Under the pieces are notes generated by a model. It searched no databases, was not told the origin of the DNA, and worked only from the letters and a program-made list of their open reading frames with translations. A stretch of 64,000 bases of DNA, taken from NCBI GenBank assembly GCA_965247375.1, contig CBDFHU010000025.1, forward strand, positions 18,974 to 82,973. The letters are read 5' to 3'. The DNA comes from Arsenicibacter sp. (GTDB lineage Bacteria > Bacteroidota > Bacteroidia > Cytophagales > Spirosomataceae). Shown one piece after another: positions 1 to 64,000 of the stretch; position 1 is the first letter of the stretch, and each line of letters opens with the position of its first letter. Made by a program: the position numbers and the translations under genes.

Positions 1-2289
1 TTCGCCCTGTACCCGTACTGTTTCCAGATATTTCGGTACGATCAGGATATCCCCTTCTTCAACAATCATGTCTTCGGCCGATCCAGGATTAGCCAGTGCT
101 TTACCGAGGTTGATGCCGATCGGTTCGGGTGTACCTGCAACCAGCTCAGTCCGCTGAACAGCTGTATTTCGGGCTGCATCGGCCAGTTCATCGATTACCC
201 GCTGGCGCTGTGCCAGCTGTTCGGCTGATTCTTTTACAGGGCGTTGCAGGGTGGCACCTTCCTTGTAGGCATAGGGCGACAAACCACCGGCCTGCTTAAT
301 CAGGTCGGAAATACGGATATCTTTGCGGTCAATCGGATACTGACCTGGCATAATTACTTCTCCTTCTACACGGGCAAAGGTTTGAGCTGCATAGTTTGGC
401 GAACGGCGTACAATGACCTGATCAAACGGATAGAGGAAAAAGCGGCTGTCGTCACTGTCGAGCGTCAGGTCACGGTTAACCTGGAAGCGGAACACATCGG
501 CCAACTGCGCCGTTTTCGACGAAACATCCACATCTTTTTTCCGGCGAACAACCTCCACCTGTGCAGAGGCTGCTGATTCTTTAAGGCCACCTGCCTTCAG
601 AATCAGATCCTCCAGTGTCATATTCGATACGTAGATCACATCACCGGTTGGCTGATTTACTTCGCCCTCAATCGAGATAGTAGCACTTTCAGCCATGCTG
701 AAGCGGGAGGTAATAACCACCTGATCTTCCCGTTTCAGGACAATATCTTCGGCTTTGCCATTGATAATATCGGCCAGGTTCAGGGATATATTCTCTACCG
801 ACAGGTCTTCGCGGGTACGCAGAATCTGGATACGGCCGGTAAACGCATCGCCGCGCAGCCCTTCCGCATTCTGAATCAACGTACGGAGCGTCGGGTTCTG
901 ATCCAGCGAGTAACGTCCCGGACGATAGACCGCCCCTTCGATGTTCACCTGATTCTCAAAGCGGTCCAGCAGCTGTTCGATTGTTACAACATCGCCGTCC
1001 TGTAGCTCAAATTTAGCAAACTGATCGGCCGTAACGTCGATGACCTTGCGTTCGCGGTCGGTCAGACGCGTTACCTTAATGCGGTTTTTATACGCATTTG
1101 CGGCAAAACCACCGGCATAATACAGTATTTTATCCAGTGTTTCGTTGGGCAGAAGCTCGAACAGGTTGTTACGTTTAACCGTACCCGTTACCTCTACGCG
1201 CGACTGGTAAGTGCCGATCCGGATGATATCACCGTCCTGTAACCGTACGTCATTACGTTGAACGCCGTTGAGCAGGTAATCATATAAGTCCAGCGTAACC
1301 AGCACTTTACCGCCACGGATGACGTTGACTTTCCGGTAAGAACCCAGTTCATTCGGGCCACCGGCCTGATAAATGGCATTGGTAGCTGTAGCCAGCGATG
1401 AGACCGGATACGTGCCCGGGCGAATGGCCTCACCAAGGATAGACACCCGGATGCTGCGCAGATCGGCCAGAGTCAGGTCGAGAAATGTATTTGGCCGTGA
1501 ACCATTGTAGCTTTTCAGACCGACAAATTTCTGAGACAGCCGGTCCCGGATACGGATTTTGGCTTGTTCGACCGATAAACCGGCTATCGAGACCGGACCA
1601 AGGCCGGTGAGCTTACCGAGAAACACGGTTCCGTCGGGCGATACAGTCTGGCTGAAATCGGCTTCAGTATAGCCGTACATGAGTATATTCAGCTTATCGC
1701 CGGGGCCCAGCACATAGTTCTGCGGCGTCGCCACATTGATATTTGGCTGAAAAGCAGAGGCCAGGTCCGGGTTGTTGAAAACGGAGCTGCCGAACAGCTT
1801 CCGGCGGATTTCCAGTTTTTCGCGGGTCCGGGCGGCTTCGTAGCCTTCCTCGATTACTTCTTCGTTACTTTTCTGAACCTGTTTCTCATCGATTTCGTCT
1901 GCTTTGTCCGTAGACTGTAGTGTACCGTTTCCATTCTGGGTCTGGCCGTTCTGCGTACTTTGTCCGGTAGCCGAACGCCCCTGCTGGTTAGGTTGGTTCA
2001 CCCCGCCGGTACGTCCTTGCTGGGATTGGGTAGCGCCCGGCTGCCCTTTTCCTTGCTGGGATGTTCCCGGCTGAGTACTGCCGGGTATCGATGTACCGGC
2101 AGGGGTAGTGCCGCCCGGCAAACCACCGGGAATGGCAACCGGCCCGGGCGTCACCTGGGCGTTTGTGAATGAAACAGGGATCAGTGCGGCTGCCAGCAGC
2201 AGGGCGCAGGCTGATTTAAGGCTTCGTTTAAACAATTGCTTCGTACTTGTTTTTACCTCGGAGAAGTGAAGACACCGAAAATTTTGCAT
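1..2289 (-). CDS. SLBB-domain polysaccharide export protein (KpsD/Wza-like), 3' end runs off the window
   Basis: Manual translation of the minus strand from ATG at 2289 (absent from the ORF track because it has no stop in the window). Signal peptide, Q/G/T-rich linker, then ATPQNYVLGPGDKLNI (Poly_export) and repeated SLBB-type motifs ending ...ETVRVQGE at the window edge. Confidence 0.88.
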   Translation of the reverse strand, partial: MQNFRCLHFSEVKTSTKQLFKRSLKSACALLLAAALIPVSFTNAQVTPGPVAIPGGLPGGTTPAGTSIPGSTQPGTSQQGKGQPGATQSQQGRTGGVNQPNQQGRSATGQSTQNGQTQNGNGTLQSTDKADEIDEKQVQKSNEEVIEEGYEAARTREKLEIRRKLFGSSVFNNPDLASAFQPNINVATPQNYVLGPGDKLNILMYGYTEADFSQTVSPDGTVFLGKLTGLGPVSIAGLSVEQAKIRIRDRLSQKFVGLKSYNGSRPNTFLDLTLADLRSIRVSILGEAIRPGTYPVSSLATATNAIYQAGGPNELGSYRKVNVIRGGKVLVTLDLYDYLLNGVQRNDVRLQDGDIIRIGTYQSRVEVTGTVKRNNLFELLPNETLDKILYYAGGFAANAYKNRIKVTRLTDRERKVIDVTADQFAKFELQDGDVVTIEQLLDRFENQVNIEGAVYRPGRYSLDQNPTLRTLIQNAEGLRGDAFTGRIQILRTREDLSVENISLNLADIINGKAEDIVLKREDQVVITSRFSMAESATISIEGEVNQPTGDVIYVSNMTLEDLILKAGGLKESAASAQVEVVRRKKDVDVSSKTAQLADVFRFQVNRDLTLDSDDSRFFLYPFDQVIVRRSPNYAAQTFARVEGEVIMPGQYPIDRKDIRISDLIKQAGGLSPYAYKEGATLQRPVKESAEQLAQRQRVIDELADAARNTAVQRTELVAGTPEPIGINLGKALANPGSAEDMIVEEGDILIVPKYLETVRVQGE

Positions 2290-2552
2290 ATTTTTTAGGT
2301 GTATGACTAACATTAGGGGGCTTTATTGGACCTTTTAACCCTTACGTTGTAAGAATTGTTTTTATTACTTAAACGGGATTTGCTGGCAAAGTAAGCGAAC
2401 TTTTATCTTATTTTAAATACATTTCTATTTCACGGCGGAATTTCGTATCTTGCCTCTTAGAGTAAACACATAAAATAAATTTTGGATTTATTGAGGAACG
2501 GTTACTTTGGTATCCATTACCGGAGGACTGTGCCTTTTAGTTACGATCTTAC

Positions 2553-4442
2553 ATGGCAGATTTAACAAAGACGGTTCAGTACGATGAAGATAGTATCCGG
2601 TCGCTGGATTGGCGGGAGCACATCCGCCTCCGGCCGGGGATGTACATTGGCAAACTGGGTGATGGATCAGCCGCCGACGATGGCATTTACGTATTGCTGA
2701 AAGAAGTGGTCGATAACTGCATTGACGAACACGTCATGGGGTTTGGGAAAACCATTGACATTAAGGTATCCGATCACCGGGTGGAGATCCGGGACTATGG
2801 CCGGGGTATTCCGCTGGGCAAGGTGGTTGAAGTTGTTTCAAAAATCAATACCGGCGGTAAGTATGACTCCGGGGCATTCCAGAAATCCGTGGGCCTCAAC
2901 GGAGTAGGTACAAAAGCTGTTAACGCCCTGTCAAATTATTTTAAGGTACAGTCGTTTCGTGAAGGTAAAAGTGTCTGGGCGGAGTTTGAACGGGGTATCC
3001 TGAAAAACCAGGGAGAACTGGCCACCAGCGAGCGTAATGGTACACTGGTCTGTTTTGAGCCCGATGACTCGGTGTTTAAAAATTACCATTACATCCCGCA
3101 GTATCTGGAAAATATGATCTGGAATTACTGCTATCTGAATGCCGGACTCGTCATTTCATTTAATCGCCAGAAGTACGTTTCGCAGAACGGTCTGCTTGAT
3201 CTCTTACAGAACAAGACCAATGCCGAAACACTGCGTTACCCGATTATTCACCTGAAAGGACATGATCTGGAGATTGCCATGACCCACGGCAACCAGTATG
3301 GCGAAGAATATTACTCGTTCGTGAACGGTCAGTATACCACGCAGGGTGGTACACACCTCCAGGCGCTGCGGGAAGCCGTTGTTGAAACCATCCGGAAACA
3401 CTTCGATAAAAATTATGAAGTGGCCGATATCCGGGCCTCGATTATTGCTGCCATCAGTATCCGGGTGCAGGAACCGGTGTTTGAGTCTCAGACCAAAACC
3501 AAGCTCGGCTCAATCGCCATGGCGCCGGAACCGAACGCCACGACGGTCAACTCGTTTGTAAAAGATTTTGTACGCGGTACGCTGGATAACTTTCTGCACA
3601 TGAACCCTGCCGTACGGGATGCGCTGAAAAAACGGATTGAACAATCGGAACGCGAACGCAAAGAACTCGCCGGAATCAAGAAGCTTGCCAACGACCGGGC
3701 AAAAAAAGCAAACCTGCATAATAAAAAGCTGCGCGACTGCCGGATTCACCTTCCTGATCCGAAGGCAGAAGACCGCTATCAGACGACGTTGTTCATTACT
3801 GAAGGTGATTCGGCCAGCGGATCAATCACCAAGTCACGGAATGTACAGACACAGGCGGTATTCAGTCTGCGCGGAAAACCACTCAACTGCTTTGGCCTGA
3901 CCAAAAAAGTGGTTTATGAAAACGAAGAGTTTAACCTCCTGCAACACGCCCTTGACATTGAGGACGGCCTTGATTCGCTGCGTTATAACCGGATCGTTAT
4001 AGCCACCGATGCCGACGTAGACGGCATGCATATCCGGTTGCTGATGCTGACGTTCTTCCTTCAGTTCTTCCCGGATCTGGTGCGTAACGGACACCTGTAT
4101 ATCCTGGAGACACCGCTTTTCCGGGTACGTAATCCGAAAAACCATAAGGAAACAACGTATTGCTATTCAGAGGAAGAAAAACAGATTGCGGGTGCAAAAC
4201 TGTCGAAAGGTGGTAAGAAGATCGAAATAACCCGGTTTAAGGGCTTAGGCGAAATTTCTCCGGATGAATTCGGCCTCTTTATCGGTGAAAATATGCGCCT
4301 GGAACCGGTGATTATTGAACAGGAAATCTCTATTCCGAAGCTACTTGGCTATTACATGGGCAAGAACACCCCTGACCGGCAGCGGTTTATCATTGATAAC
4401 CTGAGGGTAGAAAAGGATATTGAAGAAGCCGCCCTGGTATAA
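2553..4442 (+). CDS. parE: DNA topoisomerase IV subunit B (Bacteroidota type)
   Basis: [34 protein letters not shown] (GHKL ATPase); TEGDSA, LRGKPLN and IATDADVDG (TOPRIM); RFKGLGEI. 629 aa, shorter than GyrB. Confidence 0.9.
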
Positions 4443-4480
4443 ACAAAAAAGACCTGAGAAATCAGGTCTTTTTTGTTTAT
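4439..4480. terminator. Bidirectional intrinsic terminator
   Basis: ATAAACAAAAAAGACCTGA-GAAA-TCAGGTCTTTTTTGTTTAT, a 19-bp perfect stem between convergent genes. Confidence 0.9.
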
Positions 4481-4555
4481 ACCGCCATTGATTTGCAATG
4501 GCGGCAATGAAATATTCCGGAACAGTATGCCTTTATCAGGTGTCCGGGAATCCGT

Positions 4556-5644
4556 TTACTGTGGCATCAGTACACGGTCAATGATGTGGACAACACCATT
4601 CGTAGTGACCTGATCAGCCGAAGTAACATTTGCGGCATTGGTACCGTTTCCTTTGCCAAGGATAGTGACTTTACCGCCGCTCACATTTGTCCGGATGCTT
4701 GTACCCTGTGCCGTTACGAGGTCAGCACCGTTCTGGAAAGTGCTGGAGAACGCGCGGTAAGTCAGCACGTGGTAGTTCAGCAGATTAGCCAGTGTCTGGG
4801 CGTTAGCGGCCCGTACGGCTGCTTCATCAGCATAACCTGCAGCCTTGAAGGCGGCGTTAGTCGGTGCAAAGACTGTAATACCATTCTGGGCATTTGCTGC
4901 CAGGCTGTTTTGTACAGTAGTACCCGCCCGTTCGATCGCCGCGGCAAAGAATGACAGGTCAGCGTTACCTTTCGCAAAATCAAGAACCGTGACTGTCGGT
5001 GGCATCAGCACCTTGTCAATAATATGGATAACCCCGTTCGTGGCGGCAATATTTACCTGCGTGACGGTTGCATTATTTACACGGATTACGTTATCCTGCG
5101 TTTTGAAGACCGATACCCGTCCGTCCGACAAGGTCGTCTGATACGACGTATTTACCGCTGTCGGGAAAGCTGCCTGATCAATCTGCGAACCCAGCACGTG
5201 GTACTGAAGAATACGTTTCAGGTCGGCAGCGTTTGCCGCGCTGACAGCTGCTGCACTGGCATAACCGGCCGCTTTAAACGCATCATCAGAAGGGGCAAAA
5301 ATCGTCAGCGAACCTGAGCGAAGATCCTGTTCAAGACCGGCACGGGTGATGGCCGCTGATAAGAACGTCAGATTGCCTGCATTTTTGATATAGTCAGTGC
5401 CCGGTACTACGGTTGAATTTCCGGGAGACGACGTCGTCGATCCGGGAGGGTTGGTTACTGTGCCTGAACCCGGCGTCGTTGTGGTAGAACCCGGCGGGGA
5501 CGTTGTTGAGCCCGGAGGCGTAGTGCCGCCCGGTGTTTGCGGGTCCGGATCCGTTCCGTTACAGCCTACGAAGGCAGGCGCTGAAAATAGCATGGTTGCG
5601 GCAATGAGGTACGACCAGCCGTACCGTTTCATGTTGTTGTTCAT
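4556..5644 (-). CDS. Fasciclin (FAS1 x2) lipoprotein with Pro/Thr/Ser/Gly-rich linker
   Basis: Lipobox FVG-C. Two FAS1 domains (TIFAPSDDAF...LQYHVL...NGVIHIIDKVL and TVFAPTNAAF...LNYHVL...NGVVHIIDRVL). Confidence 0.92.
   Translation of the reverse strand: MNNNMKRYGWSYLIAATMLFSAPAFVGCNGTDPDPQTPGGTTPPGSTTSPPGSTTTTPGSGTVTNPPGSTTSSPGNSTVVPGTDYIKNAGNLTFLSAAITRAGLEQDLRSGSLTIFAPSDDAFKAAGYASAAAVSAANAADLKRILQYHVLGSQIDQAAFPTAVNTSYQTTLSDGRVSVFKTQDNVIRVNNATVTQVNIAATNGVIHIIDKVLMPPTVTVLDFAKGNADLSFFAAAIERAGTTVQNSLAANAQNGITVFAPTNAAFKAAGYADEAAVRAANAQTLANLLNYHVLTYRAFSSTFQNGADLVTAQGTSIRTNVSGGKVTILGKGNGTNAANVTSADQVTTNGVVHIIDRVLMPQ
5400..5533 (-). repeat. About 6 degenerate 7-aa (21-nt) coding repeats, (S/N)TTxxPG
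   Basis: GGTTPPG STTSPPG STTTTPG SGTVTNPPG STTSSPG NSTVVPG in the translation. Confidence 0.8.
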
Positions 5645-5858
5645 ACGTTGAGATTATAGATAAGTGAACTATAAACCCGTCCGGCGGATACCATTATTGG
5701 CCCAGCGTAGGGTAACATCGTAATTAGAACGGGGAGTGTTTAAAAGTTGTTTGCGTTTTTTTTCCTGCGGGAACACAACATTGGTTGGTAATGTGATTAA
5801 AAATGGGGTAAGCAGAAGGAAAAATGTCCCTTTAGCGATAGTATAAAGGCATAAGGTG

Positions 5859-5866
5859 TAAATTTG
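5859..5866 (+). promoter_or_regulatory. Bacteroidota sigma70 -7 element for pheA
   Basis: TAAATTTG matches TAnnTTTG, 26 nt before the TTG start. Confidence 0.65.
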
Positions 5867-5892
5867 CACCCATTGACTGACCTCTTACTGAT

Positions 5893-6969
5893 TTGTTGAC
5901 ACTAGACTCTCTCCGAAACGCTATTGACGCCATTGACGATCAAATGCTGACCCTGCTGAACGAACGCATGGAACTGGTTCGTCATGTGGGTGAACTGAAG
6001 CGTTCAACGAATGCTGTGATCTACCGGCCGGAACGCGAAAAGCAGATTATTGACCGGTTAGAACAGCAGACTAAAGGATTAATGACCCGCGCCGCGATTG
6101 AGGCAGTATTTCTGGAAATTTTTGCCGTTTCCCGTAACCTTGAACTCCCTGAACACGTGGCTTTTCTGGGACCGGACGGAAGTTTTACACACCAGGCTGC
6201 CGAAAGCCGGTTCGGGGCCATGAGCGCCTACATGGCGTTGCCAACCATCCGTTCGGTGTTTGAAAGCGTCGAGACCGGCCGGGCACGGTTTGGGGTGGTA
6301 CCCATCGAAAATAATCAGGAAGGGGTTGTATTTGAGACCATTGACCTGCTCAATGAAAAAGACCTGATGATTGCGGCTGAAGCCGAAATTCCGGTGCATT
6401 TCACGTTTGCTACACAGGCCGAAAACCTGGCCGACATTACGCATATTTATTCCAAAGACATTGCGTTCCGTCAGTGCAGTAAATTCCTGAACGATTCGTT
6501 TGACGGGTTGAAGGCTGAACTGGTACCGGTAGAGTCTACGTCGAAAGCCGCAAAACTAGCCGCTCAGCAGCCTAACGCGGCGGCGATCTGTTCAACCATT
6601 GCGGCCAAGTTATTCGGCGTGCCGGTCTTATTCGATAATATTGAGGACAGTGACCTGAACCGGACACGTTTCCTGATTCTGGCGAAGGACTTTAAGAACC
6701 AGCCTAGCGGACAGGATAAAACCACACTGATAGCGCGGCTGCCGAATACGGAGTCGCCCGGGGTATTGGCTGAGTTTTTGCAGGAGTTCAATGCCCGCCG
6801 CATTAACCTGACTAAAATTGAGAGCCGGCCCATGCGCGGAGGTGCATCATTTATCTACTGGTTCCTGCTGGAATGCGAAGGCCATGCCGATGAGCCTCGT
6901 CTCCAGGAAATTCTGAACCACCATTCAGCCGACGTCAAATGGGTCGGCAGTTATGTGCGGGTATCGTAA
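5893..6969 (+). CDS. pheA: Chorismate mutase / prephenate dehydratase (P-protein)
   Basis: LRNAIDAIDDQMLTLLNERM (CM); FLGPDGSFTHQAA, VPIEN and NRTRFL (PDT); ACT domain NLTKIESRP. TTG start. Confidence 0.93.
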   Translation: MLTLDSLRNAIDAIDDQMLTLLNERMELVRHVGELKRSTNAVIYRPEREKQIIDRLEQQTKGLMTRAAIEAVFLEIFAVSRNLELPEHVAFLGPDGSFTHQAAESRFGAMSAYMALPTIRSVFESVETGRARFGVVPIENNQEGVVFETIDLLNEKDLMIAAEAEIPVHFTFATQAENLADITHIYSKDIAFRQCSKFLNDSFDGLKAELVPVESTSKAAKLAAQQPNAAAICSTIAAKLFGVPVLFDNIEDSDLNRTRFLILAKDFKNQPSGQDKTTLIARLPNTESPGVLAEFLQEFNARRINLTKIESRPMRGGASFIYWFLLECEGHADEPRLQEILNHHSADVKWVGSYVRVS

Positions 6970-6979
6970 TTCTAAATAT

Positions 6980-7007
6980 GTAGAGACAAGGCATGCCCTG
7001 TCTCTAC
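6980..7007. repeat. GTAG-type REP palindrome
   Basis: GTAGAGACAAGGCATGCCCTGTCTCTAC, a GTAG-initiated near-perfect palindrome between convergent genes. Confidence 0.8.
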
Positions 7008-7019
7008 AACTAATATCGC

Positions 7020-7541
7020 CTACCTTGCCGGTGGATGATCTGATTGTCCATCTGCTATTGACCGGTTCTCCAGAAACCGACGGATCTCGTCAGGACGTTT
7101 GGTACCGATAAGAATACGGGCACCGCTTTTTTTGACCAGTTGCAGCCCCCACGTCCCGTCCATTGAATAAACCCAGCCACCCGGACCCTGCCGGGTGCCG
7201 CCTATGCCTTGCGGGTATTCGCCGATGAGGGTGAACTCCCGTACATAGACATCCTGAATTTCCTTCCAGGGATACACCATCCAGCTAGCCCACGGAAAAT
7301 ACCGGAACCGAACGTCCTTGTGGTCCATCCTGGTTTCAAATTTTTTGAACAATACCAGGTATATAAAGACGCACTTACCTATAAAAAAAGCAATCAAAGC
7401 AGCCTGGACAAACCAGACCGTATCGATGAAAAGGCTTATGTCAGCAAAATGAAAGAAAATGAATGGATAAGCGACCAAAAGCGGTACTGGTATCCATCTA
7501 TATTTATTTTGCTGTATTTCAATGAAGGTATGATCTTTCAT
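7020..7541 (-). CDS. Two-TM membrane protein with PH-like C-terminal domain (DUF6141-like)
   Basis: Two hydrophobic segments, then VRFRYFPW...YVREF...WGLQLVKKSGARILIGTKRP. Operonic spacing after the deacetylase. Confidence 0.6.
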   Translation of the reverse strand: MKDHTFIEIQQNKYRWIPVPLLVAYPFIFFHFADISLFIDTVWFVQAALIAFFIGKCVFIYLVLFKKFETRMDHKDVRFRYFPWASWMVYPWKEIQDVYVREFTLIGEYPQGIGGTRQGPGGWVYSMDGTWGLQLVKKSGARILIGTKRPDEIRRFLENRSIADGQSDHPPAR

Positions 7542-7568
7542 GGAGGGAATATAATCTCCCCGGAGACA

Positions 7569-8420
7569 TTACCCAAATGATTTTTTAGGAACGGTGTTCC
7601 AGTCAATCCGGCGGTCGGCTTCGGCCAGATCAATGAATTCAAAGTTTTTAAGCAGCCGGTGCAGCTTCGGCCAGCAACCCTTCAGCCCGTAGTACGATTT
7701 GAACCGGCGGGCCATGCCCAGATCCTCAATGACCGGTTGCGTATGGTCAAAATCGCGCGGATGGAAATAGGTCATCACATACGACGATTTCTGCGTGAAC
7801 CGGTGGATAACCGGATAGGGAAGTAACCGGAAATAGCCACCGCCAGAGAAAATGACATCCTGCCCGGCAATGCTTACCGTATTGATCGGAAACTCCTTAA
7901 GCGGTGCACCGTTGATGTCAATCAGACTTGGTGCGGTTATGCCGAATGCCGCGTCGCCGCCATGTGACCGCCGCGCTGAAAACACTGAGCAATCCATGGT
8001 AATACCATTTTCGAGCAGGATCGGGAATACCCAGCGGTTCAGGAATTTGATCGAAAAGCCAGGTGCACGGTATGCCCGCACGGTTTTCCCCGTTACATCC
8101 TGCAACGACTTTATCGACCGTTGCAGGTCTTCCGTAAATTCAGCGGGCGTCTGCTCGTAAGCCAGCTGATGGGCATAGGAGTGGGTAGCCACTTCATAGC
8201 CCTCTTCATCGATTCGTTTAATTACGTCAGGATATTTTTCGGCAACCCAACCCAGGCAGAAGAATGTCGCCCGTGAGTTGGTTTCATCAAGCAGCTGGAA
8301 AATCAGGTCCATATTCCGGTGAATCCGCGACTCATACCGGCTCCATTCAGCTTCGGTACGGGTTGAGGCATTGTCCAGAATGTGAAACCACTCTTCGATA
8401 TCAAACGTCAGGATATTCAT
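7569..8420 (-). CDS. Polysaccharide deacetylase family protein (NodB-type, DUF3473 C-terminus)
   Basis: LTFDIEEWFH, ATFFCLGW, HSYAH, YRAPGFS, GGGYFRLLP, YFHPRDFD. Confidence 0.9.
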   Translation of the reverse strand: MNILTFDIEEWFHILDNASTRTEAEWSRYESRIHRNMDLIFQLLDETNSRATFFCLGWVAEKYPDVIKRIDEEGYEVATHSYAHQLAYEQTPAEFTEDLQRSIKSLQDVTGKTVRAYRAPGFSIKFLNRWVFPILLENGITMDCSVFSARRSHGGDAAFGITAPSLIDINGAPLKEFPINTVSIAGQDVIFSGGGYFRLLPYPVIHRFTQKSSYVMTYFHPRDFDHTQPVIEDLGMARRFKSYYGLKGCWPKLHRLLKNFEFIDLAEADRRIDWNTVPKKSFG

Positions 8421-8471
8421 GTGTAGGAATTTGCACCGGACAGAATGGCTGTCTGATCCGGTGACGGAGCA

Positions 8472-9251
8472 TTAATAGAATTTTTTACCGGCGGCCTTAA
8501 ACGCCTGCACATCTTCCTTCGTCGGGAAGGTGAAGTACGTCATCTGTGAAGCATCATTTTCCTGAAGCTGATAATTGCCGGAATGAATTTTATCGATTGC
8601 TTCCAGAATGGCATCCATACCCATTTTTTTGGTCACGTGAATCAGCTCTTCCTGCGACATATTCCCGATTTCGACCGGATTCTGTACCAGAATCGGACCG
8701 CTGTCAATGCCTTCGTCGACAAAGAAAACGGATACGCCGGTGCGTTTTTCGTTGTGGCGTAATACCCAGAACGAGGGCATCAACCCCCGGTATTTCGGCA
8801 GGAGGGCCGTATGCAGGTTGATACAGCCGTGCGTGGCGGTATCCAGCAGTTTTTGCCGGAAAATCTGATTTCCGGCAATCGACACCAGCAGGTCAGGCTG
8901 ATAGGCTTTGATTTTGGCCAGATTTTCGTCTTTGTTGATATTCCCTTCTATCTGAATCAGCGGGATTTTAAAGCCTTCCAGCACCTTGCGGACATTGTTG
9001 CGCGGGTCGAGCTTTGACTTGACAAATTTTACGCCATACCGGATAAAGAAGGGCAGCCCGAAAATGTCGAGCGTCTTTTTCATCTTATCCGAAAAACTTT
9101 CCCGTTTTCCGAACGGCGACACATCGAAGACAACCGTAGCCACAACCTCTGCATATGGAGGCAGGTGCTTCACGAGGTAATCAATGTTGCGGGCCAGGTA
9201 AAACGGATCGTCCTGGGTTAGGAATACAAGGCGCATTTTTTTGTCGTTCAT
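8472..9251 (-). CDS. Sugar-nucleotide N-formyltransferase (formyl_trans_N domain)
   Basis: INLHTALLPKYRG...GVSVFFVDEGIDSGPIL. Lacks the C-terminal domain of Fmt and sits in a polysaccharide locus. Confidence 0.85.
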   Translation of the reverse strand: MNDKKMRLVFLTQDDPFYLARNIDYLVKHLPPYAEVVATVVFDVSPFGKRESFSDKMKKTLDIFGLPFFIRYGVKFVKSKLDPRNNVRKVLEGFKIPLIQIEGNINKDENLAKIKAYQPDLLVSIAGNQIFRQKLLDTATHGCINLHTALLPKYRGLMPSFWVLRHNEKRTGVSVFFVDEGIDSGPILVQNPVEIGNMSQEELIHVTKKMGMDAILEAIDKIHSGNYQLQENDASQMTYFTFPTKEDVQAFKAAGKKFY

Positions 9252-9275
9252 AGTTTCAGGTACTATTGATAGATA

Positions 9276-12113
9276 CTAAAATACCAGGATCTGCCGCCGG
9301 ATCAGTTGTCCGGAAGTAGTCCGCAGGCTGACTACATACTGGCCGGCAGGAACCTGACCGAGTTTAATGGTTAGTGTACGGACCGGCTTACTCTGCGACG
9401 AAGCAACAAGCCGGCCGTCAGCGGCATAGACATCCGCCCCCGTAAAGATAGGCTGATCATGTTCGACCTGCAAGAGCCGGTCTGTCTGTACTGGATTAGG
9501 GTATAGTCTGAGGCTGTTCGTCAGGTCTTCAACACCCAGAATGAGCGGCAATGACCGGGCAATGTTGCTGTAGGCAGAACCACCGGCACTGTTCACTGCC
9601 CGTACGCGGAACTGATACAGAGTGGCTTCTATAAGGCCGCTGCTGATGTAAGTAGTTGAGTTCGGAGCGACGGTCGCCACTTTCTGAAACTCGCCCGAAC
9701 CGGTACTTTGCTCAATCTCATAGCCGGTTTCGTTGAAGGCGTTGTCGGACCAGACCAGCGAAATGCTGGTCGGTGTAAAGGCACCGGCGGTCAGGTTCGC
9801 CGGAGCTGCCGGTAACGTAGCCGGTGTGGTAACGGTAAGCGTATTGCTGAAAGGGGATGCCCCGGCACTATTCACCGCCCTGACCCGGAACAGGTACGAT
9901 GTCGTTTCGGTCAGGCCCGTCAGCGACAGGGTAGTGCTGCCGGCCGGTAAGGCGGCAACCCGCGTAAAGGAATGGCCCGGCGACGCCTGCTCGACTTCAT
10001 AGCCGGTTTCGTTAAAGGCAATATCCTGCCAGCCCAGTGTCAGGCTGGTCGGGGCGGCTGCGAGTGTAGTCAGACTGGCTGGCGCCAACGGAGCGGAAAC
10101 CGGCGTTTTCACGGAAACAATGTTGCTGTAAGCCGACCCTCCGGCACTGTTGACGGCTCTGACGCGGAAGGAATAAGGGGTGTTTTCCATTAGCCCGACT
10201 GCCGTAAACGAGGTTGTGTTAGCGGCTGCTGCGGCTACTCGGGTAAAACTGTCGCCGCCCGTACTGATTTCAATCTCGTAGCCGGTTTCGTTGAACGCGC
10301 GGTCTGCCCAGGCGAGGCTAACGCTGTTAGATAAAACCGACGTGACTGTAAGGCTCTGAGGTTGAAGGGGGACCGATGCCGGCGTGGTTGCCGTTGCTGT
10401 GTTGGAATAAGCCGATGCACCGGCGCTGTTTGTCGCCCTGATCCGGAACGTAAAGCCGGTTTGTTCGGCCAGACCGGTTATCTGATAGATGTTGTTATTA
10501 GTCGGAATGGTACCAATCTGACGGAAAGACCCGTCCGGTTGCTGCTGCTCAATCTCAAAACCGGCTTCATTGTCGGCGTTATCCTGCCAGCTGAGAAGAA
10601 TACCGTTCGGGGAGATGGCCGAGGCCATAAGGTTACCCGGAGCGGCGGGTGGCGTAACGACGACCGGAGCGGCATCAATCGCCACTTTTGAGAAACTGAA
10701 TGCCCGCATGCCGCGGCTGTTTTTTAGATACGGACCCTGATAAAACGGTAGTTCTGCGGTGCTGTAATAGGCCGGCAGGTAGGTGACTGTCTTAGCCGTC
10801 TGTGGTGAAGTCAGGGTCAGAATAATCCGGTTGCCTTCGGCACGGCCACTCCTGACCAGCCCCGGTTGCTCGTCCAGGTAGATATAGTCAATCATCCGCC
10901 TGTTGACCTGATTGCCGGTTAGCGGATTATAGATGGTTGTATCCTGCGGCCAGACCATCTGCATATCATCGTCAAAGGTCAGCGTCAGCTCGTCGCGCCG
11001 GTCATTGAAGGCAATTTTTTTAATGTCCGGGGAGTTGATTTGCTGCGTGTCTGCCGAGCGGTAAATATCCCGGGCAATAAGCCGGAACTGCTCGAACGCC
11101 AGTTGCTGGTTAGCTCTCGGTTCATAATGCAGGCCATCGTACCCGACGGCACCAACGGTAGCAACGGCGGCAAGGTTCTGGAAAAGTGATGGGGTGCGCC
11201 GCTGAAAATCCCGTAAATCACCGGCACCGGCCACAGCAGGCGTCATGATGTTGATTTGCCCGATGTAAATTTTAGGACCCTGACCGTAGTCTTCCCGGAG
11301 CTGGTTGTAAAACTGCTGAAACTTTTCGGCATAGCCGGCGGGTTCACCCCCTGCTTCGTTTTCGCCCTGTTTATAAATAATAGCTTTTACCTTGTCGGCC
11401 ACACCGGCCCATTGGGCGCGGTAGAGTAAGCTGCCATAGTAATTACTGTAATCGGCATGATTGGAAGGTGTCCGGTTGCCGAGTTCCAGAATACTGGCTC
11501 CGCCGATGCCTCCGTTAATAACGAGCGTTGGAATGCCGTACTGCTGTAAAATATGCCGCTGGATTTCCATCCCAACCATGCCCACACTGCCAAATGGCTG
11601 ACGGGCGGGGTACCATTGCATCTCGGCCGGTATATTGGTAGAGCCATACGGGTAGGTTACATTCCGGAGCAGCCGGTCATCCAGCGGGTAATCGTCGAGA
11701 CCGGCAAGGCCGAGCGCGTTAGACTGACCATACAGAATGTAGACATCCCCGCAAACGATCCGTTTCCGTTCCGTCACCAGCACAGATTCATTGCCGCGAC
11801 GGACATATACCTGAAACGTATATTCGGCCGGCTCCGCCTGAATCGTGACGGGAATACGGAACTGACTGCCGCCGCCTTCAGAGATGGACTGGCTGGCTGA
11901 TTTCCAGAAATTCCCTTCTTTCAGCACAGATACCTCAATTTGCCGGAAGCCGCTGTCATTTACCTGGCCGCTGATTATCACCTCTGCCTGATTCTGATCA
12001 TTACGTGGATACAATTGCAAATCCTGCGGAAGCCGGGTGAAGGAGACCGAAGGCTGTGCCATGGCGGAAAAAGTCCCCGTTACCAGACACAGGAGAAGTA
12101 AAAGAGTACGCAT
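9276..12113 (-). CDS. T9SS-secreted SGNH/SASA (sialate O-acetylesterase-like) esterase with 4 FN3 domains
   Basis: Signal peptide, YGQSNALG, KQGENEA, DGLHY (intact Ser/Asp/His motifs), four FN3 repeats, and CTD LRLYPNPV...GQYVVSL. Confidence 0.85.
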   Translation of the reverse strand: MRTLLLLLCLVTGTFSAMAQPSVSFTRLPQDLQLYPRNDQNQAEVIISGQVNDSGFRQIEVSVLKEGNFWKSASQSISEGGGSQFRIPVTIQAEPAEYTFQVYVRRGNESVLVTERKRIVCGDVYILYGQSNALGLAGLDDYPLDDRLLRNVTYPYGSTNIPAEMQWYPARQPFGSVGMVGMEIQRHILQQYGIPTLVINGGIGGASILELGNRTPSNHADYSNYYGSLLYRAQWAGVADKVKAIIYKQGENEAGGEPAGYAEKFQQFYNQLREDYGQGPKIYIGQINIMTPAVAGAGDLRDFQRRTPSLFQNLAAVATVGAVGYDGLHYEPRANQQLAFEQFRLIARDIYRSADTQQINSPDIKKIAFNDRRDELTLTFDDDMQMVWPQDTTIYNPLTGNQVNRRMIDYIYLDEQPGLVRSGRAEGNRIILTLTSPQTAKTVTYLPAYYSTAELPFYQGPYLKNSRGMRAFSFSKVAIDAAPVVVTPPAAPGNLMASAISPNGILLSWQDNADNEAGFEIEQQQPDGSFRQIGTIPTNNNIYQITGLAEQTGFTFRIRATNSAGASAYSNTATATTPASVPLQPQSLTVTSVLSNSVSLAWADRAFNETGYEIEISTGGDSFTRVAAAAANTTSFTAVGLMENTPYSFRVRAVNSAGGSAYSNIVSVKTPVSAPLAPASLTTLAAAPTSLTLGWQDIAFNETGYEVEQASPGHSFTRVAALPAGSTTLSLTGLTETTSYLFRVRAVNSAGASPFSNTLTVTTPATLPAAPANLTAGAFTPTSISLVWSDNAFNETGYEIEQSTGSGEFQKVATVAPNSTTYISSGLIEATLYQFRVRAVNSAGGSAYSNIARSLPLILGVEDLTNSLRLYPNPVQTDRLLQVEHDQPIFTGADVYAADGRLVASSQSKPVRTLTIKLGQVPAGQYVVSLRTTSGQLIRRQILVF
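9550..10655 (-). repeat. Four tandem FN3 units with a 279-nt period
   Basis: TAGCCGGTTTCGTT at 9721, 10000 and 10279; degenerate copy at 10558. Confidence 0.85.
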
Positions 12114-12240
12114 GTAAATGGGTCGAAAAGTTTCAGTTTAACCGTAACGCTGTTGATTTTGCGGGGCTTACCGAAAAATCAATATTTTGATGATTTAGGA
12201 ACGGAAATGGCAGGACATTTCTTAATTCTTAAAAAAATGA

Positions 12241-12248
12241 TAATTTTG
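12241..12248 (+). promoter_or_regulatory. -7 element for the GT2-wcaF-GT2-wecA operon
   Basis: TAATTTTG matches TAnnTTTG. Confidence 0.55.
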
Positions 12249-12358
12249 CCCGTCTTTCGGCTCGAAAATCGGGGCAAAATAATGATTTTCCAGCCTTATT
12301 GACGAAAAAAATTATTTTAGGTGTTGCGAAAATAGTACAAAAACGCCCACCGGCATCT

Positions 12359-13276
12359 ATGACCGACCTGTCCGTCATCATCCTCACCTATAATGAGGAA
12401 AAACATATAGGCCGTTGCCTGAAGAGTCTGCTGCCGTTTACTGATAAAATCTTTATTGTCGATTCGTTCTCGACGGACCGGACAGTAGAAATCGCCCGCT
12501 CGTTAGGTGCGGTGGTTGTTCAGAACCCGTGGGTGACCTATGCCACCCAATTCAATTTCGGAATCGATAACCTGCCTTTTCAGACAACATGGATTCTGCG
12601 GATGGACGCCGACGAGTACATTACCCCCGAACTGGCGCAGGAGGTTTCACAGAAATTACCGGGCCTGCCCGATGATGTAAGCGGGATTTATATCAAGCGG
12701 CGTGTATTGTTCATGGACCGCTGGATTCGTCATGGCGGCTATTACCCGATCTGGCTGATGCGGTTCTGGCGGCGGGGGCAGGGTATCTGCGAGCAGACCT
12801 GGATGGATGAACACATCAAACTGACGCAGGGACGACACATCCGGTTTGATCACGATGTGGTTGATCACAATCTGAATAACCTGACCTGGTGGACGCAGAA
12901 GCACAATAATTACGCTATCCGGGAGGTCATCGACCTGCTGAATATCAAGTATAACTTCACGAATGCCGAACGGGTGGAGCCACGGCTGATCGGTGGCACG
13001 CGTGATGAGATGAAGCGGTATCTGAAAGTAAAATACGCCTCGCTGCCTTTGTTTACGCGGCCGTTTATGTATTTCTTTTACCGGTATTTTATCGGACTTG
13101 GCTTTCTGGACGGCCGGCGCGGACTGGTCTGGCATTTTTTACAGGGCTTATGGTACCGTTTTCTGGTCGATGCAAAAATGCTGGAAGTGTACCGGCATGC
13201 AGGGAATAATAAGGAAGCGATTATCGAATTCTTTTTAACCGAATATGGAAAAGACTTACGGGCCGGACCAAGATAA
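12359..13276 (+). CDS. Glycosyltransferase family 2
   Basis: LSVIILTYNEE, VDSFSTDRT, LRMDADE, WWTQKHNNYA. ATG at 12359 preferred to the TTG at 12299. Confidence 0.9.
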   Translation: MTDLSVIILTYNEEKHIGRCLKSLLPFTDKIFIVDSFSTDRTVEIARSLGAVVVQNPWVTYATQFNFGIDNLPFQTTWILRMDADEYITPELAQEVSQKLPGLPDDVSGIYIKRRVLFMDRWIRHGGYYPIWLMRFWRRGQGICEQTWMDEHIKLTQGRHIRFDHDVVDHNLNNLTWWTQKHNNYAIREVIDLLNIKYNFTNAERVEPRLIGGTRDEMKRYLKVKYASLPLFTRPFMYFFYRYFIGLGFLDGRRGLVWHFLQGLWYRFLVDAKMLEVYRHAGNNKEAIIEFFLTEYGKDLRAGPR

Positions 13277-13844
13277 ATATGTGTCTGGTAAGCAAGGTGT
13301 TACTGACCTTTCACGGTTCAATAACAGCTGGTATCAACCGGGGCCTCGGTGGAAAGTACTCCTCTGGTTTTTCGTAAATACGCTGGTATTGAAAAACTAT
13401 CTGCCCATTCCGGTATTAATAAAAATAAAAGTAATGCAACTGTTTGGCGCTAAAATCGGTCATCATGTAATGATTAAGCCGAACGTCAACGTGAAGTACC
13501 CGTGGTTTCTGGAGATCGGTAATTACGTCTGGATCGGGGAAGGTGTCTGGATTGATAACTTTTCGATGGTCATCATTAAGGACAACGCATGTCTCTCGCA
13601 GGGGGCCATGCTGCTGACGGGTAATCATAATTATCAGTTGCCGACCTTTGATCTGATGCCAAAGCCGATCACCATTGAAGAAGGGGCCTGGGTAGGTGCC
13701 CGGACGGTGGTTTGCCCGGGTGTGGTTTGTAAAAGTCACTCGGTCCTCGCCGTAGGATCGGTAGCCACCCGTTCTCTGGAACCATATGGTGTGTACCAGG
13801 GTAATCCCGCAAATTTTGTGCGAAAAAGAGAAATTAAAGCGTGA
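13245..13844 (+). CDS. wcaF: WcaF-like polysaccharide O-acetyltransferase (hexapeptide repeat)
   Basis: DLSRFNNSWY, VNVKYPWFLEIG, LSQGAMLLTGNH and hexapeptide repeats. Alternative GTG start at 13281. Confidence 0.8.
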   Translation: MEKTYGPDQDKYVSGKQGVTDLSRFNNSWYQPGPRWKVLLWFFVNTLVLKNYLPIPVLIKIKVMQLFGAKIGHHVMIKPNVNVKYPWFLEIGNYVWIGEGVWIDNFSMVIIKDNACLSQGAMLLTGNHNYQLPTFDLMPKPITIEEGAWVGARTVVCPGVVCKSHSVLAVGSVATRSLEPYGVYQGNPANFVRKREIKA

Positions 13845-14626
13845 AAGTCAGCATAATCACAGTCGTATATAACGGTGTCGAAACCATAAAGGATACAATT
13901 GAGTCAATTCTGGCCCAAACTTATCCTGAAATCGAATATATCATTATCGACGGCGGTTCGAAAGATGGCACGGTCGAACTCGTCAGAAGTTACGGCACGC
14001 GAATTGCTCAGTTTGTATCAGAACCGGATAAAGGCTTGTATGATGCCATGAATAAAGGCATACAGCGGGCTACCGGCGACGTGATCGGCCTCCTGAATGC
14101 CGATGACTTTTACCGGCATCAGGATGTGATCAGCCACGTTGTCGAAACCTTCGGGCGGACTAAAAGTGATGCCGTGTACGGCGACATGCTGTACGTAGAC
14201 CGGAACGATGTCTATAACGTCCGCCGGTATTTCCGGTCGGGGAGGTATTCGTCGGGGGCTTTTTTATGGGGATGGATGCCAGGGCATTTATCCTTCTTCG
14301 CAAAGAAGAAACTATACGATCAATACGGGCTGTTCCGGCTTGATCTGAAAAGTGCGGCAGATTATGAGCTGATGCTGCGCTTTATTCACAAGCACAGGAT
14401 TTCACTGACATACATGGACGAAACAACCATCGTGATGCGGGAAGGGGGGGTAAGTAATGGTAGTTTAAAAAACTGGTTGCGGGGAAATCTGGAAGATCGC
14501 AGGGCATGGGAACTGAACGGGATAAAGCCATATCCGTTTACATTGTTTTTCAAGCCGTTACGGAAACTGCCTCAGCTGATTCTGAAAGAAAAAAAGAACG
14601 CATTTACGTATCCGTTGAATAAATGA
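13841..14626 (+). CDS. Glycosyltransferase family 2 (WcaE-like)
   Basis: VSIITVVYN, IDGGSKDGT, SEPDKGLYDAMNKG, LNADD, AADYELMLR. GTGA overlap with the upstream gene. Confidence 0.9.
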   Translation: MKVSIITVVYNGVETIKDTIESILAQTYPEIEYIIIDGGSKDGTVELVRSYGTRIAQFVSEPDKGLYDAMNKGIQRATGDVIGLLNADDFYRHQDVISHVVETFGRTKSDAVYGDMLYVDRNDVYNVRRYFRSGRYSSGAFLWGWMPGHLSFFAKKKLYDQYGLFRLDLKSAADYELMLRFIHKHRISLTYMDETTIVMREGGVSNGSLKNWLRGNLEDRRAWELNGIKPYPFTLFFKPLRKLPQLILKEKKNAFTYPLNK

Positions 14627-14722
14627 AAATGTCATTTGATCAATATATCATTGGCATTAACCGGAATAATGTAATTTTCAACCACATTTTTTAACCTGCC
14701 TGACTCTTTAAAAACTATTTCT

Positions 14723-15943
14723 ATGAACCTGGAATTACTCATCGCCTTTATCAGAAATAAGTTCAATGAAGAACTATTTACGATAGGCCTATACCAGTGC
14801 TTGCTGTCGTTCCTGGTTGCTTGTTTTGTCTCAATTATTTCGATTCCGGTTGTCATAAAAATTTCGGAACTGAAGTCGTTAATGGATAAACCAGGCGAGC
14901 GCCATTCACACTCAACCCCGACGCCGACATTTGGCGGTATTGCCATCTTCGCTGCGGTATTGATCAGTTATTTTCTCTGGCCGAGCATTGACCAGACGGA
15001 TATCTACCGGACCAACCTGTCGATTGTCGGCATGACTATCCTTTTCTTTGTTGGCATTAAGGATGACCTGGTCAATGTGGATCCGAATAAGAAAATCTTT
15101 TTTCAGGTATTATCGGCCATGATCCTGATTTTCTTCGGTGATCTGAAGGTGGATTACCTGTACGGAATAATGGGTTTTCACCATATTGAGCAGTTAATCA
15201 GTGTATTACTCACTTGTTTTATCTTTATTGCCCTCACCAATGCCATTAACCTGATTGATGGTATCGACGGATTAGCCGGCGGTATTGCGACCATTGCCAG
15301 TGCGACATTCGGCGGGTGGTTTCTGCTGACGAATCACTTTGCAATGGCGTGTCTGGCCTTTTCCCTGTCAGGAGCTCTGATTGGATTTCTGCGGTTTAAC
15401 TTCTCGAAAACCAGCAAAATCTTCATGGGTGATACCGGTTCGCTGATTCTGGGTTTTATGCTATCGTTCTTTGCCGTCCGGTTTATCAATCTGAACGCAT
15501 CGTACCGCTTCGAGCCGACTGCCTTTTTTAACGCCCCCATCATTGCCATTGTGATTCTGATCGTACCGATTTTTGATACGCTGCGGGTATTTCTGGTGCG
15601 TATTCTGGCCGGCCGTTCGCCGTTCGTGGCAGACCGGAACCACATGCACCATATTCTGCTGGACAACGGATTAAGCCATGCGCAGGCGACTATGTTTCTG
15701 TGTGCGGCTTCGCTGTTTAATACGGTTTTGTTTTTCATGCTGCACCGGAATATTTCAAATACACAGTCGCTGCTGGTGCTGGCCGCCTTGTTTATGTTAT
15801 ATATGCTGATCAGTTTTGTGCTGAAAATGCGGGCGTTGTTTATTTCGACGCATCCCCGCCGTCGCCGGGCCGTACTTCGCCGTGAGTTCACAAGTGCATT
15901 TACCGGCCGGGAAGGTACTAAACGATTGATTGACTGGCTGTAA
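14723..15943 (+). CDS. Undecaprenyl-phosphate GlcNAc-1-phosphate transferase (WecA/TagO, MraY-like)
   Basis: TPTFGGIAIF, GIKDD, NAINLIDGIDGLA, IFMGDTGS, ADRNHMHH, about 11 TM segments. Confidence 0.9.
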   Translation: MNLELLIAFIRNKFNEELFTIGLYQCLLSFLVACFVSIISIPVVIKISELKSLMDKPGERHSHSTPTPTFGGIAIFAAVLISYFLWPSIDQTDIYRTNLSIVGMTILFFVGIKDDLVNVDPNKKIFFQVLSAMILIFFGDLKVDYLYGIMGFHHIEQLISVLLTCFIFIALTNAINLIDGIDGLAGGIATIASATFGGWFLLTNHFAMACLAFSLSGALIGFLRFNFSKTSKIFMGDTGSLILGFMLSFFAVRFINLNASYRFEPTAFFNAPIIAIVILIVPIFDTLRVFLVRILAGRSPFVADRNHMHHILLDNGLSHAQATMFLCAASLFNTVLFFMLHRNISNTQSLLVLAALFMLYMLISFVLKMRALFISTHPRRRRAVLRREFTSAFTGREGTKRLIDWL

Positions 15944-15971
15944 GCGTTTTTCCATACTGAAATTACCTCCG

Positions 15972-15999
15972 GGCAGCTTTGAAAGAAGCTGCCTTTTTT
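15972..15999 (+). terminator. Intrinsic terminator
   Basis: GGCAGCTT-TGAAAG-AAGCTGCC-TTTTTT. Confidence 0.8.
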
Positions 16000-16103
16000 A
16001 TTTCCGGACTAGAAAGATCAGTACAGTAAAGATAATCAGGCGTATAGTGCAGCGTAACCGGAAGACATTACGTTGGATAAAAAATAGCTAGTTAACGGTA
16101 AGA

Positions 16104-16111
16104 TAATTTTG
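16104..16111 (+). promoter_or_regulatory. -7 element for the large T9SS protein
   Basis: TAATTTTG, 45 nt upstream of the ATG. Confidence 0.6.
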
Positions 16112-16156
16112 CTTCGGGCCGGATTAAGGATAATTTTATTTGGAAGAACAACCTGA

Positions 16157-19100
16157 ATGCATCGTACCAGTATCATTTTACTTTATTTTATGATTTTACG
16201 TATAAAAGTAAGTTTGAGCGTAATCACGAAGCTAGGCATCCTTATTGGTCTGCTTTTCAGTAGCTACATCACATTTGCTCAGACAACTACACCAAACCTG
16301 ACCCTGACTCCAACCGCCATCACTGGTTTTACGACAGAACTCAGTAAGCCGTCTGCCCCCAAAGCCTATACACTACAGGCGGCAAATTTGCGGGATACGC
16401 TTCGATTAATTGCGTCAGCCGGCTATGAAATCAGTCCGAACGGCTCATTTTATAGCAATACGCTCAGTCTGCCGCCGTCGACGGAGTCCGCGATCATTAT
16501 CGTTCGTATGACCGGGACCGGCTTATTTACCGGGGCCAATAATGGCTCCATCAATCACATAAGTACGGGATTACTGACACGGACGCTCGGGCTATCGGGA
16601 ACGGTAAGCGCGTTCACCGGTATCTCAACCATAGCCGATGCAAGAATGATGGTTGTCGGAAAAGAGGCGCTGATTCAGGGCACCGTGACGGTCAACCGCC
16701 AGTTTGATAACGGACAAGTGATGTATATTCAGGATAAAACCGGTGGGATAGCCTTGTTTGTACCGGCTGCCAACGCGGCAATATACACTCAGGTACAGAC
16801 CGGCATTCAGACAGGGAATGAAATCAATGTACGTGGAATACTCGGGTATCAGAAAGGCGCTGTCGGCCTTACGTCAATCTCAAGCCTTTCGGTTGTGAAT
16901 GCCACAACGGCCCTTCCGGCCCCGAAACTGATCACAACCGGACAGATGGGCGATCCGGATAACCTCGGCCTGCTGGTGAAAATTGACAGTGTTGCCATTA
17001 CTGATACCAGACCGGCATTGGTGGCCGGAACAGACTTTACATTCCGTGATACGACCAATACAACAGGACGGTTCCGGATCCGTACCGGCGTCAATGATGT
17101 AATTAATTCGCTGAAGCCTGCCCGCCGGTTTGCGCTGACCGGTATTCTGGACGGATATGATCTGGATGACGAAACCGAAAACGGGTCATTGGGAAACCGG
17201 CTTTTTCCGCGTTCGCAGAGAGATATTGAGGGAACGACGGAGCTGGCTGTATCAGACGGAGGCGTTCCGAACCGTGAACAGACTCTTGAACTGGCTACCT
17301 GGAATGTGGACAGTCTTGGTGCGGTGCTTCAGGGACCGGTATTCAGCGGGCTAAACGATGCCCTGCAACGAACGTATGCCGCTAACATTATCCGCTATCT
17401 GGGAGCAGATGTACTGGTATTGCCGGGAGTGTCAAATCCGTCTGCCCTGACGGCAATTGCGGCGCAGGTCAGCAGTGTTACCAGTAAGACATACGTAGCC
17501 GTCTGCCCGCAGAGCAGCTATTATACCGGCGAAAATCCACGTGTATGTTTTCTGTACAAATCAGATCTTTTTACAGCGCCCCCCGCTGTATCAGTCGTAT
17601 CAACGAGCCTGGTAACCGCCGATTGGGATGGCGGTCGTTTTCCTGTTGTCCTGACCGGAAATGCAAAGTTAAACGGGCTGACCCGGCGGATAAACATTGT
17701 CGGGATTCATGCGCATGAAGGTAGTACAATAACTGATTTTTCGGTCCGGCAGCGGGCCGCGTCTCAGCTGAAAGCCTACCTGGACAGCCGATCGACGGAA
17801 GTATTTCTGGTGACCGGCGAATTTGGTGATGATATGATCCGGTCGGTAGCTGCTGCGTCAAGTCCGTCACCATATGAGGGCCTCCTGAGTGGTACAAACA
17901 GCCTTTCTGCGGTAACAAGATCATTATCAGCCAGCCGGCTGACTACATCCCTGTCGGCCGATATGATGACCAGTCATGTCCTGATCTCAGACGAGCTATT
18001 TGCCAATTTTATTTTGGGAACAGCATCCACTTTGTCGCCGGATACCATAGTGCCGGATTATCTGCCGAATGCTGCGGACTGGGGTATGAGTGTTTCTGAT
18101 TATCTACCGGTAATGGCACGGTTCAGCCTGGCAACACCGGGGTCACTGACAGCAACGCTGGTCGGAACATCGACCATATGTGGCGAGAATACGGCCCCGC
18201 TGATGGTGAATATCGTCGGTGGCGTTGCTCCATATCAACTGGTAATCAACAACGGTACCAGTTCGACAACGATTACAAACTATACCAGCGGCGCGAAAAT
18301 TCCGCTTAGTCTGACCAGTACAACCAGTTACAGCCTGGTATCGGTGACCGATGCGCTGAGCATTACGGCCGGCACGTTGTCGGGAACGGCTACTGTGACG
18401 GTCATTCCCAACGTGCGGCCGGTCAGTGTTACCATCAGTCCGGCCAGCACCTCGTATTGTCAGGGCAAGACTGTTTCGCTGAGTGCAGTTGTCAACAGCG
18501 GGCAATTGCCGTTACGATATCAGTGGAATTCCGGTGAAGCAACACCGGTGATTTCGGCCAGCGCAACCGGTACGTATCAGCTTACCGTCATCGACGGACT
18601 GGGTTGTACCGGGATTGCTTCCATGAGTACAACCGTAAATACGATTCCGGATTTATCAACATTCGGCGCCTCAGTCTCGGCCTTATGTACGGCTACCAGC
18701 CAGGCAACGACGTTTACGGCGAATATCGGTAATCTGGCCGCACCGGCAAGTTATACGCTTGGTAGCCCGACCGGAACGGTATCAGGCACAATTGTGGATA
18801 CAGGCGAGTATGCTCAGTTCATGTCCATTACCAGAACTGCCGTGTATACACTAACTGTCGGTACTCCGCAGGGCTGTACGGCTTCGGCGACGCAGAGTGT
18901 TTCCCTGAACGCAACCCCATCCATTTTCAGCTTTGCGGCAACCCCGAGCTGTGCCGGGCGTCCGTCAACCTTTACGGCCCTGGTCAGCGGACTGACAGGA
19001 GGCTACAGTTATACGCTGACGGACGGTTCATCGAATATTTTTGGTACCGGCACGGCGGCTACGCCGTTCAATGCCGTGTTAGTACCGGCTGCGACGAGTA

Positions 19101-21511
19101 CGTACAGTCTGATTGTGGCTAATCAGAATTGTACGGCACAATCCAGTGCATTGGTACAGGTAGGAACGGCGGTACCCGTTGCAACACTGAGCACATCAAC
19201 CAGTGTGTTAACCTGCTCATTGCCATCTGCTACGTTATTTGCCAGTGGTGGCGTGAATTACGCATTTTCTCCGATCAACGGCAGTACATTAACCAATACA
19301 ACCGGTACGATTTCCGTTAATCAGCCAGGCACCTATACGGTACGGGTAACCGATGTGTATGGCTGTACTGCTTCGGCCAGTACGTTTGTGATTGCCAATA
19401 ATACCGTTCCGAATGCCACTCTGACGGCTACAAACACGGTCTTTAACTGTACCAACCGAACCAGTACGCTCATTGCAACAGGCGGCGATCTGTATTCATT
19501 CTACAATCCGGCCGGTGTTCTGCTGCAAACCAGCACACTAAATACCTTTGCCCTGAATACGGCCTTGGGTTACACCGGCGGAACTTACAGTGTAGTGGTA
19601 TCGACGGCCAGTGGTTGTACCGCAGCGGCAACGGCAACCATTACCTCCAATAATGCTGTACCAACGGTAGGCCTGACTGTCAGCGGACAAATTACGTGTT
19701 CCCAGCCCAAGGTACAGCTTGCAGTAACGCATACTGAAACCGCGACCAGTTATAAGTTCACCAACGCTAACGTACCGGGTTATGTTGCCTTTGTTTCGCC
19801 GCCAACCAATATTCTGGATGTAACAACCGCCGGATTTTATCAGGTCGAAGTAACATTTGCAAACGGATGTGTGGGCGTAGCGACGGTTCAGGTTGCAGCG
19901 AGTACGTCTGTACCGGGCGTAACTCTGAGTTCAAGCGGGCAACTTTCCTGTTCAAATCCGACGGTGAGACTATCCGCTGTACACAGTGAAGCGGCTACGC
20001 GTTACGAATTTACATCACCATCAGGCGTAACAACATTGGTAACTCCACCACTGAATTCTGTAACTGCGAATACGACGGGAAGCTATTCAGTAAAGGTAGT
20101 TTTCCAGAGTGGGTGTACCGCAACGGCCTCAGTTAATGTTACGCAAAATATTGATAGTCCGACAGTAGCACTCCAGGTAAACGGGCAATTATCATGTGCC
20201 CAGAGTAGAGTAACATTAACGGCTATTCATACCGCAGCAGCCCGGTTATATACATTTCGTGGTCCCGCCGGTTTTTTAGTAAATACAACGAATAATTTTG
20301 TAGAGACGACTGTAGAGGGGAAATACACGGTAGACGTTGCTTTTGTTGGGGGCTGCTCGGCAAGTAGTGAATTAACCGAGGTCAAAAGTTTATCAGGAAC
20401 GCTTTCTGCAATAATCTCCGGTAACACAACGGTTTGTTCCGGCGCAAGCACTATTTTAACGGTTATAACTTCTGATGGTGCTACTGTCCGCTGGTCAACC
20501 GGCGGCGAAACGGCTAGAAGTATCAGCTATCGACCGGGAGGAACTACACCTGTCTCCGTTACAGTGACACAAGGTAGTTGTGTCGCCGTTGCCAGTACTA
20601 CTGTGTTTGTCACTGCTTGCGCCCCGCTTGTACTACTTGCTCCTACGTATAGCTGTAGTTCCGGTCAATTCTTCTTCCGGTCAACAGGAGGTGATGGTAC
20701 TCCGGTTGAATACTCAGCCGTAGGCATATCCGGGTGGACGACAAATGTGGGGCCGTATGTTGTTAAACCATTTGAAGATGCAGGATCGTTTGTTCTACAG
20801 GCAAGAACTACAGCTAATCCGAGTAATGTGATAACGTATATCTGGGACTGGAAAGCGGCTTGCACTTCTACTCCGCCATCCAGCACAACTACCACACCAA
20901 AGACAAGCATAGATACAGAAACCACAGGTAATAGTTGTTCCAGTCCGGCAGAAACCCTCGGGAGTCCGCTGGCACTTCTGACACCAACATACAACTGTCA
21001 GACAGGGGCCGTTCAATTCAGAACGACAGGTGGTACCGGCACAAAGCTGGAATACATGTCAATCGGTATTACCGGCTGGACTACCAACTGCCAGTCGGCG
21101 ATTGATGATCCGGCGATAGTCACCTTAATCCGGAATCAAAGTTCTCAGGTCAGCCCGTATACCTTGCGGGCAAGGCAGGACGGAAATACGGTCACGCTTA
21201 CGTGGGATCCACGCACAGTCTGCGCAGCAGGCGGACGCGAAGGTTCCGGCATTGCGGATTTTGTCAATGTGAAGGTGCTCGGTAACCCGACACTCAGTGA
21301 GGAAGTAGAGGTGGAGCTGGAAAGCACAGGCAAAAATGCGGTCAGCCTGTACCTGACTGATGCGCAGGGCAATGTGCGCTTTGACGAACAGATTCAGAAA
21401 CCGGCACCGGTCGAGCGCAAGACGATCCGGTTGGGCCGTCAGGCCGGCATGTACCTGCTTCTGGTAAAGTCGGGTTCAGCCGTAAAAGTGGTGAAGATTC
21501 TCCGGCAATAA
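16157..21511 (+). CDS. Large T9SS-secreted protein: Ig-like + OB-fold region + degenerate EEP (DNase I-like) domain + Cys-containing Ig-like repeats + CTD
   Basis: Signal peptide; MYIQDKTGGIALF and GLLVKIDSV (OB-type); ELATWN...GIHA...SDYLPV (EEP fold); repeated Y-x-V-x-V-x3-GC-T-A units; two LLxPTYxC..G...GGxG..EY..GI.GWTTN repeats; CTD VKVLGNP...GMYLLLV. Confidence 0.82.
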   Translation: MHRTSIILLYFMILRIKVSLSVITKLGILIGLLFSSYITFAQTTTPNLTLTPTAITGFTTELSKPSAPKAYTLQAANLRDTLRLIASAGYEISPNGSFYSNTLSLPPSTESAIIIVRMTGTGLFTGANNGSINHISTGLLTRTLGLSGTVSAFTGISTIADARMMVVGKEALIQGTVTVNRQFDNGQVMYIQDKTGGIALFVPAANAAIYTQVQTGIQTGNEINVRGILGYQKGAVGLTSISSLSVVNATTALPAPKLITTGQMGDPDNLGLLVKIDSVAITDTRPALVAGTDFTFRDTTNTTGRFRIRTGVNDVINSLKPARRFALTGILDGYDLDDETENGSLGNRLFPRSQRDIEGTTELAVSDGGVPNREQTLELATWNVDSLGAVLQGPVFSGLNDALQRTYAANIIRYLGADVLVLPGVSNPSALTAIAAQVSSVTSKTYVAVCPQSSYYTGENPRVCFLYKSDLFTAPPAVSVVSTSLVTADWDGGRFPVVLTGNAKLNGLTRRINIVGIHAHEGSTITDFSVRQRAASQLKAYLDSRSTEVFLVTGEFGDDMIRSVAAASSPSPYEGLLSGTNSLSAVTRSLSASRLTTSLSADMMTSHVLISDELFANFILGTASTLSPDTIVPDYLPNAADWGMSVSDYLPVMARFSLATPGSLTATLVGTSTICGENTAPLMVNIVGGVAPYQLVINNGTSSTTITNYTSGAKIPLSLTSTTSYSLVSVTDALSITAGTLSGTATVTVIPNVRPVSVTISPASTSYCQGKTVSLSAVVNSGQLPLRYQWNSGEATPVISASATGTYQLTVIDGLGCTGIASMSTTVNTIPDLSTFGASVSALCTATSQATTFTANIGNLAAPASYTLGSPTGTVSGTIVDTGEYAQFMSITRTAVYTLTVGTPQGCTASATQSVSLNATPSIFSFAATPSCAGRPSTFTALVSGLTGGYSYTLTDGSSNIFGTGTAATPFNAVLVPAATSTYSLIVANQNCTAQSSALVQVGTAVPVATLSTSTSVLTCSLPSATLFASGGVNYAFSPINGSTLTNTTGTISVNQPGTYTVRVTDVYGCTASASTFVIANNTVPNATLTATNTVFNCTNRTSTLIATGGDLYSFYNPAGVLLQTSTLNTFALNTALGYTGGTYSVVVSTASGCTAAATATITSNNAVPTVGLTVSGQITCSQPKVQLAVTHTETATSYKFTNANVPGYVAFVSPPTNILDVTTAGFYQVEVTFANGCVGVATVQVAASTSVPGVTLSSSGQLSCSNPTVRLSAVHSEAATRYEFTSPSGVTTLVTPPLNSVTANTTGSYSVKVVFQSGCTATASVNVTQNIDSPTVALQVNGQLSCAQSRVTLTAIHTAAARLYTFRGPAGFLVNTTNNFVETTVEGKYTVDVAFVGGCSASSELTEVKSLSGTLSAIISGNTTVCSGASTILTVITSDGATVRWSTGGETARSISYRPGGTTPVSVTVTQGSCVAVASTTVFVTACAPLVLLAPTYSCSSGQFFFRSTGGDGTPVEYSAVGISGWTTNVGPYVVKPFEDAGSFVLQARTTANPSNVITYIWDWKAACTSTPPSSTTTTPKTSIDTETTGNSCSSPAETLGSPLALLTPTYNCQTGAVQFRTTGGTGTKLEYMSIGITGWTTNCQSAIDDPAIVTLIRNQSSQVSPYTLRARQDGNTVTLTWDPRTVCAAGGREGSGIADFVNVKVLGNPTLSEEVEVELESTGKNAVSLYLTDAQGNVRFDEQIQKPAPVERKTIRLGRQAGMYLLLVKSGSAVKVVKILRQ

Positions 21512-21527
21512 CCGGAATGGTTTACGA

Positions 21528-21561
21528 AAAACCCGGACAGGTTTCAGCCCGTCCGGGTTTT
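21528..21561. terminator. Bidirectional intrinsic terminator
   Basis: AAAACCCGGAC...GTCCGGGTTTT between convergent genes. Confidence 0.8.
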
Positions 21562-21566
21562 GCTTT

Positions 21567-22289
21567 TTACATCAGGGCACCGGCTGCTTCATCTACCCAG
21601 ACATGCGCATTCGGATGTCGCTGAATAATGGTGGCCGGAAAGTCCGTTGACACCGGTGCGGTCAGTGCCTGATGAATAGCCGCTGCCTTCCCCTGTCCGT
21701 TGGCCATTAAAATAACCTCTTTAGCGTCCGTCAGGTGCTGCAAACCAATCGTAATTCCTTTAGTCAGCGGTGTTGGTTTGGTGAAGTACTTCTGCCCGAC
21801 AGTAATCGTTGTTTCGTGCAGGTCAATTACGTGGCAGTAATTGGAAAACGGCGTACCCGGCTCGTTCAGAGCAATGTGTCCGTTCAGGCCGATGCCTACC
21901 AGCAGCAAATCCAGCCCGCCGTGAGCAGCAATGGCTGCATCAATCCGGCGGCATTCAGCCGCTAAATCATCCGCTTTCGCATTGAAATAATGAATCCGTT
22001 CCGCCGGAATGCCGAGCGGAATGAACAGGTCATGGTAAAGGTGGTACGAGCAGCTTCCGTTATCATCCGGTCCCATGCCGACCCATTCGTCGAGGCCGAT
22101 AAACGAACACTGGTTCAGGTTGGCGTGGCCCGTCTGCGCCAGGTCAACCAACTGGTGAAAGGTACCGATGGGCGTAGCGCCGGAAGCCAGGCAAATGAGG
22201 GCGTCCGGTTTACGTTTCAGAAGGGCCGCAATGTGTTCGGCGGCATGTTGCGACAGTTCAGCGTACGTAGGAAAACGACGGAATGACAT
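21567..22289 (-). CDS. nagB: Glucosamine-6-phosphate deaminase family protein
   Basis: LASGATP, GLDEWVG, LVGIGLNGHIALNEPG, GITIG. ATG at 22289. Confidence 0.8.
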   Translation of the reverse strand: MSFRRFPTYAELSQHAAEHIAALLKRKPDALICLASGATPIGTFHQLVDLAQTGHANLNQCSFIGLDEWVGMGPDDNGSCSYHLYHDLFIPLGIPAERIHYFNAKADDLAAECRRIDAAIAAHGGLDLLLVGIGLNGHIALNEPGTPFSNYCHVIDLHETTITVGQKYFTKPTPLTKGITIGLQHLTDAKEVILMANGQGKAAAIHQALTAPVSTDFPATIIQRHPNAHVWVDEAAGALM

Positions 22290-22400
22290 ACAATAAGGGT
22301 TGGAATGAGGATTTGCTATTTCCTCAAAAAAACGAAAAATTGGTAAGCTTATACCCAAAAGCCCGTTATTATTGCGGAATGGAGTAAACAAAACGAGTTT

Positions 22401-23930
22401 ATGCAATCGATCTTACCACTTCCGGTGCAGGGAATAAAACCCGGAACAAGCACCGGCCAGATTTTCTGGCACAACGAATCATCAGAACGAACCATTGAAT
22501 CGTATTCACCGGCCGACGGCCAGCTCATTGCGCGGGTTTATACCTCGACCCGCAGTGATTATGATAAAGTTATAGACACTGCGCAGGCCGCTTTTCAGGA
22601 CTGGCGGCGCTGGCCGGCACCGAAACGCGGTGATATTGTACGACAAATGGGCGATCAGTTCCGGATCTATAAAAAAGAACTGGGAACGCTTGTGAGCTAC
22701 GAAATGGGCAAATCGCTTCAGGAGGGGCTGGGCGAGGTGCAGGAAATTATTGATATCTGCGATTTTGCGGTCGGACTGTCCCGGCAGCTGTACGGCCTGA
22801 CCATGCATTCAGAGCGGCCGGCGCACCGGATGTATGAGCAATGGCATCCGCTGGGTGTAGTCGGGGTAATTTCGGCATTTAATTTTCCGGTGGCGGTCTG
22901 GTCCTGGAATGCCATGATTGCCTGGGTATGCGGAGATGTATGCGTCTGGAAACCGTCGGAGAAAACACCGCTGACGGCACTGGCCTGCCAGCAGATCATC
23001 CAGGATGTATTGCGGAATAACGAAGTGCCGGAAGGCGTCTCCTGTCTTATCAGCGGTGGCCGCGAAACCGGCGAATGGCTGTCCCGTGACCCGAGGGTGG
23101 CACTGGTGTCAGCAACAGGCAGTACGCGCATGGGCAAGGCCGTCGGCAGTGCCGTGGCTGAACGAATGGGCCGCAGCCTGCTGGAGCTGGGCGGCAACAA
23201 CGCCATCATTGTCTCCCAGCATGCCGATATCGATATCGCCATCCCTGCCATTGTGTTCGGTGCAGTCGGAACGGCCGGTCAGCGTTGTACTACCACCCGC
23301 CGGCTGATCATTCACGAAAGTATTTACGAGGAAGTCAAACAGCGGCTGGCGCGTGCCTATCAGCAACTGCGGATCGGTAACCCGCTGGATGAGGTCAACC
23401 ATGTAGGACCATTAATTGATCAGCAGGCGGTGCAGAGCTATCTGGCGGCAGTTGACGAAATCCGGTCGCAGGGAGGTCGCTTTGTGGTGCAGCCGGGTGT
23501 AGTTGACGGTGCGGGCTTCGAGTCCGGCTGTTACGTTAAACCGTGCATTGCCGAAGCTGAAAACCATTGGGCGGTGGTACAGCGTGAAACGTTCGCGCCG
23601 ATTCTGTATGTAATGAAGTACCGGACCCTTGAGGAGGCAATTGCTCTACAAAATGGCGTACCACAAGGACTGTCGTCGTCAATTTTTACCCTGAATATGC
23701 GCGAGGCTGAGCAGTTTCTGTCGGTTGCCGGTTCAGACTGTGGCATTGCCAATGTAAATATTGGTACCTCAGGTGCTGAAATAGGAGGAGCTTTCGGGGG
23801 AGAAAAAGAAACGGGCGGTGGCCGGGAGTCGGGCTCGGATGCCTGGAAAGCGTATATGCGCCGCCAGACCAATACCATCAACTACGGAAACACCCTGCCG
23901 CTGGCACAGGGGATTAAGTTCGACCTGTAG
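22401..23930 (+). CDS. Aldehyde dehydrogenase, ALDH7/antiquitin family (piperideine-6-carboxylate/aminoadipate-semialdehyde dehydrogenase-like)
   Basis: PAPKRGDIVRQ, SAFNFPVAVW, LELGGNNA, GTAGQRCT, ETFAPILY, GGRESGSDAWKAYMRRQT. Confidence 0.9.
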   Translation: MQSILPLPVQGIKPGTSTGQIFWHNESSERTIESYSPADGQLIARVYTSTRSDYDKVIDTAQAAFQDWRRWPAPKRGDIVRQMGDQFRIYKKELGTLVSYEMGKSLQEGLGEVQEIIDICDFAVGLSRQLYGLTMHSERPAHRMYEQWHPLGVVGVISAFNFPVAVWSWNAMIAWVCGDVCVWKPSEKTPLTALACQQIIQDVLRNNEVPEGVSCLISGGRETGEWLSRDPRVALVSATGSTRMGKAVGSAVAERMGRSLLELGGNNAIIVSQHADIDIAIPAIVFGAVGTAGQRCTTTRRLIIHESIYEEVKQRLARAYQQLRIGNPLDEVNHVGPLIDQQAVQSYLAAVDEIRSQGGRFVVQPGVVDGAGFESGCYVKPCIAEAENHWAVVQRETFAPILYVMKYRTLEEAIALQNGVPQGLSSSIFTLNMREAEQFLSVAGSDCGIANVNIGTSGAEIGGAFGGEKETGGGRESGSDAWKAYMRRQTNTINYGNTLPLAQGIKFDL

Positions 23931-23941
23931 AAAATGTAAAC

Positions 23942-24002
23942 TGAATAATGTAAAATGTATGACGGGCTTCTGAATACCGCATTGTACATTTTACATTATT
24001 CA
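23942..24002. repeat. Inverted repeat built from 7-nt AATGTAA units
   Basis: TGAATAATGTAAAATGTA (23942-23959) and its exact complement (23985-24002), 25-nt spacer, plus extra partial units. Confidence 0.85.
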
Positions 24003-24015
24003 TTAACTATTCAGT

Positions 24016-24996
24016 TCAGGACAACCACACCTTAATATGGCCTGCCATTGACTGATTTGGCTCCAGCACCTGTAAGCCCTCGCCGTTATTGAATGCGTTG
24101 ACGTTGGCCGTCAGGGGTTCTATCGCAATGCTGTCGCGGCGGTCTGGTGTATAAACGACCAGATACGGAAAGGACGAATCCTGCCAGACGTGTAAGGATG
24201 TATTGATGGCCGGTGCTTGAAGGACCGTTTCGGCACCGGTTTGTTCAGGCAATACCAGAAAGGCATTATCCAGGCTTTTTTCATAAAGTGAAAGCGGGCC
24301 TGTATACGGAAACGGCTTCCGGCCAACCGGCAACAGATCTTCGTCGAGTGTGATAGAGGTGTCTGTCGGTAGTTCAATGCTCATCCCGTCAACCGGCTCG
24401 TTGTTGAGTGTAAAATACGGGTGCCAGCCAAAGGCCATCGGTGCACGGGTAATGCCGGTATTAGTCGCCCGGAAATCCAGTGAGAACACGAGAGTACCTG
24501 CTTCAGTAAGGCTCAGTGTGTAAGTCATTTCAAGCCGGAACGGAAACGGATAGCCATTCACCTCACCGGTGTAAATATAAGCCAGGGTCAGCGAAGCAGC
24601 CTGTCCGGTAATGGTCTGGCCGACAATTTCAAACGGCTTGGGGTGCACCAGACCGTGAATGGCATTATCGTGGCCATAGTCATTAAACGGCAGGGTATAG
24701 GCCTCACCGTCGAAGCGATAGATACCATATTTGATCCGACTCGGAAACGGAAATAACAAGGCACTCGAATAGGCCTCGTCGGCCCTTAATGCTTCGGGAT
24801 TGTCAGCCACCCGCAGTAGTGAAACCAACCCGTCGGGCTGATCCGGAGTCGGAGCTGAACCGGATTTTTTTAGAACAAGTTTGCGGATTACACCACCGTG
24901 TCCGGGTACAACAATCAGGCCTTCACCGGTTTCTGTATACTGAATGACGTATTCGGTGTAGGCACCGAAGGGTTGTTGAGTAATTGAAAATGCCAT
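24016..24996 (-). CDS. Aldose 1-epimerase family protein
   Basis: LLFPFPSRI, NAIHGLV, YPFPF, FGWHPYF, IAIEPLT. Confidence 0.88.
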   Translation of the reverse strand: MAFSITQQPFGAYTEYVIQYTETGEGLIVVPGHGGVIRKLVLKKSGSAPTPDQPDGLVSLLRVADNPEALRADEAYSSALLFPFPSRIKYGIYRFDGEAYTLPFNDYGHDNAIHGLVHPKPFEIVGQTITGQAASLTLAYIYTGEVNGYPFPFRLEMTYTLSLTEAGTLVFSLDFRATNTGITRAPMAFGWHPYFTLNNEPVDGMSIELPTDTSITLDEDLLPVGRKPFPYTGPLSLYEKSLDNAFLVLPEQTGAETVLQAPAINTSLHVWQDSSFPYLVVYTPDRRDSIAIEPLTANVNAFNNGEGLQVLEPNQSMAGHIKVWLS

Positions 24997-25082
24997 AAAG
25001 CTGTAAATTCTGCGTCGTTATATAGGACACTAAAGTAGAGGAAGTTGTTCAGAAAAACGCAGAAAAGGGCTAAGAAAGGCGA

Positions 25083-25874
25083 TTAAAATTCGCCCTCCAC
25101 ACCGGCGCCAAACAGCGCAAAATCAAACTTTACCGGATCGTCAGGATCAAGTTGCCGAAGCACATCCGTGAGTTCGAGCGCTGCTTTCCAGTCAGATTGC
25201 TCCCTGGTTAACAACCCGAAAGTACGTGCCACCCGCCCGACATGCACATCAATGGGTATAACTAACTGGCGGGGTTTAATGCGCGTCCAGATACCAAAGT
25301 CAACGCCGGCATTATCGTGCCTGACCATCCAGCGGAGGAACATCAGTAAGCGTTTACAGGTTGAGTTGCGGGCCGGTGTGGCAATATGTTTCCGTGTACG
25401 ATCCGGAAAATAGCTGTCATCAAGGTCATAACCGCCGCAGAAGCGGTCATGGAAGAGGATCAGGTGGGGCTCAACGGTTCGTGCATTGCTATCGTCCGGC
25501 AGGAAGGCCTCTTCGAGCGAGTCGTGCTGCTGGTAATATTGCCGGAAAAAGTGCAGGAAATACAGCGCATCCGTTGCATTGAACGTGCGGTGTTTGAAGT
25601 CCAGAAAGCGTTTCAGGTCACTTTCCTGATGATTCCGCACGAAGTCATACGGTGCACCGTCCATGCGTGTAATCAGTTCCTGCGATTTTTTGAGGATAAC
25701 CGGCCGCTGCCCCCATGCCAGAATAGCGGCCCAGAAGCCCATAATCTCAATATCCTGCTTCCGCGTAAACTGATGTGGGATACTGACCGGGTCTTTGTCA
25801 ATGAAAGCAGGCTGGTTGTACTGGATGACTTTCTGATTCAGCAGGCCGATAATTTCGTCGGATACGGGATGCAT
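25083..25874 (-). CDS. TIGR02757 (DUF2400) family protein
   Basis: FIDKDPVSIPH, LAWGQR, CKRLLMFLRWMVR, IPIDVHV, DPDDPVKFDFALFG. Confidence 0.88.
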   Translation of the reverse strand: MHPVSDEIIGLLNQKVIQYNQPAFIDKDPVSIPHQFTRKQDIEIMGFWAAILAWGQRPVILKKSQELITRMDGAPYDFVRNHQESDLKRFLDFKHRTFNATDALYFLHFFRQYYQQHDSLEEAFLPDDSNARTVEPHLILFHDRFCGGYDLDDSYFPDRTRKHIATPARNSTCKRLLMFLRWMVRHDNAGVDFGIWTRIKPRQLVIPIDVHVGRVARTFGLLTREQSDWKAALELTDVLRQLDPDDPVKFDFALFGAGVEGEF

Positions 25875-25876
25875 GC

Positions 25877-26089
25877 TTAATGAGACCGGCCGCCACTGAT
25901 TACCCAGGCAAGACCGCGGGAAATCGTGGAGAAAACGGCAACGATAGCCGAAAAAACGGCGGTAAAAAGAGCAATGAACGGATAGGCAATCGTAAACATA
26001 ACGCTGAACACCTTATACCCGGATGTAGCCATGTATTTTGCATCACGTTCTTTGCGTCGCCGGGCAATTCGTTCTTCTTTAGTTTCCAT
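25877..26089 (-). CDS. Small hypothetical membrane protein (70 aa)
   Basis: Fills the gap in the operon (23 nt and 2 nt spacing). Basic N-terminus plus one long hydrophobic helix. Confidence 0.7.
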   Translation of the reverse strand: METKEERIARRRKERDAKYMATSGYKVFSVMFTIAYPFIALFTAVFSAIVAVFSTISRGLAWVISGGRSH

Positions 26090-26112
26090 AAGCTAATAGG
26101 TCTGAGCGGACA

Positions 26113-27207
26113 TTAAGGGGCCATGTAAGACACCTCAGCCCGAAAACGCTGTTGGTTCGGGGAAAGTTTCTCAAATGCCCTCGCTGAGAGTTTGATGAGA
26201 ATCCGGTCATTAACCCCCGTATCAGGCAGCTTACCGATTACCTTTACCCAAAGCGACGTATTGTTAATATCGTTCCTGACCTGGATCAGCGTACCGGTCG
26301 GGGCCGTGCGGTGAAGCGCAAGGAGCTTCGGCGAGGTATCTGTGGGGTCAATCACATCGGCCATCCCGATTTCGGAAATACGACGGCCTTTCGATGGTAA
26401 GGCGGGTACCGGTGTTTTTTCGGCCGAAATCGTCGGCTCAACCGGCGAGGGCTTGCCGAGTGCAGGTTTGGACGATTCCGGTTTGGTCGTTACCGCTTTG
26501 CCGGGTTCCGGCTTCGGAGCGTCGGTTTTCGGGGTTTCCGTCTTTACGGGCTCCGGTCTGGCTGGTTCAGATTTTGCCGCCTCCGGCTTCGGTACTGCCG
26601 GTTTTACCACTGTTTCCGCTGGTGCTGACGCATGCCGCGCCGCAAAGGCTTTTTCCGACACAATCAGTTCCTGACCTGCTTTCAGATTGTCATTGCTGAG
26701 GTTATTCCAGGTCCGGATTTCAGACTGTAGCACACCATACCGGACAGCCAGGCTATACAGTGTCTGCCCGGCTTCTACAATATGAATGCCCGGCGTTTTC
26801 GGGAATGATTTTTCAATGCGCTGAGCCGCTTTTGCATCCAGGTCTGCCTGCTCTTTTGCATTTTTTGGTTTAGGTTCCGGTTTGTAGAGACCAGATTCGT
26901 CAATTTTATCAGCCGATGCTGCTTTTGACTCTTTCCGGACAGAAATGGCCGTCGGAATCCGGATCACCTGATTAAACTGCAGGCCGGCACCAAGCGTTGG
27001 GTTAGCACTCTGGATGGTCTCAACCGAACTGTTATAGCGGCGGGCAATGCCGTACAGGGTTTGTCCGTCTTCGACACGGTGCAGGATAAACACCTTACCA
27101 TCTTTCTTTTCAATACCGATTGAGTCAGCAGGAAAACGGCCTGCCTGACTTTGGTACCAGGTCAGAAAAAGGAGACCTAACAACCGGAATGTTAATTTTT
27201 TATTCAT
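26113..27207 (-). CDS. LysM x2 + RlpA-like DPBB domain peptidoglycan-binding protein
   Basis: Signal peptide; HRVEDGQTLYGIARRY and HIVEAGQTLYSLAVRY (LysM); P/K/E-rich linker; ALHRTAPTGTLIQVRN...VKVIGKLP...IKLS (DPBB). Confidence 0.85.
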   Translation of the reverse strand: MNKKLTFRLLGLLFLTWYQSQAGRFPADSIGIEKKDGKVFILHRVEDGQTLYGIARRYNSSVETIQSANPTLGAGLQFNQVIRIPTAISVRKESKAASADKIDESGLYKPEPKPKNAKEQADLDAKAAQRIEKSFPKTPGIHIVEAGQTLYSLAVRYGVLQSEIRTWNNLSNDNLKAGQELIVSEKAFAARHASAPAETVVKPAVPKPEAAKSEPARPEPVKTETPKTDAPKPEPGKAVTTKPESSKPALGKPSPVEPTISAEKTPVPALPSKGRRISEIGMADVIDPTDTSPKLLALHRTAPTGTLIQVRNDINNTSLWVKVIGKLPDTGVNDRILIKLSARAFEKLSPNQQRFRAEVSYMAP

Positions 27208-27313
27208 GGGTAGCGGGTAAACAAAGTGTAAAAATAGGGATAAAACCGTTTTTTTGCCCTAAAAACAGCGGGAGATCCCGAAAGATACCCGCCTGTATAA
27301 CGAAATAACCAGG

Positions 27314-28066
27314 ATGAACTATATTGGCATTATACCGGCACGGTACGGATCGACACGATTTCCGGGGAAGGCTTTAGTAGATATTAACGGCAAGACCATG
27401 GTACAGCGCGTGTATGAACAGGCGCTGAAGACATCGTCACTCAGTCGGGTAGTGGTTGCTACCGACGACGACCGGATTTTTTTACATGTGCAAGGGTTTG
27501 GCGGTGAGGTGGTTATGACGTCAACCGAACATCAGAGCGGAACGGATCGCTGTCAGGAAGCTATGGAAATTCTGGGTGATGAAACGGCCGGTGTCGATTA
27601 TGTGGTCAATATCCAGGGCGACGAGCCGTTTATTCTGCCGCAGCAGATTAATCTGCTGACCTCGATTCTGGACGGTGCCACGGAACTGGCAACACTGGTG
27701 AAACAGATCCATGACGAACAAACGTTATTCGACCCGAATTCACCGAAGGTGGTGGTGAGCCGGTTCGGCGACCCGGTTATGCGGGAAGCCTTGTATTTCA
27801 GCCGGCAACCAATCCCGTATCAGCGAAATCATGAACCTACCCGGTGGCTGGACAACCATGTTTATTACAAACACATTGGCCTGTATGCCTACCGCAAAGA
27901 CGTATTGGCCGGCATTACCCGGCTGGCACCGTCGTCGCTTGAACGGGCCGAGGCACTGGAGCAACTCAGATGGATTGAAAACGGGTACCGCATCCGGATT
28001 ATCGAGACGGAGCTGGAAAGCCACGGTATTGATACACCCGGTGATCTGCAACGGGTGGTAGGGTAA
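27314..28066 (+). CDS. kdsB: 3-deoxy-manno-octulosonate cytidylyltransferase
   Basis: IIPARYGSTRFPGKAL, HQSGTDR, VNIQGDEP, ALYFSR, KHIGLYAY, EALEQLRW. Confidence 0.95.
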   Translation: MNYIGIIPARYGSTRFPGKALVDINGKTMVQRVYEQALKTSSLSRVVVATDDDRIFLHVQGFGGEVVMTSTEHQSGTDRCQEAMEILGDETAGVDYVVNIQGDEPFILPQQINLLTSILDGATELATLVKQIHDEQTLFDPNSPKVVVSRFGDPVMREALYFSRQPIPYQRNHEPTRWLDNHVYYKHIGLYAYRKDVLAGITRLAPSSLERAEALEQLRWIENGYRIRIIETELESHGIDTPGDLQRVVG

Positions 28067-28094
28067 AACCGGCACCGGAGCGTGTTTACCGTGT

Positions 28095-28976
28095 ATGACT
28101 GACCAGCACCTGCTTTTTCGTTTTGCGCCGACGCCCTCCGGATTCCTGCATTTGGGGAATGGCATCAATCTGGTACTGAATTACGTGCTGGCCCGGCAAC
28201 TGAATGCCCGGATTTTGCTCCGGATCGACGATCTGGATGCTGACCGGAAACGGCCGGAATATATCCGGGATGTATTCGACTGCATTGATTATCTGGGACT
28301 TTCCTATGATCTGGGTCCTGCCGGACCGGACGATTTTGACGCCCGGTGGTCGCAGGTGCACCGACGGGATTTGTACGGGCAGCAGTTACAGGCCTTACGG
28401 GCCACTGGAAAAATTTTTGCCTCCTTACTATCCAGAAAGCAATTACAGGCCTATGGAAACCGTTATCCAACCGATTGTCGGGTAACGGGGGCTGCCCTGG
28501 ATGCACCGGAAACGGCGTGGCGGATTCGTGTGGATGAGGCCCCGTTGTGGCGTCTGGAAGAGGAGACCGATTTTGTGGTGCGACGACGCGACGGGGTTCC
28601 GGCCTACCAGGTAGCCTCCCTAACCGACGATGTATATTTTGGAGTGACTCACCTTGTCAGGGGCGAAGACCTGAGACACTCTACCCGCATGCAGGCCTAT
28701 CTGGCCGGACTGCTGCTACCGGCAAACCCAAAAATGAGCGCGTTTCCGGACGCGAAGGTGTGGCACCATCCGCTTGTGCAGGACGCTGATGGCCGGAAAT
28801 TAGCCAAATCAGCAGGCAGTACCGCCTTAAAATCGTGGCGGGCGGCCGGTATTCCACCGGTCGCTGTGTATCAGGAGGCAGCCCGCCTGGCAGGTATCTC
28901 ACCGGTTGATATTCAGTCGCTAACAGACCTTGAAACGTCGGTTTCCATTGTTTTTCAGACTGTTAAAGAAAGTTAA
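28095..28976 (+). CDS. gluQ: Glutamyl-Q tRNA(Asp) synthetase-like protein (truncated GluRS, no anticodon domain)
   Basis: RFAPTPSGFLHLGN, LRIDDLD, DFVVRRRDG, VRGEDL, KLAKS. 293 aa. Confidence 0.75.
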   Translation: MTDQHLLFRFAPTPSGFLHLGNGINLVLNYVLARQLNARILLRIDDLDADRKRPEYIRDVFDCIDYLGLSYDLGPAGPDDFDARWSQVHRRDLYGQQLQALRATGKIFASLLSRKQLQAYGNRYPTDCRVTGAALDAPETAWRIRVDEAPLWRLEEETDFVVRRRDGVPAYQVASLTDDVYFGVTHLVRGEDLRHSTRMQAYLAGLLLPANPKMSAFPDAKVWHHPLVQDADGRKLAKSAGSTALKSWRAAGIPPVAVYQEAARLAGISPVDIQSLTDLETSVSIVFQTVKES

Positions 28977-29065
28977 AAATAAACCATTCAAACACTGTGG
29001 CGCGTTAGAGGTTTAACAGATACGTACTCAACTGACGACGACAAGTCCATTTTAATAAATTGATT

Positions 29066-30622
29066 ATGCAAAATTATTCGATCCTTTGGGCAGACGACGA
29101 AATCGATCTGCTTAAACCCCATATCCTTTTTCTGAAAAATAAAGGCTACCAGGTGACTCCTGTAAACAGCGGCGCTGATGCCCTCGAACAGGTCGAACAG
29201 GAAAAATATGACTTAGTCTTACTGGACGAAATGATGCCGGGTATGACGGGTCTTGAGACCCTGGCGCAGATCAAGCAGATGCGTCCGAATATGCCGGTGG
29301 TCATGATTACCAAAAGTGAAGAGGAACACATCATGGAGGAGGCGATTGGGGCAAAAATCGCTGACTACCTGATTAAGCCCATAAATCCGAATCAGTTGCT
29401 GCTGTCGCTGAAGAAAAATCTCGACAACAAACGGCTGGTTACCGAACGGACCAACATTAGCTACCAACAGGACTTCCGGAATATTGCTATGCAATATAAC
29501 GACCGGATTGATTTCAATGAGTGGGCCGAAATTTATAAGAAGCTCATTTACTGGGAGCTGGAACTCGATGGTGCGCAGGATCGCAGCATGGTAGAGGTCC
29601 TGAACATGCAGAAGAGTGAAGCCAACTCTAACTTCTGTAAATTTCTGGAGGACAATTACGAAGACTGGCTCAACGACCCGAAAGCGGATAAGCCGGTACT
29701 GTCGAACCAGCTGATGCGGAAAAAGGTATTCCCGCTGCTGGAGCAGAATTCACCGTTGTTTTTTATCCTGATTGATAACCTGCGGTATGACCAGTGGAAG
29801 GTAATTGAGCCGATTCTGTCCGACTTCTTCACGGTTGAAGAAGAATCGTCGTACTACTCTATTCTGCCGACAACAACCGGTTTTGCGCGGAATGCCATTT
29901 TCTCGGGTATGATGCCGAGCGAAATGGAAAAGCATCATTCAGACATCTGGGTGAATGACGAAAATGACGAAGAAGGACTCAACAACCATGAAGATGAGTT
30001 CCTGCGCCGTCAGCTGGAGCGGTCACGGCTCAATATTAAGTTCTCGTACAACAAGATTCTGAATACCAATCAGGGGAAATCGCTGGTCGATAACTTTAAT
30101 AACCTGATGCAGAATCAGCTGAACGTGGTTGTGTACAACTTTGTGGATATGCTCTCCCATGCCCGTACGGATATGGCGATGATCAAGGAACTGGCGCCGG
30201 ATGAGGCCGCTTACCGGAGTATCACCCGCTCGTGGTTCCTGCACTCACCACTGTATGAACTGGTACGGAAAATTTCGGATAAGGGAGGGCGTCTGATTGT
30301 GACCACTGACCACGGTATGATCCGGGTGCAGAAGCCGGCCAAAATCGTTGGTTACCGCGAAACCAATACCAACCTGCGGTATAAGCAAGGCAAAAACCTG
30401 GGCTTCGATGAAAGCCACGTATTGGTTTGCCGGAAACCGGAACGGTTCTTCCTGCCGAAACTGCACGTATCCACTGCTTATGTATTCACGCTTGAAGACT
30501 ACTTCTTTGCGTATCCGAACAATTACAACTATTACGTGAATTATTACCGCGATACCTTCCAGCACGGCGGGGTGTCGCTTGAAGAGGTGATCATTCCGTT
30601 TGCCTATCTCAAGGCGAAATAA
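29066..30622 (+). CDS. porX: T9SS response regulator PorX (receiver + PglZ domain)
   Basis: ILWADDEIDLLKPH, LLDEMMPG, IDNLRYDQW, SILPTTTGFARNAIF, TTDHG, FQHGGVSLEE. ATG at 29066. Confidence 0.9.
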   Translation: MQNYSILWADDEIDLLKPHILFLKNKGYQVTPVNSGADALEQVEQEKYDLVLLDEMMPGMTGLETLAQIKQMRPNMPVVMITKSEEEHIMEEAIGAKIADYLIKPINPNQLLLSLKKNLDNKRLVTERTNISYQQDFRNIAMQYNDRIDFNEWAEIYKKLIYWELELDGAQDRSMVEVLNMQKSEANSNFCKFLEDNYEDWLNDPKADKPVLSNQLMRKKVFPLLEQNSPLFFILIDNLRYDQWKVIEPILSDFFTVEEESSYYSILPTTTGFARNAIFSGMMPSEMEKHHSDIWVNDENDEEGLNNHEDEFLRRQLERSRLNIKFSYNKILNTNQGKSLVDNFNNLMQNQLNVVVYNFVDMLSHARTDMAMIKELAPDEAAYRSITRSWFLHSPLYELVRKISDKGGRLIVTTDHGMIRVQKPAKIVGYRETNTNLRYKQGKNLGFDESHVLVCRKPERFFLPKLHVSTAYVFTLEDYFFAYPNNYNYYVNYYRDTFQHGGVSLEEVIIPFAYLKAK

Positions 30623-30626
30623 AAAA

Positions 30627-30660
30627 GTGGTGGCACGACTTAAAGTAGTCGTGCCACCAC
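30627..30660. terminator. Hairpin (GGTGGCAC family), likely bidirectional terminator
   Basis: GTGGTGGCACGACT-TAAAGT-AGTCGTGCCACCAC, a 14-bp perfect stem preceded by an A-run. Confidence 0.7.
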
Positions 30661-30699
30661 TGTAACTGCTTCACCAGCCTCCTGCGTGAAACAGAATAA

Positions 30700-31389
30700 C
30701 TAGAAACTTCCCCCGATTACTTCGCTGATCTTACCATCGTTGACCCGTAGGGTCCGTGCAGGATATTTTTTGAGCAGATCGTAGTTGTGCGTGGCCATAA
30801 GCATGGCCGTTCCTGCATTATTGATCGCCTGAAAAACCTGCATAATCTGATCAGAAACGGCCGGATCAAGGTTACCGGTCGGTTCATCGGCAATCAGTAT
30901 CTGCGGCTCATTCAGCATGGCGCGGGCAATAACGACCCGCTGCTGCTCACCACCTGACATCTGATGCGGCATTTTTTTCTGAGCCGTACCCAGACCTACC
31001 TGCATCAATACATCAGCGACGCGGTTCTTCATTTTTGTTTTATCCGTCCAGCCCGTTGCTTTCAGCACGAAAAGCAGGTTTTCTTCCACATTCCGGTCAA
31101 AAAACAACTGAAAATCCTGAAACACGATACCGATTTTCCGGCGCAGAAAAGGTACGTCTTTCGGTTTAAGCTTATCAAGCGCAAAACCGGCAACGAACCC
31201 CTTACCGCCCTGAAGGTACAGGTCGGCGTACAAGGTTTTCAGAAGCGACGTTTTTCCACTGCCCGTTCGCCCGATCAGGTAAACAAACTCACCTTTGTGA
31301 ATAGAGAAACTGAGATCACCAAGGATCAGCTTTGGCCCCTGATAGATATCAGCATGATCGAGACTTAGAACGGGTTCTGTGTTAAACAT
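30700..31389 (-). CDS. ftsE: Cell-division ABC ATPase FtsE
   Basis: GRTGSGKT, LRRKIGIVFQDFQL, MSGGEQQR, ADEPTGNLDP, MATHN. Confidence 0.85.
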   Translation of the reverse strand: MFNTEPVLSLDHADIYQGPKLILGDLSFSIHKGEFVYLIGRTGSGKTSLLKTLYADLYLQGGKGFVAGFALDKLKPKDVPFLRRKIGIVFQDFQLFFDRNVEENLLFVLKATGWTDKTKMKNRVADVLMQVGLGTAQKKMPHQMSGGEQQRVVIARAMLNEPQILIADEPTGNLDPAVSDQIMQVFQAINNAGTAMLMATHNYDLLKKYPARTLRVNDGKISEVIGGSF

Positions 31390-31446
31390 AGCGAATGAGT
31401 CGGGAAAGGACATACAGCACCGATAACGACGCTGTATGCCGGCAAA

Positions 31447-32106
31447 TTACTTAGACGAAGCTTTTTTGTGGTCAGCCAGGAACTTAGCCAGACCAATGTC
31501 AGTCAACGGGTGGTTCAGCAGGGCTGTGATAGCGCTCAGTGGACCAGTCATCACATCAGCACCTACTTCAGCACACTGAATAATGTGCATCGGGTGGCGG
31601 ATTGATGCTGCCAGTACTTCCGTTGTATAGCCGTAATTGCGGTAAATCGTAACAATTTGCTCGATCAGAGCAACACCATCCGTTGAGACGTCGTCCAGAC
31701 GGCCAACGAACGGGGATACATAGGTGGCGCCGGCTTTCGCAGCCAGTAAAGCCTGGCCTGCTGAGAAGATCAGCGTACAGTTGGTCCGGATGCCTTTTTC
31801 CGAGAAATATTTAATGGCTTTTACACCATCCTTAATCATCGGAACTTTCACGACAATTTTCTCATCCAGCTCGGCCAGTTCTTCTCCTTCGCTGATCATT
31901 TCGTCGAATGTAGTGCCGATTACCTCAGCGCTCACATCGCCTTCAACGATGTCACAAATTTGTTTGTAGTGGCGCATGACATTATCCTTGCCGGTAATGC
32001 CTTCTTTAGCCATGAGCGACGGGTTCGTTGTTACCCCGTCAAGGACGCCCAGATCCTGCGCTTCGCGGATTTCGGCGAGGTTAGCCGTGTCAATAAAAAA
32101 TTTCAT
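31447..32106 (-). CDS. fsa: Transaldolase / fructose-6-phosphate aldolase family (TalC-type)
   Basis: [45 protein letters not shown]. Confidence 0.88.
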
Positions 32107-32182
32107 GGTCTGTATATCGGACCTCCACGTCCGAATGATTAAAACCTGGATCCAAATACACGGGTATTTGGCTTACAGGGAG

Positions 32183-32190
32183 CAAAATTA
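32183..32190 (-). promoter_or_regulatory. -7 element for the transaldolase gene
   Basis: TAATTTTG on the minus strand. Confidence 0.55.
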
Positions 32191-32218
32191 AAGAATCGGT
32201 TTCGCAATCAAAACGCGG

Positions 32219-33370
32219 TCAGGCCACCACACGAGTGCCATCCTCAATTTTGCAGATATAAATCAGCGGCAACTGGCCAGTTTTGGCCTGATACTGCTCC
32301 GTAATGGCTTCCTTAAAGGCGTCCAGTGCTTCTTCCCGAACAAGGTTAATGGTACAGCCGCCAAAGCCGCCGCCCATCATCCGGGCACCCAGCACGCCGC
32401 GTTGCGTACGGGCAATGTCGACAAGGATGTCAAGCTCTTCACAGCTGACTTCATACCATTTGCTGAGGCCTTCGTGGGATCCGTACATTTTCTGGCCGAA
32501 TGCCTCTACATCGCCCGCTTCCAGATCAGTATAGCCGGTTAGCAGCCGGTCGTTCTCCTGCACAATATAGGCACAACGGCGGTACAGCAACGGATGCTGC
32601 TCTTTCAACTGCGTGTCGAGCATCTCCATTGTAGCATCGCGGAGGCTCTTAATAGCATCGCCGTAAGCGGCCTGTAAAATCCGTACGCCGGCCTCGCACT
32701 CTTCGCGGCGGGTGTTGTATTCCGATGACGCCAGTGAGTGTTTAACCTGCGTATCGCACAAAACGATCCGGAAACCTTCCATTTTTAACGGCGCATAGGC
32801 AAAATCCAGCGAACGGCAGTCCAGCCGGATCACATTACCGGCTTTCCCCATCATACTGGCAAACATATCCATGATACCGCACTTGAGGCCGACAAAATTA
32901 TTTTCGGCCCGCTGGCTCATTTTCAGCAAGTCGAGCCGCTCAACACCGAGGCTAAATAACTCATTGATAGCAAAGCCGACGCCGTTTTCCAGGGCTGCCG
33001 AAGATGACAGGCCGGCCCCGATCGGAATGGTGCCGCCGAACGCACAGTTGAACCCGCCGACGGTCAGGCCGGCCAGCTGAAACTGCTGGATAACCCCCAG
33101 CAGGTAATCCGGCCAGGAATCAGTCTGTGTCAACTGATCGGTATGACCCGTATACGATTCATTCAGATCAGCGGCAAAGAAGTGAAGTTCCTGATCCTGC
33201 CGCGGGCTGACGGCCAGAAAAATGGCTTTGTCGATGGCGGCGGGTAGCACAAACCCTTCGTTGTAATCAGTATGTTCGCCAATCAGGTTAACACGGCCCG
33301 GAGAGGCAATCTGTAGAGTGGGGGTAGTCCCGAATGCTTGCTGAAAGGTCTGCGTAAGATTTTCGAGCAT
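32219..33370 (-). CDS. galK: Galactokinase
   Basis: PGRVNLIGEHTDYNEG, PIGAGLSSSAA, CGIMD, GARMMGGGFGGC. Confidence 0.95.
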   Translation of the reverse strand: MLENLTQTFQQAFGTTPTLQIASPGRVNLIGEHTDYNEGFVLPAAIDKAIFLAVSPRQDQELHFFAADLNESYTGHTDQLTQTDSWPDYLLGVIQQFQLAGLTVGGFNCAFGGTIPIGAGLSSSAALENGVGFAINELFSLGVERLDLLKMSQRAENNFVGLKCGIMDMFASMMGKAGNVIRLDCRSLDFAYAPLKMEGFRIVLCDTQVKHSLASSEYNTRREECEAGVRILQAAYGDAIKSLRDATMEMLDTQLKEQHPLLYRRCAYIVQENDRLLTGYTDLEAGDVEAFGQKMYGSHEGLSKWYEVSCEELDILVDIARTQRGVLGARMMGGGFGGCTINLVREEALDAFKEAITEQYQAKTGQLPLIYICKIEDGTRVVA

Positions 33371-33510
33371 GAATGTATAGGGCTGGAATGTGTACTAATT
33401 ATGTTGGAAAGCGGCTGACAGAGCCGGCTGCTTAAAACATTGTTAAAAAAACGATTGAGCAGGCAAATTACGGAGAAGATGTGCGTTGTTTGTAAAAGCA
33501 CATAAAAAAA

Positions 33511-33601
33511 GGCAAATCAAGTGTCTCACCGCTACAACTACCTACCCTTGCTTCGGTCAAGACCTGGGGGATTCAGTAGGAGCTGGTAGCACCGATTTGC
33601 C
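33511..33601 (-). ncRNA. ffs: Small SRP RNA (4.5S)
   Basis: GGCAAATC...CCTACTGAATCCCCCAGG-TCTTGACCGA-AGCAAGGGTAGG...GATTTGCC. Paired termini, CAGG/AGCA helix-8 internal-loop motifs, and a T-run at the 3' end. Confidence 0.9.
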
Positions 33602-33606
33602 GGGTG

Positions 33607-33637
33607 CAAAATTAGGTATTTGTTAAGAGAATCCAAA
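33607..33637 (-). promoter_or_regulatory. Complete Bacteroidota sigma70 promoter of ffs
   Basis: TTTG-N19-TAATTTTG, ending 5 nt before the RNA 5' end. Confidence 0.75.
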
Positions 33638-33713
33638 TGTCGGATGTAGTTTTGTGCGGTAATTTAGTGCAGAAAAAAGCCGTTCAGGCTGTATTTTATT
33701 GATTATAAGCGTA

Positions 33714-34439
33714 ATGAAACAACTAAAAATTTTTATTGCTGTCTGCACTTTTCTGGCTTTTACGGGCTGTACATCGTCAGAAAAGGAACTTGAGCAGGGA
33801 CGTAGCTTAATGAAAGACGGAAAATTCAGGGAGGCTATTGAGCCGTTGAACATGGCTGTTAACGCAGATCCTGAAAATGCCGAAGCCTTTAATACGCGGG
33901 GAGTAGCCTATTTTGAGCTGAAAGAATACAGTAATGCCTTGCTGGACTACGAACAGGCAATCAAGCTTGAACCGGAGTTTTACCGTCCTTACTACAACCG
34001 GGCGCTGCTTAAAATGGCGCAAAACGAACAGAACGAAGCATTGAAAGATTATTCGGAGGCAATCCGGCTGGCTCCGGATACCGCCGCAACGGCCATTTCG
34101 GATATTTACCTGAACCGTGGCCAATTGTTTGCCTTACAGCACCAGGAGACAGCGGCGCTGAGTGATTTTTCGCAGGCCGTCGCTAAAAACGGAAAGAATG
34201 CACTGGCGTTCTATAACCGTGGTAATATTCTGTTTCAGCAGAAGAATCTGGCAGATGCTATGAATGATTTCAGGAAAGCCGTGGAAGTAGATTCCCGCTT
34301 CGGGAAAGCTTTTTATGCATTGGGCGTGGCGCAGATGATCAATAATGAAAAGGAGGCCGGTTGCCTGAGCCTGAAACAGGCCCGTCAGCTTGGCTATGCC
34401 GACGCCGTCGACGCCATTGCGCAATATTGTGATAAATAA
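33714..34439 (+). CDS. TPR-repeat lipoprotein
   Basis: Lipobox FTG-C and repeated NxRG/NRA TPR motifs. Confidence 0.88.
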   Translation: MKQLKIFIAVCTFLAFTGCTSSEKELEQGRSLMKDGKFREAIEPLNMAVNADPENAEAFNTRGVAYFELKEYSNALLDYEQAIKLEPEFYRPYYNRALLKMAQNEQNEALKDYSEAIRLAPDTAATAISDIYLNRGQLFALQHQETAALSDFSQAVAKNGKNALAFYNRGNILFQQKNLADAMNDFRKAVEVDSRFGKAFYALGVAQMINNEKEAGCLSLKQARQLGYADAVDAIAQYCDK

Positions 34440-34452
34440 CCCGGACGTAACC

Positions 34453-34794
34453 ATGAGAAAACTGACCGCCGTATTTTTTGCCCTGATATTCCTGCTTTTT
34501 GCCGCCTTTCAGTATAATGATCCGGATCCGGAAGTATGGATCCCGATTTACCTGATCGGGGTAGGAGCCTGTATACTGGCTTACTTTAAAACGGGACCGA
34601 TCTGGCTCTATGGGGTTATCGGGCTGGTTTATGCCGTAGCTGCCTGGCAGCAATGGCCGCCGGTTTTTGAAGGTTTCCTGCTTGATTCGATGGGTATGAA
34701 AACCATAAACATTGAACTGGCCAGAGAGTCCGGCGGGCTGGCAATCTGTGCCGTGGTCATCTGGGCACTGGGGTGGCTGGTAAAAAATAAGTAA
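34453..34794 (+). CDS. Transmembrane-220 family membrane protein
   Basis: FAAFQYNDPDPEVWIPIY...ELARESGGL. ATG at 34453. Confidence 0.8.
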   Translation: MRKLTAVFFALIFLLFAAFQYNDPDPEVWIPIYLIGVGACILAYFKTGPIWLYGVIGLVYAVAAWQQWPPVFEGFLLDSMGMKTINIELARESGGLAICAVVIWALGWLVKNK

Positions 34795-34795
34795 C

Positions 34796-34825
34796 AAAAA
34801 AAGGGCTGATCATCAGCCCTTTTTT
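34796..34825. terminator. Bidirectional intrinsic terminator
   Basis: AAAAAAAGGGCTGA-TCA-TCAGCCCTTTTTT. Confidence 0.85.
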
Positions 34826-34844
34826 ATATACTATCTATCTGTAC

Positions 34845-35102
34845 CTATACTGATCGCCGGCTGCCTTTGATCAGCGCTGCGATACCGAGAATAACGACTG
34901 CACCGACAAATGCCGTCAGTACACGGTCAAGGAAGCCACTGGCACCAGTTGCAAATGTGCTGCCGAAAATCCAGCCTCCAACAAGACCACCGATAATCCC
35001 TAACAGGATTTGCGTAAGCAATGAAAAAGAAAAGCGTTTAAAGAGCAGGTCGGCCAGCCATCCGGCTATTGCCCCTACTAAAATCCAGATCAAGAAGTTC
35101 AT
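34845..35102 (-). CDS. GlsB/YeaQ/YmgE family stress membrane protein
   Basis: WILVGAIAGWLA...ILLGIIGGLVGGWIF...TAFVGAVVIL. Confidence 0.88.
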   Translation of the reverse strand: MNFLIWILVGAIAGWLADLLFKRFSFSLLTQILLGIIGGLVGGWIFGSTFATGASGFLDRVLTAFVGAVVILGIAALIKGSRRSV

Positions 35103-35170
35103 AACATTGTTGAGTTAGTCTGCTACGTAAGTGTCGCAGTGATAACTTAACAACATAGGTCCGGAATTGT

Positions 35171-35932
35171 TCAGGATTTTACACCAATTAATGCCATCAT
35201 GCGTCCGGTTTGCCCTTTTTCAAGCCGGTGCGAATAATAGTCTTCATTGTTGAGGACGGTTGAGAAAGAAGAAATGCCGATTTGGGAAGACGGAATCCCG
35301 AAGTTGGTCAGCTGATGAACGTTGGCCGATTTCAGGTTGACAAACCAGGTTTCAGTATAGGCATCAAGCCGTTTAAATGCCGGAGCAAACTGCGCAGCGA
35401 CTTCGGCGCCTACTTCAAATGAGGTTTCATCAATGCAGGTACCGACATAGGCATAACAATCGGCCGGGCGCGTGTTAAAGCTGGCGCTCATCGCTTGCAG
35501 GGCTGCGGTAACCACGCCGCCGACCGTTCCGCGCCAACCCGCATGAATGGCTGCAACGGCCTGATTGTGGGCGTCATACACCAGAATCGGTGTGCAGTCA
35601 GCTACACTGACCCCAACAAATACATCTGGTGTATTGGTAATCAACGCATCATAGCCGCTATACCGCCCGGGTGTTTCGGCTACCAGTACGTCAATCCCGT
35701 GCACCTGGTGTGAAGTCGCTACCTGATCCGGCAGAATGCCGAGCTCAGTATACAGACGCAGCCGGTTTTCAGTTACGTTTTCTTCTGAGTCTGGTGTATT
35801 GTATCCGACATTCAGGGAGGCAAAGGGCGCCGGACTAACACCGCCGTGGCGGGTACTTTCAATGGCGGTCAGGTTCCTGAATTCGGTCAGATTGGGCGCC
35901 GGGCGGAAAAGCGGAAAGGGGTTTGGCATCAT
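35171..35932 (-). CDS. pgeF: Peptidoglycan editing factor PgeF (YfiH)
   Basis: STRHGGVS, HQVHG, DALIT, ADCTPIL, IHAGWRG, YSHR, GRM. Confidence 0.9.
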   Translation of the reverse strand: MMPNPFPLFRPAPNLTEFRNLTAIESTRHGGVSPAPFASLNVGYNTPDSEENVTENRLRLYTELGILPDQVATSHQVHGIDVLVAETPGRYSGYDALITNTPDVFVGVSVADCTPILVYDAHNQAVAAIHAGWRGTVGGVVTAALQAMSASFNTRPADCYAYVGTCIDETSFEVGAEVAAQFAPAFKRLDAYTETWFVNLKSANVHQLTNFGIPSSQIGISSFSTVLNNEDYYSHRLEKGQTGRMMALIGVKS

Positions 35933-36082
35933 GGCTGTTTGGGTTGTATCAGTTGTTCAGGAAAAAAGCCGGATATAAGCCGGCCTCTTCAGGGCATAAC
36001 TCATATCCGGCTACGAAAATAACAGTTACCAGTTATATTAACCGGTTTGTACTACTGCACAGCGGCCTGAACCGCCCGAAAC

Positions 36083-36913
36083 TTACTTGCCGCTATAGAT
36101 TTTGCGGAATGCTTTGGCGCTTTCGGCAATTTCAGGGCCGTTATTTTCCCAGTGATATTCATATTCGGCCGAGAGCGGACCTTTAAATTTCTGCCGCTTC
36201 AGTTCGGTCAGAACGGCAGGGATATCGCAGTCGCCGGTTCCCCAGATTACATCATGGTATTTGCCGTCAGGTGTATCTTTTTTCACATCCTTGAAATGAA
36301 GGCCGAGAATGTGCCCTTCGTATTTTTTCAGGCACTCTACCGGATTCAGACCTGAGCGTACCCAGTGGCCGATGTCTGCACAGGCACCCACGTATTTGCT
36401 GTTGCCGATTACGGCCAGAACCGAGTCCGGATGCCAGTATTTGGTAGGTTTCGGGTGATTATGGATGGCCACATTGATTTTATATTCATCTGCCAGACGA
36501 ATGATATAGGGCATCTGATTCTTATTCGGTTCGGTATTGATGTTCGGGATACCCAATGCTTTGGCAAACTCAAACAGTTGTTTCCAGTCCTCTTCCGTAG
36601 GCGCATTAACCACACCGTACGCAGAAATGGTCAACCCTTTATCCTTAATCATTTTCTTAACGGCATCGCGGGTGGCCGGACTCATCTTAAAGTCCATTTT
36701 GCCGTCGATGCCTCCGCCGATGGTCTGTCCCGGAAACGCTTCAACGTATTTCAGACCACAGCTGTCAATTTTGCGGAGGGCTTCAGCAAACGGGAATAAC
36801 CGGAATGAATAGGCTTGTGCGCCGAGTTTCCAGCCTGCTTTTTCTTCCGGATTTTTTTGCGCGAAGACGTTCCCCAGCAGGAGAAGGGCAGGGAGAATCA
36901 AAAGTTTTTTCAT
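36083..36913 (-). CDS. Secreted sugar phosphate isomerase/epimerase family TIM-barrel protein
   Basis: Signal peptide, LGAQAYSFR, AIHNH, CADIGHW, HFKDV, WGTG, SAEYE. Confidence 0.82.
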   Translation of the reverse strand: MKKLLILPALLLLGNVFAQKNPEEKAGWKLGAQAYSFRLFPFAEALRKIDSCGLKYVEAFPGQTIGGGIDGKMDFKMSPATRDAVKKMIKDKGLTISAYGVVNAPTEEDWKQLFEFAKALGIPNINTEPNKNQMPYIIRLADEYKINVAIHNHPKPTKYWHPDSVLAVIGNSKYVGACADIGHWVRSGLNPVECLKKYEGHILGLHFKDVKKDTPDGKYHDVIWGTGDCDIPAVLTELKRQKFKGPLSAEYEYHWENNGPEIAESAKAFRKIYSGK

Positions 36914-37011
36914 GGTAAATAACAGAATGAAACATGCCCGGACAAGGCACTATCCGGTAAAGGCAGCCGGCCGTTATTTTTACCATCAACAGGCGGAAAA
37001 CGAGGGTGAAG

Positions 37012-37088
37012 AAAAAAAATAGCTCCAATACGCTTCGTACTGGAGCCCCGCCACAGACGGCATAACCTTTAGCTCTCTGGTTATCTTA
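37012..37088 (-). ncRNA. Candidate small RNA or attenuator with intrinsic terminator
   Basis: Minus strand: ATAACC-N11-GGTTAT hairpin, then GCTCCAGTACG-AAG-CGTATTGGAGC-TATTTTTTTT. No CDS ends nearby. Confidence 0.35.
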
Positions 37089-37189
37089 CAAGTCTAACGT
37101 ATACAGCGGTCTTATTATTGCCCGAAGCTGACAATCCCGGAACCTGACCTGGGGAAGCGCGTGATTTTTTACCCTTTAAACAACTCTGC

Positions 37190-37197
37190 TAACTTTG
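37190..37197 (+). promoter_or_regulatory. -7 element for the receiver gene
   Basis: TAACTTTG. Confidence 0.5.
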
Positions 37198-37319
37198 GTG
37201 ATTTAGTAGTTTTTGTAACGGAAAAAGAACAATCCATTACTTCATCAGTTGAACAAATCATCAACTGGCAGCAACTTCGTAAAAAGAAAGTGTCAGATAC
37301 GTGAACAAAACGGGAAACT

Positions 37320-37724
37320 ATGGAGAGACTTTTGCCTTTGATTTGGGTGGTTGATCAATTGGATAAGGATGCGATTTTCATGCAACAGGCCATGACACGT
37401 ATCGAAAATCCTTGCCAGTTACTCATTTTTCCGGATTGTCTGAGTATACTGGAGCACGTCAGCAGCCTGCACCGGCCACCTCAGTTTATTGTAATTGACT
37501 ATCAGCTGGATGGTATGAACGGGTATGAACTGACGCAGACCTTACGGCTTATCCCGTTTTTAAAGCGGATACCGATCGGCTGGCTCGGCGATGATCTGGT
37601 TATGCCAACTCCTCACGAACTTGAGGAGTTGGGTGTCAGGTGGTGCTGGCCCAAGCCCGGCAATTACCCCGGCTGGCAGAACCTGATTGAGGAGTTTTGC
37701 CGCAAAGCGTCAGGCATATCGTAA
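37320..37724 (+). CDS. Stand-alone atypical response regulator (receiver only)
   Basis: IWVVDQ, FIVIDYQLDGMNGYEL, RIPI, WPKP. Confidence 0.75.
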   Translation: MERLLPLIWVVDQLDKDAIFMQQAMTRIENPCQLLIFPDCLSILEHVSSLHRPPQFIVIDYQLDGMNGYELTQTLRLIPFLKRIPIGWLGDDLVMPTPHELEELGVRWCWPKPGNYPGWQNLIEEFCRKASGIS

Positions 37725-39623
37725 TTACATCCATTCCCAGGCGCTTTGATACCCCTGTATCGTTTCTGCGTATGTAATAAAGTTACTGTAAAAGGGCAGC
37801 ACTGAGAGAGTAGCACTATCCCCGATAATAATCAGCTTTTTGCGGGCACGGGTCATCGCAACATTCATCCGCCGGATGTCTGATAAAAAGCCAATCTCAC
37901 TGTTTGCGTTGCTGCGGGTCATTGAAATATAGACAATATCGCGTTCCTGCCCCTGAAAGCTGTCGATGGTGTTGACGGAAACGGTGTGCCGGTAAGGCTG
38001 TAAATCCGCAGATTGATCCAGTAAATTATTCAGAATACTGATTTGCTGCTTATACGGCGAAATAATGGCAACTGTCGGAAAACGCTCAGGGGGATACGTA
38101 CCGGCCAGACCGGCGGTCAGCTGGGTTAAGTGCCGGAATAGCAAAGCGGCTTCTTCCGGATTGGTTGAACTGGTTCCTTCCTGTTTTTCGTCAAAGCCAC
38201 ATCCGGCAGTATCGATAAACTGCACAGGCTGATCACCTTCCGTAATCAGATGTCCCGCCACCGACGCATGGGCGTTCAGCGCATTTCCATAGAAGACCTG
38301 TCCTGAGTACCGCATAATGTGCTCATGCATGCGGTACTGAACGTTCAGCAGCGAAACGGCTTCCGGGTGGTGTGCCACACATTTTTCGAGCAGTGTGGTT
38401 GCCAGTCCGTTTTGGGCTGTCTCCTGTGATTTGATGGTTGGGGGCAGCTGGCAGTGATCGCCGGCCAGTATTACCTTGTTGGCTTTCAGAACCGGTATCC
38501 AGCAGGCGGGTTCGAGGGCCTGGCCGGCTTCGTCAATGACGACCGTGTCGTAGGTGCGCTGGCGGATAACGTAGTTGTTGGCGCCAACCAGCGTTGCCGT
38601 AATAACCTGTGCCCTGGCGAGAATATCCTCGATGATGTATTGTTCGGTCTGTTCCACATCCTTCATAATCCGGTGTGCTTCATCAAACAGCGCTTTCCGC
38701 TGCTCCCGTTCAGCCTTTCCGAACTGACGCTTGTATTTGTGCGCCATGTTTTTAAACTCATTCGCCTGCTTTTTCGACTTCCGGATGTCTTTCATGTACG
38801 GATGTTCCGCCATTTTCTGGTCCAGGGTCAGGGCCATGAGCCGGTCTGAAACCCGTGCCGGATTGCCGATCCGGACCACGTTAAGCCCCTCGGCATGTAG
38901 CTTGTCACTGAGTAGATCGACAGCGGTATTGCTGGGAGCCACAACCAGCAACTGCGTGTGATCGCGCTGAATATGAGCCTTGATAACCTGCACCAGTGTC
39001 GTGGTTTTGCCGGTGCCCGGCGGGCCGTGAATAATAGCCAGTTCATTGGCGAGCAGGGCTTTATCGACGGCACTGAGCTGGCTGACGTTCAGCTTCGGGA
39101 GGTGGAGCGGTGGGGTTTGTTGCCGGAACGTCGGAGCTTTCTGACCGGTCAGAATCTTGACCAGCGGTTCTTTATCCGACTCAAGGCGTACCTTAGCCAG
39201 TTTGATGGCCTGCTGCATTTCGTCGTAGCTGTTGTCATCAAACAACACTTCGATACCCAGTTTGCCGTCGCGGGCCCAATCGGGGAGTTCATCGGTACGC
39301 AGCGTAAGCCGGACCCGATTGCCGCTCTGGTGCGAGATGGTGCCCTCAACGCGGTCGGCTTTCGGATTATAATTGCTGAACAGCACCGCCGGCACACCGA
39401 AGCGCAGTTGGTGCGGGATGTCCTGATGCGTGGTGCGTTCGGCCTCAATCGTCAGGTAATCGCCGCGGCCGAGTTCCGAGCCACGGATGGCAATCGGATA
39501 CCAGGCCAGTCCGCCGGCACGGCGCTCAATAATGGAAGTCGTTTCGGTTAGCTGCTGATACTGCCGGCGATCTTCGGCCCGCTCGGTCTGAAGAAGGGCA
39601 AGTAGCTGATCAAAATAGTGCAT
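37725..39623 (-). CDS. SF1 helicase, Upf1/IGHMBP2-like (AAA_11/AAA_12)
   Basis: HGPPGTGKTTT, APSNTAVD, IDEAGQ, AGDHCQLPP, QYRMH, DSFQGQE, RRMNVAMTRAR. Confidence 0.92.
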   Translation of the reverse strand: MHYFDQLLALLQTERAEDRRQYQQLTETTSIIERRAGGLAWYPIAIRGSELGRGDYLTIEAERTTHQDIPHQLRFGVPAVLFSNYNPKADRVEGTISHQSGNRVRLTLRTDELPDWARDGKLGIEVLFDDNSYDEMQQAIKLAKVRLESDKEPLVKILTGQKAPTFRQQTPPLHLPKLNVSQLSAVDKALLANELAIIHGPPGTGKTTTLVQVIKAHIQRDHTQLLVVAPSNTAVDLLSDKLHAEGLNVVRIGNPARVSDRLMALTLDQKMAEHPYMKDIRKSKKQANEFKNMAHKYKRQFGKAEREQRKALFDEAHRIMKDVEQTEQYIIEDILARAQVITATLVGANNYVIRQRTYDTVVIDEAGQALEPACWIPVLKANKVILAGDHCQLPPTIKSQETAQNGLATTLLEKCVAHHPEAVSLLNVQYRMHEHIMRYSGQVFYGNALNAHASVAGHLITEGDQPVQFIDTAGCGFDEKQEGTSSTNPEEAALLFRHLTQLTAGLAGTYPPERFPTVAIISPYKQQISILNNLLDQSADLQPYRHTVSVNTIDSFQGQERDIVYISMTRSNANSEIGFLSDIRRMNVAMTRARKKLIIIGDSATLSVLPFYSNFITYAETIQGYQSAWEWM

Positions 39624-39654
39624 GGACAAAGATACGGCAGACTGCGAATTTAAT

Positions 39655-39672
39655 TTTCAATATTTTTTGAAA
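39655..39672. promoter_or_regulatory. Candidate operator of the GbsR/MarR regulator (copy 1)
   Basis: TTTCAA-N6-TTGAAA, overlapping a TTG at -33 spacing for the regulator's own promoter. Confidence 0.6.
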
Positions 39673-39700
39673 GTACAGAAAGTTGCGTTTCATTTGCACC

Positions 39701-40207
39701 ATGACGTTCGACGAAGCAAAGGCAAAATTTGTCCAGACATGGGGTACGCTGGCGACGCAGTGGGGGATCAACCGCACAATGGCACAGATTCATGCCTTAC
39801 TGATGATTTCGCCGGAACCGATTGACACGGATGCCGTAATGGAGCAGCTTCAGATCTCACGGGGTAACGCCAACATGAACCTGCGCGATCTGATGGATTG
39901 GGGGTTGGTATACAAACAACTAAAACCTGGTGACCGGCGGGAATATTATGTGGCCGAGAAGGATGTCTGGAAAATTGCCCGGCAGGTGGCAAAAGAACGC
40001 CGCCGGCGGGAAATTACACCGGTAATAGATGTACTGGAGGAACTGAAAAAAGTGAAGACTGACACGCCCGAAGCGGAAGCGTTCCGGAAGATTGTAGGCG
40101 ATCTGAGCCAGGTTGTCGGATTTGCGGACAATACACTGAATGCGGTGATCAAAGCGGAAGAAAACTGGTTAATGGGGCAGTTTCTGACGTTTTTCCGGAG
40201 CATTTAA
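39701..40207 (+). CDS. GbsR/MarR family transcriptional regulator
   Basis: FVQTWGTLATQWGINRTMAQIHALL, LQISRGNANMNLRDLMDWGLV, GDRREYY. ATG at 39701. Confidence 0.88.
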   Translation: MTFDEAKAKFVQTWGTLATQWGINRTMAQIHALLMISPEPIDTDAVMEQLQISRGNANMNLRDLMDWGLVYKQLKPGDRREYYVAEKDVWKIARQVAKERRRREITPVIDVLEELKKVKTDTPEAEAFRKIVGDLSQVVGFADNTLNAVIKAEENWLMGQFLTFFRSI

Positions 40208-40251
40208 GTGAATAGGGAACAGGCCGGAGGGCCTTCTTTTTGGTAAATAAT

Positions 40252-40269
40252 TTTCAATTATTTCTGAAA
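40252..40269. promoter_or_regulatory. Candidate operator (copy 2)
   Basis: TTTCAA-N6-CTGAAA, 16 nt before the next ATG. Confidence 0.55.
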
Positions 40270-40285
40270 ATACAATAATAAGAAA

Positions 40286-40867
40286 ATGAAAACGCTGTTT
40301 GGATTGCGTGGGATGGCTGGATCGGAGCTTGCGATGTATCTGCGCTGGGTGTTTTTACCGGTCATTGCTCACTGGTTTAGCTGGCTGTTTGCAATGGGAG
40401 GCATTATTGTTTTTCCGATTGCATTCACCATGGCGCAGGTGCTGATACTTATGGTATATTCTGAAACGGTAAAGCCCTGGCGGTGGTTGTGGACATTGCC
40501 ACTAACATTGGGCTGGTGGTTTTTAGCAGGGCCGGTACGCTGCCCGGTTGCGTCCGATCTGGAAGGCTGTTTTTTACGGTCAATCGCCCTGTTTTTTGTG
40601 GTTCAGACAATTAATGCCTTTTTTCTGTTACTGGTCGTCAGGGAAAATCCGTGGCCGGCCATAAACCGTTGGTTTGGTAGTATGATGATCAGCGGAGTTA
40701 CCTGGTTTATCCTGTATTTCATACTGGTGCAGTTTATTTCCGCGGATACGATTTTTCAGCATCAAGGCAATGCGGTATTTCTTATTTTTCCGTTTATCAG
40801 CCTTGTTTCGAATGCGTTGGGCGGATTGTATCTGATTCGTGTCAGGGAGCGGGCCCACGTCTGGTAA
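40286..40867 (+). CDS. Hypothetical integral membrane protein (about 6 TM)
   Basis: Hydrophobic Trp/Phe-rich ORF directly downstream of the regulator. Confidence 0.75.
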   Translation: MKTLFGLRGMAGSELAMYLRWVFLPVIAHWFSWLFAMGGIIVFPIAFTMAQVLILMVYSETVKPWRWLWTLPLTLGWWFLAGPVRCPVASDLEGCFLRSIALFFVVQTINAFFLLLVVRENPWPAINRWFGSMMISGVTWFILYFILVQFISADTIFQHQGNAVFLIFPFISLVSNALGGLYLIRVRERAHVW

Positions 40868-40882
40868 ACCGATTCGCTTGTC

Positions 40883-40934
40883 AGCCAACAGACGCAGAAA
40901 CCCGGCCAAGGCCGGGTTTCTGCGTCTGTTGGCT
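40883..40934. repeat. Long perfect palindrome (25-bp arms, 2-nt centre)
   Basis: AGCCAACAGACGCAGAAACCCGGCC-AA-GGCCGGGTTTCTGCGTCTGTTGGCT. Confidence 0.9.
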
Positions 40935-41166
40935 AGTCATCAAGTTCTTTTTCGTGAAGGACAGCGCACCGGATACCGGTACCTTTAAGGGCATTCAGCA
41001 CATCGGCTGCGTGAAGCGTGCCCGACCGGATGGTCAGGTCATGTCGCTCTGTATGCAGATCAACACTTAACCGGCAATACTGTCCCTGTAAACAAGCCAG
41101 CCCGCACATGGCTTGGTGCAATTGGGAGGCACAGGAAATATTGGTCTGAAAATGAAGTTCACGCAT
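40933..41166 (-). CDS. Small degenerate heavy-metal-associated (HMA-like) protein
   Basis: LHFQTNISCASQ...VDL...LTI...VLNALKGTG follows the pattern of Bacteroidota HMA proteins (FKTNIxCxxC). One-base stop/start overlap with the upstream gene. Confidence 0.55.
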   Translation of the reverse strand: MRELHFQTNISCASQLHQAMCGLACLQGQYCRLSVDLHTERHDLTIRSGTLHAADVLNALKGTGIRCAVLHEKELDD

Positions 41167-41513
41167 CAGTTCTGGTTAGACGGTAACGCTGAAATGAACT
41201 GATCGACGTACAGCTTCCCGACGGCAAAATCGAGCAGCATCCCAAGCCGGGATAAATCGTTTAACGACATCGTCAGGCAACTGTATTCGCTGAGTTGCCA
41301 GAACGGTATGTTCCGGATCTTCGGGTTTTGTCCGCTTGCCACATAATGTTGGTAACAGCTATGCGTATCGTTCACAAATTTGTAGAATTCGGAAAGTGTC
41401 CGGCTGACCGTTATAATGCCGAAGCCGATTGTAATGTGCTGGCAATGAGTGCACAGAAGGACGTACCCGATTTTAGGATCAATGTGCAGGGGCTTAAAGT
41501 TGCAGGGAATCAT
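41166..41513 (-). CDS. Cys-motif hypothetical protein (DUF6686-like)
   Basis: MIPC...GYVLLCTHCQHITIGFG...EFYKF. ATG at 41513. Confidence 0.6.
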   Translation of the reverse strand: MIPCNFKPLHIDPKIGYVLLCTHCQHITIGFGIITVSRTLSEFYKFVNDTHSCYQHYVASGQNPKIRNIPFWQLSEYSCLTMSLNDLSRLGMLLDFAVGKLYVDQFISALPSNQN

Positions 41514-41520
41514 GCTTTTT

Positions 41521-41543
41521 TTATTTAGATTAAATATAAATAA
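41521..41543. promoter_or_regulatory. Fur-box-like palindrome
   Basis: TTATTTAGATT-A-AATATAAATAA (one mismatch), 7 nt upstream of the ATG at 41513. Resembles the Bacteroidota Fur consensus ATTTAGAAT-N-ATTCTAAAT. Confidence 0.65.
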
Positions 41544-41653
41544 TAATACAAAAGAAGCAGATTCTGCATAAGCATACTTACGCAATCGGGATTAATTAGC
41601 GCCGGATAGCGTAACCAATGCGTTGCTTTTATGCTTGTTTAGCTGTCAGACAG

Positions 41654-41697
41654 ACGTTTTCAGCGAAGCCCTCCGGAGAAGGCTTCGCTGAAAACGT
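41654..41697 (-). terminator. Long hairpin after the AKR gene
   Basis: ACGTTTTCAGCGAAGCC-N10-GGCTTCGCTGAAAACGT, 17-bp stem. Confidence 0.65.
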
Positions 41698-42734
41698 TAA
41701 TAAAACGAAGGCGGCGGATTGAGTGTCAGATTCTGGCGCTGATGCCAGTAGGGGTAGATCGGGGCCGTATCACTTGCCTGATCCAGTCGTTTCACCTGTT
41801 CAGTTGTTAGCTTCCAGCCCACAACGCCAAGGTTTTGCTGTAACTGTTCTTCATTCCGGGCACCGATAATGATGCTCGACACAGTTGGCCGTTGCAGTAC
41901 CCAGTTCAGAGCGACCTGGGCTACCGTTTTGCCGGTTTCTTCCGCAACCGCGTCCAGAACGTCCATGATGGTATACAGGCGGTCACTATCGACTACCGCT
42001 GCCGGAATCGGGCTTCCGCCCTGCGCCACCCGGCTATCGGCCGGCATTGGCTGATTACGCCGGTACTTGCCACCCAGCATACCTGCCGCCAGCGGTGACC
42101 AGACAATAGCGCCCACTTTCTGGTCGAGACCCAGCGGCATCAGCTCCCATTCATACTCACGGTTCAGCAGTGAATAGTAAACCTGATGGGCCACATAGCG
42201 GTTCCAGCCGTATTTTTCTGAAACGGCCTGCGATTTCATCAGGTGCCAGCCCGAAAAATTGGAGGCCGCCAGATACCGTATTTTACCGCTTTGTACCAGA
42301 TCATCCAGCGTCCGCAGCGTTTCATCAACGGGCGTAACCCCGTCGAAACCGTGCATGTGGAATAGATCAATGTAGTCAGTGCCGAGGCGTTTCAGACTGC
42401 CTTCGACCTGCCGCAGGAGGTGAAAACGCGAAGAACCCTGATTGTTCGGGCCTTGGCCGAACGTAAATGTTGCCTTAGTCGAAATCAGCAGCCGGTCCCG
42501 TTTGCCGGCAACGGCTTTGCCGAGAATTTCTTCGGACAGCCCCTGCGAGTATACGTCGGCGGTATCAAACAGATTGAGACCGGCATCCAGACAAATGTCT
42601 ACGAGCCGGGTTGCTTCTTCAGCCTGCGTGCTGCCCCAGGCTTTAAAAAATGAATTTCCGCCGCCGAATGTTGCCGTTCCGAAGCTGAGCACCGGAACCT
42701 GTAGGCCGGAGCCGCCTAAGTGTCTGTATTCCAT
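41697..42734 (-). CDS. Aldo/keto reductase
   Basis: MEYRHLGGSGLQVP, FDTADVY, ISTK, TDYIDLFHMH, AASNFSGW, VWSPLAAG, IIGAR. Confidence 0.93.
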   Translation of the reverse strand: MEYRHLGGSGLQVPVLSFGTATFGGGNSFFKAWGSTQAEEATRLVDICLDAGLNLFDTADVYSQGLSEEILGKAVAGKRDRLLISTKATFTFGQGPNNQGSSRFHLLRQVEGSLKRLGTDYIDLFHMHGFDGVTPVDETLRTLDDLVQSGKIRYLAASNFSGWHLMKSQAVSEKYGWNRYVAHQVYYSLLNREYEWELMPLGLDQKVGAIVWSPLAAGMLGGKYRRNQPMPADSRVAQGGSPIPAAVVDSDRLYTIMDVLDAVAEETGKTVAQVALNWVLQRPTVSSIIIGARNEEQLQQNLGVVGWKLTTEQVKRLDQASDTAPIYPYWHQRQNLTLNPPPSFY

Positions 42735-42757
42735 AGCTTTTTTGGAGTTGTATAAAA

Positions 42758-42790
42758 AATGGTGGCACAACCTGTCGCTGTACCACCATT
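42758..42790 (-). terminator. Hairpin (GGTGGCAC family) after mutS2
   Basis: AATGGTGGCACA...TGTACCACCATT preceded by an A-run. Confidence 0.55.
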
Positions 42791-42800
42791 ATATCTGTGT

Positions 42801-45206
42801 TTATCGCATTTGTACGACCGTCACTCCGGCTCCTCCCCGGTCGACGTGTTCGTCGGCCATGCGGGCGACTTCCCTGTACGTCCGCAGGTGATTCCGGACG
42901 AGCGTTCGCAGGATGCCATCGCCCTTGCCATGAACAATCCGGAGTTCCGGGTAACCCAGCATCAGTGCATCGTTCATAAACTGATCCACCACACCGAGGG
43001 CTTCTTCGCCGCGTTTGCCGCGGATGTCGAGGTTAAAGCTGAAGTTCATCATCTTCTCGTTCATGTCGACACCCTGCATCCGTGGTTTGTTCTCTTCGCC
43101 GGTCGCCTCTTTGTAGGCTTTTTTACTGAGCTTTTCGAGGCGGTTCAGCTTGATGTTCGATTTCAGGTCCCCGATACCGATTTCGGCGTCTTTGCCGCGG
43201 ATGGCCAGTACCTGACCGACCGCTGTCTGTCCTTTAATCCGGACGTAGTTGCCAACCTCAATAGATCCTTCCGCCAGTTCATACTCCTCTTTAGGCTTAG
43301 TTTCGGCAATTACTTCCGGTTTCAGTTCTTTAGTCTCAAACTGTTCTAACTGCTGCCTGACGGCTTTAGTCGCTTCCTTTTCGGCCTTGTTTTCCTTGAT
43401 CTCACGGATCGTGTTTTCAATCCGCTGGTTCGCTTCCTGTACCAGTGATTTCGCTTTCTGCTTTGCTTCGTTGATCAGCTGTTTCTGCTCATTTTCCAGA
43501 CGGGTTTTCAGCGCGGTATATTCAGCCAGTTGTTGGGCCACTTTACGCTGATTGATCCCGATCTCCATGTTTTTCTCGGCAAAAACGCGCTTTTCAATAT
43601 CAAGCTCCTTCAACAGCTTTTCGAAACTCACCTGCTGAGAACCCAGCTTATCCTTGGCGCGGTCGATAACCCCTTTCGGCAGGCCGATTTTACGGGCAAT
43701 CTCAAAGGCAAATGAACTGCCGGGCCGGCCCATTTCAAGTTCGTAGAGCGGCTCGAGGTGCTCACCATCGAAACGCATGGCGCCGTTAATGAGGCCATCC
43801 GTTTTGTCTGCGAATACTTTCAGGTTGGTGTAGTGGGTGTTAATGACGCCGTACGCTCCCGACTTGTTGAGGTCTTCCAGAATAGCTTCTGCAATCGCGC
43901 CGCCAAGCCCCGGTTCGGTACCGGTACCGAACTCATCGATCAGGAAGAGCGAACGTTTGTTCGCACCAACCAGGAACTGCTTCATTGCCGTCAGGTGGGA
44001 GCTGTAGGTACTCAGGTCATTTTCAAGAGATTGCTCATCACCGATATCGATAAACAGATTCTGGAATACGCCCATTTCCGAGAAGTCATTCATCGGCACC
44101 AGCAGGCCGCATTGCAGCATAAACTGCACCAGACCAATGGTTTTCAATGCAACGGACTTACCACCGGCATTCGGGCCGGAAATAATCAGAATCCGTTGTT
44201 TTTCATCGAGCCGCACCTGAAGCGGTATTACCTTTTTGCCCTGTTTCTGAAACGAGAGGTGCAGCAACGGGTGTCGGGCCGCCGTCCAGTTAACAAACGG
44301 ACGGTTATGGACCTTCGGCATGCCGGCGTCGAGCTGGTTAGCCAGACGTGCTTTCGCGCGGATGAAATCAATCATCGCCAGAAAGTTAACGGCTTTCTTC
44401 AGGTCTTCCAGATGGGGACGGAGCTGATCGGTCAGTGCCTGTAAAATCCGGAACACTTCCCGGCGCTCTTCATATTCCAGCTCGCGGATTTCGTTGTTGG
44501 CCTCAAATACTTCGGCCGGTTCGAGGTACACTGTCTGCCCGGTTGACGATTCATCGTGGACAAACCCTTTGATTTTCCGCTTGTGCTCGGCCGCTATCGG
44601 GATTACCAGCCGGCCACCGCGCACAGTCAGGCTGAGGTCGTCCGGAATCCATCCATTATGGCGGGCCATACGCAGCATACTATCCAGTTGCTTACGCAGG
44701 TTATTTTGTTCGGCAATGATCTGCCGGCGGATGCGTGCCAGCTCCGGCGAGGCAGAATCACGCACATGCCCGCGGTCATCAATGACGCGTTCGATGGCTT
44801 CGCTGACCGCTTTGTTAACCGTAACCGGTCCCGCCAGCTCCCGCAGAAACGGGTATTCGTTACTTTCCGAACGTTTTTCAAGAAAACGCAGACAATCCTG
44901 AATCGTCCGCAGCGACAGTTTCAGATCAAAAAACTCTTCTTCTGTAAGCGCAAGACCTTCGATGCGGGCCTTTTTCAGCTGCTCCCGTACATCGATGTAG
45001 TTTGACGACGGAAAGTCCGGCTCAAACTGAACAATCTGTTTAAATTCAGCCGTTTGCCGCAGCAGTTTATCGATGAGTTGATGGTTATCCGTGAAGCGGA
45101 TTTTATCTACATAATCCTGTCCCAGCGTGCTGACACAGGATTGCTTCAAAAGTTCGCGTATTTTATCGAAACCTAATTTTTGTTCGAGGGTATTCGGGTA
45201 AAGCAT
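42801..45206 (-). CDS. mutS2: Endonuclease MutS2
   Basis: ISGPNAGGKS, DIGDEQS, STYSSH, DEFGTGT, NTHY, PGSSFAF, and Smr domain LDIRGKR...IVHGKGDG. ATG at 45206. Confidence 0.93.
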   Translation of the reverse strand: MLYPNTLEQKLGFDKIRELLKQSCVSTLGQDYVDKIRFTDNHQLIDKLLRQTAEFKQIVQFEPDFPSSNYIDVREQLKKARIEGLALTEEEFFDLKLSLRTIQDCLRFLEKRSESNEYPFLRELAGPVTVNKAVSEAIERVIDDRGHVRDSASPELARIRRQIIAEQNNLRKQLDSMLRMARHNGWIPDDLSLTVRGGRLVIPIAAEHKRKIKGFVHDESSTGQTVYLEPAEVFEANNEIRELEYEERREVFRILQALTDQLRPHLEDLKKAVNFLAMIDFIRAKARLANQLDAGMPKVHNRPFVNWTAARHPLLHLSFQKQGKKVIPLQVRLDEKQRILIISGPNAGGKSVALKTIGLVQFMLQCGLLVPMNDFSEMGVFQNLFIDIGDEQSLENDLSTYSSHLTAMKQFLVGANKRSLFLIDEFGTGTEPGLGGAIAEAILEDLNKSGAYGVINTHYTNLKVFADKTDGLINGAMRFDGEHLEPLYELEMGRPGSSFAFEIARKIGLPKGVIDRAKDKLGSQQVSFEKLLKELDIEKRVFAEKNMEIGINQRKVAQQLAEYTALKTRLENEQKQLINEAKQKAKSLVQEANQRIENTIREIKENKAEKEATKAVRQQLEQFETKELKPEVIAETKPKEEYELAEGSIEVGNYVRIKGQTAVGQVLAIRGKDAEIGIGDLKSNIKLNRLEKLSKKAYKEATGEENKPRMQGVDMNEKMMNFSFNLDIRGKRGEEALGVVDQFMNDALMLGYPELRIVHGKGDGILRTLVRNHLRTYREVARMADEHVDRGGAGVTVVQMR

Positions 45207-45377
45207 TCGTAATGAATGAACAATTAAAGTGGAAAGGGGTGTATACAGTCCACGCCCTGTATGAAAACAGAAATAATCCGGATGTGGTTCGGTTCTCAGA
45301 GACGCCGGCAGCAATCGTCACGGTAAACTGAATCTGCCTTTAATTCGTTTTCAACAAAAAGGTAACCCCTACGAGTC

Positions 45378-46226
45378 ATGAAACTCATCGAGTGCCCGCG
45401 GGATGCCATGCAGGGTCTGGCACATACCGTTCCTGCAACCCTGAAAATTGAGTACCTGAACACACTGCTGCAGGTTGGGTTTGATACCCTTGACTTCGGC
45501 AGTTTTGTCTCCCCGAAAGCTGTTCCGCAGATGGCCGATACGGCCGATGTACTGGCCGGCCTTGACCTGTCGTCGACCGCAACGAAGCTGCTGGCTATTG
45601 TGGCTAACCTGCGCGGGGCAGAACAGGCATTGCATTCGTCGGGGGTACATTATCTCGGTTTCCCGTTGTCGGTCTCCGAAACCTTTCAGCAGCGCAATAC
45701 CAATAAGTCCATCGCACAGGCGCTGACTGAGGTGGCGGCGATGCAGAAGCTGTGTACGGAAGCGCAGAAAGAATTGGTCATTTATCTGTCGATGGGCTTC
45801 GGAAATCCATACGGTGATCCGTACAGTCCGGAGGTGGTCAGCCTGTTTACGGAGCAGCTGACAGATCTGGGTATCCGTATCATTGCGCCGTCGGATACGG
45901 TCGGCAGTGCAACGCCGGAAGCGATAGAACGTTTATTTTCCCACCTGATAACGCAGCATCCGGCGGTGGAGTTCGGAGCGCACCTGCACGCGCTGCCCGG
46001 CGAAGCGGAGGCAAAAGTAGAGGCCGTTATCCGGTCCGGTATCCGGCGGATTGACGGCGCGTTGCGGGGATTCGGCGGTTGCCCGATGGCAGCCGACGAC
46101 CTGACGGGGAACCTGCCGACAGAAGGCATTTTGCCGGTACTGCAACAATATAACCTGCTCCCTGACCTGAATATGACAGCTTTCAGGAAAGCGATGACGA
46201 TATCCCGCGACGTTTTCGGCTACTGA
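45378..46226 (+). CDS. Hydroxymethylglutaryl-CoA lyase family protein
   Basis: ECPRDAMQG, GSFVSPKAVPQMAD, SDTVG, HLH, GFGGCPMA...GNLPTE. Confidence 0.85.
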   Translation: MKLIECPRDAMQGLAHTVPATLKIEYLNTLLQVGFDTLDFGSFVSPKAVPQMADTADVLAGLDLSSTATKLLAIVANLRGAEQALHSSGVHYLGFPLSVSETFQQRNTNKSIAQALTEVAAMQKLCTEAQKELVIYLSMGFGNPYGDPYSPEVVSLFTEQLTDLGIRIIAPSDTVGSATPEAIERLFSHLITQHPAVEFGAHLHALPGEAEAKVEAVIRSGIRRIDGALRGFGGCPMAADDLTGNLPTEGILPVLQQYNLLPDLNMTAFRKAMTISRDVFGY

Positions 46227-46249
46227 AAAGCGGGGCAGAAAGTAAAAAA

Positions 46250-46300
46250 GACAGGTTCAGATGCCTGACAGGATCGTTCTGTTAAGCATCTAATCCTGTC
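46250..46300. repeat. Imperfect long inverted repeat with GACAGG units
   Basis: GACAGG-ttc-AGATGC-c-TGACAGGA...TCTGTTA-a-GCATCT-aat-CCTGTC between convergent genes. Confidence 0.6.
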
Positions 46301-46322
46301 AGAAAGAATCACCTTAAAAAAA

Positions 46323-46847
46323 TCAGATAAACTGTTCCTGAATTTCGGCTTTGACAAATTTCAGTGCTGCTGCCGTTGGCTGTTTATCCTGCTGAATAAT
46401 GTGTTCGAATAGTTTTTTGGCCAGTTCGATAGGCTGAGCATCCGGTAATGTACTGCCTGATGCCTGATTGATCAGGGTCACGACTTCATTCATTGCCGTC
46501 TGAATATGCTCCCAGGCAGCATCACTCATGTAAATCTGCTGCGACAGATTGTGGTTGTACTCATCCCGGATGTCCTGCAGCAGCAGCTGCTGAAACTCGA
46601 TTACTGTGGTCGCATTACCGCTCAGCCGGACCAGCAGATTATTCGGGCTGATGCGCTCCAGAAAAAGCACCATACGCTCGTAAGCCTGCAGGCGGATCGG
46701 AATTACCGTTTTTACGTATTCTGTTTTGGTCTCGTTTTTGTGCCGGTCAGCCTCCCGTTCCAGCAAAAGTTTCACGGTCAGATACATGCCGTAAAGAACC
46801 AGTGCCGCGGGGACAATCAACTTCAGCAAATCAGCAATCAGCTCCAT
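46323..46847 (-). CDS. Conserved Bacteroidota hypothetical protein with one N-terminal TM
   Basis: TM segment, then IRLQAYERMVLFLERISP...EYNHNLSQQIYMS. Confidence 0.8.
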   Translation of the reverse strand: MELIADLLKLIVPAALVLYGMYLTVKLLLEREADRHKNETKTEYVKTVIPIRLQAYERMVLFLERISPNNLLVRLSGNATTVIEFQQLLLQDIRDEYNHNLSQQIYMSDAAWEHIQTAMNEVVTLINQASGSTLPDAQPIELAKKLFEHIIQQDKQPTAAALKFVKAEIQEQFI

Positions 46848-46879
46848 TCTGTGTTTCGTTATGTGTGCGTAAAATTAGG

Positions 46880-46887
46880 TAACTTTG
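46880..46887 (+). promoter_or_regulatory. -7 element for the iscA-like gene and histidine kinase
   Basis: TAACTTTG, 80 nt before the ATG at 46968. Confidence 0.55.
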
Positions 46888-46967
46888 AAAAAAGGGCCTT
46901 GCCTCCGGACGACTTAAAATTGCCGGAAACGGGGGCAGGAGCCGGAAAACGTAACGGAAAACGGACC

Positions 46968-47280
46968 ATGTTTGTACTTGATCAGCCGGTGCGGCTTCAT
47001 GACGATGCCCGCACGCAGATAATTGATATTTTTCAGACCCAGAAAATTCCTGCCGAATACGGCCTCCGTGTTGGCATAAAGGGGCGGTGGCTGCGGGTCG
47101 TCTTGGCTGCTTGGCTTTGATCTGCCCGGTGCTTCCGACGAAGTGTATAACGTAGACGGCGTCCGGATCATTATAGATAAAAAACATCTTCTTTACGTGC
47201 TGGGGGCCGAAATCGGGTACGAGATGAGTGAAGAAGGCAGGGGATTTACGGTTGATAAGCGGTCAAACACAGACGGTTGA
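46968..47280 (+). pseudogene. IscA/HesB-like Fe-S assembly protein, frameshifted by one extra G
   Basis: Removing one G from GGGG (47081-47084) gives a 103-aa ORF, ...YGLRVGIKGGGCGSSWLLGFD...DEVYNVDGVRIIIDKKHLLYVLGAEIGY...GFTV. The span is 313 nt (3n+1). Confidence 0.8.
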
Positions 47281-47374
47281 CAAACCGGCCAGTATAAGTT
47301 ACCGATATGACCATGTAAAAACCGCCTTCTGGCACGATTTTTACTGCTACACGGGTAGCTTCTTATCCTGAATC

Positions 47375-50300
47375 GTGAAAATAGTCGAAAAACATATATT
47401 TCTTTTCCTGGCAATGCTGATGGTTTTTCTGTCAGCACTCTGCTATGTTTTTTTAGAAAGGGATGCGCCCGGGGCTACTGATGAGCAATACCTTGCCGCT
47501 ATTCAGGATCGGGTTAAAACGGAATTGCGTATCAGTACTGAAGAACTGATGCAGGTGACTGACCGCGTAAAAGAAACGAAAGATTTTGCATTTTCGAATC
47601 TCAGTTTTTCTACGCGTTATCCGTATTTTATCTTTCAGGATGGTAAAGTACTGTATTGGTCAGACCAGATTTTTGTACCCGAATATGAGCTCATTGCCAA
47701 TGTCGCGCACCCGGGGCTCGTAAATTTTGACCAGGGAAAATACATTGTCAGCCGCCAGAAAGTCGTTAAAAACGGCCATCGGTATGATATTTATTCGCTG
47801 GTGATGGTGTACCGCCATTATAATAACACCAACACCTACCTGCAATCCGGATACAATCCGACCCTGTTTCCGATTGAGCCTAAAGCCATTTCGATGCAGA
47901 AGGCCAAACCGTACCAGAATATCTACGATAACTCGCCGGTCTTTTTGTTTTCAGTAACCCCGCCGCATATTCAGGCTTACCGTAACCATACTACGCCGGT
48001 TAATACCGTTATTCTGGCGACGCTCGGAGTCTTATTTCTGGGACTGTATGTAATCCGGCTCATGATCCGCTTTGGCCGGAAACGGCAGTTTGAGGCCGGT
48101 TTCTTTGTCCTGCTGGCTTACCTGCTGATGCTGCGGGGCGTTATGCTGTATTTCGGCGTACCGTTCCTGTTTATCGATACGGATCTGTTTAACCCTAAGT
48201 TTTACGCCTCATCCGTTATTGCGCCCTCGCTCAGTGACATGCTGCTGAACGCGCTGGCGGTTGTTATTCTGGGCTTATACATGATCGCCTATTATTACCG
48301 GACACGCACCTTCCGGTTTCTGATCCGGCAGCATGACTGGGTGAAACTTCTTGTATCGGTAAGCACTGTAATTGCCGGCTACGTAGTGTTTTACCTGTGT
48401 TACACGGAACTGAATAATATTTACGAGAAGTCGCAGTATATGCTCGATATTTCATTGAGCATTCATTTTACCCATCTGAAAATTGCCTGTCTGCTGGTGT
48501 TTGTCAGTATTTCGCTGATCTATTTTCTGGCCCTGCATTTACTGACCAGTCTGTTTATCCGATTTAATAATGATCTGCGGCAGGGCTGGCTGGCTTTTCT
48601 GGTCGGGACTGTACTGTCGGCAGTATTATACTACGCGGTCGGTGTGATTGCCGAGCTGGTGTGGGTACTGAACGGCGTTTACTTCATTGTTCTTTACCTG
48701 ACACGTTTTCCGAGGATCTTATACACGTTCCGGTATCAAACCTCGATTTATCTGTTTTTTGCCGCTTTTATCTGTGCCCTGACAACCGCTTATGTTGTTT
48801 ACCGGCAGGAAATCAGGAAGGATGTAGCGCAGAAAAAGGATTTCGGGGCGCGGCTCCTTGCCGAAAACGATGTATTGGGCGAATTTCTGCTCGATAAGGC
48901 ACGGGGGGCGATTGCCGTCGATTATGAAATCCGGAAGTCATTCCGGCGGGATTCCATTCTTGGTAGCGCACGGATTCAGCATCGGGTGAAAAGTACGTAT
49001 CTGGAGAAATATTTTGAGAAATACGACGTAGAAGTACTTTCGTTCGACGCCGATGGTAATCCGCTGGAACACCGGCCGAATGCGGTGGATTATAAGGAAT
49101 ATGATGCCCCCTACCGGACAGACCGGTTCAAAACGCAGTATAACGGGTTATACTTCATCAACGAGGTTGGCAATAACATTATCAAGCAATACATCGGCTT
49201 TATTGACGTCTACGGGCAAGATCCTGACAGCACGCTGATCGGCCGGCTGGTACTGGATCTGAAGCTGCGGAATGAAACCCCTAAAAACGTGTATCTTGAA
49301 TTACTGGTAGACAAGAAACTCATTCAGTCGCCGGAGAGTCAGGATTATAGCTACGTCATTTACGGTGGGTCGCCGAAGTCCATTATGTACAGTACGGGCA
49401 GCTATAACTATGACCGGAAAATGCCGCAATGGATGCTTGAACGGCCTGAACTCTACGATGAGGGGATAACGCTGAACGGCTATAAACACGTTGGTTTACA
49501 GGGTAAAAACGGCCGGACAATTGTTACCTCGTCGCTGGAATTTCCGATCAGCAGCATTCTGTCTAATTTTTCCTTTCTGTTCCTGATTCTGGTCCTGACC
49601 GTCATTGTGGCAATCATGACGTACGCCATCCGGTATCAGATATCGCATTTCAGTGTCAACTATTCAACGCGGATTCAGATCCTGCTGAACATTGCCTTTT
49701 TCCTGCCGCTGCTGCTGGTGATGGTGATCATTTTGGGGGTAATTACCTCAAATTATGTTTCGAATCAGGAAACGGCGTTTATCAGCAACACACGCAACAT
49801 TGCCTCCAACTTCCTGTCGTATCTGGATGAATACCAGCAGGGAAAACGAAGTCTGGAGTCGGCTCAGGAAGAACTGAAAAAGATTGCCAGAGACGTGGAT
49901 ACAGACATTAATGTATTTGACACAACGGGTGTTTTGTTTACGTCGACGCGTCCGCTGATGTATGAGAGCGGCCATCTGTCAAAGCGCATTAATCCGGCTG
50001 CCTACATTCACCTGATTGAGAACAAGGAAAAGCAGGTACTGTTGAGTGAATCGCTGGGCAGCAAGGATTACCGCACGGCGTACGCGGGCATCAAATCCTA
50101 CAACGGCCGTCTGCTGGGTGTACTGAGTGTGCCGTATTTCTACGCGCAGCCGGAACTCGATGAGCAGGTGAGCGAGGTGGTAGCCTCCACGCTGAACGTG
50201 TTTATGATTCTGTTTATCGTGTTTCTGATATTGTCATACATCGCTTCGAACTCGCTGACGGGCCCGTTACGGCTGATTACCCAGAAAATCCGGCGGACAA

Positions 50301-51157
50301 ACCTGGACAAGCTCAACGAGCCGCTCGACTGGAAGTCTGATGACGAAATCGGGCTGCTGGTCGGGGAATACAACCGGATGCTGGTGAAGCTGGAGGAAAG
50401 CAAGCAGGCCCTTTCGGTAAGCGAGAAGCAATCGGCATGGCGTGAAATGGCCAAGCAGATTGCGCATGAAATTAAAAATCCGCTGACGCCGATGAAACTG
50501 ACGCTGCAGCATCTGCAGCGGACAATGCCGGTGGGCGAAGAAGATAGCCGGGCGCGGCGGATCATTAAGAATGCCTTTGAATCGTTGCTGGAACAGATCG
50601 ACAACATCAGCGAAGTTGCGGCTTCATTTTCGGAACTGGCCAAAATGCCGCTCCCGAAAAACGAAATGTTTGAGATTACCTCCGTGCTGAACAAAGCAGC
50701 TGATTTGTATGCTGATGACGAGCGCAATAACATCTTCAAGGATATTATGCAGGGGCCGATCATGGTTATCGGAGACCGGCAGATGACTGGCCGTATCATT
50801 ACGAACCTCATCATCAACGGTATTCAGTCAGTGCCTCAGGGGCGTAAGCCAAGCATTGAACTGAAGCTGTTTACTACAGAAGAAGAAGTTCAGATTGAGA
50901 TTCACGATAATGGAACCGGGATTCCGGAGTCCATCCGGGCAAAGGTATTTCTGCCCAACTTCAGTACAAAGAAAGACGGTTCCGGGTTAGGACTTGCGAT
51001 TGCAAAGCGCGGTATCGAACACGTTGGCGGGAGTATCTGGTTTGAGACCACCGAAGATGTAGGAACGTCGTTTTTTGTGACGCTGCCACTGGCCCAGCGG
51101 GCTAACGGCACGAGTGGAAGCCTCTCAAAACATCCGGAAGGAGTTATCCGGCGGTAA
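47375..51157 (+). CDS. Large multi-TM sensor histidine kinase (HAMP-HisKA-HATPase)
   Basis: About 11-13 TM segments, DEIGLLVGEYNRM (HAMP), AHEIKNPLTPMKL, NLIINGIQ, DNGTGI, FSTK..GSGLGL. GTG start. Confidence 0.92.
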   Translation: MKIVEKHIFLFLAMLMVFLSALCYVFLERDAPGATDEQYLAAIQDRVKTELRISTEELMQVTDRVKETKDFAFSNLSFSTRYPYFIFQDGKVLYWSDQIFVPEYELIANVAHPGLVNFDQGKYIVSRQKVVKNGHRYDIYSLVMVYRHYNNTNTYLQSGYNPTLFPIEPKAISMQKAKPYQNIYDNSPVFLFSVTPPHIQAYRNHTTPVNTVILATLGVLFLGLYVIRLMIRFGRKRQFEAGFFVLLAYLLMLRGVMLYFGVPFLFIDTDLFNPKFYASSVIAPSLSDMLLNALAVVILGLYMIAYYYRTRTFRFLIRQHDWVKLLVSVSTVIAGYVVFYLCYTELNNIYEKSQYMLDISLSIHFTHLKIACLLVFVSISLIYFLALHLLTSLFIRFNNDLRQGWLAFLVGTVLSAVLYYAVGVIAELVWVLNGVYFIVLYLTRFPRILYTFRYQTSIYLFFAAFICALTTAYVVYRQEIRKDVAQKKDFGARLLAENDVLGEFLLDKARGAIAVDYEIRKSFRRDSILGSARIQHRVKSTYLEKYFEKYDVEVLSFDADGNPLEHRPNAVDYKEYDAPYRTDRFKTQYNGLYFINEVGNNIIKQYIGFIDVYGQDPDSTLIGRLVLDLKLRNETPKNVYLELLVDKKLIQSPESQDYSYVIYGGSPKSIMYSTGSYNYDRKMPQWMLERPELYDEGITLNGYKHVGLQGKNGRTIVTSSLEFPISSILSNFSFLFLILVLTVIVAIMTYAIRYQISHFSVNYSTRIQILLNIAFFLPLLLVMVIILGVITSNYVSNQETAFISNTRNIASNFLSYLDEYQQGKRSLESAQEELKKIARDVDTDINVFDTTGVLFTSTRPLMYESGHLSKRINPAAYIHLIENKEKQVLLSESLGSKDYRTAYAGIKSYNGRLLGVLSVPYFYAQPELDEQVSEVVASTLNVFMILFIVFLILSYIASNSLTGPLRLITQKIRRTNLDKLNEPLDWKSDDEIGLLVGEYNRMLVKLEESKQALSVSEKQSAWREMAKQIAHEIKNPLTPMKLTLQHLQRTMPVGEEDSRARRIIKNAFESLLEQIDNISEVAASFSELAKMPLPKNEMFEITSVLNKAADLYADDERNNIFKDIMQGPIMVIGDRQMTGRIITNLIINGIQSVPQGRKPSIELKLFTTEEEVQIEIHDNGTGIPESIRAKVFLPNFSTKKDGSGLGLAIAKRGIEHVGGSIWFETTEDVGTSFFVTLPLAQRANGTSGSLSKHPEGVIRR

Positions 51158-51186
51158 GGGTTCAGTAAAACATACCGGTAGTTTGC

Positions 51187-51220
51187 AGAAAAGGGGGTAT
51201 CGGCTGATATCCCCTTTTCT
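51187..51220. terminator. Bidirectional intrinsic terminator
   Basis: AGAAAAGGGGGTATC-GGCT-GATATCCCCTTTTCT. Confidence 0.8.
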
Positions 51221-51225
51221 GTGTG

Positions 51226-51792
51226 CTAATCATCAATCGTGACGTGTTTCCAGTTTTCTCCCGAACGGATGCGGTTGAGCTGGGTATGCGTAATTCCGAA
51301 CTGCTTGGCGATCATCTTAAGCCGGTTTTTGTCGTTCCGCAGCAGCTTTTTAATGATTTTTACCTTTGTTTCCGTCAGCTTGTAATTACTGGTCTGACGG
51401 GGTTGGGGACGGTTCTTGAGATTTGGATTGTTCCGGTTGTGCTCAATCATTTCTTCTTTTGACACCCACTTCAGATTCAGATGGTAGTTGTTCATCTTAT
51501 CATGATCAAGGTGGATTACAAAAGTGTGCTCCGGTTGCAGGCGTTTTACAAAAAACTCGGCGACCAGCTTGTGTACATAACGGTTGAGCGTTTTTCCTTG
51601 TGAACGAATGTTTAAGGAACGATACCCCTGAATAACCGACCCTTTAATAATAGTCCCCTGTACGGCACCGGATTGGAAACTCCGGATCCGGCCGTAGTTG
51701 GAAACCTCGTAATGGGGAGGGTTTTCAACAATATCAAACGGAATGGTTACCCACTTCTCATTCCAGTAACTTTGATTCTTTTTGTCATTCAT
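51226..51792 (-). CDS. NUMOD4 + HNH-like + C-terminal helical DNA-binding protein
   Basis: EKWVTIP...YEVSNYGRIRS (NUMOD4); YVHKLVAEFF...VIHLDHDKMNNYHLNLKWVS (HNH); KLTETKVKIIK...IAKQFGIT...RIRSGENWKHV (HTH-like). Confidence 0.85.
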   Translation of the reverse strand: MNDKKNQSYWNEKWVTIPFDIVENPPHYEVSNYGRIRSFQSGAVQGTIIKGSVIQGYRSLNIRSQGKTLNRYVHKLVAEFFVKRLQPEHTFVIHLDHDKMNNYHLNLKWVSKEEMIEHNRNNPNLKNRPQPRQTSNYKLTETKVKIIKKLLRNDKNRLKMIAKQFGITHTQLNRIRSGENWKHVTIDD

Positions 51793-52108
51793 TTTTCACA
51801 AAAAAGTAGAAGTGAAATAGATTGAGTAGGATACCTGTTTGTTTATATAAACTTAAACAAAATACTGAGGAAAAGGTTAAGCATTGCTGCTAATTTAATA
51901 GATGAATCGTTTTATGTCGCTCATGCTAGCAAAAAAGTTCATTTAAATGGACATAGTTGGTTATTGAACTAATTTGAAGAAAAGATAAACAAAAGGTGCC
52001 GCATAAGAAAGTAAAAATCAAAAAAAGAATTAATCTGTTTCTTATAAAAGACGCTATTGTTTCGTGAAGGTAACAGAGTAATTGTAAATAAATAGGGGAA
52101 GAACAACT

Positions 52109-52477
52109 ATGTTAACAGATAAAAAGACGTTGATTCTGGGCGCTTCAGAAAACCCGGACCGCTACGCAAACCGTGCCGCACTCAGCTTGCTGAACCACGG
52201 GCACGCCATCGAACTGGTGGGCTTACGGCAGGGGCATATACGCGGGAATGCCATTCAGACCGGCCAGCCGGTACTGACCGGAATAGATACGGTGACCATG
52301 TACGTCGGGCCCCGCAACCAGCCGCAGTATTATGACTATATTAAAGCGTTAAAACCACGGCGGGTTATTTTTAATCCCGGTGCAGAAAATCCTGAGTTTG
52401 AGCAGCAACTGAAAAAGGAGGGTATCGAACCTGTCGAAGCCTGTACGCTGGTTATGCTTTCGATCGGTAATTATTGA
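52109..52477 (+). CDS. CoA-binding protein (YccU-like)
   Basis: TLILGASENPDRYAN, IDTVTMYVGP, VIFNPGAEN, EACTLVML. Confidence 0.88.
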   Translation: MLTDKKTLILGASENPDRYANRAALSLLNHGHAIELVGLRQGHIRGNAIQTGQPVLTGIDTVTMYVGPRNQPQYYDYIKALKPRRVIFNPGAENPEFEQQLKKEGIEPVEACTLVMLSIGNY

Positions 52478-52487
52478 CAGTGATTCA

Positions 52488-52543
52488 AATGATTGAGTGA
52501 TTGAATGATTTAGTGCGTTTTTCAATTCAATCACTCAGTCATT
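52488..52543. repeat. Inverted repeat built from 8-nt TGATTGAR units
   Basis: AATGATTGAGTGATTGAAT (52488-52506) and ATTCAATCACTCAGTCATT (52525-52543), one G-T mismatch. Confidence 0.85.
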
Positions 52544-53545
52544 CTACCATTTTATCAGCGCTGAGGCCCAGGTAAAGCCGCTGCCGAACGCGGCAAGACA
52601 AACAAGGTCACCGGGTTTCACGCGTCCCTGTTCCCAGGCTTCTGTCAATGCAATCGGAATGGAAGCGGCCGTTGTGTTGCCATACAGGTGAATGTTACTC
52701 ATTACCTTTTCTTCGGGCAGATTCATCTGCTGGCGGACATAGTCCGAAATCCGGATGTTGGCCTGGTGCGGAACCAGTAAAGAAATATCACTTGCCGAGT
52801 ACCCGTTGGCTTTCAGGCTTTCATTGATTACCTCCGAAAAGCGGACAACGGCATGTTTAAACACTGCGTTGCCGTTCATAATCACATCAATACCGCCCTC
52901 ATCCAGCATGTCTTTGGTGACCGCACGGCCCGGACGGCTGCTGCCCGGGTCTTTGACATACAACTCTTCGGCATACCGGCCGTCGGCATGCAGGTGCGTT
53001 GACAGTACACGATGCTCCGGATCAGTGGAGGCCTGCACTACGGCAGCACCGGCACCATCGCCGAAAATAACGGCCACATTCCGGCCTTCGGTACTTTTGT
53101 TGATCCAGGACGACTGAATTTCGGAGCCGACAATCAGAACGTTTTTATACATGCCGGTCCGGATAAACTGGTCGGCAATGGAAAGAGCATAGACGAAGCC
53201 GGAACACTGGTTGCGGATATCAATCACCCCGATACCATCCAGCCCGAGTTCGCGCTGCATGAGGAAGGCAGAACCCGGAAAAAAATAATCCGGTGTGATG
53301 GTCGCATAAACGATCAGATCAATGGCCGACGCCTCAATGCCAGCCCGTTCGATGGCCATGCGGGAAGCCGCCGTTGCCATACTGGCATTCGTATCTTTTC
53401 CGTAGGTGAAATAACGCCGTTGCTGTATACCGGTACGCTCACGGATCCAGGCATCCGAGGTTTCCATGTATTGCGTCAGGTCATCGTTGGTTACAATATT
53501 GTCGGGGACATAAAAGCCGAGTCCCGTTATGGTCGAGTACGTCAT
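52544..53545 (-). CDS. fabH: 3-oxoacyl-ACP synthase III family protein
   Basis: WIRERTGIQQRR, NQCSGF, FGDGAGA, PHQANIRI, GNTTAASIP, AFGSGFTW. ATG at 53545. Confidence 0.88.
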   Translation of the reverse strand: MTYSTITGLGFYVPDNIVTNDDLTQYMETSDAWIRERTGIQQRRYFTYGKDTNASMATAASRMAIERAGIEASAIDLIVYATITPDYFFPGSAFLMQRELGLDGIGVIDIRNQCSGFVYALSIADQFIRTGMYKNVLIVGSEIQSSWINKSTEGRNVAVIFGDGAGAAVVQASTDPEHRVLSTHLHADGRYAEELYVKDPGSSRPGRAVTKDMLDEGGIDVIMNGNAVFKHAVVRFSEVINESLKANGYSASDISLLVPHQANIRISDYVRQQMNLPEEKVMSNIHLYGNTTAASIPIALTEAWEQGRVKPGDLVCLAAFGSGFTWASALIKW

Positions 53546-53674
53546 AGTATTGCAATAAAGCAAAAAAAGCCCGGCTAAAATAGCACTTTATTCGGGGAGG
53601 ATTGTCGTATCCATGAATAAAGTCCTGAATTTGCCGGGATAGTGCAAAAAAAGTATGCAATTTTTACTGTTTGC

Positions 53675-53926
53675 TTACGCTGTATGTAACGTAAAGCTAT
53701 ATTCTTCCATGATCAGGTTTGCCAACAGCTGCCGGCACGCTTCGTCGACAGTTGCTGTAGCGGCTTCTTCGCTTTCAGCGTCAACTTCTAACCGGATGTG
53801 TTTCCCGATACGAACGTCTCCGACATTGTCGATGTGCAGGTTGTGGAGGCCAAGCCGAACCGCTTTTCCTTGAGGATCCAGAATTTCTTTCCGGGGCATT
53901 ACGTCGATTTCTGCGAAAAATTTCAT
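53675..53926 (-). CDS. purS: FGAM synthase subunit PurS
   Basis: EILDPQGKAV, VRIGKHI, LLANLIMEEY. ATG at 53926. Confidence 0.92.
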   Translation of the reverse strand: MKFFAEIDVMPRKEILDPQGKAVRLGLHNLHIDNVGDVRIGKHIRLEVDAESEEAATATVDEACRQLLANLIMEEYSFTLHTA

Positions 53927-54039
53927 GAATGATAAAGAGTGAGAGAGTGAAAGAGTTAAAGAGCGAAAGAGTTGTGTATAGTGCTTGGACAAACATGCCG
54001 GGAATACCGCTCTTTCAGTCTTTCGCTCTTTCGCTCATT
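53927..54039. repeat. Inverted repeat built from 8-nt GAAAGAGY units
   Basis: TAAAGAGT GAGAGAGT GAAAGAGT TAAAGAGC GAAAGAGT ... GCTCTTTC AGTCTTTC GCTCTTTC GCTCATT. Confidence 0.85.
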
Positions 54040-54701
54040 GACAATACCACATACAACCCGATAATCAGAGGCAGGGCTGCGAACCGCAAAATTAACAGAA
54101 GTAGGGCGGAAAGAATCAGAAAAATGTATTTTATTTTATTTGCCTGCCAGCTGAAGGTCTTAAATTTCAGCGCCAGCAAAGGCAATTCGGCGACCAGCAT
54201 AAACGAAAAAAGCGTAATGGCCGCCAGCACATACGGGTTGTACCAATAGGTGGTCAGTTCGGGCTGGTAATGGCTCATAAACGGGAACGAGGCAATCATC
54301 AGGCTGTTGGCCGGGGTCGGTACGCCGATGAAGCCGTCTGCCTGCCGGGTGTCAATGTTGAAATTGGCCAGCCGGATTGCCGACAGTATGGTGATTAGAA
54401 ACGCACCATAGGCGAACAGGCCCATGTCCAGTCCCTGCGCCAGTTTGAAGACCAGAATGCCGGGCAGCAGGCCAAACGTAACCATGTCGGCGAGCGAATC
54501 CAGCTCTTTGCCGAAGGGACCGGATGCATGAACCAGCCGGGCCACAAACCCATCACCGAAATCAAGAATGGCCGCCACAACCATCAGCCAGGCAGCCGTT
54601 ACCAGATCACCGTTCAGTGCCATCACGATGGCAATGCTCCCGCAGAGCAGGTTGCCGCACGTCATGGTATTGGGTATTTGCTTGATAATTTTTGACAGCA
54701 T
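54015..54701 (-). CDS. pssA: CDP-diacylglycerol--serine O-phosphatidyltransferase
   Basis: IPNTMTCGNL, DFGDGFVAR...FGKELDSLADMVTFG, RLANFN, FIGVPTP. Confidence 0.85.
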   Translation of the reverse strand: MLSKIIKQIPNTMTCGNLLCGSIAIVMALNGDLVTAAWLMVVAAILDFGDGFVARLVHASGPFGKELDSLADMVTFGLLPGILVFKLAQGLDMGLFAYGAFLITILSAIRLANFNIDTRQADGFIGVPTPANSLMIASFPFMSHYQPELTTYWYNPYVLAAITLFSFMLVAELPLLALKFKTFSWQANKIKYIFLILSALLLLILRFAALPLIIGLYVVLSMSERAKD

Positions 54702-54731
54702 ATATATAGGTATCAACAGCGTATCCGGTCA

Positions 54732-55373
54732 TTACTCCATCCGGATAAACGGGTTCGTTTTTTTCTCGCGGCCGATGGTTGTCGGGTCCATGTGGCCGGC
54801 ATACACCGTAAAATCGTCCGGCAGGGTATACAGTTTGGCCCGGATACTGTTCAGCAAAGCCTGATGATCGCAGTAGGGAAAATCGGTCCGGCCGATGCTG
54901 CCCTTAAACAGCACATCGCCGCCGATCACATACCGGTTTTTGTGATTGACAAATACTACATGACCGGGAGCGTGTCCGGGGGTGTGTAACACATCAAGTG
55001 TCGTGTTGCCGAATGTAATTTTGTCGCCCTCATGCAGAAAGACATCAACGTCTGTAGGGTCGTAGCCTCTGAGGCCGTACATTTCCATGCGCTTCGGGAC
55101 ATCGTTGAAAATCACCATATCGAGCTCATGCAGGTACATTTTCACGCCATATTTACGTTTGACATACGCACTGCCAAATACGTGGTCCAGGTGCGAATGG
55201 GTCTGGAGCAGGTGGGTAACTGTCAGGTGTTGACTATCGATGAAGTTGGCGAGGGTTTCCTTTTCGGCCTGTTCATAGCAGCCCGGATCAATGACCACCG
55301 CTTTTTTTGTCTCATCGTCAACAACAATGTAGGTGTTTTCCTGAAACGGGGAAAACGTGAATGCCTTAACCAT
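54732..55373 (-). CDS. MBL-fold metallo-hydrolase (glyoxalase II/YcbL-like)
   Basis: THSHLDHVFG, TPGHAPGH, GDVLFKGSIGRTD, GH. ATG at 55373. Confidence 0.9.
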   Translation of the reverse strand: MVKAFTFSPFQENTYIVVDDETKKAVVIDPGCYEQAEKETLANFIDSQHLTVTHLLQTHSHLDHVFGSAYVKRKYGVKMYLHELDMVIFNDVPKRMEMYGLRGYDPTDVDVFLHEGDKITFGNTTLDVLHTPGHAPGHVVFVNHKNRYVIGGDVLFKGSIGRTDFPYCDHQALLNSIRAKLYTLPDDFTVYAGHMDPTTIGREKKTNPFIRME

Positions 55374-55374
55374 G

Positions 55375-56076
55375 TCAGAATAAGAGAAAAACAGTTGGTT
55401 TTTTATGCAGGTCGGGAAGTTGCCCTTTCCAGTCTTTGATGGTTTTAGTTTTGATAAACGCATCCGGCGCCGTTACGTTGCAGGCCACACACAGGCGGCT
55501 GTCGCCGGCACACGCCGACAGGACATCGCCCAGCATCTGATTATTCCGGTAAGGCGTTTCCATAAAAATTTGGGTCTGCTGCTTCTGGCGGGCATCTTTT
55601 TCCAGCTGTTTCAGGGCCTTACTGCGTTCACCCCGGTCAATGGGCAGGTAGCCGTGAAAGACAAAGGATTGCCCGCTCATACCGGAAGCCATCAGCGCCA
55701 TCAGGATCGACGAGGGTCCCACGAGCGGAACAACTGTCCAGCCCAGTTGATGAGCCACCCGGACGGCAGCGGCGCCCGGGTCGGCGACACCGGGGCATCC
55801 GGCTTCCGACAGCACACCGGCGTCTTGTTTCCGGTCGGTCAGGACCTGCATGTTGCGGCGTACTTCAGTATCGGTCGTATCTTTATGTAAATCGAAAAAC
55901 GATAGTTCATCGATGACCTTACCGGTTTTGAGGCTACTGATAAAGCGGCGGGCTGTCCGGACATTTTCGACAAAGTAGGCATCGAGGGTACACATTACCT
56001 CTCGGATTTGGGGAGACAATACTGCGTCGGCGGTGTTTTCGGCCAGAACTGTAGGGATCAAATATAATGTAGGCAT
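55375..56076 (-). CDS. RsmI-like SAM-dependent (tetrapyrrole-methylase fold) methyltransferase
   Basis: LYLIPT, VENVRTARRF, LSEAGCPGVADPG, VGPSS, FHGYLP, ETPYRN. Confidence 0.85.
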   Translation of the reverse strand: MPTLYLIPTVLAENTADAVLSPQIREVMCTLDAYFVENVRTARRFISSLKTGKVIDELSFFDLHKDTTDTEVRRNMQVLTDRKQDAGVLSEAGCPGVADPGAAAVRVAHQLGWTVVPLVGPSSILMALMASGMSGQSFVFHGYLPIDRGERSKALKQLEKDARQKQQTQIFMETPYRNNQMLGDVLSACAGDSRLCVACNVTAPDAFIKTKTIKDWKGQLPDLHKKPTVFLLF

Positions 56077-56843
56077 CAGGCGATAAAGGCTAAAACGGCT
56101 TCAACAAACTCTGCCGGCTTTTCAGCCTGCACCCAGTGACCGGCACCGGCAATGGTCTGAACAATGGCATTCGGGAAAATCCGCTTAATCGTTTGTTCAT
56201 CTTCTTCTGTAATATAGGGCGATTCACTGCCCCGCATAAATAAGGTTGGTTCGGTAACCTGCCGGACCGCCTTCAGTTCTTCGCCGACACCGTGGATTTC
56301 CCGTTCGAGAACCGGTACGTTAATGCGCCAGTCAAATTTACCTTCGGCGTTGCGGTACAGGTTTTTCAGTAAAAACTGCCGCACCGCAGCGGACCGTTCG
56401 TACTCACTGAAAATGGCATCGGCTTCGTTCCGGTTGCTGAGGGTCTGTAGGGGTACCGCGTTGAAGCCCCGCAGAATTTCCCCGTGATGGACAGGGTAAA
56501 AGCGGGGGGCAATATCAACCACAATCAGTTTGCTGAAGGTGTCCGGATATGACATGGCGTATTGCATGACCGTTTTGCCACCCATCGAGTGTCCGATCAG
56601 TACCGGCTTATCCAGCTGATGATCCTGTATAAATTCATGGAGATCAGCCGCCATCATATCGTAGTCAAATTCATCACTACGCGGCGACTGACCATGATTC
56701 CGCTGATCAACCGAGAACACACGGAAGCCTTGGGCAGCAATGGCCTTGCTGATGGTAACATAGTTGTCAGATGAGCCGAAAATGCCGTGCAGAAATATCA
56801 CGGCCGACCCGGTATCGCCTGACTGACGAAAGAATAATTTCAT
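56076..56843 (-). CDS. Alpha/beta hydrolase (YbfF-like esterase)
   Basis: LHGIFGSSDN, DQRNHG, GHSMGGK, VDIAP, AGHWVQAE. ATG at 56843. Confidence 0.9.
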   Translation of the reverse strand: MKLFFRQSGDTGSAVIFLHGIFGSSDNYVTISKAIAAQGFRVFSVDQRNHGQSPRSDEFDYDMMAADLHEFIQDHQLDKPVLIGHSMGGKTVMQYAMSYPDTFSKLIVVDIAPRFYPVHHGEILRGFNAVPLQTLSNRNEADAIFSEYERSAAVRQFLLKNLYRNAEGKFDWRINVPVLEREIHGVGEELKAVRQVTEPTLFMRGSESPYITEEDEQTIKRIFPNAIVQTIAGAGHWVQAEKPAEFVEAVLAFIA

Positions 56844-56857
56844 AATCAAGGTATTTT

Positions 56858-57045
56858 GCCACGAAGGCGCCAGGAACCGGAGCAGCACGAAGAAAAAAAG
56901 AAAAACTTCGTGCTGCTTTATGTCTTCCCGCCTTTGTGGCATTCCATTGTAAAAAACTGTTTAGCCACGAAGACGCAAAGAACCGGAGCGGCATGAAGAA
57001 AAAAGAAAAACTTCGTGCCGCTTTATGTCTTCCCGCCTTTGTGGC
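56858..57045. repeat. Two tandem copies (83 and 82 bp, 106-bp period) of a nested-hairpin REP/MITE-like element
   Basis: GCCACGAAG...GC(A/G)GCA(C/T)GAAG-A-rich-CTTCGTGC(T/C)GC...CGCCTTTGTGGC at 56858-56940 and 56964-57045. Confidence 0.88.
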
Positions 57046-57055
57046 CCAAACTAAG

Positions 57056-58117
57056 CTAGTAAATGTAAACAGATTTATCCTTACGAAGGATGAACTCGCC
57101 GAATGACTGCAAAGTAAACCCATTTTGGGCAGCAACGTGTTCAAAGGCGGCACAAGAATCCGGTTCAACGGCAATCAGCAGGCCGCCGGACGTTTGCGGA
57201 TCAGCCAGGATAAACCGTTGTTCATCGGGTAAACCGGCAATTTTGTGCCCGTAGCTGTCCCAGTTGCGGTGCGTCCCGCCGGGAATACTTTTCTGCGCCA
57301 GGTAAACATCAAGGACCGGCAGTTTAGGGACGGCATCAAACGTGATGTTCGCGCTCAGACCGCTGCCATCAGCCATTTCCACCAAATGACCAAGTAAGCC
57401 GAAACCGGTCACGTCGGTAAGGGCTTTCACGTAGGGTAGTTTGCCCACTACGGCTCCGAATTTATTCAGCTGCGCCATCTGGGCAGGGGCCAGCTGCGCG
57501 TGTTCCGGTGCCAGAATCCCTTTTTTCTGAGCCGTTGTCAGAATGCCGACGCCGAGTGGTTTGGTCAGGTAGAGCCGGCAGCCGGCGGTGGCGGTGTTGT
57601 TTTGTTTCAGGTGCTCTGTACGGACCTTGCCGGTTACGGCCAGCCCGAAAATCGGTTCGGGTGAGTCGATGCTGTGGCCGCCCGCCAGCGGAATGCCGGC
57701 TTCCGCACAGATGGCCCGGCTACCGGCCAGCACCTCTCCGGCTACTTCCGGCGGCAGCTTATCCAGCGGCCAACCCAGAATGGCAATTGCCATCAGCGGT
57801 TCGCCGCCCATAGCATATACATCGCTGATGGCGTTGGCAGAGGCAATCCGGCCAAAATCAAAGGCATCATCCACAATCGGCATAAAAAAGTCGGTGGTGC
57901 TGATGATAGCGTCTCCGTTGCCGAGGTCCATCACCGCCGCATCATCGCGGGAGTCATTTCCGACCAGCAGCCGGTGGGCGAGGGGAGAGGCAGCCGGCGG
58001 GCTGATAGTTGTTTGATTGTGATGCAGAATCCGGTCCAGAATGTTCGGCGCGATTTTGCAGCCGCAGCCAGCCCCGTGGCTGTATTGCGTAAGTTTTATA
58101 GTGTCAACGGGTGTCAT
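57056..58117 (-). CDS. selD: Selenide, water dikinase (Cys-type)
   Basis: [66 protein letters not shown]. Confidence 0.95.
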
Positions 58118-58549
58118 TTCTCAACTATTTATCGGTGAAGAAACACCGGAACGATACGTTTTGATAGTAAATCAATAAAAAACAGGGCAAATTACACAAC
58201 TCCGCTTAAAGGCTTATTTTGTATAATTTTAAGTTTGCCGGATTTCCGCTAATGATGTTGTGAAAAAATCAGGCAAATAATCAATCAAAAAACAGCGAAA
58301 TAAGTATCATATCGGGCAAAGCAAAAAATGAAGGGCCCTTCCTTCATAATTATTTAACCGTTAAGGTTTGAACAATGTGAATATAAAAGTATACTTTTTC
58401 TATAAAAGCTCATTCCCAGATCACTTAAACTGGATTTCTCGAAGAAGAGCGTTGCTCATTAGTATATTTTATTGTTTTTTTGAGGAAGTTTTCGGGCAGC
58501 CCATTGTTGTCTGATGTCTTTCATCATCTTAATCAAACAACCCAAGTTT

Positions 58550-61500
58550 ATGCATTTTAAACTTGTACAAAAAACAAGGACGGCTTTTAAACTTTTCGGA
58601 GTTTTGGCCGTATTTTTTTTGGGGCTAATCAATGCACAGGCCCAGGTTACTACCTCTCAGATCAACGGTGCCGTTGTTGACGACAAAGGAGAAGCCCTGC
58701 CAGGTGCCACAGTATTAGCCATTCACTTACCATCGGGTAGCCGCTATGGTACAACCACGAATGCTGCCGGCCGGTATACCATTCCGGGTGTACGTATCGG
58801 TGGTCCTTACAAAGTATCAGTAACCTTCGTTGGTTATCAGGAACAAACACGGGATGGTATCACAGCCAACCTTGGTTCTGCGGCTAACGTCGATTTCAAA
58901 CTGGCAAACGCCAGCACACAGCTGTCAGAAGTAACGGTTTCGGGTACGCGCAGTGATGTGTTCAGCTCTGACCGTACGGGTGCTGCGGCAACGTTCGGTC
59001 GTGAAACGATCAACAACCTGCCGACAATCGGTCGTACCATCAACGACATTACCAAGTACAACGCGTACGGTAACGGTCGTTCATTCGCTGGTCAGGACAG
59101 CCGTTTCAACAACTTCACCATTGACGGTTCGGTATTCAACAACGGTTTCGGTCTGGGTTCATCGGCTCAGGCAGGTGGCCGTACGGGTACTACAGCCGTT
59201 TCGCTTGACGCGATCGACGAAGTTCAGCTGAACGTAGCGCCTTACGACGTTCGTCAGTCAGGTTTCGCCGGTGCCGGTATCAACGCCGTAACCCGTTCAG
59301 GAACAAACGAATTCTCGGGCTCTGCCTATCACCTGTTCCGTACGAGTAAAGACTCGTTCCGGATGGTGGGTAAAAAAGCTGATGGCCGCGATATCCCGCC
59401 GGTTAACATCAATGAGAAAACAACCGGTTTCCGCGTAGGTGGCCCGCTGATCAAAAACAAACTGTTCTTTTTCGTTAACTACGAGCAGTTTACCAGCAGC
59501 ACGCCTGCTCTTGACTGGCAGGTTAACCGTGGTCAGACATCAGGTAACATTTCGCGGGTAACGCAGGCCGATGTAGATGATATCACGAACTTTATGCGTA
59601 CGAACTTCGGTCGTGAGCTGGGTCCGTTCGATAACTTCAACAACGAAGTAACCAGCAAGAAAGGGCTTGTTCGTTTAGATTACAACATCAACGACAACCA
59701 CAAGCTGACCGTACGGTACTCGCACCACAACTCACAGTCAGGTGTTCCGATCAGTAACAGTAACAGTAGCAACACAGCGGGTAACGGTAACCGTACCAAC
59801 TCATCGCTGGCCCTGTCACCACAAAGCACTGGCTACCTGATCGCTGACAATACACGCTCAATCGCTGCCGAATTAAACTCGAACTTCAAAGGTAAGTGGG
59901 CGAACCAGTTAGTAGCTACCTACAACAAGCAGATTGAAGACCGTCAGTATCTGACAGATCTGTTCCCGTCGATTGACATCCTGCAGGGCGGCTCTACGTA
60001 TATGTCACTTGGTTTCGATCCGTTCACGCCTAGTAACAAGCTAAACTATTCGACGCTGAACCTGACAAATAACCTGAGCTATTTTGCCGGTAAGCACACT
60101 CTGACCTTGGGTCTGGGCTACGAAAACTTCGTATCGAACAACCTGTTCTTCCCTGCATCAAACGGTGTGTACGTGTATAACTCACTGGCCGAGTTTAAAA
60201 CAGCAGCATTAGCGTATAAAAATAACCCGACTGCTACAACCTCGCCCGTAACGGTTAACCGCTACAACCTTCGTTACTCATTGCTGGACGGCGGTGCAGA
60301 ACCTTGGCAGCAACTGCAGTCAAACACATACAGTGCTTATATTCAGGATGAATTTCAGGCAACACCTAACCTGAAACTGACACTGGGTCTGCGTGGTGAT
60401 ATCTTTGCCTATGATCAGTCACTGGCAGAAGATTTTAACAACCCTGTCGTTGCACGGATGACTTTCAAGGATGAAGACAAGCTTGACTATAAGGTAAGTA
60501 CGGGTGCGTTCCCTAAAAACCGTTTGTTGCTGTCACCACGTCTGGGCATCAACTGGGATGTAACCGGTGATAAGAAAACGCAGGTGCGTGGAGGTACGGG
60601 TATTTTCGTGTCGCGTATTCCACAGGTACTGGTATCGAACCAGCTGGGTAACAACGGTGTAAATACGGCCGTTATTAACCTGCAGAATACGACAACCGTT
60701 CCATTTGTACTAAGCCCGAGCGAATTGCCGGCAGCACTGCGTCCGGATCCGTCAAAGGTGAATATTGAAAACATTTCAGGTTATGCGGTGAATGCAACAG
60801 ATCAGAATCTGAAGTATCCGTCGATCTGGAAAACAAATATTGCGGTTGATCAGAAGTTACCATGGGGATTGATTGGTACTGCCGAGTTTATTTATAATAA
60901 AACAATCAATGGTCTGCGGTATATTGATGCCAACCTGAAGGCTCCGGATCGTACGCTGTCAGGAGCTGATACACGGGACCGCTTCCCGACTTCACGATTT
61001 ATCAATACGCAGGTATCGAATGTGTTTGTACTGAAAAATACGAATGTTGGGTATGCCTACACCGCAACAGCTAAGTTAGAAAAACCCGCTTCTAATGGTT
61101 TCGGTGGAATGTTAGCCTATACGTATGGCTATGCACGTGACATGCAGTCAGTTGGTAGTACCGTACAGGCAAATATGCCGACAATCTATGGTCAGAACTA
61201 CCTGACAGAGTCATTCAGCGATAATGATCAGCGTCACCGGATCATTGGTTATCTGAACTACCGCCTGAACTACGGTGGTAAATTCGGTGGCTCGACAATG
61301 TTTACACTGGGTCTGACCTCACAAAGTGGCGGTAAACTTTCTTATGTATACGGTAACGACGTGAATGGTGATGGACAGACGGCAAATGACTTGATCTATG
61401 TGCCAAACAAAGGTTCAGATCTGACATTTACGCAGTTTACAACAGGTTCGGGTGCAACACTGCAGACATTCACAAATGAGCAACAGCAGGCGGCATTTGA

Positions 61501-61909
61501 GCAGTACATTGAAAACAACCCGTACCTGAAAACACGCCGTGGTCAGTATGCTGAGCGTAACGGTGGTTATTTCCCATGGCTGACTCGCGCTGACCTGACA
61601 ATTACACAGGAGTTCTACGTACGTGTTGGCAAAGAAGGCAAAAAGAACACGATCCAGCTGCGGGCTGATGTACTGAACTTCGGTAACTTGCTGAACAACA
61701 AGTGGGGTGTAGGTTACCTGACAACAGCGTCTAACCCGTTAACGACAACCGTGAGTTCAACAGGTACAGTTACATACCGTCTGAATACGCAGGTTATCAC
61801 AGAGAATAATGCGAACAAAACAATCCTGTTGCGTGACTCATTCGTGAAGAACGTGTCAATCGACAATGTATGGCAAGCACAGATCGGTCTGCGTTATATC
61901 TTTAACTAA
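58550..61909 (+). CDS. TonB-dependent outer-membrane transporter (Oar-like, N-terminal carboxypeptidase-regulatory-like domain)
   Basis: Signal peptide, [60 protein letters not shown]-terminal GLRYIF. Confidence 0.92.
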
Positions 61910-61930
61910 GCCGGTTTTACTCCATAACAG

Positions 61931-61962
61931 AGCCCCCGCCCCAAAGCGGGGGTTTTTGTTTT
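61931..61962 (+). terminator. Intrinsic terminator
   Basis: AGCCCCCGC-CCCAAA-GCGGGGGTT-TTTGTTTT. Confidence 0.8.
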
Positions 61963-61978
61963 ACACAGAAGCAACTGT

Positions 61979-62842
61979 ATGAAAAAACTCATTATTACCT
62001 TATTGGGTTGCTGGCTGGCAGGGAGCGTATCGGCTCAGCAAAACCGCTTCCGGACGAATGCTGCCATCAACGCCTTTCTGATGCCTGAGCAGCGGGCAAA
62101 ACCGTTGATTCTGGCTCATCGGGGCGGACCGGAAGCCGGTGATACCGAAAACAGCCTGGAAACGTTCCGGAAAGCGATCAGCACAGTGCCGGCGGCCATT
62201 CTGGAAATGGATGTCCGGATGACAGTAGACAGCGTCCTGACCTTGTTACATGATGACGAACTGGAACGGACCACCACCGGTACCGGATCACTGAAGAGAA
62301 AGACGTGGCATGAGCTTTCACAACTGAATCTGCGGGATTTAACCGGTAAACCAACGGTTCAGCGGATGCCTCTGTTTGAAGACGTACTGGCGTGGAACCA
62401 AAACAGAGCGGTGCTGGCGCTGGACATTAAACCCGGCGTTGATCTGAAGAAGGCGCTGGCGCTGGTGGCGCGCCATAAGGCTTTAACCAGTGTGTTTGTG
62501 ATCTGTTATACCATAGAAAGTGCAGTAACGCTCCGGAAGACCTGGCCGGACTTGTGGCTTGCCCTGGGGGTAAAAACAGCAGATGATTTGGCGACGTTTA
62601 AACAGGCTGGTTTAGCCCTGCATCATCTGATTGCGCTGACGCCTCCGCAGCTACAACCCAAAGCCTTTTATGATGCCATGCATCAGGCTGGTATCCCGTG
62701 TTCAGTCGGGACGTATGGCAAGAATAATGTTGATGAGATGCCGATGGAAAAGGCGGCCGGGGAGTATAAACGCATTGCGGAACAGGGCGGTGATATTCTG
62801 ACAACCGACCGCCCTGCTGCCGTTGACCGGTTATTTCGGTAG
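61979..62842 (+). CDS. Secreted glycerophosphodiester phosphodiesterase family protein
   Basis: Signal peptide, LAHRGG, ENSL, LEMDVR, LHDDELERTT, ILTTDRP. Confidence 0.9.
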   Translation: MKKLIITLLGCWLAGSVSAQQNRFRTNAAINAFLMPEQRAKPLILAHRGGPEAGDTENSLETFRKAISTVPAAILEMDVRMTVDSVLTLLHDDELERTTTGTGSLKRKTWHELSQLNLRDLTGKPTVQRMPLFEDVLAWNQNRAVLALDIKPGVDLKKALALVARHKALTSVFVICYTIESAVTLRKTWPDLWLALGVKTADDLATFKQAGLALHHLIALTPPQLQPKAFYDAMHQAGIPCSVGTYGKNNVDEMPMEKAAGEYKRIAEQGGDILTTDRPAAVDRLFR

Positions 62843-63889
62843 GTCCATTTCCTTGCCTTCAGCTGCCCGGTTCAGCCGTAACTGTTTAAAGGTTTCGGTG
62901 GCCGTTTGATAGCCAAGGACCATCAACCGGCCGATGTCCTCTGAATCGAAGCGCTGGAGGTCGAGGTGGAGCGGTTCATGGGGGCGGATAATCGTCAGGC
63001 TGAAATCCCGTTGCCGCAGTTTCTCACGCTCGGCAAACCGCTCGGCCCAGGCAATGTCGTTGTTGACCAGTTGATTAACGGTAATGTCCTTAACGCGGTC
63101 AATCAGATTCAGCAGGTTACGGTAATTGAACTTTTCGGTAAAGATTTTCTTCGCATGACAGGCCACGCACATGATGTCGGTAAGGCCGTCTTCGATGGCT
63201 ACCCGCAAGGGAGCTACTTCACGCAGGCCACCGTCGAGAAACGCTTTGCGGTGGTCGCCGCCGATCTGGGTGGCCGGCATAATAAACGGCAGCGAACTGC
63301 TGGCGACAACATAATCCAGAAAGTGATCATCCTGCGGACTAGCGTAAACCATATCGCCTTCGATAATATCAACCGCTCCGACCTTCAGCTTAATGGGTGA
63401 TCGTTTCAGCCGTTCTGCGTCGAGGTGGGAGGTGACCAGGTGACGTAAGGGTTGATTGTCTAAAAGCCCGTCAAACCGGCTGAAAAGCGTATTGTAGCCC
63501 ATCATAAACTTCGATCGCTCCTCCGCAATGGCATAGGGACCGGTAATGTTCCGGATCCAGAATTCCAGCAGAGCCCTTCCGGCTTTCGGCCAGTCGATGG
63601 CACCGTTTTCCTCGAACTGACGGGTTGCTTCGTGGGTCAGGAAGGTAGCATTGAGACTGCCCACCGAAATGCCGTAAATGGCATCCGGTTCAAAACCTGA
63701 TTCCAGAATGGCCATGATGGCACCGGTCTGGAAAGCACCTTTCAGCGAGCCGCCACCCAGTACCAACGCTCTGTTTTCGGGGGAGTTATGCTGAATATGC
63801 GACCGGTGGGGCACCGGCGGGTTGGGATTATCGATCATAGGGTTGCGAAAGTCAGTCCGGTAATTTGCCGGATTTTGGGCAATAATCAA
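62831..63889 (-). CDS. Patatin-like phospholipase
   Basis: LVLGGGSLKGAF, GISVG, FLDGG. Start uncertain. Confidence 0.88.
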   Translation of the reverse strand: MIIAQNPANYRTDFRNPMIDNPNPPVPHRSHIQHNSPENRALVLGGGSLKGAFQTGAIMAILESGFEPDAIYGISVGSLNATFLTHEATRQFEENGAIDWPKAGRALLEFWIRNITGPYAIAEERSKFMMGYNTLFSRFDGLLDNQPLRHLVTSHLDAERLKRSPIKLKVGAVDIIEGDMVYASPQDDHFLDYVVASSSLPFIMPATQIGGDHRKAFLDGGLREVAPLRVAIEDGLTDIMCVACHAKKIFTEKFNYRNLLNLIDRVKDITVNQLVNNDIAWAERFAEREKLRQRDFSLTIIRPHEPLHLDLQRFDSEDIGRLMVLGYQTATETFKQLRLNRAAEGKEMDLPK

Positions 63890-63925
63890 ATTTTTGGTGG
63901 TATACTTGCCGGAAAATTACCGGAA

Positions 63926-64000
63926 ATGCCACTATCTGTTGCCGACATACAAGCCCCGATCGAACATGAAATGCGCGAGTTTGAGCGCAAATTCAGGGAC
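63926..64000 (+). CDS. Polyprenyl diphosphate synthase (IspB-like), 5' fragment
   Basis: MPLSVADIQAPIEHEMREFERKFRD resembles Bacteroidota polyprenyl synthetase N-termini. Only 25 codons visible. Confidence 0.5.
   Translation, partial: MPLSVADIQAPIEHEMREFERKFRD

Follow-up and report, generated by a model that had tools for sequence, protein, structure and literature searches.

The 64,000-nucleotide stretch of Arsenicibacter DNA analysed here (the window) holds a giant gene whose product resembles a secreted nuclease, and it raises the question of whether the nuclease-like head of this protein still cuts nucleic acid and, if it does not, what the head is kept for. Extracellular nucleases and extracellular DNA (eDNA) play central parts in how biofilms are built, in nutrient scavenging and in natural transformation. 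[quoted passage not shown]

Layout of the protein and its locus

The domains of the protein, the replaced active-site positions and the elements upstream of the gene are collected in Table 1.

Table 1. Features of the gene and its upstream region (window coordinates)
Feature	Position	Strand	Basis or remark
Terminator-like hairpin followed by a T-run	15971..15994	+	10-bp stem with 5 GC pairs, tail TTTTTATTTC
Putative promoter element TAATTTTG, ~45 nt upstream of the ATG	16104..16111	+	inferred from its fit to TAnnTTTG
Whole gene, 1784-aa surface protein (P0001)	16157..21511	+	open frame; orthologues full-length with the same neighbours
Signal-peptide-like N-terminus, hydrophobic stretch ending ...TFAQ	16157..16282	+	by eye from the translation; kept in orthologues
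N-terminal Ig-like beta-sandwich domain, aa 45–155	16289..16621	+	by itself aligns with numerous tandem copies in relatives
DUF5689-type tandem beta-barrel (OB-like) module, aa 156–368	16622..17260	+	Pfam match at aa 167–334
DNase-I-like EEP domain, active site dismantled, aa 369–661	17261..18139	+	alignments, profile, predicted fold
G424 for the metal-binding Glu (DNase I E39; Xds E532)	17426..17428	+	Ser in one allele
E555-F-G557 for D-F-N (DNase I D168/N170; Xds D711/N713)	17819..17827	+	
S606 for Asp (DNase I D212; Xds D787)	17972..17974	+	Thr in one allele
Y649 (TAT) for the catalytic His (DNase I H252; Xds H837)	18101..18103	+	invariant in 4/4 alleles
Stalk of ~10 tandem ~83-aa Ig-like repeats, aa 662–1475, a conserved Cys pair in each	18140..20581	+	Cys periodicity, aligned repeat motif
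Two ~95-aa repeats and a Ser/Thr/Pro linker	20582..21256	+	common to the active paralogue; no known family
T9SS type-A C-terminal sorting domain (CTD), aa 1701–1784	21257..21508	+	TIGR04183 slightly below cut-off; homologous to the paralogue CTD

The N-terminal Ig-like domain matched no Pfam family and sits where Xds and ExeM carry their LTD. The following module matches DUF5689 (PF18942) at 23.6 and 22.4 bits (E 5e-5 to 1e-4), below the cut-off of 28.6 that the active paralogue of the same genome passes at 34.9 bits. In the AF2 model its topology, b1-b2-b3-helix-b4-b5 and then a second barrel, fits that of an OB fold; the fold search with the model of aa 150–661 was dominated by EEP matches. 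DUF5689 was matched as well in 15 of 15 aligned homologues (E ≤ 0.001), and this supports the OB-plus-EEP layout proposed from the letters. Against the ExeM_NucH_DNase model (NF033681) the protein reached 16.6 bits, with a cut-off of 300, over model positions 1–86 only, which is the OB part.

An Ig-like domain in the LTD position, an OB fold and an EEP domain likewise make up Xds of Vibrio cholerae, ExeM, NucH and the streptococcal SpnA, SsnA and SWAN, all of them extracellular or surface-anchored. Those proteins are active enzymes held by sortase or exported by T2SS, whereas anchoring is predicted to be by T9SS here. Xds needs its OB part as well as its EEP part for activity (PMC6746945).

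Self-BLAST did not report the repeats of the stalk, which were revealed by cysteine periodicity and segment alignment, and family searches with the stalk returned only sub-threshold Ig-like and PKD matches. The ~95-aa repeats that follow have the motif PTYxC.(S/T)G..(F/Q)FR(S/T)TGG.GT..EY...GI(S/T)GWTTN. The tail scores 21.7 bits on TIGR04183 (cut-off 23) and 13.6 bits on PF18962 (cut-off 27). The predicted secretion by T9SS is therefore not carried by the protein's own matches but by homology: the tail is 34% identical (E 2e-50) to that of the active paralogue L015:2257-5727:-, whose CTD passes TIGR04183 at 29.2 bits. SprA was found in the genome.

The neighbouring genes encode glycosyltransferases, an acetyltransferase, a WecA-like GT4, a 6-phosphogluconolactonase and an aldehyde dehydrogenase, and the orthologous loci have the same neighbours in conserved synteny. 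The putative promoter element fits the Bacteroidota −7 consensus, TAnnTTTG. The gene had been placed next to an EPS operon. It does adjoin the glycosyltransferase cluster, but the hairpin lies between the giant gene and the GT4 gene, which stops at 15943, and this makes co-transcription with the cluster appear unlikely.

Fold and active site of the EEP domain

The direct match of the domain to PF03372 falls below the cut-off (13.3 bits against 24.5, E 0.073), and at E ≤ 0.001 this family was matched in 0 of 3 members of the pseudo-clade versus 12 of 12 active homologues. With phmmer, the head had chance matches only among PDB sequences, so that a family profile was required; this matches DNase1L3 (7kiu) at E 3.6e-6. 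The AF2 model of the domain is confident (pLDDT 92, pTM 0.92), its alignment being dominated by active homologues, and Foldseek returned DNase I, EEPD1, nocturnin and TDP2 as best matches (E 1e-13 to 1e-11, TM on the target up to 0.76). As modelled, the domain is a four-layer alpha/beta sandwich of the DNase I/APE1 type. The EEP assignment of the sequence-only reading thus stands on homologues and predicted structure, while the HMM alignment that it had called for does not reach the threshold.

Alignment to relatives with intact sites (P0005 and P0006) locates the replaced residues. LVLPG (aa 420–424, nt 17414–17428) stands where these relatives read VVE or VQE, IHAHEG (aa 517–522) aligns with IHAKAN, GEFGDD (aa 554–559, from nt 17816) with GDFNDD, and TSHVLIS (aa 605–611) with IDHVVIS; SDY (aa 647–649), read directly as TCT GAT TAT at 18095–18103, replaces TDH or SDH. 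The changes noted from the letters, namely LPG, GEFG, SH and SDY for LQE, GDFN, DH and SDH, are all seen in this comparison. Residues were mapped to DNase I and DNase1L3 by profile-to-PDB alignment, and to Xds through the published E532, D711, N713, D787 and H837 (PMC6746945); the protein is substituted at 5 of these 5 metal and active-site residues. N383, H518 and R494, the equivalent of DNase I R111, are retained, and D648 varies between Asp, Gly and Glu among orthologues.

A profile search with the EEP domain yielded 1689 representative proteins, of which the best ~150 were inspected for catalytic residues. Across these the Asn, Glu and His, the Asn of GDFN, the Asp of DH and the final His are kept, three proteins showing partial changes elsewhere, and the pattern N-G-H-E-G-S-Y occurs only in the clade of our protein. 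The full set N..E..H..D.N..D..DH is also complete in 17 genomic relatives, two same-genome paralogues among them. Since the catalytic set is near-invariant in relatives, the pattern cannot be put down to chance in a divergent sequence. A second family member, L023, has degenerated independently.

Descent and constraint of the head

Orthologues number four and are confined to the genus Arsenicibacter, a soil bacterium of which A. rosenii is culturable and harmless; the A. rosenii locus in the comparison was taken from G002. The same residues are lost in 4 of 4 orthologues. All four 5.3-kb frames are uninterrupted at a synonymous divergence above 1, and dN/dS is 0.07–0.10 in the EEP domain, the same as in the rest of the protein (0.07–0.12 throughout). 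Alleles only 58–81% identical all share the same residue at 73% of the scaffold positions conserved in the family and at 9 of 12 positions of the pocket. Simple decay towards a pseudogene could account for five lost catalytic residues, a long stem branch and evolution faster than that of the active paralogue. Four intact frames with low dN/dS, however, lead us to reject it, and together with scaffold retention, the confident predicted fold and conserved synteny they effectively refute an explanation that we regard as extremely improbable.

What is left, homology to active enzymes with the metal-binding and catalytic residues lost, the DNase-I fold retained and purifying selection in force, corresponds to the operational definition of a pseudoenzyme, and the term pseudo-nuclease is appropriate. 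Because the cutting site is dismantled and the protein is nevertheless kept by selection, its probable role is binding in place of cutting, and we consider it very likely that the head has lost catalysis and is retained as a binder.

In the tree the clade branches from within the active enzymes, its long stem measuring 1.64 versus a median of 0.24. These enzymes, the T9SS DUF5689-EEP nucleases of Bacteroidota (among them G000:C42, which is L015:2257-5727:-, and P0039), are an uncharacterised family with the same head order of Ig, DUF5689/OB and DNase-I-like EEP and a head identity to our protein of 28–34%. L015 shares with it the paired C-terminal repeats and T9SS CTD. The active members differ in having a ~240-aa N-terminal domain, absent from our clade, in which the catalytic Glu, Asn, Asp and His are gone, the Asp of GDFN has become Glu, and evolution is several times faster. 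The nearest active relative, P0039, has an intact site in an Ig/DUF5689(OB)/EEP/Cys-Ig stalk/CTD layout. The head on a long stalk described from the letters is present, but it is no novelty tied to the loss of activity, and P0039 rules out that the stalk arose together with that loss.

We propose that the ancestor was a type-IX-secreted, stalk-mounted DNase with Ig, DUF5689/OB and EEP domains, Cys-paired Ig repeats and a T9SS tail, and that one copy in the Arsenicibacter ancestor lost the Mg-binding Glu, the Asp-x-Asn, the His-orienting Asp and the catalytic His while retaining the fold. Its head would no longer hydrolyse phosphodiesters and would instead be a binding module held ~35–40 nm from the outer membrane.

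Alternatively, the pocket may have been remodelled to bind a different metal or substrate and catalyse another reaction. Eight pocket positions (N383, D385, H518, H520, E555, D558, H607 and Y649) do not vary even between alleles that share only 58% identity, H520 and Y649 are new with respect to the family, which has Lys or Asn and His there, and dN/dS is ~0.09. Yet the alleles differ at three positions of the former site (G/S, S/T and D/G/E), and constraint on the EEP domain is 2–3 times weaker than in the active paralogue and equal to that on the non-catalytic Ig domains. To our knowledge, moreover, the Glu, Asp/Asn, Asp and His absent from this protein serve in all EEP activities characterised so far, be it nuclease, inositol phosphatase, sphingomyelinase or deadenylase. 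A new catalytic function is accordingly improbable.

Candidate ligands and the variable head

For a binding module of this descent, double-stranded nucleic acid would be the most likely ligand. The tandem OB unit of DUF5689 is proposed as the DNA holder because this type of domain has been implicated in surface DNA capture: DdbD of Bacteroides thetaiotaomicron is a DUF5689 surface protein and proposed dsDNA binder with a HIN/p202-like fold (10.1101/2025.03.18.642099), and RA0C_RS04920 of Riemerella anatipestifer, another, is required for natural transformation (PMC8459023). Both are enzyme-free DUF5689 proteins on the cell surface, non-catalytic as we suggest for our protein; unlike them, it carries its DUF5689 in one chain with a dead EEP domain and a long stalk. 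Nucleic acid is also the only DUF5689 ligand that we know of. The remnant DNase groove, with R494 kept, may add to the grip, so that DNA would be captured or tethered uncut.

Several results argue against DNA. Without its metal ligands, the EEP groove would be expected to contact phosphate more weakly too. With a net charge of −6 to −7, against a mean of −13 in active relatives, the EEP domain is less acidic than these yet not basic, and the value is uninformative. DdbD and RA0C_RS04920 share their loci with a TonB-dependent transporter and nucleases, whereas no TonB-dependent transporter or receptor, DdbD-like partner or competence gene adjoins our gene, which thus does not lie in a Ddb-type locus; its genome holds no DUF5689 protein besides this one and the active nuclease, and no DdbD-like gene. 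The sub-threshold DUF5689 and CTD matches also count against the proposal. By analogy with the DUF5689 surface proteins, an eDNA tether is a tentative assignment with somewhat less than an even chance of being right, and the full proposal, a dead T9SS nuclease head that binds DNA without cutting, is likewise put forward with reserve, as a little more apt to fail than to hold.

The variation of the head bears directly on this question. In two strains whose flanks are 97–100% identical, the nucleotides of the head differ by 35–43% (57–65% identity). The divergence has sharp edges, one at the intergenic region upstream and the other a little ahead of the CTD, and the same dip in identity is seen against the window. 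Synonymous divergence is mosaic (between P2 and P4, dS is 0.05 in the CTD and above 2 in the head). The head is a sharp-edged hypervariable surface cassette. Its dN amounts to 5–16 times the value for the active paralogue, compared over the same pairs of genomes, with dN/dS still ~0.1; such fast divergence is unexpected for a DNA-backbone ligand alone. Hypervariability between near-identical strains speaks for a polymorphic recognition or target surface no less than for a universal ligand like DNA.

The head may thus have been turned to binding a partner cell surface, a polysaccharide or a protein, or may itself be a structure recognised by phages or predators, with old divergent alleles kept by frequency-dependent selection and swapped by recombination. 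A neighbouring T9SS SASA-fn3 protein, also a divergence hot spot between species, fits such a history. TraA of Myxococcus has a variable head, a Cys-rich repeat stalk and a C-terminal sorting tag, and our protein is TraA-like in layout, a resemblance of architecture only. In the other direction, the QD.TGG motif of DUF5689 and the EEP scaffold and pocket residues are kept in all alleles, which suggests a common conserved ligand site; nucleic acid is the one known precedent for DUF5689; and the alleles sampled are four, from one genus. We regard a recognition module as possible but rather doubtful.

Fold retention with loss of catalysis and reuse as a nucleic-acid binder under purifying selection is known from the pseudonucleases Ssd1 (RNase II family), Cas12k and FAAP24, and pseudonucleases have arisen repeatedly in the RNase II family (PMC8097288). 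Those proteins are intracellular and of other folds, whereas ours is a predicted extracellular EEP protein. Literature searches turned up no account of an EEP pseudonuclease that is both bacterial and extracellular, and the described surface OB-plus-EEP proteins are, as far as we know, all active enzymes.

DNA capture and recognition could meet in a polymorphic antenna, in which a dead DNase head on its ~40-nm stalk holds eDNA or a partner surface uncut and ancient alleles persist within one species under frequency-dependent selection, through phage or predator pressure or kin discrimination. This is an unlikely reading as a whole; if true, it would describe the first extracellular bacterial EEP pseudonuclease and a TraA-like variable-head surface receptor in Bacteroidota. 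The reach of the finding is a narrow clade of one genus and four alleles, and pseudoenzymes as such are common. With a dismantled site, continued selection and active paralogues in the same genome, all within a single genus, the locus nonetheless offers a clean natural experiment in the change from a surface enzyme to a binder, and its allelic hypervariability raises a second question, that of what selects for such unlike heads in strains that are otherwise identical.

The EEP domain and its replaced active site

The range described as a secreted pseudo-nuclease in the sequence-only reading, 16157-18130, is the 5' third of a single open reading frame of 1784 aa (16157..21511, + strand), and the altered motifs were where that reading had put them, their positions being found in the translation and the SDY codons read from the DNA. 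Direct family searches of the query protein gave weak scores for PF03372 (13.3 bits; cut-off 24.5) and Por_Secre_tail TIGR04183 (21.7; cut-off 23) and otherwise no match of note, so we assigned its domains via relatives. Alignment to PF03372, one of the proposed checks, failed to place the domain above threshold; alignment to relatives shows an EEP site with replaced residues.

A word-indexed search identified three full-length orthologues, all within the genus Arsenicibacter: P0002 (82% identity to the query over the head), P0003 (Arsenicibacter rosenii BLX24_01495; 75%) and P0004 (60%). It also gave two distant proteins, each with a true PF03372 domain, whose aligned motifs are NLEW/F, VVE/VQE, IHAKAN, GDFNDD, (I/L)DH(V/I)VIS and (T/S)DH; in the same alignment, all four orthologues (query included) read NV(T)DS, L(P/Q/T/N)(G/S), IHAHEG, GEFGDD, (S/T)H and (D/G/E)Y. 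A profile built from these sequences and searched against 1.84 billion representatives gave 1689 matches at E<=1e-3, of which 618 reached E<=1e-30. We read twelve pocket columns in the best ~150 of the 1689, aligned to the profile. All of these carried N..E..H..D.N.D..DH..DH except the query clade and three proteins with partial changes, and N-D-G-H-H-E-G-D-S-H-D-Y occurred in the query clade only. Conservation among active members reaches 100% at the Glu, the DH Asp and the last His, and 99% at the Asp and Asn of GDFN. When 41 related genomes were searched in six frames, the dismantled set was found in orthologues of only the genus's three genomes and the full catalytic set in 17 other homologues, two of which, G000:C42 (1156 aa) and G000:C3 (truncated at a contig end), are paralogues from the same genome as the window. 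At the level of sequence comparison, the dismantled site is confirmed as real and far from a chance property of divergent sequence.

Motifs, pocket residues and neighbouring features of the giant gene; DNase I equivalents come from the profile-to-structure-sequence alignment
Feature	Query residues	Window position	DNase I equivalent	State or remark
LVLPG	aa 420-424
IHAHEG	aa 517-522
GEFGDD	aa 554-559
TSHVLIS	aa 605-611
SDY	aa 647-649	18095-18103		TCT GAT TAT, read directly
Pocket Asn	N383		N7	kept
Pocket Gly	G424		E39	lost
GR.P motif Arg	R494		R111, DNA-phosphate contact	kept
Pocket His	H518		H134	kept
GEFG pair	E555 / G557		D168 / N170	changed / lost
SH Ser	S606		D212	lost
DY pair	D648 / Y649		D251 / H252	variable / lost
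Paired ~95-aa repeat		20582-21256		before CTD
Hairpin		15971-15994		10-bp stem + T-run, strong, terminator-like; between WecA-like GT4 gene and giant gene
TAATTTTG box		16104-16111		TAnnTTTG-type, ~45 nt upstream of ATG; candidate promoter
Wza-like exporter gene		1-2313
Formyltransferase and DUF3473 deacetylase genes		7569-9251
SASA-fn3 gene		9276-12113 (-)		SASA esterase, four fn3 domains, CTD

The DNase I equivalents in the table come from aligning the family profile to human DNase1L3 (7kiu, E 3.6e-6) as well as DNase I. In Vibrio Xds, the equivalents E532, D711, N713, D787 and H837 are metal-binding and active-site residues, and mutation of D787 or H837 impairs DNase activity (PMC6746945). 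The designation 'pseudo-nuclease' fits the sequences, with catalytic residues replaced in all four orthologues and kept in active relatives. Because all characterised EEP activities, to our knowledge, depend on this catalytic set, the query EEP domain is very probably catalytically dead.

AF2 modelled aa 369-661 with a pLDDT of 92 and a pTM of 0.92 from a 98-sequence alignment dominated by active homologues. Foldseek matched this model to DNase I, EEPD1, nocturnin, TDP2 and Bacteroides EEP proteins in the PDB (E 1e-13 to 1e-11), with the best target TM, 0.76, for DNase I. The prediction therefore points to a retained DNase-I-like EEP fold, and within the query clade 73% of the scaffold positions conserved in the family do not vary.

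Domain layout and predicted export

The DUF5689 match in the query spans residues 167-334 and scores 23.6 bits (E 5e-5), below the 28.6 cut-off; among aligned homologues, DUF5689 matched 15/15 and PF03372 exactly the 12 active ones. The own-genome active paralogue (L015:2257-5727:-) exceeds the cut-offs for both families and has a sub-threshold OB-fold (tRNA_anti-codon) match. An AF2 model of aa 150-661 (pLDDT 82) shows b1-b2-b3-helix-b4-b5 and then a second five-stranded unit, so that the region before the EEP domain is predicted to be an OB-like tandem barrel; fold-search matches to this model were dominated by the EEP part. Together, the family matches and the modelled topology favour the OB + EEP layout proposed earlier.

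Following the EEP domain are ~10 Ig-like repeats of ~83 aa, each with a conserved Cys pair, then two ~95-aa repeats of unnamed type and the C-terminal domain. The last 310 aa are 34% identical (E 2e-50) to the tail of the active paralogue, whose T9SS C-terminal sorting domain (CTD) passes TIGR04183 at 29.2 bits. Given this homology and the presence of SprA in the genome, T9SS export of the query protein is likely. The SprA (TIGR04189) match itself (G000:C55:16-5991, -) is spread over several frames, one piece having three in-frame TGA codons, which is probably a draft-assembly or MAG error and not a broken T9SS. The paired ~95-aa repeat, with consensus P.Y.C.(S/T)G...F..(S/T)GG.G...EY..(I/V)G(I/V)..W.(S/T)N, is shared with the active paralogue's tail, occurs also in a third T9SS protein encoded by the adjoining gene (L015:5805-6740:-), and matched no family in Pfam or NCBIfam. 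The public P0003 protein (1620 aa) begins 161 residues within an open 1781-aa frame (G002:C1, L024:10613 onwards) that opens with a signal-peptide-like N-terminus like the other orthologues; the annotated start of BLX24_01495 is probably too far downstream.

Ancestry, constraint and allelic divergence

Maximum-likelihood analysis of 76 EEP domains groups the four orthologues in a clade with 100% support. Its stem branch measures 1.64 changes per site, against a median terminal branch of 0.24, and the clade is nested beside the active relatives P0039 and P0051 (96% support). P0039 (1574 aa, intact site) aligns to query aa 44-1115 and has the same domain order (Ig, DUF5689, EEP, Cys-Ig stalk, CTD), so the stalk predates catalytic loss. 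Pairwise Nei-Gojobori dN/dS for the query-clade EEP domain was 0.07-0.10 in pairs with unsaturated dS, the sign of purifying selection that had been sought, and was similar over the rest of the protein; gene decay was rejected on these values. When these genome pairs are compared at the active paralogue, its EEP domain has 94-96% identity and a dN/dS of 0.03-0.04, in contrast to 58-76% and ~0.09 for the pseudo-EEP; constraint on the latter has therefore eased to that on structural or binding domains.

A 1057-aa ORF from another genus (L023, G010:C16:252000-257000) has an EEP site degenerated differently (N->K, E->D, H->Q, D->Y), with WK for WN, LQD for (V/L)(E/Q)E, GIQ for GIH and TYH for SDH; it retains GDFNDD and DH, and may be an independent pseudo-nuclease. 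Since its substitutions differ and it has its own long branch (1.54), sites in this nuclease family have probably degenerated on more than one occasion.

We compared window 16157-21511 with L001:10001-15394 and L002:7132-12507. Flanking-gene proteins are 96-99% identical between the window and P0002 or P0004 (dS 0.3-0.7), and nucleotide identity falls across the giant gene from ~90% to 58-83%. Between the P0002 and P0004 loci, identity is 97-100% throughout every flanking gene, 57-65% in the head and distal stalk and 84-89% in the proximal stalk, and is back to 98% from just before the CTD, where dS is 0.05 versus >2 in the head. This looks like sharp-edged ancient alleles swapped by recombination at a surface-protein locus. 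Alleles of this kind are characteristic of surface-exposed proteins on which selection is frequency-dependent. They suggest the main rival reading, in which the head is a polymorphic module for recognition, or a target, and its ligand is not DNA; we regard this as possible but less likely than not. Because every allele has the dismantled site, catalytic loss is older than the alleles. Pocket residues N383, D385, H518, H520, E555, G557, D558, H607 and Y649 are invariant among alleles, and G424/S, S606/T and D648/G/E vary. The conserved pocket and its gained His and Tyr could speak for a remodelled enzyme, a reading we consider improbable.

The neighbouring SASA-fn3 gene, too, is a hot spot where species diverge, with 70-84% nucleotide identity where the flanks have ~90%, and a dS of ~1.1 compared with ~0.5; between P0002 and P0004 it is 97-98% identical.

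Gene neighbourhood and proposed role

Upstream of the giant gene, on the same strand, lie genes for a GT2, a hexapeptide acyltransferase, a second GT2 and a WecA-like GT4; farther upstream, on the opposite strand, are those for the T9SS SASA esterase-fn3 protein, a formyltransferase and a DUF3473 deacetylase. A Wza-like exporter is also encoded in the window, and gene order is identical in orthologous loci. In the comparison with L025, the best ORFs of the G001 contig showed only 34% and 26% 'identity' to the formyltransferase and deacetylase, an absence that is not biological because the 19-kb contig ends just upstream. Since the hairpin and the TAnnTTTG-type box precede it, the giant gene is probably its own transcription unit, apart from the glycosyltransferase cluster. 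The placement next to an EPS operon proposed earlier thus stands as adjacency to that cluster, probably without shared transcription.

We propose that the head binds rather than cuts. Nucleic acid is tentatively its most likely ligand, because the query keeps the DUF5689 hallmark residues and the R111-equivalent phosphate contact. A further reason is that non-enzymatic DUF5689 proteins have been linked to the capture of DNA at the cell surface: the fold of DdbD resembles that of p202 HIN, and transformation requires RA0C_RS04920 (10.1101/2025.03.18.642099; PMC8459023). No TonB-dependent receptor or DdbD-like gene adjoins the giant gene, and the only two DUF5689 proteins in the window's genome are the query and the active nuclease.

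The query would work like Xds, ExeM, NucH and the streptococcal surface nucleases without being a member of that group: it lacks their catalytic set and scores 16.6 against the ExeM/NucH family NF033681 (cut-off 300). In searches of open-access papers, the pseudonucleases that we found have other folds and are located inside cells, and the many surface nucleases are active; we found no extracellular bacterial EEP pseudonuclease. By descent, the query falls within the T9SS DUF5689-EEP nucleases, an uncharacterised family in Bacteroidota. Its gene encodes a surface protein derived from nucleases, with a dismantled site; selection maintains the gene, and its alleles are hypervariable.
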